From Chlorokybus atmophyticus (lineage: Eukaryota; Plantae; Mesostigma and Chlorokybus algae), in the NCBI GenBank assembly GCA_009103225.1, contig RHPI01003156.1, forward strand, positions 536,537 to 600,536: a DNA stretch of 64,000 nucleotides. The letters are read 5' to 3'. This document shows positions 1 through 64,000 of the stretch, piece by piece. A program made the translations under genes and the position numbers. The notes under the pieces were generated by a model that had not been told where the DNA came from, searched no databases, and saw only the letters and a program-made list of their open reading frames with translations. Positions within the stretch are counted from its first letter, which is position 1. Every line of letters begins with the position of its first letter.

Positions 1-114
1 GCAGGCATGGGCGACAGGTGCGACAGCGCGCCTGGTCCCCAGAGTTTGTCTTCACCAAATCAACTGCAACTTCTTGTCAACTTCATGTATTCCGGGGGCA
101 ATGTGCGATAGGCC

Positions 115-3100
115 TTACAATTCTGAGAGAGCCTGATCCATCACCGCCACAAAGAAGTCTGCCACAAGCCATTGTAAAGTAAACACTCAACTCAGTTTAA
201 GCATTGCCGCAAAGCAAGCAACCCATGCATAGATACTACAATACACATGTGGGCAGAATGCATGGAGATCATGCAACTGCAGGACCGCAGCTGTGCAATG
301 GCAGTAACCTTGTATGCTCATGCATGCCGCCTGCTTGACACATGCAGTTACAACATGTGAACTGCTCAGACGCAGTGACTTACCCGCGTCTTGTCGAGTG
401 AAGCACATGGGAGGCTTGATTCGGAACACGTTGCCTTTCAGACCACCCTTACCAGCAAGAACACCCAGATCTGCAAGTCCATATCTACATGAGCTAGGGC
501 ATGAAAGGCGCTGAAAAATGCAACATGCTTGGCTGACCACAACGACAGCGCGCGCGCGCACACACCCACACACAACATAAAGATGTGGCCATAGCTACCT
601 TTCATCCTCTCAAAAGCTTGCACAGTCTCAGCAGTGGCAGGCGTCTTTGCTTTCCTGTCAGTGACCATCTCCACGCCGAGCATCAAGCCCGCACCTCGCA
701 CGTCACCAATGACTGCGCGCATGTTGGTTCAAGGTTAGTTTACACTTGAGTATAACGTTTCTTTACAACAAAGCCACCACAGGACGTACGTACTCAACAA
801 CTTACTGTCATGCTTCTGCTGTAGATGCATCAGGCGCCCAAGCAGATAACCTCCAACCTCTCGGCAATGCTCCTGCAGCATAGGTTTATGTAAACATGTC
901 CGGTGTGTGTGTCAGCGACAATGCTGTGACTATCAACCCAAATCAACAACAAACCATCTCATACAGGGCATCCTGCATGATCAGTTGATGGCCCAGGAGT
1001 GACACATCAACCTCACCTGACGCTTTTCTTTGTCAACAACCTCCAGAACTGCCTTGCCAGCAGCGCTGCAGACAGGGTTGCCGCCGTATGTGTTGAAGTG
1101 CAACCTTTGTGCCATGACCGCTGCTACCTCTCTCGTCGTCACAACAGCTGCAAGGGGGACGCCGTTGCCAATGCCCTGCATGAACGCAAGCACGCAACAT
1201 GAATGTGAGACATGAGCACATGTGCGTGATTGAGTAAAGCAAGCAATGCTTGCCTTGGCCATCGTCACAATGTCAGGCATAACTCCTGCAGTCTCAAAGC
1301 CCCAATAGTGCGTGCCGCACCTTCCGAAGCCTGTTTGCACCTGCAAAGCGGCACGCCATTCTTGATACGCTAACAAAAGTGATACGCGAGCTGTTTCCGC
1401 AAAAGTAAGCCCCAGCATTGGTGCATGCTGCACCCAGATTGCTCACCTCATCTGCAATGCAAAGGCCACCGTGCGCGCGAATCAAGTCATATGCTTGCGG
1501 CAAGTACCCATCTGCAAGTTTGACGGTTCCACCAACTCCCTGCCAATGTGCCGACCAGACGGTCAAACTCACCCACATCAAAGACCTCATGAGCTCAAAT
1601 GCAAGTGTAATGCACAACACGACGCAATTGAAGTGTGCACTACCTGAATGGTTTCAGCAATGAAACCAGCTACTCTGCCCGAAGTGGAGTGTTCAATGAC
1701 AGACTTAAGGTCCTGGCTCACATAAGCTGGCCCATCGTCTCCAAACACGCCGCGGTATGGATCAGGGTTCATTGCGTGCTTTATGCCGAAGCCCTAGAAA
1801 GACAACGTTGACAAGTAAGCAGAGGGCCAAGTTGCACAGGATGCACGGTCTACAGCTAGCGGTGCTACCATTTTGCAGACAGACAGCCGCACTCACAGCT
1901 CCCTCAACACACATGGACACACATGTGCGTGCGCTGAACACCCAGACACACAAGTGTGCATGTGTATGTTTCCTTTGTCGGAAGGTAGGTACCCATCCCT
2001 CAAACACTCTGAGTTGGGACGTACTTGAGGGACGTTATACTTCCAAGTGTGATGGGCGGTGAGGCCCATGGTGCCCACGCTCATGCCGTGGTATGCGTTC
2101 CTCAGCGCGATGATGTCATAGTTTCCGGTGTATATCCTTGCCATCAACATGGCCATGTCGTTGGCTTCAGACCCTGAATTGACAAAGTAGCAGACCTGCG
2201 GTTGCGCTATGCATGTCAACAATTCCTGCACAGCATGCAATAAGCCAAGACAGTTCATGCCAGTCAGCATCAAACAACAACTCACCTTCAGGTCCCCTGG
2301 CATGCGTGCAGCAAGTGCTTCAGCATAGTCAGCTATCTGGTGGTTAAGGTAGATGTTGGTGATGTGTTGAAGCCGGCTGTTCTGCTGGTTGATGGCCTCA
2401 ACAACATGTGGATGACAGTGTCCAACGCTAACCTGCAAAAAGTAGTGTGCAACAGCGGTTACGCTCCAGGTCACACAGTATCCATTGCATGCAAGTGTAT
2501 GCCATGCGCAGAGCATGTACATGCAAACACTGGCACGCGTTAGTGAAAGTGTATAACAGCATCAAACCATTTCATATATCACGTATGCATGGCCGCTTCA
2601 ACCCCTCACTGTAACAATGCCTGCGAACGCATCCAGGTAGCGCCTTCCAGTCTCGTCGAACAAGTATTGCATCTTGCCTTCGACGATGTTCACCTGCGAA
2701 CATTGCACAGATTGGGCCACCAATCCCTGCTGCAGAAGAGCCATACAGCGATGCACAGAAAGACTGTCACAGAGGACCATGAGGTTTCAGAAGTCCAGGT
2801 GCAGGAGTGATTGACATCAACACTCAACATTCACAACATTTGAAAATGAACAGCAAGCACTGCCAACGTTCGTGCACCAAGTAACTGATGTGTGCACCAA
2901 TCACAGGTCGCATGCCACGGCACACTCGAGTGCTGCAAGGTATACGATTGGAGACCACTCAAAAGACGACTACCAACCTGATGAACTACAGCACTCAGAG
3001 AGCAGGTTGCCCTCCAACATCTGCATTTCCCCCGCCCACACTTGCCCCTTCAATTACATTTCGCGGGCTACCACCGTAAGAAATAATAATTCGTCATGAC

Positions 3101-4089
3101 ATCAACGTCTTATAGCNCCCCCCCCTCCTCCTCTTTCAACATCAGCCCCACTTGCAAGCAAGGGGGCGTGTTTTGTAAAGTGAACAGTGTTGCATGAGAC
3201 AAGTACGCTTGGTTTATGTTCAGTACAGTAGTCGTACCAGGGCTTGAGAGCACCGTGGATCTGCATGTTGGCTATCTGGTTATTGAGTGAATCAGTATAG
3301 TGCGCCTGCCTGCCCACCCAGAAACAACTACTACCGCAGCACAGGTGCACGTTGCATGCTGCACACGGATTTGCCTGCTGAGTTTATGTACAGCTACATG
3401 CGCACAGTACGCATAACACACGACGAGTGCAATACTCCCCGTAGGTACCGTCTGCATACGACCAGCTTTCCATTGCATACCAATCAGGAGCGCACTTCAC
3501 ACGTTGATGGTAAGCGAGTTCAGTTCAACCACAGTCCAGTTACAAGTTCTATCCAATTCCACGTGTCTCTGACCGCGCACGCGATAAGCATGCAATGTAA
3601 CCGTAATGACACAACACACACACACAACACACGCACAATAAGAGTCCAAAACAACACTAAGCGGTGCTCAGGTGCAAGGACTGTTGTGTGACTCACTCAC
3701 AAGTGCAAGCTACTTGTACATGTACAACCGGCGTCAGGCTGATTGGAAACGTACTCTTGTCCAACTAGGCTTACAAGCATCGAGTCGCTGAATTGGCATG
3801 AGGCAGAGTTGCATACCGGTTTCTTGTAGTAGTGGAACATGGCGGGGTTTAGGAAAGCCTTGCGCTTGGCCAGGATCTCCTCAGTGGTCGGCCCGTCGTA
3901 TGGGCGAGGTGTGTAGCTGAAGGGCGGCATGGATGGCAGCGACGTGGGCGGCAGATCGCTGCTGGCAGCTGCAGCAGCGCTCTGCAACCCTCTCTGCTGT
4001 TGTGAAGCAGCAGGAGAAGCTGTACCAGCAGCAGTAGCCCTCCATAGCCGGCAGCCAAGCACACTGCCGCCCGCACGCCGCATCGCCAT
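115..4089 (-). CDS. AGT2: Alanine--glyoxylate aminotransferase 2 homolog (class III PLP aminotransferase, probable mitochondrial presequence); multi-exon
   Basis: Spliced exons give MAMRR...FHYYKKP|[28 protein letters not shown]|VSVGHCHP...|[13 protein letters not shown]...RNAYHG...CIADEV...DIVTMAK|GIGNGVPL...HFNTYGGNP...[13 protein letters not shown]...[14 protein letters not shown] (TAA at 117-115). These are canonical AGT2/AGXT2 motifs. Confidence 0.95.
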
Positions 4090-4462
4090 CTTGGGCGCAG
4101 TCGTTCGAAAATGACAGTGAACTAGTCACCACCACCCTTCCCCACGATGCCGGCACCACCGCCGCCCCAAGCTAATCTATGCTAAGCTCTCAGTATGCTG
4201 CTTGTTGCTGCTGCTCTGCAAGCAGACTGTTTGCCTTTTGCCTGCCCCTAAAACCAGCACAATGGACCTCCGACCCCGATCGGCAACCGGCCCAGTGCGA
4301 ACGCGCTTACTACGATCAGAGTTCAGAGTGGAACTCTACGGTCCCGGTTGATAAGTCCGGATCGCCTGATAGGGATTTGCATGCGGGCGACTCGCTGCGG
4401 GCTGCTGCCAACGGCATGCTGCATGCGGCCTGTTAGGCCTCCACACAGCACTGACGGTGTGG

Positions 4463-4683
4463 ACGCCCTACTGTGGGCAGAAAGGCGAGCGGGCGGGCGG
4501 GCGGCGCTGTAAGGTGCCCAGCATAGGCTGAATCGTCTGAACTGTCTTGTCATACTGCCTTTGGCGTTTGTCGTACACCGTAACTGCCAGCAGCAGCATG
4601 CTGAACGCCCTGCTGGGCAGGTGGGCGAGCGGGCGGGCGCGCGGTGCTGTGTGAAGCAAGAGGCTGAACTGTCTTGTCATACT
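4463..4683. repeat. Imperfect two-unit tandem duplication (~140-bp period) upstream of AGT2
   Basis: ACGCCCT..GGGCAG..GGCGAGCGGGCGGGCG..GCTGT..CTGAACTGTCTTGTCATACT occurs at ~4463-4556 and ~4605-4683. Confidence 0.55.
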
Positions 4684-6076
4684 TCTTGTATATACACCAT
4701 AACATTTGTCGTACCCTATATGTCTTCGTATGTCACTGTCATCGCTGCGGCTCTGTGGCTTCGACAGGCATGTGACAGTTGACAGCTGTTTGGAGTAGGC
4801 CTACTCTGCTCCAGCAGGCTCATTTTACCAGAACGCCTTGACGAGCTGTCTGTCTAGTTGATGAAGGAATATGCTTCTCCCTCACGTGCATCACTTTCCA
4901 GTTTGTATTACACTGATGGCCATACTGCGGTGTGCTGCTCGAAAAGGCATTTTCACACTGCGCACCTGTCACATCGCAGAAAACCCTTGAGCTTGTGCGT
5001 GATTGCAATTGACGCTGTGAGCCAGTAAGCTCCGCTTGTGCTCCGACATGCAGTTCGCAAAGCCGAGGTGCACGCTGACAAGGACACGGCTATGCCCCGA
5101 GGCAGCGTGCAGGCAGCTTGAGTAACTAGACAGCAGAAACATTGACTTCTCGAGGAGCATGATTGATTGCAACTTATTTGTGGAAAGGCCGCTGCTGGAA
5201 GGCTGGGTCTGTGTACGTCGACACCGCCAACTGCCGTTCTCGTTTGAGCAAATGGGCTGTCTTATGGTGGTCGTCGCAAGCGTGATTTGCGTCTGACTTA
5301 GGGTGGTTGCTTTTGCCGCCTCAAACGTCAAGTGCTTGCATGCAACCGTCATCCCTGTCCTTACTCCAAGCCTCCGCACACCTCACCCTGCTGCTCCGGA
5401 TGTGTCACAGTCATCAGTCAGGGCCGGCGCTAGCACGCATGCAACATGAGCGCCTCGTCGCTAGGCCCGCCCACTGAGTGAAGGACATCAAGCCTTGGAC
5501 CACTTGCGCTGCTTGTCTGATGTTTGCACTGCTGCCGTGTTGCAAGCTGCAGCTGGCTGGCGTGTCGAACAGTTTGAAGTTGTCGCTTGGGCACCAGTAA
5601 CAACGCAAATTGTAAGGGGCGCTTGGCAGCACTCACCTGCTGAGCGCTTAAGGTACGTCACCTTTGCACTTGTTCCGTCAGGATGACAGCTTATATCGTG
5701 TTGAAGCTACTTTCAACAGCAGTTCATCTTGCTCAACGTTGTGCATGTAGCATGACAGTGCGTGTGAGAGAACACCATGTGCAATGGAACACGTGCGACT
5801 CGTGAGTGACCAAGTCATCCATGTTGGACGTGTTCTCGCTGGCTTGAGTGTAGGTCACGTAGGTGGTGCCGGGCAGTCTCTTCTGTGGTTGGGTTCCACG
5901 GTGCTATACTTGTACCGTGTGCAAGCAACGTCTCTGTAGGAAGTGAGACACGAGAACCCAACTTCAAGCAGTCACAACACCGCAGAATGCAAGGCGAGCG
6001 ACGCTGACCTACCAAACGCGCACTCAGGCTTAACAACACTGGTTCCCCTTGACCGGCATGGACGTAGCAGCAGTCA

Positions 6077-9000
6077 ATGGCAGAACCTGACGAGGTACAA
6101 CCAGGTGGGTGAACAATGGTTGCGCCATAACGCAGCGTGGAAAGGTTTTTACAGGACAAAGTGGTTGTACATGCTGCTTTTTGTCAACAGCCTTCCCAGC
6201 CTTGCAAGTAGATAGATCATGGCATTGTTGTTGGTTTGGGACACCAGCGCTACTGGCGCTGTCGTAACTTGCGCACTATCTCATGCTTCAGAAGTGGAGC
6301 CTGCTTTGAATGTTGACGAGCCTCTTGTAGAAGACTGGGTTGGGACGTGGCAACACATACAAGTCAGTTGCATTCTTGTAACGCAGGTGCCTCCACTTCT
6401 GCATTGTACGCCAGGGTCACTGCGACTTGCATCACAGGCGCAAGGACAGCTTCCTGCTGGTAGATGGGGCCATGCGTCAGTGTACCTCGATGGAAACATG
6501 TATGTATTTGGGGGTTATGGCGGGCAGCACTTTGGCGATGTGTTCGCACTGGACATGGCGACACTATCTTGGCGACGGATCGAAACGCGAGGGGACCCTC
6601 CTTCTCCACGAGATAGCCACAGTGGAACTCTTGTGCAACGCTCGGTGAGCTTGGTTGAGACTTGGTTGCAACACCGGTGGTTGGCTGATTGCACACGGAT
6701 CGCTGAGCTTCCTCCTGCACAGTTGCTTGTCATGGGTGGAACGGACGGCACAACGAAACTTGATGAAGTATGGCAGGTGCGCTAGCTGACCTTGTCTTGC
6801 ACGGTTGTCTTGCGCTTGTAGTGCTGTTCCCTGCAAGTTTGTGCGGTGGATTCAGCTGTCTCTGGATGACTTCACTTGGACACGCTTAGTGGCTAGCGAC
6901 TTGAGCATCAGCAGGGAAAGCCATACAGCCACAGTGGTAGCTGGGAATCAGGTATTGAAGCAGGCTCAAGTGATGGCAGGCTCACGCAATCACACTACGT
7001 ATATGGCTCTTCAATCGGACACAGTGTACTGAAAAGCAAGCTTGCACTAATGATGACCGTGTGACAGCTGGTGCTTTTCGCGGGCAGTGGTCCTGGTCCA
7101 GACGACTTCAATTACCTCAATGACGTGCAGCTATTGGACCTCACTACCTTCACCTGGCAGGTTCTGCAGCAGTGTTCGCTGCGGTTGGTCTCTATTGCGT
7201 GTTGACCCGTTACTTGGCGGTTATTAAGCAGCTGTTCAGCCTCGATGTGTTCAATGCCTCAGTTGCGCATGTCTGGTTGTGGTAAACACCACTACTTGAC
7301 AAACCCACGTGTTGTCTTCACACAGACTGCTGCAATTGAACAACCTGAGCCGGCCGCACGCGATAGCCATGCAGCTGCAGCAGTGGGCGACAGTGGTGTT
7401 CTTGTATTTGGAGGTGATTGTGGCCATCACTACTATGGTGACACTTGGTTGTTTCACACCGGAACGTTACGTTGGGAGCAGGTGCACCTTTCTCATGATC
7501 AGTAATAAGACATGACTGCACAGAGTGTAACTGATGAAGCCAACTTCTGTAGGTGATAGCCGGTGCCCCGCAACCAATTGCTCGGGCGGGTCATTGTGCC
7601 TGCTCATTCGGCACAAAGGTGTTGCATTGCGCTGCCGCGTATACCAGAAGTGCTTGCAAACATGGCTCAGCTGTTGTATCTCACAGGTGCTCATCCAGGG
7701 GGGAGTAGGCGACCGCTACTACAGTGATGTGTGGCTGTGGGACGTGCAGACGTCCCTGTGGCAGCTGCTACGCATTTCTGAGCATAGCGGTCAGCTGCCG
7801 CCTGGACGCTTTGCCCACAGCGCGTGCATAACACCGTCAGCAGATGCCACCACGCAAGCACAGTTGGTGGTGTTTGGCGGGTGGGTGCCTGCGAGTCGAA
7901 CTCGGCTGCCAGCACATCGGTGATGACTGACTGTGAGGGTGATACACTCTACCTGATGAGTACGTGCAGGTGTGGCAAAGATGAAGAAATCTTGTCAGAT
8001 CTGTGGGTGCTGCATCTGCATGCGCCAGATGTTACTCCCAGCCTTTTTGTTACACCGCAACTCACTGCTGGTATTTATGGATACCCATGCATGTACAGGA
8101 TGCAGAGTTTTCCGGACGCACAACTGTTGTGCAACCGGCATTTTTACTGTTGTTCTCACCATCACTGCGTGTGCAGGATTGAAACCGCTGGACGCCTCTT
8201 TGCTACCTAGCCGCATGTATATCGCAGCGGTCACGCAGAACTTGAGGGCTGGCAATCCTCAAGCAACTGATGCAGAGGTAAACTGCTACGACGGCCGGTT
8301 CTTGTGATGCAGTGCTCATTGCGGATGGCTGCTTGCAGCTGGAAGATGCAGCCACGAGGCAATGGGCAATGTTACCAGATGAAGAGAAGGCTCAGTACTA
8401 TCGGGCTGCGGTATGGCTACGTGACACTGATATCAGACCTGCGAGCACAACTTGGCTTGTGCTTCTTTTCAACTCGATTAATACCCAAATGCCAGCATGC
8501 TAACGGCAAGTTCTTTCAGTTGGCTCATGGCATGCAGCAGCCCCCGCCTCCCTTGGCGTCCATGCCTGCCCCTGCGCACGAGCCTGCCCCGCCCACTGCA
8601 TCACAGTCACAAAGCAGACAAGGTCAAACAAGCAACCCGCAAGACAAGTATACTTGAGCCATGTCCAAAGCACATGCACATGCAGACATACAATCTCAAC
8701 TACTCTGCGTACACACACTTGCAAGCGCGCAGACGCATGCGAACAGACGCTCACAAGTTCCATGCCCCCCNNNNNNNNNNNNNNNNNNNNNNNNNNNNNN
8801 NNNNNNNNNNNNNNNNNNNNNNNNNNNNNNNNNNNNNNNNNNNNNNNNNNNNNNNNNNNNNNNNNNNNNNNNNNNNNNNNNNNNNNNNNNNNNNNNNNNN
8901 NNNNNNNNNNNNNNNNNNNNNNNNNNNNNNNNNNNNNNNCACGCACGCCGCGATCATACACCACAACATATTCCAAACCCAACGCACATGCACACATGTA

Positions 9001-11608
9001 TGTTGACATATGCTAGCACCAGGGAGGGGTGGGAGGAGGCGGCAGTCTGCAGCCAGCACACCGGAGTTCAGTGGCGAGCAGAGCACAGCTGCTGCCGGGT
9101 TGCAGACCGGTGCAGCGGAAGGTAAACATGCATGGTGCGTTTTACGTGTGCAATCACTCCAAGCACAATCCATGCAACATTGATTGGCATTGCAGTGAAG
9201 CGGAAGCGAGGGCGGCCACGGAAACGACCCATAGAACCCAGCCAACCTACAGCCGCGCCGGCAGAGCGAGGTGAGGTAGCGTTTTGCACATGCAACAGCA
9301 GCAGTTGAGTGACGGCCATCAGCCACAAGTCTAAGTTGGCAGCAGCTGGCATATCACACCCCTGTATCTGTATCTCATAGATTGGGTGCTCTGTTGCTGT
9401 CCGTGTTGCAGTCCACATTTGTTGTTCTCTATGGCTGTAGCTGTGTGATTGCTCTGGGCCAATGCCTTGTCTGCGAAACAGCTTCAGGAAGAGCCGCAAG
9501 CCATGGGCACCTGAGCCACAGGCAATCTGGCAGTACACAATTGACACGGCAACTGGAAACCGGCGCGGGGCCATCTTCATTGGTGAGCTGTACGCACCCA
9601 GTCAACCTGCGGGAATGCTGTCTGAACTTAAATCCGGTCTAACTTGTCCAACGCTCATGGCCAACGTCAGCCCCTTGCCATCAGGTGGGTGCAGCAGTGG
9701 AGGGCCGCATTGATGGAGCCTTTGACAGTGGCTACTTCGTGACTGTAGCTTGTGCAGCGGCAAACCACACCTTCAGGGGCATCCTGTTCAGTCCGGTAAT
9801 TGTTGTTCTGCCTATGTGCGTCCGCTTGGTATGCGTGTTGGACCGTTGCGCTCTAACAAAGTGCACATCGCAATATGTTGCAGGTTATCGATGTGCCACC
9901 CTCTGATGTGCACAGCACCGCGCTGTCTGTCCAATCAACACCGCCGATGCAACATTGTCATGCAGCGTCTCATATGGCAACGCAGGCTGAGGAAGCCCGC
10001 CACCCACCAGCATACCCAAACCCAGTTGCACGACAGTTGTCACCATCCTTCCCATTAGGATTGCAAGCGTTCAACCCGCTAGGTAGGTGATTGCATTCAA
10101 CCCTTGCGTAGCCACAAAACAATGGCTGCTTGGGCACCCTCTATCCGCTGACATTCTTTGATCCAGGGTTGGTTCTTGGCCAGCCAGAGGGTCGGCCGCA
10201 GCAGCAAGTGTTGCAGGCGCCTCAAACAGATGTCGGCGCATTCCTGCCAATGCGTGAGGTGCGATGTCAAAACACAATGGTTGCATTCCCTTTTGCTTAT
10301 CGCGGTGGTTGTCTGCGCATACTTACATACGTACAGTTCGTTCACTTGGTGAGAGTCGTTGAAGGCCCTCACTTCATCATGACAGCAGGTGTCACGGCCT
10401 TCTACCTCCACAGCAAGACCGCTGCCGCCAAGTCCTTTGCTGCGTTCGTTTCAAGGCAAGGGTGTTGCAACTCGTTGTGATTGTCTGACACCGCACTGAC
10501 ACTGCCTTTCCAGGCCTTGCTCCCTTGCCTGCATCTCACAGTCCCACAGATGGACCCTGGGAGCAACAGCCGCAACAGCAGCCACAGCAGCCTATGAGGA
10601 CACCCTTCTCAGCTGCTGGGCGGCAGGTACGAATGGTGCTGACAGCAGAAAGCCTCTTTTCTCTCCTTCCTTACGAGGAGTGTGGAGTGACTCGCTGTTA
10701 ATATTCCACGCGTATGCAGGAGCAACTTGCAAGGCAAAGCGCATATGCTGAGCAGGTACACTATACCTCAGTAGGCGTGCACTTGGAAACAACTGCTGTT
10801 GGGCTGATGCGCATCATCATTACTATCACTACAAGTCCCTGAGTGTCGATCAACAACTGCGTTTCTATGGTAGGCTGCCAGGCAGAGCATGCTTCACGGT
10901 TTCAGGCCGGATATGTCTCCCTTGTTCACACTTGAAGACACCCGACAGGAGCTGATGCAGGAGAGCCTGATGCAGCAGCTCAGTCAGCAGGTAACTTCTG
11001 TGTCTTGTCGTAATTGCAACACAGCTTGATGCCAACAAAGCTTGCAGCTGTAGTAGCAGCTTGACTGCATGTGAGCGTCATTGAAGTTGCAATTGGATTT
11101 TCCAGCAGGCGCGACACGCTCAACACTGGCATACTGGCATCCCAAGCATGCAATTGGACTCAGTGGCGCAGGTACGTGCTGCTATACCTGGTCTGTTATG
11201 ATAGATTGCGATACATAACATGCATTGAACGAATTGTGACTTTACGCGTTCGCCACAGAGCGTCTCTCACTCCGCGTTCAGCCAGATTCTGCTTCACAGC
11301 CCCTCTCCTAGGTACATCGTCTTCAGTGCATTAAGTGACATCGCCATCACATTCAATGCAGTCTTACAACATTATCAGGTGTCATTGTTGACATTACTTC
11401 ACAAACATGCACGTTTCCACACATGGTGGGTGCTGTGGACAGGCCAGGTCAGATGAGAGTCATGCCACCGTTTGGGACTGAAGCGTCCACGTCATCCGCA
11501 CCGGCACTCACACACAATGAACCGCCGGAGCCTGCTGTCGGCAATATTATGTCGTCAACACACTTCGACTTGAACGATGTCGGAAGAGGGGATGGCGCGG
11601 GACTCTAG
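6077..11608 (+). CDS. Kelch-repeat protein with HMG-box-like segment, AT-hook and a GAFDSG-type C-terminal domain; multi-exon, both ends uncertain, spans an assembly gap
   Basis: About six kelch repeats (GRWGHAS..YVFGGYG; PRDSHSG..LLVMGG; RESHTA; ARDSHAA..VLVFGG; GRFAHSA..LVVFGG). HMG-like YIAAVTQNLRAGNPQATDAEVN...RQWAMLPDEEKAQYY (~8215-8410). AT-hook KRKRGRPRK (~9197-9225). VGAAVEGRIDGAFDSGYFVTVACAAANHTFRGILFSP (~9687-9795). Gln/Pro-rich tail. Core exons have GT-AG borders; the start (MAEPDEVQP) and last exon are tentative. Confidence 0.75.
8771..8939. other. Assembly gap (N run) after a poly-C tract
   Basis: Run of N in the sequence. Confidence 1.
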
Positions 11609-12249
11609 TTGTGGTATTCATGTTGTAGCAGTCTGTGTGCGAGTGCGTGTCATTGTTATGGTCGGCTCTTGCCTCTGTAGGTGTGGTTTGGCAGAAGCAA
11701 TGGAGCCTTGGCTCTCAAAGTAAGATATGTGGTAGGTATGTTGTAGGCTAGATAGGTGAACATGGGGGCGAATATGTACACATGTACATGGGTTCAGGTA
11801 AGCATTGATACCGGTTAGTCTTTGCTGGATGGTATGCGTACAATGTAGACCTGTTGTATGACTCAACTGGCTGAGTGCAAACGTCGTAGTTTAGCTTTAG
11901 TAGAAAGTGCACATTTGCATGTACGTGGTACCAGGAGTAATGACAAGCACGTTGGTATAGCACAGTCACAACACGAGAAGACACTGTTATTTTATGTGAC
12001 ATGGCATACGAAGAGTTGCAATGAAAGTCACCAGTTCACATAGGCTTTCCAGTACTCAGGATGCAAGAACATTACATGTACATGGACAACTGTTACTTCT
12101 GTCACAGGTAGTTTGTGTCTATGGTACTCTTTACGAAATTTTGCACGCACGTTTCAAGCTTGATGGGAGAACTGCCTTTGGCTCTTCATCACATGGCTGC
12201 CAACCAACAAGTTAGCAAACGCGTACAAACGGCGCCCCTCCTTGAAGAG

Positions 12250-13370
12250 CCTGAGCTTAAACACTCTCTCTCACTCGTTCTCTTCTTGCTGCTCTCTCTG
12301 CCAGCCTCCTTGAGCGGGCAGGGCTGGCGGAGCAAACAACTTGAGGTTAGCGGCCAAGAGATTGTGCTGCAGCTTGACAGCGGCAGAGGCAAGGGGCCAG
12401 CTTGGCATGGCTTTGGTAGGAGGCAGCCGCTGCTTGGGGTAAGGCGGAGTGCCTGAGCTGTTGGCAGGCTGTAGACAACAGCTCGTACGATTGGCAGCAT
12501 GTGATGGCCAATGAAGACGTTGCGTAGGTTAGCACACCTGCGGGTTGCGAACAGCGTCTCCAATGCTTGCAAAAGACAGTACCAAGCTTGGGTAAATGCT
12601 GCTGCTGTCGTGTAAGTAAAAACCGCAGGGGCTTGCTCAGCAGCAAGCAAGCATGCGTTCCATTGGCCGTTCCATGCGCTCCGCTGCACTGAACGCATGT
12701 CTGTAGAGTATGTAGAGTATGACATAACGATTGAGTTTATTACACGGGTGCCAACTGGCGGTTGTGTTGTGTAGTGTGCAACGCTACCCTACACAAACAA
12801 TTATACAGTGGGTTGTACACGAGACCTGTCTTCAAGCGCTACATGCTGCCTATCGTGCACACGCAAGGAGGGGGCTGCGTGCACTGTAGCTGCAGCTAGA
12901 GCCATAGTGGCTGTGGCATGCGCGCGTTGGAACATGACAGATATGCGCTGAAGGCAGTCACAGAGCGTGTTACATATCCTGTCTCCAACTCACGAGCATC
13001 CAACGCTCGGCGCACACAAGTGGCCAACAAGTCCATCAACGGGCGACCCATCCAACCTTGCGACTCGATCGCCAACGGGATCAGCGTGTCTGTGGGGAAA
13101 TGGTCCGAGTACTTGGAGTGCTTCTCGCGCTCCACACTCTGTGCAGCTGATCCCGCTAGGTAGTGGCTGCCGGTGATGGTGACGTCGAGCCGCTCTGCTG
13201 AGCATCAACTGCATTCCACCAGTCACCAACCTTGCTGCTCCGCCCCAACCTCACCGGCCAATGCGGACAAAGCATGGTGGTTAACTTGAGGCCTGAGGCC
13301 TTTGTTGTAGGCAAGGCAAGCCGAGGCTTCACTGTCCACAGGACCTGCAGATGCAACGTGTGGCACCCAG
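12250..13370 (-). mobile_element. Degenerate fragments of an RLE-type (CRE-like) non-LTR retrotransposon
   Basis: 13370-12890: CCHC-like CICRSCG..., then RLDVTIT...EREKHSKY...LIPLAIESQGWMG, typical of a restriction-like endonuclease. 12560-12250: LRNVFIG...LLPKP..GPLPLPL...TSSCLLRQ, resembling RT motifs 1-2 (LPKP.GGVRPIAVG...KCLLRQ). Contains stops and frameshifts. Confidence 0.62.
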
Positions 13371-13828
13371 TCAGCTGCTGATAGAGCTTGCCTGTGTCAA
13401 CACTATCAAAACACACGCAAGTTGTCGGACGTTGCTGTGCTTGTGACGTTGACAGCCCGCTCATTCAGTAGAGCAATCACTAGCAGCCTGAGGCATTCGT
13501 TGTACAAGACGGTGTAGGAACTGACACAGTCTCTGGACTGTCTTGTGCATCCTGTGCATTGCTCGCTACGTGGTATCATCAGTCCCCAAATACAGCTGTT
13601 TGAGAGTATATAGAGTCAGGCATAGTTCAGAACCAGCAACTGCACGGACGATTTGCTTAGTAGTCCTCTGCTGAGAGGCACTCACTGCCAGATAGCACTG
13701 GCTCATCAGCTTCCATCGCAACAAGCATGGCCAAGGCAAGGGCGAGTTTATGGTTTACCTGTGAAGCGTGTGTCCACAACACAGCATGCGAACTGAACTG
13801 ACCAACTATCTGACTCCCTTTGTCCACA

Positions 13829-15701
13829 GGCGTGGGTGCTGCTGCTATGCGCGGTGCTAGCTGTCGCGTGCTTCCAGAGCTTTGCACTTGATGCACATCC
13901 AGGGAGGCGGCTCGGCGCACGGCCCACCAAGTTTGGGGCTCCTTCCCGGCGGTGATCTCACCACGATTGATCAAGGCGGACCTTACTTTGTTCCCCAAGT
14001 CCAGCAGGCTGAAGTGTAAGGTGCGTGTGTGCCTGCATGCAACCGTGTTTACATGCGTGCGTGTTACTGTCTCTATGTCAGCCTGCGCCTAGCTCTGTCT
14101 GTCTGTGCGTGCGCACACACGCATGCGTGCGGGCTTGTGCAACCGTGTGTGCAGCAGTGCTTGTGAGCTTCTTCATATGTGAGATTGATACCGCAGTTGT
14201 GGGGCTTTGCATTCTTGAAAAGCATGCGTTTCGGCTGCGATTGCTGCCAAGGCCGGCAGTCAGGCAATATTCGATAGGGATGTGCTCAACTTCCTCCCCA
14301 ACACGGAGTGCTTGGAGGCGCGCTTCGATACCTTCGCAGCATTCGAGGCGGAGATTCCGCTCGACCTGCTGTCATTCACTGGAGCGTGCTTCCGTAAAGC
14401 GATTGGTGGCAGGTACGTACCTTTTGTCGGTGTGCGGCAGTTGTGTAATGTTGCAGCAGTAAGACCTACTCTCAACCATGGTTCTGAGTTGTGCAACCGT
14501 GCCACTGCAAAAACACCACGAAGGCGGATGTCAGCAACCAGCTGCAGCCCTGGGCTGAAGTGGTGGCATTGGACGAGCAAGGCCACGTGCGGTGAGTGGC
14601 AAAGACTTGGTTGTACCCCGCGGTCGGCGTGGCAAAGACTTGGTTGTACCCAGAGGTCGGCGCCGCTGGAGACAAGGTAAGCACCCAATTATGTTGTGTT
14701 TTGTCGCTGTTGTTGCTGTTGTGTGGGTCGGTGTGTGTGCGCGCACGCACGTGTGCACCGCTCCGTTTCAGCTACTGTGTGGGACTCACACAGTTGTGTC
14801 ATTGTACTCACGATGATGACTTGGGTTGAAGGGGTGTATCTTGCTGATGAGCAACCCGGGGCTGGCGGATGCGGTGGCCGGGCTGGCGTGTTCAGCGAGC
14901 TACCAGTCGGCGGTGGACAGGCAGCTGCTGTGGGACCGCCGCAGCTTTACAATCGAAGAGTACAGCCTGCGTGTGTTCAGGCGTTGGTGCAGGCGGCGTC
15001 AAACCTCCGCAACTCTCTCTGATGGGCCCTTCAACGACGACCAGAGCCTGTACAACTTTGACACAAACTTCGTTGCAGTCCCCACCCTCAAGATCAACAA
15101 CGTGCCCACCGACATCCGTGATCTCACCTCAGCCGCACGCCCAAGCAGGTACTGATGACGTACACGCGTGCATGTTTGATGAGCATACAACTCAGTTTGA
15201 GGACGAGGAGAGTCGCACACGCGCACGCATACATGTGCAATACGCACAATGCGTGTCAGGTTCTGAACATCATAACCTTGGGATGGGTGAACGCCATCGG
15301 TGGGTTCTTCCCCCAAGGCATAAACGGCAAGATTAACAATACCGTCGGTTTTGCCGATCAACGGCTTTGCAGGCTACCGTGGCAGTAGAATTACCGTCAG
15401 AACCCTGAGCCAAGTAAGCGGTTGCATGGCCCAATCTCATCAGATTCGTGCTGCTGCGTTGCTTTCCTCAACCCACACTTGGGCTCCATATCTTGCCGGC
15501 AAAGCGAACCTGCTGAACCAACACAACACCATCCCGGCCCCGGCACCCGAGGCGGTCCAGCTGGAGGCCTCAGGTGCGGAGTACGACCCCGGCTTCAACA
15601 TCACCAATCTGGGCACAGGGCTCGCCGCTGGACCCTATGCGGACACTTTGTGCCAAGCGGCAGCCCTTAAGAGAATGAAGAGTAACAGTACACCGGCTTG
15701 A
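13829..15701 (+). pseudogene. Disrupted multi-exon gene of unknown family, possibly with a signal peptide
   Basis: Codon-like exons with GT-AG borders (AIFDRDVLNFLPNTECLEARF..., FNDDQSLYNFDTNFVAVP..., VLNIITLGWVNAIGGFF..., INGFAGYRGSRITVRTLSQ|IRAAALL...PA*). In-frame TGAs (~14484, ~14593), frameshifts (~15120, ~15357) and a 33-bp tandem duplication interrupt it. Confidence 0.45.
14596..14661. repeat. 33-bp tandem duplication
   Basis: GTGGCAAAGACTTGGTTGTACCCCGCGGTCGGC followed by GTGGCAAAGACTTGGTTGTACCCAGAGGTCGGC. Confidence 0.9.
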
Positions 15702-16182
15702 TTGCGTGCTCACTGGCAACCATCAGGTGATACACTACCAACTGTTGCGTTGTGTCGTGTCTTGTTGTAGCGCCTGATAGCAAAATCTAGCATGCATGTG
15801 GTTGTAGTGTGTGTCTGTAGCAGTTGGGTGATACAAATATCATGTTGTACCGGTTTGTGTATCATTCGCTGCTTGGGACTGTTGACAAATCTTAGTAGTG
15901 CCAGAATCCGTTGCAAAACTAGTTAGTAATCTACATCTTGGCCTCCAGACACAATACTACACTGGGCCCCTGCATGGACCGTTATGCTCCTGTGCCGTGT
16001 ACAACTGATGCTTGAGCGCAAAGTGCTCAACAACTAACACACGAGGTGGGTAGACACCTCAAACCTCACTACACTAGGATGGGCTAAACTACAGTCCTTG
16101 CAATTGCAACAGGAGGTCACAGTAGCAGTCGCACCCCCATTGCCAAGGACGTATTTGTGAACAGCAGTGTCATCCAACCTCT

Positions 16183-17760
16183 TTAGATGGCTGTCATGAC
16201 GCGGTGACGGAAAGGCGACCGAGAGCGTGCGGGCTCGAGCTGTGAGGGCTCATTTGTGCGATATGGCGTGTGCGGAGAAGGTGAGAATGTGAAGGCTCTG
16301 TACTCAGCGCTGCGCGCGGGCGTCACCCTCTCACGCCCCTTCACCGAAGAAGTTGACAGCGAAGGTGGGCGCGAGTCTGTCATCGGGCTTTTTGGCGATG
16401 CCGGCAGCTGAACGCTCAACCGGGACAAGCTCGCACCGCCGCTGCTGACTGCTGCGGGCCTTTCTTGCACGATTGGCCGAGGTGGCGGCACTGAATAGCT
16501 GTGCGTCACGGACACAATTGTAGGCAACGCGTCCACGTTCTGCCCAGCCTCCACCAGCAACGTGTTGCTCTGCATGGTTGAGTGACTACATAAGAGTTAC
16601 TGAGAACTTGGCATTGGAGCCAACACTGCAACACACTCAGTCATGCTGCCTCGTCACGCATGACACATGAGTTGGCACAAACACTTGCCTGCAAAGGATG
16701 CACACTCTGTCCTGGTGGCAAACGATGACTTGGCCTGCACTCAACCTGGCAAGCAGCATGCATGAGCGGCGGTTTGTGCATCCATACACGAACATGGAAG
16801 CTCCGTTGATGCTTTACCTGAGGAGCCTTCTTGCCTCGGAGTCTCGGACAAAGCCATGCAAGACAGGACAGCCTTGCTAGAGACGAGTACAGCTCCAGAA
16901 TGCCAAACACAAACAGCACAATGCCAAGGTATGCGCTCAGAAACACATAGTAACCCTGCCACATCAACATCGTCTCAAAGATTGTCATGAGATGTTGATT
17001 GCCTGCTGTTCATTGCCCTGTGACGAATGAAGTGAATCCAACAACATCATGCAAGTGTTGTCCTGACTTTGCGTGCAAAACGCTTACCTTCACATGGTCA
17101 CCAAACTGTTGGTGGTATTGATGCACACCGCTGTAAACGCTCACAACCGCCGTTGCAAGAGTAGCAATGCCCAGTAACCAATGCAGCGCCATGAACGATG
17201 GGTACCGCGAGTTGCGCTGCTGCAACGCTTGCCGACTGCGAGGTAGTCTTGCCAACAGCACGAGGCCCAGCGTAGCTGTGGCGAAAAAGACAATCCCCAC
17301 GTAATTGTGCCACCCTGCAGGTGTCATGCCATCAACACACACACACACACATAACTGGTGAGCAACAACACGGCTTACCGGACCAATAGCGCGTGAAGCC
17401 CGCCATGACAATGACGCCGACAGCTGCAAGCACGAAGGCGGCAATGCAGAAGGCGATGTGGAAGTATAGGCGCAGACGTGACGAAAAGGTGTCTGCTCCC
17501 CCACGGTGCGATCTGATCAACATAATCAACTTCAAGCTACGCTTGCTATTTTCTGATGAGTGTATGCTAGGTGTATGCTGGGCTGTTACAACCACAGCAA
17601 GGATTGGCCACTTGCCTGTAGTGCCGTCCGAACAGGGCCCCCACTGGCAACAGACAAGTAGTAGATACCAGCATGCATGCCGCATGCGCTACCACTGCCG
17701 CTTTATTTCCGTCCTCACTGCGCATTGTGACGGTTGACTCTGCAAGGCTTGCATGGCAAC
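16183..17760 (-). CDS. Cytochrome b561/ferric-reductase-type transmembrane protein with Ser/Pro-rich C-tail; 5' exons uncertain (may extend to ~18460)
   Basis: Four His-bearing TM segments: AHAACMLVSTTCLLPVGALFGRHYR, LYFHIAFCIAAFVLAAVG, WHNYVGIVFF, FMALHWLLGIATL. A fifth TM follows (GYYVFLSAYLGIVLFVFG). Splice phases are consistent. Confidence 0.72.
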
Positions 17761-18966
17761 AGACAATCCCACAAGTACTGCGAGGGACTGGACAGCTGGC
17801 TGACTGCCAGTTCAACAGGCTTGCTGTGCAAAGCAGTGCAAAGCACCCAACTCGACCCATGTAGTTATCGATTATTATGTTGCTGAGTCAGCCGCGCAAG
17901 TAATTGCACACAATGTTTTGCTAGACGCATGACTGTTGACTTGCAAGCTATGGCCGGTTACAGGGCAGCGCGTGCAGCAGTGCTAGCACAGCATGCTAGC
18001 TACACACTGCCAGCTGCTTCCATAACAGATCACAAGCGCTTGATACTTGCAATGAACAAGCAATTAGACTCTTGTTTTTGCGTGCAATTGACTGTGTGCT
18101 GGGCAGACAGCCATGCATACACCAGGCAGCACCATTAACCAGTTGACACGATTTCAACGAAGCAACGACGTTTTCGCAATGTCCATGCTGTGCATGTCAT
18201 GTGCTTACCCTGAAAGCGCATGCGGTGAAGGCGCAGCCATTATGAAAAGTGAAAAGTTTTTCGCTCTTCGCTCCCACTGCTGCACAGCGTCAACTTTCAC
18301 GCCTGAGCTGCATGCTCTCCGGCCCTTTCCACCACGCACAGCACGCCATTACCAGATGACGCAATCTCGCAGTGCCCCTACACCTCCTAATTACCAGCCA
18401 GCCTACTCACCACCATCTCCGCCGCCACCGACAACACCGACGACAACAACATCTGCAACGAGGACACTGCCGCTGTTGACGCCTAAACTTGGCCCAGAAG
18501 CATGCCGCCGACGCACCTTGCAAACTTTATGAGGAATTCAGAAAACACATCAACCCTCCAGCTTTGCAAAAGGCCATTTTCTTTGCTGCTTGAGCGGACG
18601 CTCCTCGTTTTAATTTGAGGGGTTTGCCTCTGGATACTTTCTAACGTTAGTTTAGCAGCGCTTCATTCAAACTGTGCATGTTTTCCCGCGCTGGCTGCCC
18701 GTCTGTGAAATTCCGCGTACTCCAGCAGAGTTCGCCGCTGCCCGTTTTTAATCGACCTTCCGACGCGAAAACCGCTGCGCGTGCGTTGTTACGTTAGCGG
18801 CGCACAAAGAGGTTTGTGCGCGCAATACAACGCTTGCTGTGTGCGCTCATGTGCGTCGATATCATAGTTGGTGAACATGATTTCGGGTATATAGCGGATA
18901 TTACGCGAGCTCGGAAAGCGTTGCCAAATTCAAAAAAGCGAGCAGCATAGGGTAGGGTTTTGGCGG

Positions 18967-21900
18967 ATGGCGCTGGCGACGTTGGCAGCGGCGGCAGCGG
19001 TGGGGGTGAGCGCAGGGGGGTCCGAGGGCATGGCTGCGGCGCCGGGCTTGGTTGATGGTCAGCAAGACGTGGACATCGCCGCAGCCATTGACCATGCCTT
19101 TGACCCGGCGGAGTGGGTGCTGGAGTTTTTGCTGCTAAACAGACAGGTTAGCCTGTTGTGGTTGCACAGTGTTTACCATTCATTGCTCAATGGACTCTGC
19201 ATGCATGTAATGGGCAGTGACTTCTGGGAATCACAAGCGTGTCGTTGCCATCCTTCTTGGCATCGGCCGGTGTGTTTTGATGTGACGGGTACTGGTTGTG
19301 CGCTGGTTTGGAACTCAATGCTGCGTGCTGTGGTAACGCAAGTGCGCCCAGTGCATCATGCTGGTACTCTTTAAGTAATGGAGTACCATAGACAGGAAAA
19401 CAAACCAATCTGTGTACTGTGTCTCCAGAGCGTGCGCCAAAATGTGTTGGTTTGCGTGTGGCAATGTAGCAGTTCGCATCACTCGTCGTCACTGCCTAAC
19501 AGTGATAGGCCATCACGTATCCAACTCAATCCATAAGCCCCNCATTCTCTCATGGTCAAGTTAGCAACTATCCACACACAGCAAGCTTGGAATAACTTAT
19601 AAGACATAATTAAAATGATAACCTTAAGGTGTAAAGTCAGTCAACAGTAATGTGCAAGCCATGTAACTGAGTGACCCCATTCTTGAAAAAAAACAGCGAA
19701 AGAGAACCTCAAGTCATCACCATGCACCATGTATTTTCAAGACGCGAGGAAAGGGGGAAGTGCGCTAGAGATTGGCTTGCCAGGTGTAGCGTATCGAAAG
19801 GAGCAGCTGAGCTGAGCACTTATACGCACTGAATCGCGACTTCCAAGCTTGTCTTGCATGCTCTTGCACAGTTATTCTTGTCGCCAACAGTCTGTTGTTG
19901 GTTAAAGTGCATGTGGCATGGCTGATCAGGTTAGAGATGGGGTGATTGAGAGCGTGCTGGAGCACGAGGCGTTCCGCAAGGTGGTTGTGCAGGGCTCCCG
20001 CATCGACCGCGTTCTGCATTTCCGCTCACTTGAGTCACTGCTGGCAGTTGATCTGCTGGACGACAGGGTAAGCATGACAAACACAACACCAACCACTCCA
20101 TTGTTTGTGTGCTATACTCGGTTTTTTAAACTGTTGTGCAGTTAGCCAAAGCGTGCTGCTTGCTTGCGGTTTCTGCTCTCAGATTTGGATTGTACTGCAG
20201 TGCATGACACCACCATGTGTGATGACAGCTTTATGGCGTTGTCGCTGCCATCCTTGGCTTGGACGACAGCCATACTTTTGAGCTACCTGATGAGACGCTA
20301 GCACGCACTGGTCATGACGCGCATGCTGTGAGGCGTCTCCTATTAGCCATTGACACAGAGGTTGGTGGGTGACAGTTTGCCACTATGCTGACTTCCAACA
20401 CACTCCCTCTTGTTTGCTTGCAACTGCATGGCTACTCCAGAGGCGTAGTTGTTATACTTACTAGTGCATGGCTTCAGGCAGTATTACGGCATGCACGCAG
20501 TTGTCATGATGCAGCGTTTTCTGCGGCGGTGGATAAGCACTTTCCAAGCGACCAAAGTTTCCTTGATGACGAGCGCTCTAGCAGGTATGCATGCAACAGG
20601 ATGGCAAGGCACATGCACCATCACGATATTCTCACTCAGATTGGCTTGTGAATAGGGCACTCTTGCTGCGAGAAAGCATTGGAATCCCTGCCCTGCAGGG
20701 TGCCTTACTCAAGTCTTACCCTCGATCACGCCTTGCAAGCCAACTAGGGGACTTTCTTGCACGCGAGCGGGAGCTCCTTGGAGTCCCACTGGTAGGTTCA
20801 GCCTTCTACATGCATGTAGGGGCTTTTTGAGTTGATTGGCCAAAAGTGCTTACTGAAGCGATAAGCAGAAAGTTGTCTGTACGTCTTAATCTGTGGCATG
20901 TTGATGGTGATACCCTTTCGCTTGTGTGCCAGTTGGCAAGGTTTGCTGGGGCACAAGGGGAGAAAGTCACAGACGCCTGGCTGTCTGCCTGTGCTGGATT
21001 GTGCAAGGCACGGCTCAAAGGAATCCAGGACCATCCAAGTGAGCAACTTGGTAAGCCTGTCCTTCATGTTATGGTTGTTATCCATCACATGCATACTGCT
21101 ACATGGCTTTTCAGGCCCCATGCTCCCACACCAGCGACATACTTGCGTTGTCTTGCAGCCTTGGTAGCGGAAGGAGTATCGGACACACCACCAGCAAAAC
21201 GACGTCGTGTGGCACAGGACAGCGTGCCCTCACCATTGAAAGAGGCGTCCGTTCAAACATCGCCTGCTTCCGCTCCAGCTGTCCCGCACACCAACCTGAC
21301 CCCAGCAGGGCCCACATCACCCACCTCAGAGCCGGGAGCGCGCAGGTCGTTACAGTACGAAGTCCAAGTGCAGCATGTTGCACCACAGGCTGACAAAAGG
21401 TGTGAACATGGCTGTGTGCAACCTTGAGTTTTGCTGTATGTGTGCTCCAGTCCAACAATCACTCTGTATTTATATGTGGATTCGCCTGCTGGACTTTCAG
21501 GCGCATGTTTTTGCATGTTTGTAGTGACAGAGGAGGTGAAGATGCCCAGGCTGCCATGCGAGCTTTGCGCGCAAGTAGCAAGGCTCTCAAGAATCTCGGC
21601 ACGGATCCGTTGCCGAGTGCAGTACAAGTGGCAGAGGGTTTGCGTGGCAACTTCAAGCCGCAGTCGGAAGCATTGCCAATCAAAACTAAAAGCCAAGAGC
21701 TGCAGGAGACCGCGGCGCACACTCGCTCGCGGTTGATTGCAGCAAAGCGGGCAAGAGTGGATGCTGAAGCAGAGGAAAACAAGAGAAGGTTGCAAGCTAG
21801 AGCAGAAGAACAGGAGAACGCAAAAAGGTTGGAGGCGAACCAGGCAAGAGTGGCTGCTGAAGCAGAGGAGAACATGAGAAGGTTGCAAGCCAGAGCAGAA

Positions 21901-23270
21901 GCACAGGAGAAGGCAAAGTTGGCAAGGCGAGCGCAAGAAGAGGCTGAGGCACGTGAAGAAGCAGAGCGAGCAGAACGCAAAGCAGAGCAAGAACGAGCTG
22001 AACAAGAAGCTGAGGCAGCTGCGACCGAAGCCCATCACGAGTATATGGTGGATGAAACTTACATGGAGACGGGTGACGGTGAGCTTGGAGGTACATTGGC
22101 GCCGCATACCCAATATGAAACTCCAGCGCTGGAACCGCACATTGCTGAGCAGCAGCACACTACTGCTGTTCACACGGTAAGTCCTCATAAGGACTGGTTG
22201 ATGATGACGCAACTGGCCTTGTTCTGATTGTATGTTCTGCTGTAGGTGGCTGCCCCAAACACAGCGCAAGCTCAGGCACCTCGTCAGCCTGTTGTTCATT
22301 TCCAGCAACCAACCACAACCGGTCGCACACAGCAACTTGCACCAAACTTGATGGCAAGACAACCATCCGCGCATACTGTGGAGGTAAGAATTGCCTGCGT
22401 TGCTGGGTTGTTGCGTGCGTGGGGTGTTGCTGTATGTAACCGTCAGTTTTGGTTGTGGTCTGTTTACAAGCATCACAAGTGTCGACGCCCTGCAGTGGTC
22501 AACGCCAGAAGATGACATTGAAGTGACACCACCTGATGAGGCTGGGCCAAGTGGCAGCAGGATGATTGGCGACACACCTGCGCCAACACTTCGTCTTCCG
22601 CCACCTCCAGATAAAGTATGTATATGCGTGCAGACTTAAATTGCCACAGTGGGTGAACTTATTCTCAGTTTGCACGTCATTTGCGAGCAAAGCTGACACT
22701 GCACTGATCTGGATTGGCAGACATTCGAGCCACTGGTTGATGCAAGGCCGCATATAGAAAACCGAGCTCTTCAGGCTGGGCGTCGCATACGGCAAAGGTT
22801 CAGCCGAATAGAAGAAGCCATCTTACGCGAAGCAGTTATCAGGTGATGCTGTGTTTTACTGTATGCCTTGTCTTGTTCAGCATATCCTAGTCTTGACCTG
22901 TGCAGCCTGTTATGACCGCTGTGACTCAGCATTGCACTGGGTCCGCATGTTGAGCATTTTTGCTTCCAACCTGCACTGCAGCATCTATCAGCTGTGAGTA
23001 TGTTGGCTGTGTATGAAGCTCACATTGCATCTTAATTGTAGCCTGGCTGTCAACTGTTGTGCATGCAGGTTCGGTAAAGGCAAATGGCGGCAAATCATGC
23101 TGGAGTATTCGCATGTGTTTGTGGGGCGCACACAAGTGAGTTTTGTGACATCAGTTTTGAATGTCACAGTTCTGTCACATCCAACGTGTGCATCACAAGG
23201 CAACTTGCGTGCCACGCAGGTGGACCTGAAAGACAAATGGCGCAACATTGAGAAGAACAGTCTGATGTAG
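18967..23270 (+). CDS. TRF-like telomere-repeat-binding protein (C-terminal telobox Myb; plant TRFL type); multi-exon
   Basis: Last exons RRIRQRFSRIEEAILREAVIR|FGKGKWRQIMLEYSHVFVGRTQ|VDLKDKWRNIEKNSLM* contain the telobox LKDKWRN. The internal block ALRASSKALKNLGTDPLPSAVQVAE resembles the conserved TRFL 'S..L...DPLP.A' motif. N-terminal helical region present. Confidence 0.85.
19543..19675 (+). repeat. 133-bp dispersed repeat, copy 1 (inside a TRFL intron)
   Basis: CATTCTCTCATGGTCAAG...GTAACTGAGTGAC, identical by eye to 29230-29362. Confidence 0.95.
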
Positions 23271-24045
23271 GACAGAACCTGTACTGGTATGCGCGCTTCT
23301 GCAGCTCGACACTGGTTGAAGTTTTCATTATGCAGTTTACTTTCTGTATTGGACTGCAGGTATCTGATCTGTTTATGTATAGAGACTGATTGTAAGTAGC
23401 TGGTTAACAGTCCAGTATGACATAACATGCGTACTGCAACGGCTCGCTGCAGGCCTGCACTGCATGTAGCGTACTGCTGTATGGATGATATGTTGAACAC
23501 ACTAACAAGGGGGGCAGTAGGAGTAGAGTAGTACATAATTAGCCCGGTGGTCGTGCGTGCATTGAGGTGCGTGGGGTGTATTGCATGTCATGCATGGCAT
23601 TGAAATGCATGCTTCTAACAGCCTCGTGCTGATCCTGTACATTTGCACTGGCACACAAGTCGTTGCAGGCCCCAATATGCATAGATCTTTGCGTTTGTTT
23701 AACAAACACAGCCAGGAAAACAACACAAAACAAGAAAACTTGCATTACAGCACTATACATAACGCTTGCAATGACAAATTACACATGCAAAGACATGTGT
23801 GTAATGTACTGCTAACTTACAAGGTCTTGACCACCAGTGGCCTAAAACTAAAACACATGACTGCAGCAACGACAACTGCTGTCAACTGCCTGTGTACAGC
23901 ACAGGCAGATGACAGCCTGCACATATATCACCAACTGTTGTGCAGGTCCATAGGTTGTGGACCAACACAACAGATCGCAAGCCAACAGCATAGTATCACT
24001 GGCACAACACTGTAAATCTTAGAAGAGGTAGTAGGTTTATCAAGA

Positions 24046-27000
24046 TCAATGACTTGTAATGAAACCATTTGCAGACTCCATGACAGAGGTGGAGTCCACA
24101 TTGGCGGCACGAAGCACACCCGTCAGCCACCGTTGTGCCTTGTCCGCCAAGAGCTCCCACTCACTGCAAAGGGATGCGAGTTTCGCCTTCAGGAAGGCCA
24201 GTGAGAGGGCCGTGCCCACGATGTCAGCGCGTCCTTGCGTTATAGCGGGCAGCAGGTCCTTGACATCGTCCAGCGTCACGGCCATCACCGCCGCCAACTC
24301 CTCCGTGAGCGAGAAGGACCCGTTTGAGCTTTGCAGCAACACAAGGCGCTCCAGCTTCGCACGCTCCACATCACCACCTGTCCTCTCCACCGCGCCTTGC
24401 TGCTCCTCAACATCATCCATATCCACAGCGGACCTCATATATATGTTGGAGCTGGTAGCATCCATACTCAAAGTCGGTGGAGCTGTATAACTCTCATCCC
24501 TTGCAGGAGTGTAACACTCGTCCCTCGCGTAGCGGTAGCGCATAGTCGAATTGCGTGCCTTGGCTTCAAGGGCCCCAAAGCTGCCTGGTACACTCCCCGA
24601 TGGAGCCTCCCCAGATTTGGGCATGAGCGACTCATCTGGTTTGGCTCCAGAGGCCCCAAAGTTGCCATAGGCAGCCGGTGATGAACCCACCTGAACATTG
24701 GGCGTAGTTGCCATTTGTGGGTCGACTGGAGAGCCCGCCCCTAACTGGATCATTCCAGGGCCGGAAGTCCGCCCAGAAGGCATGTACTTGGACCCAGGTG
24801 CGGGTGCGGCCATGGGCGCAGCAGCAAACGCTTGCTGCGGCATTGCTGGTGGCGGAGGTGTGGCACCGAACAAACTGTTTTTCTTGAACATACCCGTGAA
24901 ACCCGACACCACCCCCCCGAAGCCACCTCCACTGAAGCCCCTGGAGCGAGAAGTGACGGGGAAGCCCGTAGAAGCGCTTAGGAACCTGGCTTGGCTGGCG
25001 GGCGGGTACACCGGTACAGGGCGGGCCTGCATGGGCAAGGCGACCTTCTCACCGTCAGCGCGCTCCTCAACGGCGATAAATGCGGTCTCTGAGGACGCCA
25101 GCCCGAACCGCACGGCGATGTCAACTATCTCCCTCTTCAGATCGCTCTCGGAGGGCTTGAAGAGGACATCTTGGTGCAGATGGCTAGAACCTGTGACAAT
25201 CACGGCTGAGTTGTCTGTGTTGTGGTGGTGGTGGTGGTACTTATTGTTGCTTTTGCTGTTGCTGTTACAATTGTGTGTATGGCCAAGAGATAATGTTCAG
25301 ACATACCTTCTTCAAAGTCTCGAATGAGGGCTCTGGCAGCCATGCGGTGCACAATGTTGCCGCGGTAAGTGTTGTTGGGTTCGGCGGGCAGGGTGACAAC
25401 CAGCGGCCCGTCATTGGGAGTCTGTGCTGTGATTGTGACGGCTGAAGGCAACGCCGTGCCGGGCTTGAAGAAAGCGTACACGAGGAAGCGAGTGTTGCTG
25501 AAAACCGGAGGCACGCTGAACGGGGCCTGTTTCACTGCGCTGTTGCTTGCAGGAGGAGGGTTGGGAGCCTGTTCGCTTGGGGGTTTAGGCTTGAAGAAAC
25601 CCAACAAGCTCTTCTCCTGCTTCTGGTCTTGCTTGGACTCCTCCTTTGGCGGCTCAGGTGGTGAGGCAGCTGGCGGTGAGGCAGCAACCCCCCAATCAAT
25701 CTTGATGTCGGTCAGAGCGGGCTGCAGCGCCTGCTTAAGCTGCTGTATCACCGTCTTCTCTATCCGCTCGTTGCCATGCACAAATTCCGCCGTGCCCTTG
25801 CCTGCCCGAGCGATGCCCTGCATGCAAGTAAACATGAACCTTCACGTGTCTGCCAACCTAACATACACTGCGCAGGCGATAGCGCATACCTGCACGAGAT
25901 GGTGGCTGACACCATCGCCGATGCCGAGTGCAAACGTGCGTGCGGTGTTGTTGTGCGTCCTCACAAGGGAAAGGACCGCTTCCGTGTTGAACACCTGGCC
26001 ATCGGTGTACACAAACACCTGCCTGGTGTAGCCCGCCTCCTCCACGCGCGGCATGTTGTAGACCGCATGGAGCGGTTGCAGTATCTCTGTACCGCCGAAG
26101 TTGGCGTCCAACATTGACGCGTATTGCGCGGCTTCACGGAGGGTGCGATCGTTGTACTTCACGCTTTTTGGGAACAACATGTCGAAGTGCGAGCCGAAGC
26201 CTACAATGTTGAAGTAAGCATCCTGCGGCATTGATCTCAGACAAAGCTGAAGTGCCGCTCGGGCCTGCGATATCTGCGGCCCCTCCATTGAGCCGCTCCG
26301 GTCGATGATGAAGATCAGTTCAGTCTTGACATCATCGAGCTCAAAGCGTGGCACGAGTGTAATCATAGCCGCGCTTGACCCATCCTCATTGGTCTCAATG
26401 CAAAGGCGTGGCTTTGAGCTCTCTTCGGTGCTCACAAGTAGCACCAAGTCTTTGTCCAGAGCAGCCGAAGCATACAGAAGATGTGCCTCGCCCTTGACGC
26501 CATTGATGTCGCTCTTGATTTCGTGCGTCGGGGACGATATTGACCGTATCGCTGATAACATATCAAAGTGGATGTGGATGTTAAGTGCATAGCTGCCGGC
26601 ACCATCGCTGCTCAAGTCGTAGTGTATGGGCAGCTCAGTCCCCGTCATCGGCGTGTAACGTGGCGCAACCGTCGTTGGGAGGAGAAACCTCACTTCATCG
26701 CCGTGCAGTTGCAGCTCCGTCACGTAAGTTATTGATATTACCGCCGTACCCCCGGGCGGCAGATTGCCCACTTTCAGCTGGAAAATGTCAGGCTTCTCCT
26801 GCTGCAGCAAGTACGCCCCATGCCCTGCATGCACTTATTGAGGTGGCATTGGGGGCTATATGCACGCGGCAACTACCCGTTGACGTGCGCAAACCCATGC
26901 ATGGACCCACAACACGCACGCATATATGCATATGTGCGTGTGCGTGCACGCACGTGTGCACACACATGCATATGCCCACACATCGCGTGCACACACACAC

Positions 27001-27701
27001 ACACACATGTATATACACACCCACACACGCGTTAACTTGCCTGCAGCGGTGGCGTCGTTGTACTCCTGGCGTGCAACAGTCTTCTCCTTCACCACCCCCT
27101 CAACTCTGCGGCCAGCAACATCAGCATGGAACTCGCCGACGGCTGCGCGCTCGTCAAGGGGGAAGAAGTACGTCGCTTCAATGGGGACTGCCTCCGTGTT
27201 GCGGTACCGCTGCTCCACACGCACCTCTGCAATCTGCACGGAGAGAGTTGTGCTCTCTTTGTTGGCATGACAAATCAAGACGAGCCGCACTGTGTGCTAC
27301 CAAGAACCAAATACTAGACAAACTCAGACACTGCAACCATGTTGCGAGCAAGGCTGAAGTCTCCAACAGGAAAACTGCATGTGCAGGAGTCGTGCAAGCA
27401 TCAGGTTACATGCAGCTGTACTTGACCACACTGACTCACTTTAGACCCAAACCCTAGCCGTAGACTTAGTCTAAGCGTAAACAACATGGTAAGCACGCAG
27501 CAGACTCTGAACACAGCAAGAACATCGCCATGGCGTCTATGAGGCACTGTGCGGAACGCAATGCCGTGCAGTCACAACCAAGCAGCAGACGCATACCATG
27601 TCCACTACTCGGGCGTCCACCTTGACCCACTCCAGCGGCACCGCCGCGCCATGCTCCACGTACAGCCCGCTGACGAGACCTTCACCATCGCCGCCCGCCA
27701 T
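24046..27701 (-). CDS. VIT + von Willebrand factor A domain protein (VWA5A/BCSC-1-like); multi-exon
   Basis: VIT domain: VPLEWVKVDARVVDM|IAEVRVEQRYRN...EATYFFPLDERAAV...NLPPG. vWA MIDAS motif: IFIIDRSGSMEG...FNIVGFGS...GGTEILQPL...VYTDG...FALGIG. C-terminal LQSSNGSF...A.RWL block. Stop TAA at 24046. Confidence 0.92.
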
Positions 27702-28189
27702 GCTGGCCAAGTTTTCCAATTGCCCCAACGCCACACGATGTAAGCAGGCCAACGACAACAACAAGACCCACCACAACAACCAGACCCCACCACCACAGCG
27801 ACCGCCGCGAACAACACCGCCGCTGCTGCCACGGACACGCATTAAGTTACAGAACATTGTTGTAGTTCGCAACCATGTTCACCAGCAATGCTTCCTGCTG
27901 CAGGCATGCTTGCGGCAAAGCGAGTGCAGCAGCGCAGTGTAACGCAGCGCCTGACTGAGTCACGTATCTCGCGACTCCTTACGGTGTAACCGGTATATGG
28001 GGGAAGTGAAGAATACACTTGCTTGCCACGCGCAGCGCCTTGATTCGTTGGAGTGACACTCTTGTGACAGTCTCTCATCATTTGGTACCAGGCACGCAGG
28101 GCGTAGTAAGCATCGCAATGCGCGGCAGCGTGTGATTGGTTGATATGACGTGCTGCATTGCCACGCGAGACGAAGCTTGTCAGGGGCTA

Positions 28190-28614
28190 CAGTCTAACCT
28201 CGATAAGTGCATACCATCGGGAACGGGCTTATGTATGCACTTATCGCGTTTATGCATCCTCGTGTGCATAAATTATGCACCCGCTTTAAGTGCATTTATT
28301 ATGCACTTAGGCTTGGCATAAACGCATAAGCTATGCACTTATGGAGTAAACCTAATCCTGAGTTACGTTGTTGTAACGTGTACGACCGTAACTGTGATAC
28401 ATTGTAATCATAAACCGTCTGTAACTTAAGCGTAATTCACCTTGATAAGTGCATAGACACACCAAAGGTTAGGCATCTCAAGGTATGCACTTATTGATAA
28501 ACGCATATGCTCTTAACGCACAGGTCTTCCCACTGAAGACGTCGGTGATGGCCGAATTTATGCACTAAACGCGGATATGCACTTATCGAATATGCACTTA
28601 TCGAGGTTAGACTG
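28190..28614. mobile_element. Pogo/Tigger-type (Tc1/mariner) MITE, 425 bp
   Basis: TA|CAGTCTAACCTCGATAAGTGCATA ... TATGCACTTATCGAGGTTAGACTG|TA: perfect 24-bp TIR with TA duplication and no ORF. About 10 internal copies of the TIR submotif TATGCACTTA/TAAGTGCATA. Confidence 0.93.
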
Positions 28615-29229
28615 TAACTAGAACTTTTCGGGTACCTTGCCTCGTAAGGGTGCATCAGCCACAATGTCAGCCTGATCAGTGCAACAGATGCCGTAAAAGA
28701 TGAGTATATGTTGTGCCTTCATGTTCTCCACGACATGGTGTGAAGGAGACCTTGCATAAGCATAATTAATTGCTGTGCCACAACATAGTAGTGTGAATGC
28801 ATGAGCGTTGCCACAGTATGAGCTCTTCAAGTAGATGCAAAGTGCACACCACATGCCAAGACACCAAGCATAGGCAAAGCACAAAGCTAGAAGAAAGGCA
28901 CAGGGGAATGGAATTGAAACAGGGGCAATGCTATCCATGTGGCGTAGCTAAGGGAATGGTAAGGGCGGGGGTGAGGGCGGAATAGGAAGCAGGGTAGGGC
29001 AAGCAAACTAGCGGCAATGGTGCACCACCTGTGGGCACGCAGCGCCAGGCGTTAGAAACCCCCTCCGGAGAACTTGTACAACAACAATAGCAGCAGCAAC
29101 AGCAATGAGAGGGCGAGGGTGAGAGTGATGTGCTGTGCAGTGTTGTGGTCGATCAGTGTACTGCAGCCGCCATAGCGACGCCGATGTTGGTGTAAGACCC
29201 GTAATTACTAGTGAGTCATAGCCTGCAGG

Positions 29230-29362
29230 CATTCTCTCATGGTCAAGTTAGCAACTATCCACACACAGCAAGCTTGGAATAACTTATAAGACATAATTAA
29301 AATGATAACCTTAAGGTGTAAAGTCAGTCAACAGTAATGTGCAAGCCATGTAACTGAGTGAC
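29230..29362 (+). repeat. 133-bp dispersed repeat, copy 2 (intergenic)
   Basis: Same sequence and orientation as 19543-19675. Confidence 0.95.
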
Positions 29363-30212
29363 TAAGAACGTGGCATGCAAGGCACCAGCAGACACAGTAT
29401 ACACCGCGACAACAAGTGTGTACTGTCATGTTCATATAAGCAACTGCTTAATCCACGAAAAGTTTCAAGTTATTAATGTTAGAGCAGTATATCTACTATG
29501 TAGCCATTTTGCTGACCGCAAACAAGAACCGTTTGTCTGGTGCTCAACAATAGGTCATCCATCACGCTCATATCAACCAAGTGTAGTGCCCATTATCTAT
29601 ATAACCAACACTAGGGTTGCGTTTTTAGCAAATTGAAGCATTTACCGCGGGGCCACATTCATTAAGCAAGTAATGTGAAAACGGCAACCACACAACAGCG
29701 CACTAAGTTTGCATGGGGCCACATATTACACTATATTATATTACATTACTATGCTATTGTGTATCATAGCACGGTCTCGTACCCATGTTGTACCCACTAT
29801 AATGGGGTACGTTATTGGTAAAACAACACATGAATGCACCATTTGCACACCCTCTTTTGTACACTATATTAGTGACAACTCTGCATGTATACACCAATTG
29901 GTTTGGCCGTACTCCAATCGTCGAATTCGTATAGAGTTGTTTCGGAAGGCAATCAATGCGGATCGCATGATGCATCATTACCGTACTGCGTCTCAATGAA
30001 CAGCACTTGGGTAGCTAGTCATACTTTGCCTGCACTTACTGACCATAGTTTTATACACAAGCTTGTCACCATGCATGTTACTAGCCTAGTATACTATCTC
30101 TTGTACACCGTAATATGCAAAACACCCTGCCATCACGCAGCTGGTTGTGTGCACTCGAGTTTGCAAGGACGCAACCTACAAAACAAGTTTACCCCCCTAC
30201 CCCCCCCCCCCC

Positions 30213-30317
30213 NNNNNNNNNNNNNNNNNNNNNNNNNNNNNNNNNNNNNNNNNNNNNNNNNNNNNNNNNNNNNNNNNNNNNNNNNNNNNNNNNNNNNNNN
30301 NNNNNNNNNNNNNNNNN
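30213..30317. other. Assembly gap (N run) after a poly-C tract
   Basis: Run of N in the sequence. Confidence 1.
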
Positions 30318-30405
30318 CCTTCTCCCACTGCAGCCATACAGTTATGTACACTTGACACACAAGTTGACGCTGTACACCAAAGCAACAAGACTCTGCTTCT
30401 ATAAC

Positions 30406-31413
30406 CTAGGCACCAGCGACAGGCTTGTCGGCCTCCTGTGCGCAGTGGCAGACAACCTCCAGGCGGTGGCCGTCAGGGTCGATCACAAAGGCACCGTAGT
30501 ACTCGGGATGGTACTCCTTGCGATAACCTGCGCCCAACGGTGATTGGATGCCAGCATGCGTGCGCATATATCTGCATGTGTAAAATTCTGTGATACTACA
30601 CAGTGCTTGCCCACAACTCACCAGCTCGGGGTGTGTGCATGTGGTGCATATGTCTCTACGTGCTTGCACGCATGCACATGTACAAGCGCGTATGCTAGCG
30701 CATGCACGTGGGTGTCCATAAGCGTACTATTGAATTTGGGGTGCACGCTGCTTATACTTGCGACATCAGTAACAGAAGAAGTTGTTGACTTACCAGGTTG
30801 GCCATTGTCTTTCGCACCAGCTGCAATTGCGGTGTCGTACCACTCCTTCACCTTGTCGTGAGTCTGCAACAGACAGAGGCAACATGCCATGTGTCTTCAA
30901 GGCTACCAGCAGTCTCTCATTCACTAGCTGCCTTCCCATATTAGGAACATACACACATCCTCCCTCTCTTCATTCCACTCTCTCGCTCACACACTAAGAC
31001 CTCCCCTATGTCTCACGTTCATCAGGCAACGACACATGCAGTTATGGAATGCACGCAGCAGGCCATGCATGCCATCTCTTCCATACACCTTGACAGATTG
31101 CGTTGGTACCTTGGCGGAAAAGGCCAAGTGGATGCCCTCGATGACGCCCTTCTGCTCACTGATCCAGAAGTCCGGGAAGCCCATCTCGTTGTTGAATCCA
31201 ACCACGGTGGGCATGTCCTTGGGAAACTTCCAGTACCTAAAAAGCACAACACGACATGAAACACATACCCATTTGGCACTAGGCCAGGCAAGCCTGGACA
31301 GCACAGGACGGACTTGAATGCAAGTGCGCTCACCCCAACACCTTCAGTGTCTTCTCATAGAAGGCGAAGCTCTTGGCAACGTCCTTCACTTCCAGCTGCA
31401 CGTGGTCGATCAT
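30406..31413 (-). CDS. VOC/glyoxalase family protein (bacterial-like small VOC); 4 exons
   Basis: MIDHVQLEVKDVAKSFAFYEKTLKVLG|YWK...PDFWISE...IHLAFSA...|..KVKEWYDTAIAAGAKDNGQP|GYRKEYHPEYYGAFVIDPDGHRLEVVCH...A*. This matches the bacterial pattern MIDHV...DNG.PG.R..YHP.YY.AFV.DPDG..IE.VC. Confidence 0.9.
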
Positions 31414-33559
31414 CTTGTGACTGAGTTCCCACTCGCACCGACAACGCCCACACCCGCAGCAATGCCGCCGCCGCTGCCAAAGGTTGCGCCGCTTATGTCA
31501 GAGCAAAAGTACGGGGTTGTACGCTGCGTACTCGCTTTGGTTCCGTGCACTGCCACGCAAGCAGGCCTCCGCCAAACGTAACGCGGCCGTAAGATTGATG
31601 CTTGCGGACGCTGCATCGGCCATCGAGTGTGCATGCGCACAGCCCCTGCACTTATCTTGCTGAACCAGTCAGAAGCTGGGGGGGAGCGCATGCTGCGTCT
31701 ATGTCCGCAGTACCTATGCAAGCAATGTGGATTTGGACCATGAAGCCTGTTTTGATATAGCATACAATACAGGCGCGGAATGCAAGCGAACCAAACGTCA
31801 ATGAGACAAAGGATGATGTTACTGCAAGTTCACTGCCCGCACGCCCGCATCTTGGCCCAAGGTTCTTGGGCCTTGCTTATGCTGTCGACCAAACAATTTT
31901 TCGGTTACAATATTTTATTCCATGTACAAGTTCAAGCTGTTATCTGTGTCATAACATGCATTCCTTCAATTGAGTGCATAGGCGACAATGCATCCGCATG
32001 TTTGCGCATGCGTGGCACAGCTTACAGAACAAATGCACTCCATTATGCATGTAATGCATGCGTATGTACATAGGTTAAAATAACGATAGATCGTGTTGTA
32101 ATGGACATATATGGATTGCTGTTAGTAGGAGTGGTAAAAAGGTCATTTCTGAGGGGTATGGGGTGCCGTCCAACCTCTTACCAATAAATATGCCTTCTGT
32201 AGAGCGCGTTTTGACGCGTAATTACGTCGCTGGCTGCCAACACGAGCGACACTTAACGCATCATCGTTCGCCGTTGCTTTGTCGCGCCAAAGATTCTTTG
32301 TGCTTGTTACGCCACGCTTGGCAACTGCGTTCTTAACGACGCCACCGCCTGGTTTATGTATCTTTTAACATTAAGTTTATCAATGTGCACTTAACATATA
32401 CACTTATGTATACATTTATAAGGCCCTCTTTGGCACGGCCTTCATGACCAAAGGTGTTGACATAACATGGCGCATGATGTATCAATAGGCAGAACTTTGC
32501 GTGAGGTATCCAGCAAATTAATCCGCGTCAGATTGTGCGCGATATTATAGAAGTTATGTTTACCAGCGTACGACTACACCGTTAGGGCTCACTGATGAAA
32601 CCAGTCTAATGACGTGGCACTGTCATTTAAATAGATTTAACTTTATGTAGCGAAGGAATCTGTGGGCGAGTAAACATTGAAACTTATTTTACTCAACGGC
32701 AATCGAACACGTTCATGACTTCCGCAAAATTCCCATAAATAAAGCCATATGGACGCTACAAAGGGCCTTGCATAACCGTACATAAAGGTGTAAATTGACT
32801 TTTTTTGATTTTGATGAATAGCGTAATGCAATTGAATACTCAAGCAACCAACAGGTCAAAACTTTGTACACTTGTTGCTTTAGCTGTTGTTGACATGTGA
32901 AACAAGTTTCAGCCATCAAGGCTTTATTAAAATTGAATACCAAGCGATGCAAAAGATATAAGCGTGCCCACAAGGTGAGTAAACTAAGATGTACATTTAC
33001 TGACGAACATAGTTTTTGATTGACGTACTGCGGCGTAACGGTTGTGCCACTTTTTGCGAATGGTATCAGATTAATAAACCGACGTCAAAGCGATTTATGT
33101 ACTGATCTGACATAAACACTCAAAATCGTTTCCTTATATCGTTGTGCTTATTTAACATGGTCTCTATCAACGGTTTTCGGGCGGTAAGATAGGAAATTGT
33201 TATATAGGCTATTGCAATAGGGGTGGGTGTAGACGCTGACGATTCGTAATATGCGAATCAAATACGTAAAATGTATTAAACAATTGAAGATTGAACTCTA
33301 CTATTCCGTGGATATATTCATATGCGGCCATACGTGTATAATTACACGATTCATTCCGCTGTAATATTTCAACATATAGATTACTATTAGAGTACATCTG
33401 AACAATATGCCGTCACATGTGGCCATTGCACACGTTGTGCATATTGTGCTCATTATTGCCATCTATGGGCATATATTTTAGCTAATGCGTAATGTGGGGA
33501 TGTGCTTTGGACGGCCACGATCTTGTCGCTGGCAGATCCAATAGGTAGACGCTGGTACT

Positions 33560-34110
33560 CTCCGCCCAGCCAATGAGAGGCAGCAGGCCGCACATACTGC
33601 CACGCAACCCGCGCAGTCGCGGGTGCCAGGTGTGTTGGCCCATCAGTGATGCCGTTGCGCGAGTGTGTTGTGTTGTAGGTGACCTAGGTGGCCTTGCTTG
33701 CGTGACAGCCGGCCGGCCGGCCGGACCAAACTGCTGCACCACAAGTTGACAGCACGTGGCACACAGGTCCTGTACCTCGATATGATGATCTTTAAGACCG
33801 TTGATGTGGGTGTGTGTAACAGGATGTATCGCAAGCACAGAGACCTTGAGTTTGCCAGCATCCTGTTGTAAGGGCTCCACATCCGGACCAACATTGCATG
33901 TTGTGCTAAGCTCTTTGTGGAGGTATCTCAGTGTTTTCGTTTCATGCGGTTGAGCACATACGGAGGGCATTTCTTACAGGAGATGCACGGGTTGTTGATT
34001 AACATGCCGGGAATGGTTATGACGAATGCAGGTTGCTCTCGCGCTTATGTGCTGTTCTATGGACAAAGCCTGGCTTCACCTTTTATGGCACATACCGCTA
34101 GATGTACAGT
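33560..34110 (+). mobile_element. Degenerate Penelope-like retroelement fragment (RT palm/thumb)
   Basis: PM.GS.PH.L, then CVVGDL (decayed RYVDDL-like, 33669-33686). After a frameshift at the (CCGG)n tract: QVLYLDMMIFK..MYRK...FVEVSQCFRFMRLST...FL, resembling the PLE thumb YLD..I...YxK...SQ..RF.R. Contains a stop. Confidence 0.5.
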
Positions 34111-34705
34111 CGCATCGCAAACTACACTGAGGTAACCAGCAAATGAGCAGCATAGGCGAGCACAAGTGAGTGCACCATGCACATTCAGCGGGGAGCAGCC
34201 TTTACGATTGTTACGTTAACTTCTCAACTTACCAGCTTAGAGCGTCACAAACTTCTGCACAAGCAGTTAAACCTATTGCACACCTTGCAGTAGGCAACAC
34301 CCCCACAAAGAGTGAACGGGGAGAGCACCCTTCAACAGCTTCAGCCGTGCACCCCACACACAGCAGTAGCTCTGCAAGGCCAGCAACTGATGGCCACCAC
34401 AAGGTGGTAGGCACGCCTTTATACTACATGTTGCTCTCCGATCTGGCACATAGGATGTCCAAGGCCATCAAGACCTCGCCACCTATGCGCTGACCTATCT
34501 GTACAGGCAGACTTTGTCCACTCTCGGACATCAACATGGACAGCATACCTGCTGCCTGTGCTACAATATGCATTGACACTGATTAATCCTGTGTTTATCT
34601 GTACTGTGCCTCATGTAGCTGCTGCATCTTTATACACGACGTGCATAAGAATTAACTTCATAAGCATGTATGTCAGGTGCTACACTCACCATGACCATGC
34701 AGAAT

Positions 34706-37700
34706 CCGTCGCAAAATGTTTCCCCTGCCGGCCGACTGAATATTGGCAACGGCCGTGCACCTGAAGATACTTATATGGACTGTCGACCTTCAGTCTACCG
34801 GCGATCTCGAAACAGGGACCTGAGCATAACGGCCGGCACCAGTTAGTTGGCGGCCGTCTGCATAAAGGAACTGACCCTAATTATTAGGTACCTGTCAGGT
34901 ACTCAACAGTTAAGCAAAGGGTACTTGACCGAACTAACAGGTAACTGACCAGTACCTATCAATTAAGTACGGGCAACGGTACGCTAACTGAGCAAAATTG
35001 TCAGGTACCTTAAGGTACCTACCATTATTGATGTGTACCTTCAAAGGTACCTCCTGGTACCGCTCAGTCATAATTAGGTGTCACACGTGATTGTCATCAT
35101 CAGCTGTGCAAAAATGCGTGAAATAATAAAAGATAAAATAATAAATAAAATACAATGTAATATAATGAGCTATCACTACTACTGCTAATACAACTAGACT
35201 ACCACAACTGCTACCACTACCACTACTGCTACTACTACCTTGGGTATTACTGCTAGTACTACCCTTGTACTGAGCTGCGGCTCCTGCACCGCCCGCTCCA
35301 GCTCCGCCGCCGCCGTTCTTTCTCCGCCGCCGCTGCCGCCGCCTGGCCTGTTCTGGCCTAGCCTGGCCTGGCCTGGCCGCCCTAAGGCAAGGAGGGTGGT
35401 TAAATGGCATGCGGTGTTGCGCGTAGTACAACGTCAGACAGCAACCAAGCTCACCTACTGTTAGCCGTTGCCGCCGCCCCCGCCGCCGCCGCCCACAACG
35501 CTCTGTTCAACTTGAAGCCATTGAGCGTGTGAATAACTTGGGCAGCCCAAGTTATCAAACACGTTGTCGCAACGGCATTATCATGTTATTATAATGGTAC
35601 GAAAGTACCATTATCGTAATGGCACTATCGTACCATTGGTATGGTACGATAGTGCCATTGCAATGACGCTGTTCGTACCAGTGACATAGTACGGCGGCTG
35701 CATTGTACCAGCGTCTCGACTTGCCGGCCGGTACCACCGTCCCGACTTGCCGACCTTTAGAGACCGGCGGTTACTTGCTTATCTTACTTGACACAATAAG
35801 TAGGTCGCCGCCGCGTTAAGTGCACAACCGGCGATTGGCCGTCACTTAATAAACGCGGTAAGGTCACCTGATAGAGACTAACGGTGACTGGCTTGCCAAA
35901 GTAGGCAGGCCGTCGCGCATACTTTTCGACGGTCAGGGTACGACGGTCGGCCGTCACTGTATGTGACCAAAACGTGACTTATCTGCTATACAGATAGGTC
36001 GCCATCGCGCAAATGGGACGACCAACAATCGGCCGTCACCTTAAAGTGCGGTGTTGCCGTCACAGGCAAGCCGCCGTCGATTGTGCTTATCGGTCGACCG
36101 CTTGCCGTCGGTATATGTTGCTTGGTAGTAACGGCCGTCTTAAAAAGTCCCTTTATGGACCAATCCGTTACGTCAGGTAGGGTCAGGCAGGGTCAGGCAC
36201 TCGTCAGTCCCTCAGTTCCTTGTCAGTCACTGTGTAAAATTTGCGCCGTCCTCACTTAGTCCTTTTTACTTACCACATAAGCAAGAGATTGAGAGTGACT
36301 TAGGCCAGTCCTTTGGACGTGACATACCTCCGCATTTGCATTGCAACTTTCATGTTGCAAACTGGTGGAGCACAAGCCCCGCACGATGATTGCCAGCAAA
36401 GGTGGCCAACCCTTTTGAACCACCGCACACTACGCGTAAAACAAGTGCAAGTTATGTGAGTGACAACCAACTCTGATTAGTATTATAATACTAAATAATC
36501 AATGCGCGCATGTTTGTTGGGCCAAGGAGAGTCAAGGGTCACGCTGTCTCGGATAGCTGCAGGAGAAAACAGAGTCGCTAGTCATCGCTACTACAGCATA
36601 CCATAGCATGTTGGAAAAAGCAAATGATAAACCACCTCTCATGGGATAAGTGCTTCGTGGAGCTTGTCCACTGCTGAGTTTTACGGACTCTATCGCAAAT
36701 TTTACATGGTGACTGACAAAGGACTGAGGGACTAACAGGTGCCTGACCCTGCCTGATCCTACTTGACGTAACGGATTGGTTCATAAAGGGACTTTACGAC
36801 GGCCATTACTATAAAGCAACATATACCAATGGCAAGCGGTCGGCCGATAGGTACAATCGACGGCGGCTTGCCTGTGACGGCAACACCGCACTTTAAAATG
36901 ATGGCCGATTGTCGGTCGTCCCATTTGCGCGATGGCGACCTATCTGTATAGCAAATAAGTCACGTTTTGGTCACATACAGTGACTGCTGATCGTCGATCA
37001 TACCATGACCATCGAAAAGTATGCGCGACGGCCTGCCTACCATGGCAAGCCAGTCACCGTTGGTCCCTATCAAGTGACCTTACCGCGTTTATTAAGTGAC
37101 GACCGACCGCCGGTCGTGCACTTAACGCGGCAGCGACCTAACGGTTATGCAAGCAAGTTAATGACCGTCCCTGTATGTCGGTGAGTAATGCCGGTAAGTC
37201 GGGATGATGGTACAATGCAATTATCGTACTATATTAATGGTATAAAATGTTCATTGCTATAGTGACATAATTGTACCATTTGAATGGTACGACGGTGCCA
37301 TTGTACCGTTGAGCGTTTGTATGACTTGGGCAGCCCAAGTCATTCAAACGCTCAACGGCTAGAAGTGTTGAACAGGTGAGCGCTGGGCGGCGGCGGCGGC
37401 GGTATGGTAAGCGACAGCATGCGAGTGTGAAGGTTGTGTATATTGCTGTTAACTGTGCTTGATTAATTGCCTTATGCTTTGCAAGAGCGGCGGTGGATAT
37501 GGAGCGACGGCGGAGGTGGAGCGCGGTGCAGGAGCGCCGGTTTCTATTAAGGCCTTAGACTAGGGTGGTAGTAGAAGCTTACAATATGTAGTGCAGATTG
37601 TGCATACAGTGAAGTACTTTTATAACTTGCAATATATATTGTAATGTTTCTTATTTCAGTCGTCGTCTTGCTTGTCACGCATTCTAAAAACTAAACAATA

Positions 37701-39453
37701 CCAACATGTATCTTTAGACGTACCTATCGATAACGGTCGGTAGGGAAAAGGTACCATGAGGTACCTGTTAGTCACACTGAGTTAGTGTACAGTCACCGGT
37801 ACATTAACTGTACCTAACCAACATGTACCGGTTAGTCGTCGCAAATTTTACACGGTGACTGACAAGAGACTGAGGGACTGACAAGAGACTGACCATATCT
37901 GACCCTAACTGACCTAACGAGTTGGGCCATTAAGGGACTGAAATGGACTGCCGGTGCATTTTGTGACCTATACTCAATTACCGACCGCCTATTGTACAGT
38001 ACAGTGGATTGTTGCCTACCGGTGGTGACGTGACAGCAACATATGTTGACAGCCGACCGCCGGTCATACAGCTTCCGTAACGGCAACCTACCTATTATGA
38101 CAATTAAGTGTACATTCAGGCCCCTAATGGCGACGGTCGATACCGGTGAGTCAGAGTTGACCCGCGGACGGCCGCCGGCCGTACATTAGCCGCGGCGGCG
38201 ACCAACCTACATTGGTAAGCTAATGACCACTCAGTCCCAACGAAGTCTCCTAAAAGGGACGAGCGATGGCGGCGGGTACCTGTCAGTCCGGTTAGGTATA
38301 CTTGGCACCCTCATGGGAACAATAGTACCATTACAATGGTACAACAGTTCCATTAAAGTACCCTAGATGGTACTCATTATGTGATTGCACAATGGAGCCA
38401 TCGTACCATTTTTATGGTACGATCGTACCATTGACTTGAAGCCGTTGAGCGTTTAAACCGCAGCAGCGTTCAAACGCTCAACGGCTTCAAGTTCGAGGAC
38501 AGTTGTGCGGCGGCGGCGGCAGTAGTGGCGGCGGTGGCGGCGGCGGCAATTGCAATGGCATGGTAGGTGAGTTTGATTATATGTGTCATGATGTATGATG
38601 CCATCATGTTGGCGCCCTTGCCGACCAGGCCAGTGGAGGAGGAGCGGCGAGGCGGCGGCGGCGGAGGAAGAGCGGCGGCGCAGGCGGCTGAGTATAAGGG
38701 TAGAGTATAGAGTAGTAGTAGTAGTAGTAATAGTAATAGCTCAACATAGTTTACATTGTAGCGTAGCAACAGTTTGTAATTTAATCCATGGGTACTTTTG
38801 TGCATCAGTCAAGCCTATAACTCGCCGTCTCTCACAGTTGACGACAATCACATGCATGCAGTATGCAGCACATGACTGAACGGTACCGGTAGGTACCGGT
38901 AGGTACTGGGGACATTAACGTCAGTTACCCTAAAAGTATCATAAGGTACCCCAAAGGTACTAGATAGTTAGGCACCCTTGAGGTACGGTTGCCGGTACCT
39001 AACTGTTAGGTACCGGTTAATTAGGTCAAGTCCCTTTTGCTTGACTGATGGGTATTTGACAGGTACCTGTCAATCTCGGTCAGTCCCTTTATTAAAACGG
39101 CTGCCGACTAATGGTGACGGCCGTTATATCAGGTCCCTGTATCGAGATTATAGGTGGACTGAGCCACGACAGTCCAAATAACTATCGTTTGGTGCACGGC
39201 CGTTGCCAATATTCAATCGGCCGGCAGGGGAAACATTTTGCGACGGTTAGGTTAAGTCCCTTTTGCGGGTATGTAACTGACAGGTATCTGTCCGTCCAAG
39301 TCCCTTTGTGCAAACGGCCGGGGACAGCCGTTATACTCAGGTCCCTGTATCGAGATAACAGATGGACTGAGCCACTACATTTTAAATAAGTATTCTCAGT
39401 TGCACGGCCGTTGCCAATATTTGGACGGCCGGCAGGGGAAAAATATCGCGACG
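34706..39453. mobile_element. Fold-back complex of three diverged ~1.2-1.5-kb non-coding units (U1 34706-36249 forward; U2 ~36690-37835 and U3 ~37836-39246 reverse) plus a duplicated end (39250-39453)
   Basis: CCGTCGCAAAATGTTTCCCCTGCCGGCCG..GTGCACC at 34706 pairs with its reverse complement ending at 39246 and again at 39453. 35470-36249 pairs with ~36690-37410. Unit ends share CGTCGCAAA(A/T)T. Units contain GGTACC and GTACCAT arrays, GCC/CTA low-complexity tracts and a central hairpin. Confidence 0.8.
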
Positions 39454-39632
39454 TTTCGAAGTTTTGCTCCACCATAGTATATATGCTGTGCTGTTAGGCA
39501 CACAGTCAACAAGCCACTACTATAGGTAGTGCTGTTACACGGTTCTTTGCATGAGTAGAATTTGTATTGCACTGTTAAGTGAGGTGAGTGCGCAAGCAAC
39601 GCGTGGATGCTATGCCTTTATTGATCCCCACA

Positions 39633-39711
39633 TGTAACGGGAAGGTACATTAATTTTTCACAAATCAACCATAAAAGTGCCAAGTCTTTTGCGGTCGAGT
39701 GGGCTGTGACA
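39633..39711 (+). repeat. 5' LTR (79 bp)
   Basis: TGTAACGGGAAGG...GAGTGGGCTGTGACA. Confidence 0.88.
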
Positions 39712-39746
39712 TTGGTCATTGGAGTTTGAGACCCGGGTTCGATTCC
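39692..39746 (+). promoter_or_regulatory. tRNA-like RNA Pol III internal promoter (A box + B box) straddling the LTR/PBS junction
   Basis: A-box-like CGGTCGAGTGG at 39692-39702 (TGGTCGAGTGG in the 3' LTR fits TRGYNNARYGG). Perfect B box GGTTCGATTCC at 39736-39746, with tRNA-like spacing. Confidence 0.6.
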
Positions 39747-40243
39747 TGCTTTGCACACGAACTCCGCGGTCGTTGTTTCTCGATCCAATAATATCGTAAA
39801 TGGTCACTTCCAGTCAGGACGCCAGAGGCCTTCTGCTATGGTAGATTGCAGGAAACGGACGGTCGCGATGACGTCTTGCTACGTAGTACGACAGTGAGGT
39901 GTTAGCGAACACAGCTGCTCGCGTGGCGTGTTCAGTGCTCGTGTAGCTGTGTTGGTCGACGCTGTGCCGACAGTGATCACCGTTTGTTAACGGTAGTGAA
40001 TCAGCCGTTGGCGAACGGCTTTCTTGCGAGAATAGTGTCGGTTAGTGCTTCTTGATACCCGTTGCTCTCGGATTTGTGTATCTGCTTCTGTCGTGTGGTT
40101 GTGTTTGACATCGCTGATCGACAGTGGATATCTAGGCTTGCCAACGGTTGTTGTTTCAAATGTTGAAGGATAAATGGGGCGGGCGAGTTGAGGGAGGGTG
40201 AGTGGCAGTGTGTGCTGTGAGTGTCCTGTGAGTGCCGGCGGCG

Positions 40244-43200
40244 ATGGCGGAGGAAGCATCTGTGCACTTGCTTGTCGAGGAGCAACGTCGCAGGTTGGAT
40301 GAGGTGGAGGCTGTGAGGTGTTCACGCAATGACAATCAGCGTGAGTATGCAAAGCGGCGCAGGCAGGAAGACAAGTACTATGTGAACCAGCTGAAGGCAG
40401 AGTGTGGTCTGGTGAAGTCGCGGATGAATGCTACCGGTGTTTTCTTGCATGCGCTGACTTGTGGGAAGGTCTGGCGATGGGAAGGTGACAACCTCGTTCT
40501 GATGAAGGTGCGTGGTGCATGCCCTGGTGCACGTAACATGGCATGTGACTGATTGCAGGCGCACAGCGTGGCATTGTGTACTTTGTTGCTGAGTATTTGC
40601 ATGCTGTTTGCCCTACTTTGTCTTTTCCGTGCCATGCTGCGTTGCCTCTGACCTATCTTGAATGCTCTTGCGTTTTGTCTGCAGCCTGGAGAGCGTCGCG
40701 CTGTCCGTTGTGCTACTGGACAGGACTCGCAGGTAGTAGGTGTTATGCGCATGTGTGCATGTATGGATGTAATGGCAGTGTATTAAAACTGGAGCTGACA
40801 CATGTGTTCTAGCACGACGTGGACTTGGATCAGTCAGATTCAGACGAGGAAGAAGACCGGGAGGACCAGGAGAACATCTGTCTAGATTCCACTCAGCAGC
40901 GCAAGAGACAAAAGCAGCACCAGCCTGGTTTTCAACAGCAGGTCCCCTCCATACTTGCGTTGCATCAGCCATTGCATCAACACTCTCGCGTGGATCGAGA
41001 TGGCAATCGGGTCACGCTAGGGCCCATCATGAACAGGCTCCACAATTCAAGGAGTGCGCAGAAACCGCCCAGGACACCACATGCTTCTGGCCCAGGTGGG
41101 CGCCAGGGCTAGGGTGTCAAAGTTACTCTATCAGTGGCGACGCCTACAATGCTCCTTACTGGTAGCGCTCATAAGCTGAAGCAGCCTCTAGACGTTGCTG
41201 TTTACTCAGTGTTGCTATGCTGTACATAAGGCAATAAAAGTGTGAAGAGTACCTGAATGCCCGTTGTGTTGTGTGTGCAGACAATGTGAGGACTGCCACT
41301 GTGCATGCAGACACTGCGTACCGGCAGACCCGTGTGTTCAGCCAACTGGAGGTACTCGCAGTGTGTGTGGATGAGTGAATATGCATTATGCACAGTGGGC
41401 TTGTGCGGTTGGCACTGGGGGGTATAGGATATTGCAAGGTATTCATGTGTTGGAGGTGCTACATATATCTGCGAACGAGTCCTCGCAATGTGATGTATGA
41501 CTTGCATGATCGGCCACACGTGTACAGGCTGGTGTACGATTGCATATGCAAGATTGCACCTATAAATGTGTACTGAATTGCCTAGTGTGTGTTGCTAGTT
41601 CATGAGGCTCGAAGTGCAAAGGTTGTCCGCCGAGCTTGACTCCATGGGCGTGGTCAGAGACGGGTTGAGGAAGGAGGTTGAATGCTTGTCAGCAGCGTTG
41701 AGGGAGAAAGAAGCTGAGGAAAGTAGTCACACTGCCACCGAAGTGGGGGAGGCGAGGCAGCAGGCCCAACTTCTGCGTGAAAAAAACACAGTGAGCCGTG
41801 TTGATCATGTGGCAGGCCTGCAACTGCGTTAACCACGAGGAGGATGTTGAAATGTACCTGATTGTCTGACCTTGTAGGAATTACAAGAGCAGCTGCGGCG
41901 CAATGTCGCAGAGGATAATAAGCGGAGACAGGAGGCTGCGTGTGCCATACAAGACCTGAAGGATGAGTTAGAGGATGTGCAGCAGCATGCAGAGGTAGGG
42001 TGCCTGGTGACAAACACATTGCCTCATGCTATGCACGCTTGGTGCATGGGTCTCATGCTCGATACTGAACAGGTGTTGGAGACTTCTGTGCGAGAGGGGA
42101 CTGAGTTCATGAATGCAGAGAGGCGTCGGCGGCTCAGGGCTGAGCGTGATCTGGAAGGTTACCGCGGCAAGCTGGTAGAGTTGGAGGATGTAATTGCGGG
42201 TCTGCGGGAGACAGTGCGTACGAGTGGTCTTCCACGCCCGTCGCAGTATGACGCCCACGTGGCTGATGAGGTGCGGCAGTTATATGAAGGCGGTGTCCAG
42301 GAAGCTGCGAGTGAGCAGCCCGATGAGCCTCTGGGGTGTGCTGTTCGTGATGTGGCAGCGCTGCTGCTGCCAATAGACGCAGTAGTTTTCTTAACAGCTG
42401 TGGCTGCCAAGTACAACATCACTCCAGCACGCATCCTGATGAGAGCGGGTAATCAACGATTGCCTGGCGCTGTGGTGGTGGTGACTGGGGCCAGGCAGCA
42501 AGGCACCTTGCTGATCGCTGCATGGTCCGACCCTTTGCGCTGCCTGTTGCGTCATGGGATGAGGGTGACTGAAGTGCCTGTCAGCACACAGAGTCAACGT
42601 GCCACTACAAGTGCGCCAGAAGGTGATGAGCTCCCTGATGCAGTGCTGCGTACACTCGACAGGCTAATGGATGCTGAAAGGCAACGTCAAGTGGAGCGCA
42701 ACAAAGTAGACCCAGACCTGCGCGTAGTGGACTGGAAAGATGAGTGGGAGAGCTCTGGGACTGTGCTGCGACGGGTATTCGGGGCCCTGACTGGGTATAA
42801 TGCCATGGAGAGGGTGCAGTCACCAACACCTGTGCAAGTGCGGGCTGCAACCATGCAGCGCAACAAAACCCTGTTCCTGATGCACAGCACACTGTATGCG
42901 AGGAGCAAGTTTGCGTACTCAATACTGCACCTGGTGGTCACTGATGAGGTGGACATGCACTCTCAAGGCAACAAGCTCATTAAGACACTGAACCGTTTGG
43001 GGGTGGCTGTCAGCCGCAGTCATATTGATCGTCACATCCACTCCAGAGCCCTCAACAACCTTAACTCCATGGCGAGGCTGCAGCCGCGACCCGGCATGCA
43101 TGTGCTGGCATCGATAGACAACCTGGATATCAAAGCAGGACATCAGGCCAGGTATAAAGGCAGGAAGGGCGGAGACATCCATGCAACATCAACTCAACTG

Positions 43201-46200
43201 ACCTCAACACAGGGGCGTGCAGCCAACGAGCCATTGCCATTGCAGGTATTATTTGATATGTTACTGGCACGTCAGCAATGCATGGGAAGATGAAGTGCTG
43301 ACAAGCAATACTGTGTGCCTGTTGCAGCCATCCAGGAACCGAACTCTGGCTGAATCGATGATAGCAGAGCCTCAAGCAGACCCCATGCCGATGCCAGCCG
43401 CCCTGCCACGCAGAGCTGCGGTGCTGCAAAGTGGCCCCATTCTCAACCTGCAACCAGCGGAGACGGAAGCACTTGAGTGCTTCACAAACAATATGCTCAA
43501 TACTGTACTGCTCCGCATGCAACAAGATGATCAAGCCTCGCTGCCGACTCTGAAGGAGGATTGGGCGAGGTACATGCAGTTGTCAACTGGAGAGACCACT
43601 GTTGTGAAGAACGACATCGAGTACCTGCCTGTGCTTCCATTCTGTCCAGACAACATTGACAATCTCAAGCATGCGCTGTTGCAACTGCGTGCCAAGGTGG
43701 GCATCACCGATGCGAATGGCAAGATATGTGTAACCGGCGACCAGAAGACCTTTTCACTGATGCATGCCCTCAAAAAGGCAGAACCTGGATACTGGGAATG
43801 GGTGGTGCCACTGCCTGGAGATTTCCATGTGTTGATGAACATGCAGTCGGTGCTGACCAAAATGGCGTGGGATGCTGAGCTGGATGCACTGTCTTTGGAA
43901 GCGGGATTCTCTGTATCAACTGCCCGCAACCACATAGCGGACGGGTCTCACTGGAAGAAGATCCACAACTTCTTGGTCAAAGCTTGGGAGGCCCTAATCA
44001 GACACATGTTCATGCTGTGGGAGGAGGCAGAGCGGGATGAAGTCCTGCGCATGTGCAGAACATACTTGGAGCAGAACGGGGTCAGTGCCACCAAGACCAC
44101 ATCCTTTTTCAGACTGTGGTGCACAGAGCAGGCGAAGTCTGATCATACATGGCAGTTCTGGTGGAACTTTGTCAACCGTGACATGCTCAATTACCTGGGT
44201 CTCTTTTGCTCAGTGCGCCAGAAGATTTGGCACTTGAGGCTTGCAACATGGAAGGGTCTGAGCCCGCTCCCATTTGCCTGGGATTGGTACCACTACCAGA
44301 AGGTGATGACACTGCATCTCGGGGACCTGCAGCAAATGCCTTAGGATCTGCGTGACATGTTGGAATCGGGTGGCTTTGCATTGAGCCTCACCGGAGCAGC
44401 CGGTAGGATGGTGGCGCTGGATGAGGCGCACGAGTGTCAGGTGAACCGTGATATGAAGATGTCATTGTGCAGGCCAACTACTGAACAGCTGCGGCAAAAG
44501 TCATTGTACCTGGGAGAGCGCAGCCAATCTCATAAGCAATTCCAGAGGCAGTTGCTGCTAGACAACGAGCTGTTGAACAATGACCTCAACGATGATGCCG
44601 ACGACGACCACAACAGGGTGATGCGTATTTTGACGACAGATGCCTCACGATGTGGCAGTGATCTACAGCACATGTCCACGCTGCTCATCAACAGTCAAGC
44701 ACTGGCACGACCTCACCAGCAGCAGTTGCTACATCTGACATCCGGAGCTCCGGCATCAGCAGCTGCTTCCGCTGACCTGGCCCGCCAGTACTAGGTCGGG
44801 TTAGAGGCTTTGAAATCATTCGTGGAGGTCGAGTTGTGCCGAGAAGCAGCTCCTTGCAAAGTCAGTAGGCGATTCAACCTGAAAACAATGGCGGCTGCCA
44901 AGAAGCGAGTTACCAAACAGGGCACAGTGTTGAAACAGTACAGACAGGAAATGCTGGTCGTCAAGCGCCTTGCTGCAACAGGAGCAGACAAGGACGCTGT
45001 CACTGCCCGATACCGTGAACACCCTTGGGCATTATTCGAAGAGTCAACAGGCAAGATGAGGTCGGGCGATAAATCCAAATTTCTATCTGAAGTGGCTGGT
45101 CATGATGCACCATGCTGGAGCCGCATCTCGCCGCCAGGCGTGGAGTGCATCATCCTCGAGGGCATGTTCCTCATTAACAAAGAGCCACAGATCACCCAAG
45201 GCAAGATTAAGGACTACATCAGCCACCTGATGCGTACCTCAGTCCTGAGCCGTCTCGCCAACCCCACCGTGCGTAGTGTGCATGTCGTGTTTGATACACC
45301 TAGACTGCAAACCGGTGTGAAGTCTTCCCTGCAAACTGCACGGGATGGTACAGCCAGAGCATCCGGAGGATGCCTCACTCTGGACACGGAGCTACCCAGG
45401 TCTTGGCGGGATATCCTCAAGGACAGGAGTCTGAAACGCTCGCTGTGCGAGCTCATCACAGAGCATATGCCGGCCTTACTGGCAGAGCACCTGCGCCCAG
45501 ACCAAGAGGTGGTGTTCGCCGGCGGTTCAGACCACCAGCAACAGGGTGACTTTGCACGCGTGGTGGCATGCGACATGAACAATGCCACATCCATCAGCCA
45601 TGTTGAGGACTACATTTGCAATCATGGAGAGGCGGACTCGAGAGTGTGGGTGCATGCGCACAACGCTCCCTACAACAACATCCTCATTTACTCACCAGAC
45701 ACAGACGTCACGATGATCGGGGTTGCCGTGACTGAGCAGTGGGACACCTCCTTAAAGGAAGTCACCGTGCAGGTAGCGCAGAATTCCTCCGGATCCACGC
45801 GCCCTCCCTTCATAAACCTGAACATCCTGCGCCAACACGTCAACTGCATGTATCAACTTAGCAGCATGCCTGAGGGTATGCGTGGATGGTTGCTGCTTGT
45901 GGTCTATACAGCCACTGGCAGCGACTACACTTCATTCATTGGCGGCATCTCCAAGCAGTTCATCTGGCGCACGGTCCTTGCGCAGCACACTGCGTTCATC
46001 ACTGGAGATGTTAGCGGTGAAGAACATGAGATGTGCTTTGCAGTGCTTCGTCTGCTCGGATGCTCATACTTTGAGAAGTACCGATCGTCGTTTGATAGCG
46101 GCACACCAGCTTCGCTGTACTACGAGTTGCACGGGCCTGATGCTACCACATCCGACAAGGTGTATTTGGGGGACTGGTTGGAAGCCATCCATAAGACGGT

Positions 46201-46717
46201 ATGGAAGAAGATTGCTACCCCCAGGGATACTATGCCGACAGTCGATGCACTGTGGTTGCACGCGTTGCGCGCGGTGTATGCAGTGCAGATGTGGATGCAA
46301 AGCTGTCAGTCCGATATGAACATGCCTGACCTGTCCGAATATGGCTTTGAGGAGGCAGATGGAGTGTGGACCGCAGTGCAAGACCTCGCAGAGAACATGG
46401 AAGTCGCCAAGAACAATAGGCATCGGCTGATGAAGGGATGTGCCTGCAAGACCTCCAGCTGCAGGGGCAAAAGGTGCTCGTGTAGAAAGGCCGGCAAAGC
46501 CTGCACTGACAGCTGCCAGTGCCTGGGATGCGACAACCACAGTCACACCAGCCACAATGCAAATGGACATGTTTCGGGAGTCACCGCGTCACACGCGCAG
46601 ACGCCCCTAACTGGGGCAGGCCATACAGACGACGACATTGACTGGGAGTTTCAGCAGACGGACGACAGTGACAGCGACATCGAAGACCTCACTCACATGG
46701 ACTTGGACGACATCTAA
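40244..46717 (+). pseudogene. Academ transposase-XPG nuclease-CXC protein, spliced, with two in-frame TAG codons
   Basis: Coiled-coil 5' exons (structure tentative). Transposase core: SIDNLD, VTGDQKT, PLPGDFHVLMN, ALDEAHE. XPG/FEN1-like acidic motifs: LEGMFL, HVVFD, NHGEADSR, SPDTDV, TGSDY. C-terminal CACKTSSCRGKRCSCRKAGKACTDSCQCLGC. Intron 43246-43327 joins frames. TAGs at 44342-44344 and 44792-44794 are in frame, with no frameshift from 43328 to 46717. Confidence 0.88.
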
Positions 46718-46878
46718 CTGACCCCTCCCGCAAAGGCCATTACTACAGAGTTGTTGAGGCGATCTCACATTTTTAGGGTTGACCGCACAAAATCAGGGCA
46801 CAGTCCATATCGGCGGCGACGGACGGTGGTGTGGCGTCAGAAGCGCTCTGCTGGTGTGGCCTGTTGTCGTCAGCCTCC

Positions 46879-48549
46879 ATGGGGTTGACTGCATTGATAT
46901 GTGACGTCTGCAACGCATTCGTCGTCAACAATGGTCAGCGGTCACGTCTGAATCGCCACAAACAACAATGCCAGCAATACCTGGGCTGGTTTGGCTACAC
47001 TGCGGCGTGCTGGCATCATCACGCTGCAGGCCTTCACATCCTGCAGTGCAGAGGCAAGGAACGATGCATCGCTCCAGAGTTTTACAACAGTCAATGCCAG
47101 TGCAGTGAGTGTCAATGCTCTCAATTTGAGTGGCATGGGCAACCCATGCGTTACATGCCATACGTCAGGCCAGGCAGCACACCACAACCACAACAAACTG
47201 CAAGACCAAAGGTATTGCACTGCTCTCAAGTGCATGCTTGCCTGATATAGAGTTGAGCGATGTGTGAGTGACCCACTCATACGTGCGGCAGGGGAGGCGG
47301 CCGCGATGTGGTCGCGGTCCTTCTGCAATGCCATTATCGCACAGCGTCGAGAGTACCAACACCCACCCGCAACCTGGGACAGACACACGTGCCATGGAGT
47401 TGAGGGCGCGTTGTAGCAAGGGTGGCCCCTTTTTGGTGGGCTACAATGTGCTTGTGTACTGGACAGCGGACGACGAGTGGTATGGGGGCACCATTTACAA
47501 CTTCAACCAGCAGAACAGTAAGTGTTCATTGCACACACACACTGCGCTGCGCTCACCTCCTTGGACGGGCACTCACTGTTGGCTGCCGCTTGCATCAGAA
47601 CGCCACAGCGTGCGGTTCGACGACGGTGATGTGCAACACCTGCACATCCCCTTGCACAACATTGTTGTAACTTTTCCTGCCAATGGCAGCATCAGCTGCC
47701 ACCGAATCGGAGGACAGCGAGTTCAGCAACATCGCAAAGCCAATCCTCCTTGCACAGTTATCCCTTTGTGGTCCGAGTCAACAGCACTCTTACTCACAAG
47801 GACTCACATACGCGGTGATGGTGTTCCACATCGCCCCAAGTTACTCGACCTCTGCTGTGGTGGAGGTGGAGCCAGCATGGGAATGTACCGAGCAGGCTTC
47901 GATGTCACTGGCGTGGACATCCAATCACAGCCAGAATACCCATTCCCATTCATCCAAGCAGATGTGCTGACCACCGACCTGCAACCATACGACATCATCT
48001 GGGCTAGCCCGCCCTGCCAAGCGTACGCGAGTTGCATCCCAAAATCCCAACGTCAGCGTCATGCAGACCATTGGCAACACAGCACGCTGCTCCCTGACCT
48101 TCGCAAAGTACTGCAAGACAGTGGGAAGCCTTACATCATCGAGAACATACCATCCGCCGCAGATCACATGGCATCAAACTTGGTGCTATGCGGAACCATG
48201 TTCGGGCTTGCTACCTTTCGGCACAGACTGATTGAGACCAAGCCCATGCTTACCTTAGACTTGGTGTGCGATCACGCATCCAAGAGCTTAAGCTCCCTAT
48301 CCTCACACACGACAACAAGAGTCAATGCCCAAGACTCGCAGGCAACACAACAGATGTTCCCTGTCTACGGGAAAGCAGCATCTCGTGGCACACTCACCGG
48401 TTGGCAGCAAGCTCTGGGCATCGAATGGATTTCATTCAGAAACCACTTTAGTCGAATGCATCCCCCCCGCTTACTCAGAGTACATTGGCAGGCTGATGCT
48501 TGAGCACCTAGGGTACACAGTGAACAGCAGACCATTATCATGGTCATGA
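46879..48549 (+). CDS. Cargo gene: putative Zn finger/Cys-rich + Tudor-like domain + C5 DNA-cytosine methyltransferase (phage/bacterial type); +1 frameshift near the C-terminus
   Basis: Exon 46879-47211 (CDVC..x12..HKQQC, Cys-rich). Intron 47212-47291. Tudor-like LVGYNVLVYWTADDEWYGGTI..|HSVRFDDGDVQHL with intron 47518-47598. MTase motif I LDLCCGGGGASMG, GVDI, catalytic IIWASPPCQAY, motif VI YIIENI, LCGTMFGL..FRHRLIE. An extra T at 48447-48449 shifts motif X (LVECIPPAYSEYIG); stop TGA at 48547-48549. Confidence 0.85.
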
Positions 48550-48969
48550 CATAGAACTTGGGCTAGTCTACATCGATACACACAGAGCAAGCACGTTATT
48601 AACATGCAGTTGTTGCTATGTACAAGCTGGTCAAAGCAGCTGTCTAACCAACCACCAACCCCGAAGACAGGATCAGTGTGCCTCACGACTTCGTGCACAG
48701 CTGGGCAACATGCACAAGTGTTCATTGGGGTTGTGCACAGCACACCACATCCACACCCATGCAAACTGAAATGAAGCACACCACACAAACAAATCAGGCA
48801 TTGTCCCTCAGTACAAATGCACTCGCAGTTGCTAGCTGCATCTCCACTAATGCACGTTGCGCAACGCTCACCGGTGAGCACAGACAATGCTACATGTACA
48901 AGACATAGCAGTTAGCAGCAGAATTAACCATGACACATCAAGCAGTGCCAACAACTGCTACCAACCTAG

Positions 48970-50145
48970 GCCGGTGTCTCTTGCATATGGCAATTAGCCT
49001 CCTGGAGCTTGGTTGCGCGCGTGCGAATGAGGGGCTGCATCAACGCGTTCAGCGAGACTTCAACAGGCATTGCTCTACCACTCAGCAGAGCAGTATATCA
49101 AGCCAACACAGGAGCACGCAAACAGTCAGCATACAGCAGCAATTCTTATACACCAGCATGGCATCGACTGCAAAAGTACAATTGCGAACACTGTACCATG
49201 TTGGAGCGGAAGTACTGGCTGCCACCCACCACCCTCCACTGCAGGAGGCGGGTGAGGCAAACCAGGATTGCCATCATCACCATGTTCGCCACCTTGCAGC
49301 ATATGCAGGCTCCACTGCCCAATCTCGAACGGCAACCACTCAGTGTCATGCCACTGCTCGACCCAATGTCGTCGGCGACCCGGCTCCATATCACAGTCAG
49401 TGCCAATAACCCAGCGTGCTAAGACAACCCCCCCCACTACATGCTCCACAACCAACAAATCACTACTCAAGCGCAGAGGCAAGCCTCCACCACGCCGTAC
49501 ACGGTGCAAACTATACCGGAACCCAAACCCACCCGGCAACTCCACATGCAATTCCCTCAAACCATCGCCCAATGGAACCCCAGACGCTGATATGCGCACT
49601 GGACATCCCAGTGGCACCTAACAACAGACACACAGTGAATGTTGGCAACATTCCAAGACGCACATTACTGCCGCATGCAAACACCTAAAGTAAAACAATT
49701 TAGTTAGACAGCCAGCATGCTCACCTGTTCGTAACCAGATTGGTAGAACGATCCACTACGCCTGATATGCGGCAAAGGACCGCCTATCGATACAGACACA
49801 CTCAGTGGGGCGTGGTCGTCATTAACGCCGGGCGCAGCCATCACACCCAGAACACCGACAGCCACAACGAACCCGCCGCCAGGACCACAACTACCCGCCA
49901 AAACCCGCACCCCAAACAGGGCGATATCACCGCCAGCCTCGATATCGACTTAACCAAACGCAATATTTTAACAACACGGCTACACCATCAACCACTGACC
50001 GACAGCGCTGTCCACCGTTTACCCTAAACTGCAAATCCTTTACGCAACATAGCCCACAGTCACACAGCGTCGGCACAAGGCTGATCGACAGCACAAGATC
50101 GACATCTTCAACCACTGATTCGACACTGATCCAGCGACGCAACAA
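48970..50145 (-). CDS. Possible third, spliced gene of unknown function inside the Academ element
   Basis: Codon-like minus-strand segments (LRELHVELPGGFGFRYSLHRV; HWVEQWHDTEWLPFEIGQW; ...GSFYQSGYEQ|GTGAGC donor). Strand composition mirrors GT-rich sense introns. Exon structure not resolved. Confidence 0.35.
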
Positions 50146-50599
50146 AGCACCTCAAACCGTCCAAATTCGTGGCGGATACAACCACCTAGACGGTGTCGAT
50201 AATCGTAGCACAACACAGACAAACGTTACGCAACAAAGCGACACAGCTCGTCCACAGCACCCACAGAGCTCATCGGGCCGGTTTAAGCTTTGCCTGGGCG
50301 GAAGGCCTCTGGCGTCCTGACTGCTTCATAAGTGCCATCATCCAAAGGTCGCGACTTGCCTAATGGCAGTCGCGTCTGACTGACCAGTTCAGTCGGCGCG
50401 GCAGGACGCGACCTGCCTGTCGCGATGCGACCTGTGGGGCCGGCAGCGGTGCGCTATGCGCGCGCTGACCGGTATTGGCCTAAATTGGCCGGTCCTTGGG
50501 TGGTGGGGCCGGTGACCGACCCTAAATCAGACCCCTGGGAAGATTCCCCAGCTGATGGGCGCCAGCTGCCGAGGACGTCAGCGTTCTTAAGTGGGGGGA

Positions 50600-50678
50600 T
50601 GTAACGGGAAGGTGCATTCAATTACCACAAATCAACCATAAAAGCACCAAGTCTTTTGTGGTCGAGTGGGCTGTGACA
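50600..50678 (+). repeat. 3' LTR (79 bp)
   Basis: TGTAACGGGAAGG...GAGTGGGCTGTGACA, preceded by a polypurine tract at 50589-50599. Confidence 0.88.
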
Positions 50679-53600
50679 CAACAAGCCCACCGCAACTAAG
50701 CACACCAAGCACGGCAATGACAAGCACAGTGCACAAGAGCATGCACAAGCTCTCACACAATGAGAGGATTTTTGAGAACCGGGGCGGCGTGTTTCGTAGT
50801 TCAAGTTGCTTAACAAGCTCTTAGCTTTATCACTTACAGTGTCACCAGCTGGGTCGGTGAACACTGTGACTACTTATACAAGTCAAATCATGACTGTTCA
50901 GGTTCTAAGCTAACAGTCTTATCGAGGCTATTTTATTAAGGAAACCCCCACTCGATGCGGAAAACAACTCATAACTGAACTCATAATTGAGCAGCTACGT
51001 GCGGTGCTTATGTAGGCTACGGTCATGATCTAGCTACTAGTCAGTGACGCGGATGCTTCATGCTGATAGGCCATGTGAGGATCTTTATGTAAGCATGCTC
51101 GATGAAGCTGGAATGCGAGGACAATAGGCATGGCATTGTGCACAAATGTATTCCAGGTGCAAATAATATGACTTACTGTTACAAAGTGCCACAAAGTTTG
51201 TTCAGTGATATCAAAATACATAAAATGTTATGTTATTATGTAAGGTCTGGTCGTAAAACGGCCACCCTGCTGCAAATGTATTGCGCTTATGTTTGGCTTG
51301 TGGTATAGTTAAGACTGTCATTACGTTGTTTACTACCGTGGTAATTGCATCTGAACTTGTAGTAGTATTGTTATTGCACACATAAGTTTACAAAAGGATC
51401 ATTTGTCATAATTCATTCTTATCTTACAATGCAACTTTAAACCGCTACGCATTACACATATGCTTACTATATTCATGTTATGCATTCAATGCTAATAAAC
51501 ACATATATACATACTATGTATATACAATGTCGAATAGTATTGATAACGTGATGCAATGTGAGTAATATGCTATTACATGAGATAAATGTATGATATGTCA
51601 TTATTATAATTGCGCTATCATGCGCATATGTTGTAGTACACTTGAACACTGTTACTTGTGTGGTTGATTGACTGCATAATGTACAAAACAAAGTAAGTAC
51701 CAGTGAAGCCGGTTTTTGAGTAAATAATGAATATTGGTTCAAATGTTCTAGCTGGATGGTTCCTTAAAAGATAAAAACGGCATACTGATGCGAGCCCTAT
51801 GTTAAACTATTTAAAAATGATGTAATGATTGATTCATAAGTATTTTAAAACCTGTAAACCTTATTCTCATGTTGTTATATCGCTTATGTATGTGCAAGTG
51901 TCCGGTTTGTACCCCGGTACCATTTGAGTATGAGCTGCTTGCCGCTCTTGTTGTTGACAAAGGCACATGGTTCTCATGTACAAATTGTTGTTAAGCAAAA
52001 TGGTATTGCACATTTACATATAACGGCTTTCATGGCTACTGCCGTCAACGCAATTGTGATCATTATAATCATTATCGGCAATAGTTGTCCGCTTTTACGG
52101 CGGTATGAATGTAGGTGTTGCAGATACCATTTACAAGCGCTTGGCTTGAGGCAATATTGCAGACGGCTCCTTTTACCACAAAGGTATTGACTATATCCAT
52201 ATGTATATAATTGCGGCATGATGTGATGGGCACTTCCTATAGTTATATGGGGAGCATAAATGCAAATAACCTCAACATCAATTGTGTCACATCGGCGCCT
52301 TAAGCACTATTAGTAGGCTACGGCAGCATATGTCGCTGCCATAAGAGGAGCCACATGCCATCTAACCATGTCCCATGATCACGTTTTGACCAGTTGCAAC
52401 TTCCGTTGTGGTCTTTATGACCGGAAAGTTGTACGTACCGGTTTACAACACAAATATATGCTTGTTCAAATGACATGTGCGGACAGTTAAAGCAAGTTGG
52501 TTGTGCAACATGGATGCTTGCTGTTAATAGCACAATCTAATTAAATCCCTACTGCATGATTATGCCCACGCACTACTGAGCCATCCTCCGACTGAAGCCA
52601 GATCAGCCCATTGTAAGGTGCAGCCGACCAGTTTGTATTTGAGTTGGTTTTGAATCATGCAACCTTTGCGCATGCGATGTGACGCAACTGCCAACTTTTG
52701 TAGCGAGTAGCCAGCGGCGTCGCTGGTTATGCGCAACAATAGCTGCACAATTGGCCCATAGCTAACGTGGTCACCATAGTAGCCACGCAACAGCTCCGTC
52801 ATGCACATAAATGTCTTCTGCCTCTTGACCTTCCTGTTGCCATTGAATGTCAGACCTATCCAACGCCAGCATTAGCACCAACACCCGCTGCACTGCATAA
52901 AGCCCGCATGACAGCTTTAACATCAAGGTATCTGTGCTCACAGCCTTTTCTCCTTGCCGTTGCTGAGTGTGCACGTCTCCACATAGGGTATGTCAAATAG
53001 GCAAACAAAGCATAGATAGCACTGCAGCAAGGCATGGCTAAACCCATACACCACCAATACCAACATCAAAACTGAACCAAGGGGCTGGTCCTATGTGCCA
53101 ATGCAACGTTAGGGTAGAAGCAAGCAGGCTGAAGTTGCGCCCAGGTATACCTGTGCAATACAGGAGAGGCACATGGAGGGAGAGGCAGAGGTAGCAGTAA
53201 GAACATGGACGAGGCCAGCACCTTGACCGACGCTCGACAATGCCCTCTACAGCCCCGCCACAAGTGCGCCGCCACTTGTGCTCTTGTACCATACCAGCCA
53301 ACGGGCACAAAGGGAACGCAAACGGCTGCAGCCGATGCTATTACGGTTACAAGCATGCAGGTCATCACAGCAACAGTTATAATACATAGCGGGCACCCAC
53401 AACATGCTCCCCGCTTGTTAGCACCCATACCTCATGCCTGAATCAGCAACAGCAGCTGCAGAACCATAGTTCCAATGACAGCACAACCCACGCCACTGCT
53501 TGGACACCATCGCGCTATGCCTAGGGTCTGCTCATGATTGAATGCCAGTCAAGTTGGTGTTGTCTAGGCTAAAACAAAGGCACAACATATGGTATCAAAA

Positions 53601-53868
53601 CCTTGAGACCACCAATACATTGTAGACAACATGTGCAGATGCTGGAGCAAACCTGCACGCAATTACACAACATCATCGCTCAGACTGCTGTCGTCAAGTG
53701 CTGGCATTTGTGAGTGTAGCCAAGCTACTCACGTCAATCAAGCTTTGGCTGGAAGCACACCAGACGACAGCTGAAGAGCTGTGCTCTTATCTACCGGTAC
53801 GCAAGAACAACAAGAGGGAGTATACACAGATATTTTGGGAGCGACATGTGAGATAGGGAGCAAGGCAG

Positions 53869-55141
53869 TCAGCTGGTCTTCTTCGCTTTGACATTGTCTT
53901 TGTTGTTGTCGTCTTTGTCTTCTTCCTCCTCGTCTTCGTCTTCGTCGTCCTCGTCATCACCTTCCGTCCTGGCCTGATCGTCCTCTGACGGCGCTGTGGC
54001 GTCGCCCTCATCTTGCGTCTCGCCCTCCGTGAGCGTGGTGTACTCGTCGTCCGTGCGCAAGCCGGCCTTGCGTCGCAGCGCCAGCTTTTCGTTCCTGCGC
54101 AATCCAGACATTCTGTGTCAGCCTCCTCAGCGCAGGTGCAGAACACAAAGAGCAATACACTGCAACACCAGTAAGCAACCCTTAGCAACTGATGCAATAA
54201 AAAGAGGGAAGACTGCCAACTTGCAGCTTGAGCTTGAACGATCCGTAGAGTGTGTTCAACACACTTAAACACTTAGACACAAGGATATATATGAACCATG
54301 TACCGCATGCAAATGTTCAGCACAAAACAGCTTCGCAATCAACTTCTGCCTTGTGACCGCAACTGCTTGCCAGCTGGTACGAAAGAACAACAAGTATCGG
54401 ATGCGTTATGCAAACCAAAACGTACTCAGGTACAGCAATGACATACACAAGCTGTCTACACAACTAGCATGGATGGTCATGCAGCAGCTGCAAGGGCATC
54501 TTTGTGCTGCAGGACTGATACCTTCCCGGCGGGTTCGTGTCGCGGATGTGAACACATTCACATCAATGCGAGCTCAAGGGCAGAAAGCGAGTATAGCTGA
54601 ATCTGTTATTGTAGATAGGGAGACATTACGCTGATAAAAGTGCTCAGCACGACAGCAAACAGACAGAACATTGAGCTCTTCTTGCTGTTGCAAAAGTGCA
54701 TTGCACAGTTGACTGTGCCATGTCAATTGTGCGATGCACTCTTTGTGAAATACCGCATGTCTTTTTCAGGAACAAAATTTGGCATGTCACGCAATGCTGC
54801 ACACCCAAAGCTCAACAATGCAGGGCTGAACTGCGCAGGCTGTGGCAAGCGAACTGAATCCAACCTTATAGTAGACTGAGCCAACGCAAGATAAGTTCAG
54901 CACGGCAAGGTAAGTTCAGCAAATTAGACCAGACCAGACCAAAAGAATAACAACACAGGAACAGGAACCAGCACAGCAGCAGCACTCGCCTGAAGTCGCG
55001 CATGATGCCGAAGAGCTTAGCGAGCATCCATGCGAACGCGAGTGCGAGTACGGCGCGTGATGCCCATAGCTGCGCCTCCGCCTTGCCCTCCGGCTCGGTC
55101 AGCCGCGCCCACAGCAGCTGCGCCTGCGTTGCCGACGCCAT
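53869..55141 (-). CDS. Small single-TM protein with acidic C-terminal tail; 2 exons
   Basis: MASATQAQLLW...AVLALAFAWMLAKLFGIMRDFR|MSGLRRNEKLALRRK...DDEDDEDEDEEEEDKDD...KTS*. Joined by a GC-AG intron (54989-54113) in matching phase. Confidence 0.6.
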
Positions 55142-55910
55142 GCTCCGCCCCACTTACTACAATTCAGAAGTTGCGGGGGAAGGGGGGAAATTGTGCGAAC
55201 CACTGCTTACTCCACCAACACACGCGCAATACCGCCTCCCCCGCGCCCCGCAAAGACAAGCACGCACCCCAACCCCCACGCCGCCGCCGCCGCTGAGGTG
55301 AAAGCTGTAGGTTTTGGCCGCCACGTGGGAATGAGGCGGGAGAGAGAGCGGGTCGTGGCATACGGACAGGACGCGGGAGACTGCAGACGTTGCGTATGCG
55401 GTGACTTCTTTTTTGCTTTGGGTGGTGGTTGCTGTGCAACATCTGACCCAATGTCACTGCCATGCAAACAATAGCATACCCAGCCACTTTGACTACTACA
55501 TGCTGCCTGTGTGTGGAGTGCTTCGCGGCGTATAGTCGTCATCAAGTACAGATTGGTTGCGTGCGTGCGAGAGCGATGCGGCAAAAGGGCAAGGCAGCAG
55601 GTAGGCAAAGGGGCTGCGTGAGCATGTGCATCTGCAAGTTATGTTTGCCAAGTGGTGCGCGCGGGCAAGCGCACACGCACACGCATGCACACAGACACCG
55701 TTTTCAAGTGTGCAGATACCACTCCAAGTTGGATATGACACTAAGAGTCATGCAGTAGAATCCTTGCATGCCGGAGTGACGTTGATGTAAGATATGCATT
55801 CATGCGCGACTACACAAGGTGCGTGCTATATACAATCCGACAAGCATACGGCTTTCGCGCTGCACAATCGTTGCATTAGATATTGGCGTTTCAAGCACGT
55901 GTCCTCGGTA

Positions 55911-57084
55911 TCATCTCACGATGCCACCGATAGGTGTCGGCCTAGTAAGCTGCTGCTCTCCCATCTTTTCAAGCCTGAAACACACAAAGGAACAGAGTTG
56001 GAATGTCTTTCTTGCTCTCACTACATGACACAGGACGGCAACAAAGCAGCCGGTGACACATTCATGTCACACTGACCTGTCCTTGTCCATGACCGCTTTC
56101 ATAATGTCCGACGGGCTCGTTTCAAGCACAAGTCCACCCATAATCACCTCATCCAGTATGGCATGAGCCTGCACCCCAAGGCATGTCACATATACATTCA
56201 GGTGTACAACATGTCACCACACACACCTTATTGAAGTTGAACAAGAAGTCCAGCTCGCACACGTTGGCAAAGCATCGGTCGAGCGTCTCGACGTAGACTT
56301 GGATCATGTCGAGGATGGCGAGGTCGCTCTCGGCGGCGTCCACGACGAATGCGAGGAACAAGGTTGCATAATGCCTGTACACCACCCTAATGCCCTATTG
56401 AAGATGGTATTGCCACATCGTCAGAAGAGCGTGATGATAGTCAGTATGGCAAATGAAGCTTTGGAGGCAGGATGTGTTGCTTGCACTTACGGGTCCGAAG
56501 GTGGCCGCATCTTGAACTATGCAGCACATGCCATTGGTGCGCGCCGACAACGCTGCAACAAACAGGGTCAGTAGCAGATTGACTACAGCACCATCATCAA
56601 CCGGTCAGCGTGCATCTGCATGCAAGTGCTGATGTGCATTGTGTACAACACCTGGTCGCACAGAGTAGCGTCAAGCATGGAACTGCATGTTTGTACAATA
56701 ACAGGTAGTGCATGCGTACCTGAGTATACGAGCCGCACTAGGTTTTGCTGCTGGGCTGAGCTATGCTGCAAAAGTACAGCACACATTTGCGTGAGAGTAT
56801 GATATACTAATTATTCTGCGCTATAACCAAGCAAACCAACACAGTGCGCCACAGTTTTCGTAGTGACGCTACGATTCTGTGCTGTCTGTAGCAACTTGAA
56901 GGGAGTACATGCCATGCCATGCAAATGCATTGGAGTGACTTGATATTCATTAACCTGCATATGAGCAGAGAGTGACAATATTGTCTCAACCGTCTAGACT
57001 GACTAGACGGACCAGAGATGGGTGGTAGAAGCGCGTGAGGCGAGGCTTCCCCTGGCCGTTGACCACGACGACCGCCCTGATCAT
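55911..57084 (-). CDS. AP3S: AP-3 complex subunit sigma; multi-exon
   Basis: MIRAVVVVNGQGKPRLTRFY...VYRHYATLFLAFVVDAAESDLAILDMIQVYVETLDRCFANVCELDFLFNFNK|AHAILDEVIMGGLVLET. The YRHYATL motif is typical of sigma-3. Confidence 0.9.
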
Positions 57085-57307
57085 CACCCCCACTCACCCC
57101 GCCCACCTCCACCACGTCCTCCCGCTCCTCCCTGCCCTCGCCGCCGCCGCCGCCGCCGCCCCAAGCAACCAAAGCAGCTTTTCACTCACTGTGAAGCAGA
57201 ACACAAAAGAAGAAACACACACAACACAACTGTGTGCACGCACGCACTGGAACGCTTTACCTTGGGTTGTCGGCAGCGGCGTGTAGTTCAGGCAGGCTTG
57301 CCTCTGG

Positions 57308-59827
57308 ATGTGCGTTTGTCGTTGTTACTGTTGTGTCTCGAGTAGAGTAGTAGAAAGTTCTTCTTGTTGTTGCATGAGAGTGGTTGTTGAGCTGAGCTCG
57401 GTGCGGCCGAAGGCAGTGGTTGAGGAGGAGGAGGAGGAGGAGGAGAAGGAGTGGGTGGGTGCATTCCATGCATGCGATGCCTGCTGCTGCTGGGAGTGGC
57501 TGGTATGACACTGCCTTGCTTTGGAACGACTTGACGTCTGCATCAAAGGACGTTAACATGGTCAAGGTCTAGGTTGTGGTAGCAGCCAAGCTTGTTGTGG
57601 ACATGAGGAGTTTCAGTCTCTCAGTCTCTAGTGGCTGAGCGCAGCATGCATGCAAGCAGACGGCATATATCGTAGTCATGTCCGCAATACAGTACAACAG
57701 TACCATGCACTCTACTGGTGTAGGTTTATACCATAGTATATACTACGATATAGTACGCCGTCTGCATGCACAGTGATGCGGGCGCAACCAAAGTGGTCGA
57801 CCTGTTTTCGCTTGCACAACAAGACAGGATGGTTGCTAACCATGGTCATGTGTGCGGTTGTATTGCTGATGTTGTGAGGAAACTTAGCTCTCAGACATGA
57901 TGGCATGCATGCGTGCAGCTCGATGTCAACTCTACATGCAGTCACACTCCAAACGGCAGAACCGTGCCTCTCTCTTAACAAGTCATGCACATGGCCATTG
58001 TTGCACATTGTTGAAGTTTGCACAACAGTCCACGGCTGCTGCACGCAAAAGCACGCACCCGTGCGCATGTGTGTTTGTCAACCAGGTATGAGGAGGCTTG
58101 GAGGATCGCTGCCGAGCATGGTATCGCCCCGTACGCTGCCGCGCTCGTGCTCGTTGCTATTGGTCCCATTCGTCCCCTGCCAGGTTGGACTGTGTGCCTG
58201 GCACCCATGCATGAAACCACCCCCTTGCATACTGCACTGGACTGCAGCGCTCACCGCGGTATGTTACAGTATGTACCCCAACGTAGGGCATGTTATTGTG
58301 TGCTACACAGATTCCACGAGTATACCTGAGTATAATCAAAGCACTGCTTTGTGTCTGTGCACGCACGTGCGTGCGTGTTCGTGCGAGTGCATAGTCTTTC
58401 TGTGCAAGTTACGGGTCTTCATGAGCACACTGCACAACAGCACACGAAGCTCCTTGCACGCGCAGCAGCAGTCTATAGCAGTCTATGGACATGGACACAA
58501 TGCGCACGTATCATAATCCGCACCCTCGTGTACTTTAACAGCACTTGCTGTCCTACAATCAGGGGCTATGCTCTCTACTTGATAGGCACACAGGTACAGC
58601 GCGAAGCAGCAACGCGCGCTACTACTACTGTGCCGTACCTCAAACCATCTGTGCCTGCGTGTGCACACACACGCACGCACGCACACGCACACGCACACAC
58701 TCTGCCTCCAACAGCATCTCCACATTGTGTTTGCAGCCGCTGACCATCGGCGCGGGCGCCCTCTTCGGCGCCAAGGCCGGCGTCCCTGCCGTCTCACTCG
58801 CGCAGGCCATCGCCGCTGCCGTCGCTTTCACCATCGCGCGACGGCTGGCAAGCTCCAACGTCGGCAGCAGCGCAGCACGAGTACGAGCGGATATGTACAC
58901 ACACACACACACACACACACAGGCATGCTTGATACTTGTTATTACTCTGCTGGTGTGCAGTGGATAAGCCCGCGGGCTCTGAGTGCGGTGCAAGCGCTAG
59001 GCAGTAGTACCAGCGGCTCGAGCTTCTGGCGCGTGTTCTCAGCAGGCAAGGAGGAGTGTTGCCGCTGTTTTCTGTTGTTGTTGTCGGCGTCAACGCCATC
59101 ATCACCATCATCACCATCAACAGCTACTGTCGTGTTGTTGGTTTGCGTGCGCGTGTATGTACACGCACACATGCGTGCCTGCATATGTGCGCGTGTGAAC
59201 GTGTGTGCGTGTGTCTGTGCGCAGTTGTGGTGCTGAGGCAGAGTCCCGTGGTGCCTTTCGGTGCGGGGAACTACGCCATTGGCGGGTTGACGTCGATGCC
59301 GCTGCTGCCGTTCTTCCTCGGCACGCTCGTCGGCGTCGTCCCCACCAACACCATGCTCGCGCTCGCGGGCCAAACCGCCGCCTCCATGGGCAAAACCGGC
59401 GGTGAGTTCTGACAACGCAAACACAAGCAAGACAAGAGTCTGCATGCCTTCTACTGAGCGGTTGGTTTTCATCAGCTGTGACGAGCGTGGTAACTCACAG
59501 TTCGTAGCCCACGCATACAAAGAGCGGGTGCGCGTGTGTGTGCACGCGCACGCATTCATGCCTGCGATTCAACCTGCGCACTTTGGCACGCATATGCACG
59601 TGGCGGTTGTGCGCACGTGTGGGGTCTGTGCATACGGGCGTACAATGCAACACACACAACTCGACACCCGTTCTCCAGGTGTGGACCTGCCTCCCAGCCA
59701 GAAGTACGTCATGATGGCCGTGGGCGTCGCAGCGACCGCAATCACACTCTGGTCAGTTGTTCGAGCCCTCAGAAGCGCCGAACCACATGACAGCAATGCA
59801 TCCAACCCCAAGAAGAAGCTGCAGTAA
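57308..59827 (+). CDS. TVP38/TMEM64 family (SNARE-associated VTT/DedA-fold) membrane protein; start uncertain
   Basis: PLTIGAGALFGAKAG...AAAVAFTIARR, VVLRQSPVVPFGAGNYAIGGLTSMPLLPFFLGTLVGVVP, final TM and stop TAA at 59827. Divergent from AP3S. Confidence 0.85.
58899..58920. repeat. (AC)n microsatellite in intron
   Basis: acacacac... run. Confidence 0.9.
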
Positions 59828-60609
59828 GTAAGTATGCTGGCTTCATAAGGTCACCGTAATATCAGACGGCGATGATGCCGCCTGCCTCTCTGTTACGTTT
59901 GAGAAGAAAACAGTTCGTGTGATGAGAGAGACGAACGTGTGGTTGGTTGCGACACTGTGCGCCGCTGCGGGTTGACAATCAGAGTAGATGAAAAATTTGT
60001 TTGGTGTAGTGCACGGAGGGGATATGCTGCTATGCGTATAGTTTGTGACCATATCTGGTCAGTGTTGGTATTGTTAGTGGGTTGGAAGCCTGCAGTTGGT
60101 CGGTTGTGGAAAATCTCCAGGCAAGGCCCTTGAGTACAGCGTTCTGGAGATTTCAGCAGCAGCAGATGCAGTGTGTTGGGTGAACCGAGTCGGTGGACTG
60201 TTGTCGAGAGACGTGTTGCATGTGCTGGAGACACCTTACTGATGTGGCGGTGGCGGCGTTGTGAAGTTGTTACGATCTGATTTGTTGGTGTTGAGTGACT
60301 GGTCTGAGCCACACAACGCTCAGCTCATCCTTGCAAAGTGGGCATGCGGTGCGCAAAGCGGCTGTTGGCACATGTGCGTGCGTGTGAGCCTCATGCATGC
60401 AGTCAATGTCACTTGCTTTGCCATAGTCTTGGCCTATGCATGCACCGCAAGTACACTATATGGCCAGCACAAATATTGCATGTGCGCATTTGAGCACTGC
60501 CTCACACATACACGCACGCACCCACCCACCCACCCACCCACACTACCGGACACGCGCGCGAGGCAGCAACAATGGTGATGTCTTGTATTGATGTGTTGGT
60601 GTTTGTGTG

Positions 60610-61056
60610 TTAGTCCATGTGATGCGAGTCTTCAGTCCTCATGCATGCATTGCAAGCCTCACATGCTTGGCCATCTGCATGGTGTTCACAACAACCAAAG
60701 CCCGCATGCGTTTGCAAGGAGTGAGGGCACCCCATTGCTGGAAAAAAAACCGATGGCTTCACTCCAAACCAACACACCACTGAAGTGACATACACGCATG
60801 ATAACAACCAGCTAAGCTCACAGACAGTCTGCTGTAAGTCCACCGCCGCCGCACCAGCAGCTGGATAGCCGGAGGTTTGAGGCAAGGGTGTTGGGAGAGC
60901 AGACGTGGTGGAGGCGGCGACGGCGGCGGGAGAAGGAGGAGGAGGAGGAGGAGGAGGAGGAGGAGGAGGAGGAGGACGGCCAGTGGGGGTGGGGGAGAGA
61001 GTGGAGTGGAGTGGAGTGGAGGGAGAATAGCGAGAGAGGGATATAGAGAGGGACAT
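60610..61056 (-). CDS. Hypothetical Pro-rich ORF; coding status doubtful
   Basis: ATG-initiated 148-aa ORF whose poly-Pro derives from a (GGA)n microsatellite. A GTGAGC donor is present near 60828. No recognised domain. Confidence 0.2.
   Translation of the reverse strand: MSLSISLSRYSPSTPLHSTLSPTPTGRPPPPPPPPPPPPPPSPAAVAASTTSALPTPLPQTSGYPAAGAAAVDLQQTVCELSWLLSCVYVTSVVCWFGVKPSVFFPAMGCPHSLQTHAGFGCCEHHADGQACEACNACMRTEDSHHMD
60935..60975. repeat. (GGA)n microsatellite
   Basis: About 13 GGA units. Confidence 0.9.
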
Positions 61057-61209
61057 TTGTGTGAGTGTAGAGCAGCAGAGGCACAGGGGAAACGTCTTGC
61101 GTGAAGAGAGAACGCCAGGCTACACACACCAAGCGCAGCGGAGAGTGCAACAGCTTTAGCCAGAACTGGAAGTCAGTCGTTGGCAGCGGGAGCCGCACTT
61201 GTTGGGGGC

Positions 61210-62900
61210 ATGGTGAGGCCATGGTGTATTGCATGTATTGCGTCCGTCGTTCGTTTGTTATTCAGTGGTGATTGTTGTGCTGTATTGCTCCCAGAATTTT
61301 AAAGATAGCCCCACCCAAGAGAGAACACGCAAACATTTCACACACAGTGTGTGAAGCGCATGGCTACCCTTGCACGCAGGTGCAAGGCGGAGTGCTAACG
61401 GTCACTAGTGTTTCAGCAAGCGTGTTGGAAGCAGCTTTGGTTTTTTGTCTGTCATTGCACAGAAGTCTGGCTTTGTCCAGCTTGTTTTGCCATCCGCAGT
61501 GTTTGGTTGCGCTGTGCATTCAAAGCACTGCAGCAGCTTAGTCAAAAATCTACCTTGTCGTTTGCCTGTTACTCTTGGTAGAGAAATATTTGACTTGCCG
61601 TAATTTGCATCAAGTTGCATTGTTGTTACATGAGTTACCTTTGTCCTCCAGTTGTCGTCAGTTTCCTTGTGTCCTTGTGTACACATATTGCCTAGTGACA
61701 CATTCATTATGAAGCTTGAGAGTACAAGCTTGAAAGTGTTTTGAATTGACTCTTGGTGGGAGCAGGCCGGCAACAGGAAAGAGACTGTGTTGGACCTGGC
61801 CAAATATGTGGACAAGGGCGTGCTTGTCAAGCTCAGCGGGGGCAGAGAAGGTAAACCTCGTTTCTATGCTAGTCGAGTTGTTGATGCGAACTGCACTTGT
61901 TCAATTCGTTTAAGCAAATATGCATGCATGATGATATCATACGCATAGTGTTGATACAGCCCTAGCCTGCCTGCTTGCCACTTCTTGATAGCACTTGTTT
62001 CATGAAACAACAAGGAGAAACCTATGAGAGAGATTGTAGGTGTACGTTGCTGTCTTGTCTTGTCTTGGCCCCAGTTTGCCTGTGTGTACAACATGCAGCA
62101 GTTTGGACAAACTGCTACATGTTGTACACACAGAGCAGCCAGCTGCGCTGTAGTCGATTGTGGTTGCAACTTGCCAGCAGAACACATAACTGGTGTTTGT
62201 GACATTGTTCTGCATGCTGCGCGTCCACATTGTCAACACACTGTGGTCGTGCCGCTCGAAGTGATCATTGTGGTGATGCGCGCGCACAGCTGGCAAAGTC
62301 AGCTTTGCGCATCAGCTGTCATGCGCATGTCTTCATTATGATGCTTGAAGGGAAATCTATCAATGGCAGCTTCATGTTTGATGTTGTTACAGTGGGTGGG
62401 ATACTTAAAGGGTATGACCAGCTGCTGAACCTGGTGCTTGACGAAGCAACGGAAAACTTGCGAGGTGTGCGCTTGGGTTGCAACAAAGAGGCTGCGTGCA
62501 CCCCATTTGTTTTGGCATTTGTTGCTTACTAACGCTTGCTTCTGCCATGCATAGACCCGGACGACCCGATGAAGATTACGGATGAGACTCGCGCGTTGGG
62601 TTTGGTGGTTGGTTTACTTTGTTCTTTAGATATCCTTCTTACTGCATGCACAAAACCAAGCGTGTGTATGCGGTTGCCTGCTGAACACGTATGTTCCAGT
62701 TGAGTGACAAGATAGCGTCATGTAGTCATGCAGATAGTCCTGCTGCGTTGATTCACTTTGTGTGTATGTGTGCGTGTATTGTGTTGCTGACTTGTTGTTG
62801 CTTTATGCAGGTTTGCAGAGGGACTGCGGTGCTGTTGGTGGCTCCCGTCACTGGCACAGAGGAGATAGCCAATCCATTTATGGGCCAAGATGGCGCATAG
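61210..62900 (+). CDS. LSM7: Sm-like protein LSM7; ATG probably on a micro-exon (61210-61212)
   Basis: M|AGNRKETVLDLAKYVDKGVLVKLSGGRE|VGGILKGYDQLLNLVLDEATENLR|DPDDPMKITDETRALGLV|VCRGTAVLLVAPVTGTEEIANPF...A*. There is no in-frame ATG before 61766, so the ATG|GTGAGG micro-exon is inferred. Confidence 0.92.
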
Positions 62901-64000
62901 CAGCAGCTGGTTGGCATCCTATGCTGTTCGCAGATTGTTGAGAGCGACATCCGATATCTGTTTGAGAAAAAGTCCAGTGATGTTGAAGACGGATAGTCTC
63001 GTTACTAGTTCGTGTACCAGCTGGCTGCTACACTGGAACACTACACTGGCGGGGATACCTGTTGCGCAGTTCACGTTGGCATTGCTAGCGTGTTTTTGAT
63101 CTGCTACGTGTGTCTGGTTGCGTGTGTGCGTGTGTACAGAAGATTTAGACTGTTGCATCCATGCAATAGTGCATGATGCACGCTGGTACATGATAAACCA
63201 TGCACGCCAACAACACACATACTGACTTGATTACTTTACATATTTTTTTTACTTCACTAATTTTACAACTACCCCATCTTGTTAGACGTGAAAGCATGCA
63301 TGCGCAGTCATGGTTACCTGCACCATGGCTGTTGTGTGTGTGTGCGCACACGCGCAGATCATAGCGCGAAATGCCGCCCCCAGTTCTGCATGTCATCCAT
63401 CCTGCATTGACGTGTGCTGCTGTTGCATTTGTCGCGTCTCAGAGCCGGAGTACGCAAGATGTGAAGCACGTTGTGCACATGCAAAGTATATGCACAAGTT
63501 GCAGAAAATTGCAACAGCCAATACTTACATGGCAACAAGCAACGTGACATTAAGCTGCAAACTGGTGCACATAAACACGAAATGCTACATCTATTATGTA
63601 CACACGTGGAGACACATGACAACAGGTGAAAAAGCAACGCCAACCAGGGTCGGCAGGGGCTGGCCACCCCATGCTGCCAAACACCAACCATCAACGCCCG
63701 CAACACCCGAACTCACCTGTCACACATGCACCACACGTTAGCAAATGCCAAGTGTGGGTAGTTGCTATTGCGGTTGACCGGTCCGACTGCATTGACGAAT
63801 TGGCTGCTATATCAAAGGTAGCGGGCAACAACTAGCACGACCACGTGAACGAATCAATTGCAACGTCGTGACATTGCAAGCAAGCATGTGCAGTGCATGT
63901 CAATGCTATGATAGCGGGCATGGAACACAGCCTGCATGCTGTGTACTGATCACACTCCTTGCTTGTAACATGCATGCGCCATCGCACGCCACATTGTATG

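Follow-up and report, generated by a model that had tools for sequence, protein, structure and literature searches.

The window, a stretch of 64,000 nucleotides of DNA from the streptophyte green alga Chlorokybus, probably holds an AcademX-type DNA transposon of complete structure, 10,513 bp in length (10,521 bp when the CTTC duplication is counted), which carries a DNA methylase gene as a passenger and whose genes are broken. Every Academ/AcademX feature that was looked for was found, namely a DDE transposase, a fused nuclease of XPG fold, a CXC finger, a target-site duplication (TSD) of 4 bp and terminal inverted repeats (TIRs). By the published definition, Academ/AcademX is characterized by such a layout of transposase, nuclease and Cys-rich finger together with a TSD of 3-4 bp (PMC10045372; Kapitonov and Jurka 2010, cited in PMC5751038). 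An earlier note on this DNA had called the transposon complete, which holds for its structure in terms of ends and TSD, but not for its coding capacity, the polyprotein being interrupted by two stops and the methylase by a frameshift. The positions of the features are collected in the table.

Both TIR arms measure 26 nt and are complementary apart from a single mismatch at position 24 (25/26, 96%), while their first 23 nt, CAGTCAGGACGCCAGAGGCCTTC, are perfect in both arms, in agreement with the perfect 23-bp TIRs described in the earlier note. The CTTC duplication described there is likewise present directly outside each TIR; it adjoins both arms and allows no extension in the single insertion examined. 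A search with the 23-mer, which the same note had proposed and which was run within the window, returned the two element ends only. Neither an empty site nor a second copy was found within the 64-kb window, and a TIR search of JGI metagenome contigs gave no match. No contig was returned, either, when the window's ORF and the relative P0130 were looked up by exact match. The inverted repeats and CTTC might be regarded as chance matches around an ordinary gene cluster, yet this explanation, the probability of which is negligible, is refuted by the shuffles (a perfect 23-nt inverted match in 0 of 100), by the exact bracketing of the transposase genes with a 4-bp duplication outside, and by a pair of 80-nt direct repeats which the insertion has split.

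Table. Positions in the window of the features of the Chlorokybus element, with the evidence for each.
Feature	Position	Strand	Evidence
Left TSD copy, CTTC, 4 bp	39807-39810	.	directly outside left TIR
Left TIR, CAGTCAGGACGCCAGAGGCCTTCTGC	39811-39836	+	inverted-repeat match; 23-mer unique to the two ends
Predicted first coding exon, coiled-coil region, tentative	41602-41790	+	open reading frame, donor GTGAGC at 41791; unsupported by homology
Predicted intron, 87 nt, GTGAGC...TTGTAG, phase 0	41791-41877	+	splice signals and frame only
Exon, N-terminal part of transposase	41878-43245	+	tblastn and MAFFT alignment to P0283, P0177, P0143, P0191
Transposase first catalytic Asp, SIDNLD	43111-43128	+	alignment to relatives
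IHATSTQ motif	43177-43197	+	alignment to relatives
Probable intron, 82 nt, GTATTA...TTGCAG, phase 0, frame 1 to frame 2	43246-43327	+	homology either side, different frames
Large exon: DUF6589 transposase core, FEN/XPG-fold nuclease, CXC finger	43328-46717	+	Pfam, homologues, fold
Transposase second Asp, VTGDQKT	43730-43750	+	alignment to relatives
PGDFH motif, transposase core	43814-43828	+	alignment to relatives
Premature in-frame stop 1, TAG	44342-44344	+	within conserved stretch HLxDxxxMP[Q/S/A]
Transposase catalytic Glu, LDEAHE	44417-44434	+	alignment to relatives
Premature in-frame stop 2, TAG	44792-44794	+	P0130 has DLARHYTLGIEGF; window has DLARQY*VGLEAL
Nuclease motif GEAD	45623-45649	+	homologue alignment
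Nuclease motif SPDTDV	45689-45709	+	homologue alignment
Nuclease motif GSDY, H3TH-like	45914-45937	+	homologue alignment
CXC finger, C-terminal	46439-46531	+	Pfam TCR/CXC, homologues
Polyprotein stop codon, TAA	46715-46717	+	
Passenger exon 1, ATG in GCCATGG, first half of Tudor-like domain	47394-47517	+	weak Tudor matches
Predicted intron, 81 nt, GTAAGT...CAG, phase 1, within Tudor-like domain	47518-47598	+	splice signals only
Passenger exon 2, Tudor-like second half and small C5 methyltransferase	47599-48549	+	1547 homologues
C5 methyltransferase motif I	47841-47876	+	in frame, CCGGGG
C5 methyltransferase PPCQ (motif IV)	48006-48026	+	in frame
C5 methyltransferase ENI (motif VI)	48132-48149	+	in frame
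+1 frameshift interval, upstream of motif X	48434-48448	+	matches to homologues pass here from frame 3 into frame 1
C5 methyltransferase motif X, IPPAYSEYIG	48460-48489	+	present, shifted to +1 frame
Passenger gene stop codon, TGA	48547-48549	+	
Right TIR	50298-50323	-	inverted-repeat match to left arm
Right TSD copy, CTTC	50324-50327	.	directly outside right TIR

The TIRs enclose a spliced polyprotein gene, about 1,650 codons long, and complete animal proteins 1,300-1,750 aa in size are colinear with it. The full-length relatives, which have DUF6589 first, the nuclease next and the CXC finger last, match the gene colinearly over positions 42790-46654 (tblastn, E down to 4e-110). The ATG of its predicted first exon stands immediately after an in-frame TAG. 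The 82-nt interval that separates the exon with the first catalytic Asp from the rest is probably an intron linking the two, a frameshift mutation being a less likely alternative; the description of the element as intron-bearing is thus upheld for at least one intron, which is supported by homology in different frames on its two sides. Within the large exon, a frame of 1,129 codons is fully open apart from two TAGs, and since these are in frame and lie in conserved, colinear sequence, the polyprotein frame is not open. Introns were considered as the cause of the two TAGs and rejected, because at each TAG the homologues run on colinearly and keep the same spacing. The two stops are predicted to cut the polyprotein short before the catalytic Glu. 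Of the DDE-XPG-CXC polyprotein of 1,500+ aa first described from this DNA, the domains and the colinearity in tblastn are borne out, but the frame is closed.

The large exon matches the Pfam profile DUF6589 (E 4.9e-10), against which the earlier note had suggested a check, and, at a threshold of E<=1e-3, 652 of 1.84 billion representatives proved to be relatives; exons were used separately in the searches. The motifs bearing D (SIDNLD), D (GDQK) and E (DEAHE) align with their counterparts in the relatives, four of which (P0283, P0177, P0143 and P0191) carry S[IV]DN[IF]D and HGT[TS]xQ at the positions of SIDNLD and IHATSTQ. The fold of the transposase was modelled on a relative about 30% identical (P0134, pLDDT 84), in which the order of elements, b1-b2-b3-a1-b4-a2-b5 followed by an insertion and then the helix with E, is RNase H-like. 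In VIA-align this model scored highest with the P-element transposase (Z 12.7, 342 aligned), followed by Hermes (9.4), ISCth4 (9.0), RAG1 (6.9) and integrases (5-6), and Foldseek gave only weak Hermes rows (E 2e-2). Judged by the model, the transposase is a DDE enzyme with an RNase H-like core.

The nuclease had to be shown by its fold, because Pfam XPG_N and XPG_I gave no match on the raw ORFs, and the PDB, searched by sequence both with the ORF and with a profile of 14 sequences, returned the CXC of LIN54 and a weak EXO1 H3TH match only. The predicted fold of the window's own 635-aa ORF is closest to EXO1 (Z 13.2, 261 aligned, rmsd 4.0), with FEN1 (12.7), XPG (11.2), GEN1 (10.9) and Rad2 (10.6) next; Foldseek on the same fold returned XRN1 at 1e-6 and FEN at 3e-4, and XRN exonucleases score almost as high as XPG. 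Seven acidic residues of the nuclease are invariant across the homologues. The predicted structure indicates that the nuclease fused to the transposase is of the FEN1/EXO1/XPG fold and keeps its acidic residues. The XPG domain claimed at the outset is in this way found by fold and motifs, although not by the Pfam XPG models. The CXC finger matches Pfam TCR/CXC (1e-5, ORF residues 542-577) as well as LIN54 CXC, and is conserved in P0001, P0002, P0006, P0283, P0143 and P0154.

The assignment to Academ is argued from architecture and homology, from the length of the TSD and from the taxa in which relatives occur, which makes it a probable one. Alternatively, the DDE superfamily of the element might be another or a new one, such as a relative of the P or hAT elements, in which the layout of transposase, nuclease and CXC finger is convergent and DUF6589 is not the Academ transposase; it suits this explanation that the comparison was made without a named Academ reference sequence, that Pfam labels the transposase domain a DUF, and that the best structural matches are the P-element and Hermes transposases. 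The likeness to P elements and hAT (Hermes) lies in the RNase H-like DDE core and in a large all-helical insertion ahead of the catalytic Glu (as in P0134), whereas there is no similarity at the sequence level, THAP and BED domains were not detected in the present element, and P and hAT elements are without a fused nuclease. Their TSDs also differ in length, being 7-8 bp in P elements and 8 bp in hAT, and Kolobok targets TTAA. None of the Pfam models of P, hAT, KDZ and Kolobok transposases matches an ORF of the element. The layout and the TSD, on the other hand, agree with the published Academ/AcademX definition (PMC10045372; Kapitonov and Jurka 2010, cited in PMC5751038), and the relatives come from taxa with reported Academ, i.e., bivalves and other invertebrates (PMC10294476). 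A superfamily other than Academ is judged highly unlikely.

With AcademX (Kapitonov and Jurka 2010; Kojima 2020, both after PMC10045372 and PMC5751038) the element shares a single polyprotein with DDE transposase, XPG-type nuclease and Cys-rich finger, as well as TIRs, a TSD of 3-4 bp and relatives in invertebrates. It differs in having as host a streptophyte green alga, and not an animal, a red alga or a fungus, in its size of 10.5 kb, about twice the mean of bivalve Academ elements (5.6 kb, PMC10294476), and in carrying a second gene, which codes for a Tudor-like C5 methyltransferase. AcademH of fungi and animals belongs by published account to the same transposase superfamily, yet it has a helicase and a TSD of 9-10 bp, as against 3-4 bp in AcademX (PMC10045372), whereas the present element has a nuclease of XPG fold, a 4-bp TSD and no helicase domain in any of its ORFs (Pfam).

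In published accounts Academ is reported from animals, fungi and one red alga, and a 2025 survey of 1007 green-lineage genomes, which included an Academ profile, restricts its report of recently active elements to seven superfamilies other than Academ (PMC12973397). The closest relatives of the transposase include two gene models of Chlorokybus atmophyticus, and the superfamily is therefore present in a streptophyte alga. The element and these two models group together in the tree (SH-aLRT 99, by a quick method, with the stop read as X and with an unusual amino-acid make-up shared by the green group), which bears out the earlier placement of the superfamily in the green lineage. Their group stands apart and is deeply diverged, identity over the aligned core not exceeding 39%, and all other named relatives are marine invertebrates, among them bivalves, echinoderms, annelids, amphioxus and a sponge. 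The expansion of Academ reported in bivalves (PMC10294476) fits the matches of the transposase to Mytilus.

The passenger gene lies inside the TIRs, with its ATG 677 nt past the stop of the polyprotein, and its intron is taken as predicted only, because it is stop-free and in frame. The claim that the element is a multi-gene cargo carrier is sustained by this second gene, but the cargo listed earlier omitted the Tudor-like C5 methyltransferase. The N-terminus matches three Tudor families of Pfam weakly (E 0.09-0.23), and its Atlas leads (0.79-0.87) are Spin/Ssty, PTM/DIR17 Tudor, Agenet and SAWADEE, a weak assignment. The methyltransferase domain, of roughly 230 aa, has 1547 homologues, many with PF00145 and the best at 50% identity, while the Pfam DNA_methylase score in the window is 20.4 bits, under the cut-off of 22 bits. 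The methylase appears to be of phage or giant-virus type: one close relative is found on a compact contig together with topoisomerase II, ribonucleotide reductase and U-box genes, which would make that contig giant-virus-like. The frameshift region counts 55 nt as against 18 codons in the homologues, and the +1 shift is predicted to remove motif X from the methylase of this copy.

The methylase gene may be private to this copy, whether as a captured host gene or as a separate element that landed inside. Such an origin agrees with the position of its own ATG, with the examination of one element copy, and with the finding that the methylase domain is absent from 12 of the 12 long relatives scanned; yet TIRs, direct repeats and a TSD were searched for around the gene and none brackets it, and its nearest relatives are viral or metagenomic and not host-like, and a private gene is held to be unlikely. 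The locus of the best nuclease relative (L001) contains a partial element only, with the methylase absent. The two TAGs and the frameshift could, in turn, be sequencing or assembly errors in a copy that is intact and autonomous. The nearly identical TIRs and the perfect TSD make the insertion look young, the polyprotein frame is otherwise fully open, and the frameshift falls in a stretch with short homopolymers, all of which would be in keeping with errors, but two substitutions that both make TAG are atypical of assembly, and an intact copy is considered quite unlikely.

The broken element with its methylase passenger may be set beside other mobile elements that act on cytosine methylation. 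Retrotransposons (LINE, DIRS) of Symbiodinium and Klebsormidium carry DNMTs of Dnmt3 type or otherwise eukaryote-like (de Mendoza et al. 2018, PMC5890265), and in that paper marine viruses are the only setting noted for DNA transposons that bear a DNMT (Bao and Jurka 2013, via PMC5890265). The retrotransposons (PMC5890265) are likewise algal mobile elements with a C5 methyltransferase of their own, Klebsormidium also being a streptophyte alga, whereas the present element is of the DDE cut-and-paste kind and its DNMT, seemingly of phage or giant-virus type, is joined to a Tudor-like domain. DNA transposons carrying an enzyme that acts on cytosine methylation have a further parallel in KDZ elements, which differ in transposase superfamily, without a KDZ match in Pfam here, and in having an oxidase rather than a methylase. 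Fungal KDZ (Kyakuja-Dileera-Zisupton) transposons reportedly carry TET/JBP genes (Iyer et al. 2014).

An intact copy would code for one spliced polyprotein of about 1,650 aa, in which the transposase, whose RNase H-like core is interrupted by a long, all-helical insertion like that of the P-element, hAT and RAG1 enzymes, would bind the 26-bp TIRs, excise the element and insert it with a 4-bp stagger, a proposed chemistry by which the CTTC duplication would arise because the stagger is repaired. The most likely task of the FEN1/EXO1/XPG-type 5' nuclease is to cut or trim either the second strand or a flap intermediate, and the C-terminal CXC zinc module, by analogy with LIN54 and tesmin, most likely binds DNA. 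The second gene, with its own ATG, would provide a protein in which a Tudor-like reader precedes a small C5 cytosine methyltransferase and whose likeliest role, speculatively, is to methylate DNA at chromatin marked for the reader, whereby the element may influence its own silencing or that of the host. This copy is incapable of its own transposition or methylation, because the two TAGs truncate the polyprotein and the +1 frameshift removes motif X; having intact ends, it could still be mobilized by an intact copy at another genomic site.

Since the copy is dead, it serves as a map of the family rather than as an active element. Academ is among the least studied transposon superfamilies, and a bounded copy from a streptophyte alga, grouped with two more diverged Chlorokybus lineages, widens its range, while with its exact ends further copies and empty sites can be sought. 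Of greater interest is the methylase passenger, the most unusual component of the element. One possible, tentative reading is that an Academ lineage has long diversified in the earliest-branching streptophyte algae and permanently carries as cargo a Tudor-like domain together with a C5 methyltransferase descended from giant viruses. If true, the element would be the first of the DDE cut-and-paste transposons in cellular genomes for which a cytosine methylase of its own is shown, an enzyme with which it would shape methylation at or around its own copies. Through a virus-type enzyme tied to a chromatin reader, it would then give transposons a second, independent way of interfering with the mark by which they are normally silenced.

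The surroundings of the element hold a few minor features. An Rfam search of the window gave no match, and the flanking ORFs gave no Pfam match other than a VIT-VWA exon, the relatives of which (30-54% identity) are uninformative for placement of the host. The 80-nt direct repeats split by the insertion belong to another small repeat. The CpG observed/expected ratio is 0.67 in the element and 0.77 in the flanks, a depletion so close to that of the flanks that it gives no sign of special hypermutation.

The element is a real transposon which is structurally complete yet genetically dead. The perfect 23-bp TIRs and the CTTC duplication claimed in the earlier note are present at both ends, and since the duplication abuts both arms and is not extendable, the size of the element is 10,513 bp, or 10,521 bp including the duplication. 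The TIR 23-mer occurs in the 64-kb window only at these two end positions, and 100 dinucleotide-preserving shuffles all lacked it. Neither a second copy of the element nor an empty site was found in the window. One copy of an 80-nt direct repeat (90% identity between copies) lies on each side of the element, with a spacing of 446 bp once the transposon is removed, so that the insertion was into another small repeat. A further repeat pair is situated just upstream. The subterminal 2-kb regions exhibit a mirror-image GC skew (+0.21 at 40001-42000 and -0.21 at 48001-50000), the latter region being strongly A-rich (AT skew 0.23) and devoid of a convincing ORF.

Features of the element and its surroundings (window positions)
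Feature	Position	Strand	Remarks
Host gene, VIT-VWA (VWA5A-like)	24046-26834	minus	several exons
120-nt repeat pair	39129-39248, 39337-39456		upstream of insertion
80-nt direct repeats	39632-39711, 50599-50678		
Target-site duplication CTTC	39807-39810, 50324-50327		directly outside each TIR
TIRs	39811-39836 (left), 50298-50323 (right)		26 nt, 1 mismatch, first 23 nt perfect
Predicted start ATG	41602	plus	signals only
Predicted intron, 87 nt	41791-41877	plus	signals only
Polyprotein exon, frame 1	open from 41878 to donor at 43246	plus	canonical donor
Motif S[IV]DN[IF]D	43111-43128	plus	SIDNLD in window
Intron, 82 nt	43246-43327	plus	GT..AG, phase 0
Frame 2 coding stretch	ends 46715-46717	plus	TAA stop
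Motif GDxK	43730-43750	plus	VTGDQKT in window
Motif PGD[WF]H	43814-43828	plus	
Premature TAG no. 1	44342-44344	plus	
Motif DEAHE	44417-44434	plus	
Premature TAG no. 2	44792-44794	plus	
635-aa ORF	44810-46717	plus	nuclease and finger
Passenger gene start ATG	47394	plus	GCCATGG; 677 nt past polyprotein stop
Predicted intron, 81 nt	47518-47598	plus	GTAAGT..CAG, within putative Tudor-type region
Methylase motif X, IPPAYSEYIG	48460-48489	plus	out of frame

The claim that the element bears introns is borne out by the 82-nt intron which joins frames 1 and 2, and the polyprotein, including its predicted first exon, amounts to ~1,650 codons. Full-length relatives, namely P0283 (1449 aa), P0143 (1740 aa, from the crinoid Antedon), P0177 and P0133, are colinear with positions 42790-46654 at 26-29% identity (best E value 4e-110). 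The proposed DDE-XPG-CXC polyprotein of ~1,500 or more residues is thereby upheld in length and order, but two TAG codons break its frame. The first is found in HLGDLQQMP*DLRDMLESGGF (homologue P0003, HLADLLTMPQSVITMLQQGGF) and the second in DLARQY*VGLEAL (Chlorokybus model P0130, DLARHYTLGIEGF). Introns over these codons were ruled out, as the homologues are colinear and run uninterrupted across both with equal spacing; judged from the alignments, the two are nonsense mutations, and the first truncates the protein upstream of the catalytic Glu. Completeness thus applies to structure, but not to coding capacity, the passenger methylase being frameshifted as well. Both disabling stops of the polyprotein are TAG. 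The first, at which homologues have Gln, Ser or Ala, could plausibly have arisen from CAG (a CHG site) by a C-to-T change; with two events in all, methylation-driven decay is at most hinted at.

The DUF6589 profile, which the earlier note proposed as a check, matched the transposase at 4.9e-10, above its cut-off, and Pfam returned no other transposase family. A HMMER search over 1.84 billion representatives retrieved 652 relatives at E<=1e-3, with none nearer than 44%. The window's protein being split, the fold was modelled on P0134, a natural relative in which all four conserved motifs are present, using a 53-sequence alignment (pLDDT 84, pTM 0.84). The strand and helix order of this model is that of RNase H. 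Strand 1 carries the first Asp, and the second is situated just past strand 4; next come a helical insertion of ~200 residues and the helix bearing the Glu. Foldseek alone yielded weak matches; VIA-align against 48,161 chains ranked the P-element transposase best (Z 12.7, 342 aligned), followed by Hermes (9.4), ISCth4 (9.0), RAG1 (6.9), Tn5 (6.5) and Transib (5.5), with retroviral integrases at 5-6.

Nine homologues of the 635-aa ORF were retrieved, from Amphimedon, Mytilus and eukaryotic contigs, and in two of them DUF6589 is part of the same polypeptide. The model of the ORF, with a pLDDT of 60 overall and of 70-90 in its core, aligns with EXO1 (Z 13.2, 261 aligned, rmsd 4.0), FEN1 (12.7), XRN2 (11.5), XPG (11.2), GEN1 (10.9) and Rad2 (10.6), and the predicted core matches the Rad2/XPG family 5' nuclease fold. 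Acidic residues E117, D162, E274, D276, D297, D299 and D372 are invariant in the alignment, and a GSDY..GI motif aligns to the H3TH of EXO1. The polyprotein ends in a tesmin/TSO1-type CXC module (Pfam 1e-5; LIN54 match). In AcademX an XPG nuclease accompanies the transposase and the duplications are 3-4 bp long, whereas AcademH encodes a helicase and has 9-10-bp duplications (PMC10045372). The DDE fold, fused XPG-fold nuclease and 4-bp duplication are common to the element and AcademX, and the CXC finger and TIRs are further Academ features; AcademH differs, as no helicase is encoded in the element. The Academ-type claim is accordingly narrowed to AcademX-type, with the caveat that the assignment is made against published descriptions of Academ and not named Academ sequences.

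The window is eukaryotic, with exons for VIT-VWA, Kelch and aminotransferase proteins and with introns of the GT-AG type. The VWA exon of the host gene is closest (51%) to EukProt Awhi_evm1s11173 and metagenomic proteins, not plant proteins, in a length-filtered search which may hide closer ones. Among relatives of the transposase core, P0130 comes first (44% over matched stretches), and the top dozen also include P0141, a second Chlorokybus atmophyticus gene model; the remaining named relatives are all from marine invertebrates. Bivalves are rich in Academ elements (PMC10294476). In a quick maximum-likelihood tree of 55 rows and 529 columns, the element groups with P0130 and P0141 at SH-aLRT 99, in agreement with the claimed extension to a green alga or streptophyte. 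A Logan protein is sister to these three, on branches of ~1 change per site; all four have an unusual amino-acid make-up in common, which could inflate the support of the green group. The element, of which one copy was examined, is probably a diverged green-algal Academ lineage with a cytosine methylase gene. A survey from 2025 covered 1007 green-lineage genomes with an Academ profile included, and the recently active clusters it reported all belonged to seven other superfamilies (PMC12973397); our literature search found no publication naming both Academ and Chlorokybus.

The passenger gene, lying within the TIRs, confirms that the element is multi-gene. Its first part may form a Tudor-type barrel, and the remainder encodes a small C5 DNA methyltransferase in which motif I (CCGGGG), PPCQ and ENI can be recognised. 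Its 1547 homologues, mostly metagenomic proteins of 225-250 aa (best identity 50%), align in frame 3 to ~48434 and in frame 1 from ~48448; the window has 55 nt in place of 18 codons of the homologues, and therefore a +1 frameshift places motif X out of frame. No repeats bracketing this gene were found, and none of 12 long transposase relatives has a methylase domain, some carrying OTU or NADAR instead. The OTU protease occurs in P0160 (Amphiura filiformis) and NADAR in P0197; the transposase family seems prone to acquiring accessory modules. Among the three closest methylase relatives, P0012 is encoded at 10001-10843 of L003, a 29-kb contig of JGI metagenome 3300060284, compactly packed with genes for topoisomerase II, ribonucleotide reductase small subunit, a U-box protein and aquaporin, and this contig looks like a giant virus. 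The other two, P0011 (L002:2028-3050) and P0022, contain a methyl-CpG-binding domain (MBD) within the variable region that separates the catalytic motifs, a different reader-writer fusion on the same type of enzyme.

Follow-up and report, generated by a model that had tools for sequence, protein, structure and literature searches.

A DNA transposon of 10,513 bp, measured from terminal inverted repeat to terminal inverted repeat, lies in the window (the whole 64-kb stretch of DNA that was analysed). It holds a transposase-nuclease gene and, in the same orientation, a second gene with predicted introns, whose start codon is found 161 bp past the transposase stop. The features are collected in Table 1.

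Table 1. Coordinates of the transposon, its two genes and the flanking duplication in the window
Feature	Position	Strand	Remark
Left target-site duplication CTTC	39807..39810		same 4 bases at 50324-50327; empty site in X1 contigs
Left terminal inverted repeat, starts CAGTCAGGACGCCAGAGGCCTTC	39811..39836	+	26 nt, 96% complementary to 50298-50323
Large upstream exon of the transposase gene, N-terminal part rich in coiled coil	41878..43246	+	open frame; end weakly similar to P0124
Transposase-nuclease reading frame	43327..46717	+	in-frame TAG at 44342-44344 and 44792-44794; stop TAA 46715-46717
Exon 1 of the cargo gene, without family; encodes a C2HC finger (C-x2-C-x12-H-x3-C) and a Cys/His-rich stretch	46879..47211	+	ORF reading; ATG at 46879
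Predicted intron 1	47212..47291	+	80 nt, GT..AG; size class like the transposase intron and intron 2
Exon 2: linker and first three Tudor strands (from ~47421)	47292..47517	+	spliced Tudor alignment
Predicted intron 2, phase 1	47518..47598	+	81 nt, GTAAGT..CAG; gap-free 7DE9 alignment over the junction
Exon 3: Tudor end (to ~47670), linker, C5-MTase (47835-48549)	47599..48549	+	stop TGA 48547-48549
3' non-coding part of the element, CA-rich, without recognisable gene	48550..50297		composition
Right terminal inverted repeat	50298..50323	-	pairs with 39811-39836
Right target-site duplication CTTC	50324..50327		four X1 contigs join left-flank-like sequence straight to 50324

Boundaries and class of the transposon

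The terminal inverted repeats (TIRs) are complementary at 25 of 26 nt. An empty site was identified in four contigs of an independent sequencing run of low coverage (X1), which run from the left flank through CTTC into the right flank at 50324. These contigs represent paralogous copies of the host repeat; elsewhere inside the 64-kb window, no match to the empty site was found, and a second copy was not found there either. The transposon and its cargo gene were inserted as a single unit into repeated host sequence. Together, TIRs, target-site duplication (TSD) and empty site imply that the gene moved with the element and has been passenger cargo at least once. The preliminary description had placed the gene inside the TIRs of a DNA transposon, about 160 bp after the transposase stop, and both statements agree with these data.

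The upstream transposase exon is linked to the next frame by a predicted 80-nt GT..AG intron (43247-43326), and 40232-41832 probably contains further short exons of its 5' part. The main reading frame encodes the DUF6589 core (PF20231, ~43604-44023, E 4.9e-10, 39.1 bits against a Pfam cut-off of 27) and a tesmin-type CXC domain (PF03638, ~46433-46540, E 1e-5). In the same frame as DUF6589 we found a nuclease of FEN/XPG fold (~45119-45850). The Pfam XPG models were silent in this region; the fold (residues 109-352) was matched in VIA-align to Xrn1 (Z 9.2), GEN1 (7.9), FEN (7.8), XPG (7.4) and EXO1 (7.4), and also to Rat1 and T5 exonuclease (overall Z 7.1-9.2). ExD, SxDxD and SGCDY-like motifs are conserved, with invariant acidic-site residues E279/D281 and S300/D302/D304. 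The three transposase ORF pieces are collinear with P0127, which is one uninterrupted protein, and with single animal proteins that also hold DUF6589.

The two in-frame stops of the transposase are absent from the preliminary description. A mini-intron removing the first TAG was considered and rejected: the 42-nt GT..AG candidate (44303-44344) has only half the length of the three accepted introns, and P0127 is contiguous there. Mini-introns were likewise rejected as a cure for the second TAG or for the frameshift in the cargo gene (see below), where homologue spacing indicates a single extra base.

The AcademX lineage of the Academ superfamily (Kojima 2020; summary in PMC10045372) has a TSD of 3-4 bp and a transposase combined with an XPG-type nuclease in one protein. 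Relatives occur in sponges and mussels. The present element shares these traits, as it has 26-nt TIRs, the 4-bp TSD CTTC, a DUF6589 core and a same-frame nuclease. We call it AcademX-like on the basis of TSD, DUF6589, nuclease and published description. The taxon range of DUF6589 (rust fungi, Mucoromycota and arthropods) agrees with the published Academ hosts, and the Academ assignment made earlier can be kept in this narrower form. No reverse transcriptase or integrase domain was detected between the TIRs in a Pfam search of the ORFs, so that the element is not a retrotransposon bearing a DNA methyltransferase (DNMT), but only analogous to one. ORFs in the 3' non-coding part gave no credible Pfam match and the part contains no tandem repeats; an Rfam search of the 64-kb window was also without a match.

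The cargo gene and its predicted product

Removal of both predicted introns yields one reading frame, except for the frameshift in exon 3. Intron 2 is independently supported, because the spliced peptide aligns without gaps across the junction to a Tudor domain of solved structure. No exon joints were observed in the contigs of X1, a run that is not recorded as RNA. Exon 1 would be joined to exon 2 judging by the GT..AG borders, the 80-nt length and the frame. Exon 1 has no Pfam match, and a comparison with the ESM Atlas offered no more than weak leads to zinc fingers, with scores of at most 0.85. Searching the raw cargo ORFs with Pfam and NCBIfam returned the methyltransferase (MTase) below threshold, whereas neither exon 1 nor the unspliced Tudor region gave a match. 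The two introns, the frameshift, the cysteine-histidine finger motif, the Cys-rich stretch and the C5-MTase motifs had all been noticed in the preliminary description and were recovered here. As read from sequence, the gene consists of three exons for a predicted Cys/His-rich N-terminus, a Tudor domain of RDM15/PDS5C type and a minimal C5-MTase.

The Tudor match is visible after splicing only. The best-matching structure, PDB 7DE9, is the H3K4me1-binding Tudor domain of Arabidopsis RDM15/PDS5C (Niu et al. 2021, PMC8184781); the alignment covers residues 7-55 of the spliced peptide (49 residues, 35% identity, E 2.9e-7). When mapped onto the numbering of that study, the aromatic cage residues W616 and Y623 are identical and Y641 is replaced by F, which keeps the ring. 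D643 and D645, which select mono-methyl lysine, are also identical. Both residues that contact H3R2 in RDM15 are changed (E647 to Q, Q654 to H), which leaves the histone site that is read uncertain. Seven Pfam matches of the spliced domain (E 2.6e-4 to 0.08) all belong to Tudor-clan families and all fall below curated cut-offs. These alignments argue for a genuine Tudor-class reader, and the earlier label "Tudor/Agenet-like" can be refined to RDM15/PDS5C-type.

The MTase retains LDLCCGGGG, SPPCQ, ENI, LCGTMFGL and ECIPPAY. In its motif I, the SAM-binding loop of FxGxG type reads LDLCCGGGGASMG; G94 is invariant and its neighbours nearly so in 36-61 homologues. S136, P137 and C139 of motif IV (SPPCQ; codon of the predicted catalytic Cys at 48015-48017) and E181 and N182 of motif VI (ENI) are invariant as well. 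All 16 invariant residues of the family are kept, together with the R-H-R motif. With 3706 homologues (best E 3.7e-59), chance similarity is excluded at the level of sequence.

Recognition by standard profiles is weaker. PF00145 scores 18.2 bits (E 0.0018), below its curated cut-off of 22, even though many of the homologues carry a precomputed match to this model. A phmmer search of the single MTase against PDB gave generic SAM-MTase loops only and a family profile was required, which matched DNMT2 (1.5e-6), 3g7u (3.5e-6) and M.HaeIII (1.4e-3); in the DNMT2 match, motifs IV and VI align to the same motifs. The AF2 model has a pLDDT of 80-98 over the MTase domain and of 37-56 over the Tudor part (the modelled ORF included the intron-coded insert). 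All of the best 50 PDB matches in Foldseek were DNMT1, DNMT3A/B, M.HaeIII or M.HhaI (E 2.3e-6 to 3.7e-5). Profile checks suggested in the preliminary description therefore failed at the curated cut-offs of both domains, while the 7DE9 alignment, the family profile and the fold support its reading of them as Tudor and C5-MTase. By sequence, profile and fold, the cargo enzyme is a C5-MTase, with predicted activity.

The frameshift is located between 48433 and ~48445, after W (48430-48432) and before TLVECIPP, and puts motif X (ECIPPAY) out of frame with the rest of the MTase, which removes this motif and the C-terminal tail from the enzyme. We attribute it to a single extra base, because the spacing from W to PP is 11 residues in 35 homologues. 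An X1 contig over 48168-48535 has no differences and no gaps relative to the assembly. A homopolymer (C7) error was rejected as the cause, since the frame L-x-x-C-I-P-P fits the family and the independent contig is identical. With the MTase frameshift and two in-frame TAG codons in the transposase, this copy can make neither protein; judged by its reading frames, it is dead.

Cargo status, activity and ancestry

We consider it likely that the locus represents a decayed AcademX-type cut-and-paste transposon with a Tudor-C5-MTase passenger gene of giant-virus/phage type. Three other explanations were weighed.

The Tudor-MTase might be a gene of the host, or a mobile unit in its own right, that entered the element before or after its last move, and would then not be cargo of the transposon family. 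Just one copy was read here, and L004, an Academ-like element that was the sole relative compared from another organism, has no MTase within 10 kb, so that the cargo is lineage-specific. However, the gene is situated between matching TIRs of a precisely inserted element, in the orientation of the transposase and 161 bp after its stop. No scars of a nested insertion (repeat structures, TIR, LTR or duplication) were found around it, which disfavours a later entry as far as the one copy read can indicate. Even a gene acquired late would have moved when this copy was inserted, unless it entered afterwards. We regard this explanation as unlikely.

It is less probable still that the passenger of the AcademX-like element does not methylate DNA in vivo, and is instead a DNMT2-like m5C methyltransferase of RNA (tRNA), or a DNA- or chromatin-binding module without enzyme activity. 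The best PDB profile matches are indeed tRNA methyltransferases of the DNMT2 type, the target-recognition region is very short, and the catalytic PCQ has been lost in some giant-virus relatives (SPPCF, SPPCM and SPQCH in P0002, P0003 and P0005). Yet SPPCQ, ENI and the R-H-R motif are kept in the cargo enzyme, phage members of the family are annotated as DNA methyltransferases, and Foldseek places DNMT1, DNMT3, M.HaeIII and M.HhaI first. The fusion to a histone reader also suggests chromatin rather than tRNA as the site of action.

Over its full length the MTase is 40-50% identical to stand-alone proteins of ~210 aa (E down to 1e-46), and 310 phage records, from actinophages, match at 34-41% identity. 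It is thus a member of a family whose ~210-aa enzymes stand alone in bacteria and actinophages. In a careful IQ-TREE run, the MTase was placed inside a clade of 22 rows (UFBoot 97, SH-aLRT 94). The nearest clade consists of longer proteins encoded on giant-virus-like contigs, a label that reflects the gene content of metagenomic contigs (dense, with PolB, topoisomerase II and RNR). Two features are common to the MTase and its clade: the insertion IIPxxQRExHGHxWxH, which follows motif IV, and the C-terminal tail LGYTxxYxPxxY. Most of the longer proteins have an inserted methyl-CpG-binding domain (MBD, PF01429) between motifs VIII and IX; this is absent here, where ~25 low-complexity residues are found instead, and the 12 MBD-type rows form a clade of their own (96/94) that excludes the cargo MTase. 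DNMT1, DNMT2 and DNMT3 appear as remote profile or fold matches only, and the MTase does not group with them. The preliminary description was thus right to set the enzyme apart from host DNMTs, and its term "phage-type" is apt for the wider family but not for the nearest clade.

The Tudor part was not found in any of the 150 best matches of an exhaustive HMMER search (411-aa ORF against 1.84 billion representatives); the longer matches among them were either MBD types or two MTases in tandem. This absence carries little weight, because multi-exon eukaryotic genes are poorly represented in the database. The catalytic domain may have been acquired from a giant virus or from a shared donor, and would then have gained introns and been fused to a host-type histone reader. 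That the stretch was left behind by an endogenised giant virus, with the transposon merely in or next to viral DNA, is very improbable despite the giant-virus-like contigs of the nearest relatives, since the cargo gene has predicted spliceosomal-type introns and a plant-type Tudor domain, no other viral gene was found in the element or the 64-kb window, and TIRs and TSD enclose the entire unit within a host repeat.

Comparison with known systems and possible role

DNMT-carrying retrotransposons have been described in dinoflagellates and charophytes (SymbioLINE-Dnmt, SymbioDIRS-Dnmt3 and Klebsormidium Copia-DNMT; de Mendoza et al. 2018, PMC5890265), where they are present in many copies. As in the decayed AcademX-like element with its passenger gene, a mobile element encodes its own C5-MTase, for which a role in the relation to host silencing has been proposed. 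Their DNMTs are mostly of the eukaryotic DNMT3 type or from an orphan clade, in or next to reverse transcriptase ORFs, whereas here a cut-and-paste DNA transposon carries a minimal MTase of phage/giant-virus type fused to a histone reader.

Among DNA transposons, Mariner-1_OLpv, which resides inside a giant virus, has genes for a C5 DNA methylase and for an endonuclease like EcoRII (Bao and Jurka 2013, PMC3627910). Both the C5 DNA MTase gene and the link to giant viruses are shared, but in Mariner-1_OLpv, which belongs to a viral genome, the two enzymes resemble a restriction-modification pair, the methylase is a canonical one of 344 aa, and there are neither introns nor a reader. The present element is nuclear, has no endonuclease partner and encodes a Tudor fusion. 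Fungal DNA transposons (KDZ, Plavaka, EnSpm, hAT and Helitron) include TET/JBP dioxygenase genes, which are common to unrelated transposon superfamilies of one genome (Kojima 2025, PMC12730594). There, too, cut-and-paste transposons carry a gene for a DNA-modification enzyme as a passenger; TET/JBP oxidises 5mC or removes it, which is an escape from silencing, whereas the passenger described here would be a writer of 5mC. The 11 TET/JBP-carrying lineages of that study do not include Academ.

Our literature search found no description of a methyltransferase passenger in AcademX. As far as we found, MTase cargo of this kind has been described for retrotransposons and virus-borne transposons only. 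New here are the movement of the gene inside the element and the assignment of an H3K4me1-type reader.

Histone-methyl readers are joined to C5-MTases in eukaryotic reader-writer DNMTs as well, with the CMT chromodomain reading H3K9me2 and the DNMT3 PWWP domain reading H3K36me. CMT and DNMT3 differ in their unrelated catalytic lineage and in the class of reader, and the gene studied here is transposon-encoded. Closer to the cargo Tudor are the plant Tudor domains of RDM15/PDS5C and MSH6 (PMC8184781), which have the same cage (W, Y, Y/F), the same two Asp residues for mono-methyl-lysine selection and a flexible linker that tethers an enzyme to chromatin. Their partners are a cohesin cofactor and a mismatch-repair protein, in contrast to a DNA MTase here, and the H3R2-contact residues differ.

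In intact copies, the Tudor domain might dock on a mono-methylated lysine, most likely H3K4me1, which marks gene bodies in plants. It would then hold the MTase on H3K4me1-type chromatin, where the enzyme would write 5mC. The element might benefit by limiting itself, by imitating the gene-body methylation of its host, or through DNA that is shielded from virus-encoded nucleases. The roles put forward in the preliminary description (self-regulation, host mimicry or target-site marking) are likewise conjectural. A much broader proposal, to which we give little credence, is that cut-and-paste transposons of at least three superfamilies in this green-lineage genome share a giant-virus-derived MTase tethered by an H3K4me1-type Tudor domain, with intact copies writing 5mC on transcribed chromatin. 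If this were true, transposons would themselves give rise to gene-body-like methylation, or would make nuclear DNA immune to the nucleases of infecting giant viruses, and would not only be targets of methylation.

DNA methylation is usually viewed as a weapon of the host against transposons. A nuclear cut-and-paste transposon whose 5mC writer has viral ancestry and is guided by a reader would supply the missing case, one in which both ends, the target duplication and the empty site show that the gene moved with the element. The cargo gene would tie giant viruses, transposons and host chromatin into one gene flow, and would offer a testable and very small reader-writer module of ~500 aa.

A survey of eukaryotic DNMTs by PF00145 applied a threshold of E<1e-4 (PMC12344493). 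With its PF00145 E-value, the cargo MTase would be missed by surveys at this threshold, and for this reason similar genes elsewhere may have escaped notice.

Boundaries of the element and its transposase

The cargo gene had been described as lying inside the terminal inverted repeats (TIRs) of a DNA transposon. This was borne out: the element, 10,513 bp long, ends in 26-nt TIRs and is flanked on either side by CTTC, a 4-bp target-site duplication (TSD), and an empty site was present in contigs of X1, a low-coverage run of a type not on record, which is the sole public run containing DNA of the window. Four X1 contigs run from sequence resembling the left flank (...ATCGTAAATGGTCA) through CTTC into the right flank at 50324, with no element between. 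These junctions are the uninterrupted target site in other copies of a highly repeated host sequence. The TIRs, the CTTC on both sides and the empty-site contigs therefore show that the element inserted precisely, by cut-and-paste, and duplicated 4 bp of its target. Summed X1 contig depth was 77 at 50213-50400; the highly repeated host sequence surrounds the element at 50213-50400 and 39700-39810, and other copies of it gave the empty site.

Features of the element, in window coordinates
Feature	Position	Strand	Remark
Left TIR	39811-39836		25/26 positions complementary to right TIR
Transposase, upstream frame	41878-43246	+	open frame
Transposase intron	43247-43326	+	80 nt, GT..AG, predicted
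Transposase, downstream frame	after intron to TAA 46715-46717	+	interrupted by two TAG
In-frame TAG codons, transposase	44342-44344 and 44792-44794	+	
Cargo exon 1	46879-47211	+	C-x2-C-x12-H-x3-C and Cys/His-rich stretch
Cargo intron 1	47212-47291	+	predicted
Cargo exon 2	47292-47517	+	
Cargo intron 2	47518-47598	+	predicted
Cargo exon 3	47599-48549	+	
Right TIR	50298-50323		25/26 positions complementary to left TIR

By Pfam search, the transposase frame contains DUF6589 (PF20231, E 4.9e-10, exceeding the curated cut-off) as well as a tesmin-type CXC domain. A further region of the frame has invariant ExD and SxDxD motifs in common with proteins of a sponge and of mussels. Pfam XPG models did not match the region; in an AlphaFold model, good in the core only, the best structural matches of the core were, with few exceptions, FEN/XPG/Xrn-superfamily 5' nucleases (Z scores: Xrn1 9.2, GEN1 7.9, mycobacterial FEN 7.8, XPG 7.4, EXO1 7.4). 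A single protein, P0127 (762 aa, uninterrupted), is collinear with all three pieces of the transposase ORF, and the first TAG sits between residues that are adjacent in P0127. This collinearity marks both TAGs as nonsense codons and rules them out as intron content.

The published AcademX signature is a 4-bp TSD and one protein that contains both a transposase and an XPG-type nuclease (PMC10045372). DUF6589 clusters occur in rust fungi, Mucoromycota and arthropods, a range that fits the probable assignment of the element to AcademX by this signature. A eukaryote-like metagenomic contig from ENA (L004:8142-11758) encodes a related Academ-like transposase-nuclease with 30% identity over 539 residues.

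Structure of the cargo gene and its Tudor domain

The cargo ATG (46879) lies 161 bp past the transposase stop, in agreement with the roughly 160 bp of the preliminary description, and the Cys/His motif and Cys-rich stretch reported there are present in exon 1, for which no family was found. Splicing was inferred, as no run on record as RNA contains the window. Predicted intron 2 has strong support of an indirect kind, because domain matches were obtained from the spliced peptide only, and because the alignment to a solved structure (7DE9) spans its junction gap-free. The three predicted introns of the element measure 80, 80 and 81 nt, with 3' ends GCAG or TCAG; their similar lengths suggest that introns of this genome fall in a narrow size class.

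The spliced 68-residue peptide matched seven Pfam families, every one from the Tudor clan (PTM/DIR17, SETDB1 Tudor_5, BAHCC1, Crb2, KDM3B, the MORC2 chromo-like model and 53BP1; E 2.6e-4 to 0.08). Its one clear PDB match was 7DE9 (E 2.9e-7, 17/49 residues identical), the Tudor domain of Arabidopsis RDM15/PDS5C with bound H3K4me1 peptide (PMC8184781). What had been called a Tudor/Agenet-like domain is thus of Tudor class and can be refined to the RDM15/PDS5C type, although all seven Pfam scores stay under their cut-offs. In RDM15, Trp616, Tyr623 and Tyr641 form the aromatic cage, Asp643 and Asp645 hold the mono-methylammonium protons, and Glu647 and Gln654 bind H3R2 (PMC8184781). At the first five of these positions the cargo protein carries W, Y, F, D and D, so that cage and Asp pair are alike (with F for Tyr641), whereas the H3R2 contacts differ (Glu647 to Q, Gln654 to H). 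Judged by this alignment, the domain is probably a methyl-lysine reader with preference for low methylation states, and H3K4me1 would be the leading candidate, not an established ligand.

The methyltransferase domain and its relatives

Exon 3 has 3706 homologues, the majority proteins of ~210 aa, some annotated as DNA cytosine methyltransferase. Relatives in 310 phage genomes, mostly of Mycobacterium and Streptomyces phages, show 34-41% identity and are annotated as DNA methyltransferase. The cargo MTase retains 16/16 invariant residues of a 36-sequence alignment, SPPCQ and ENI among them. Against the PDB, the family profile matched DNMT2 (1.5e-6), E. coli cytosine methyltransferase (3.5e-6), M.HaeIII and DNMT1, and the 50 best Foldseek matches of the domain model (pLDDT 80-98) were DNMT1, DNMT3A/B, M.HaeIII and M.HhaI. 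Homologues, profile and modelled fold all argue for the compact C5-MTase initially proposed. PF00145 gave 18.2 bits (E 0.0018); recent eukaryotic DNMT surveys applied this model at E<1e-4 (PMC12344493) and would therefore not list the cargo gene.

The target-recognition region of C5-MTases lies between motifs VIII and IX. The best homologues of the cargo MTase are longer (280-350 aa), and most have a methyl-CpG-binding domain (MBD, PF01429) inserted at this place. Their contigs are dense and intron-free, with B-family DNA polymerase, topoisomerase II, ribonucleotide reductase, kinases and many ORFans, and are giant-virus-like by gene content; a giant-virus MAG in IMG/VR (L063) encodes one relative. 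In a careful IQ-TREE run with 65 sequences, the cargo MTase fell within a 22-row clade of these longer proteins (UFBoot/SH-aLRT 97/94) and outside the 12 MBD-type rows (96/94), its exact position having low support (55/0). Like the clade, the cargo MTase has extra residues inserted behind motif IV and ends in the tail LGYTxxYxPxxY, but the MBD is absent from it. The earlier label "phage-type" is correct for the family, but the nearest kin are giant-virus-type.

MBD-bearing small C5-MTases were seen on four giant-virus-like metagenomic contigs (L001:8803-9858, L003:10001-10843, L087:2028-3050, L085:8001-9317). The arrangement puts a product reader within the writer and suggests a maintenance-like enzyme. 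Several members have lost the catalytic PCQ (SPPCF, SPPCM, SPQCH). Four metagenomic relatives (P0001, P0128, P0178, P0192; 380-450 aa) each consist of two complete small MTase domains fused in tandem; two of these proteins have a first domain that begins mid-way, as if circularly arranged.

Origin of the cargo and state of this copy

No repeat, TIR or duplication was found bracketing the cargo gene itself. Lying between the ends of a precisely inserted unit and free of such scars, the gene must have travelled with the element, unless its entry came after the element had landed. The related L004 element, from another organism, has no MTase within 10 kb, which makes the cargo a lineage-specific acquisition. 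Retrotransposons with DNMTs are known (PMC5890265), a Mariner element inside a giant virus pairs an endonuclease with a C5 methylase (PMC3627910), and a TET/JBP gene is common to fungal DNA transposons of 11 lineages (PMC12730594). Our literature search turned up no account of a reader-fused C5-MTase in a nuclear cut-and-paste transposon, and the Tudor part was matched by 0 of the best 150 of 3874 hits among 1.84 billion representative proteins.

The stretch between the conserved W (48430-48432) and the conserved IPP measures 34 bases, one more than the 33 that the family requires, and the frame encoding TLVECIPPAYSEYIGRLMLEHLGYT... is off by one base. A 368-nt X1 contig spans 48168-48535 with zero differences; it and the assembly may derive from one sample. 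This frameshift and the two transposase nonsense codons make the element in the window a relic. In the transposase and cargo genes, CpG observed/expected is 0.63-0.67, versus 0.77 in the flanks, and TpG and CpA are at 1.5-1.65, which is compatible with, but not proof of, past cytosine methylation. Both nonsense codons are TAG; a change from CAG to TAG would be at a CHG site. The TAG pair and the dinucleotide values fit, without demonstrating, decay by deamination of methylated cytosines.

Elsewhere in the window, a minus-strand ORF (25842-26834) encodes VIT and von Willebrand factor A domains (VWA_3, E 2e-23) and probably represents a host-gene exon.
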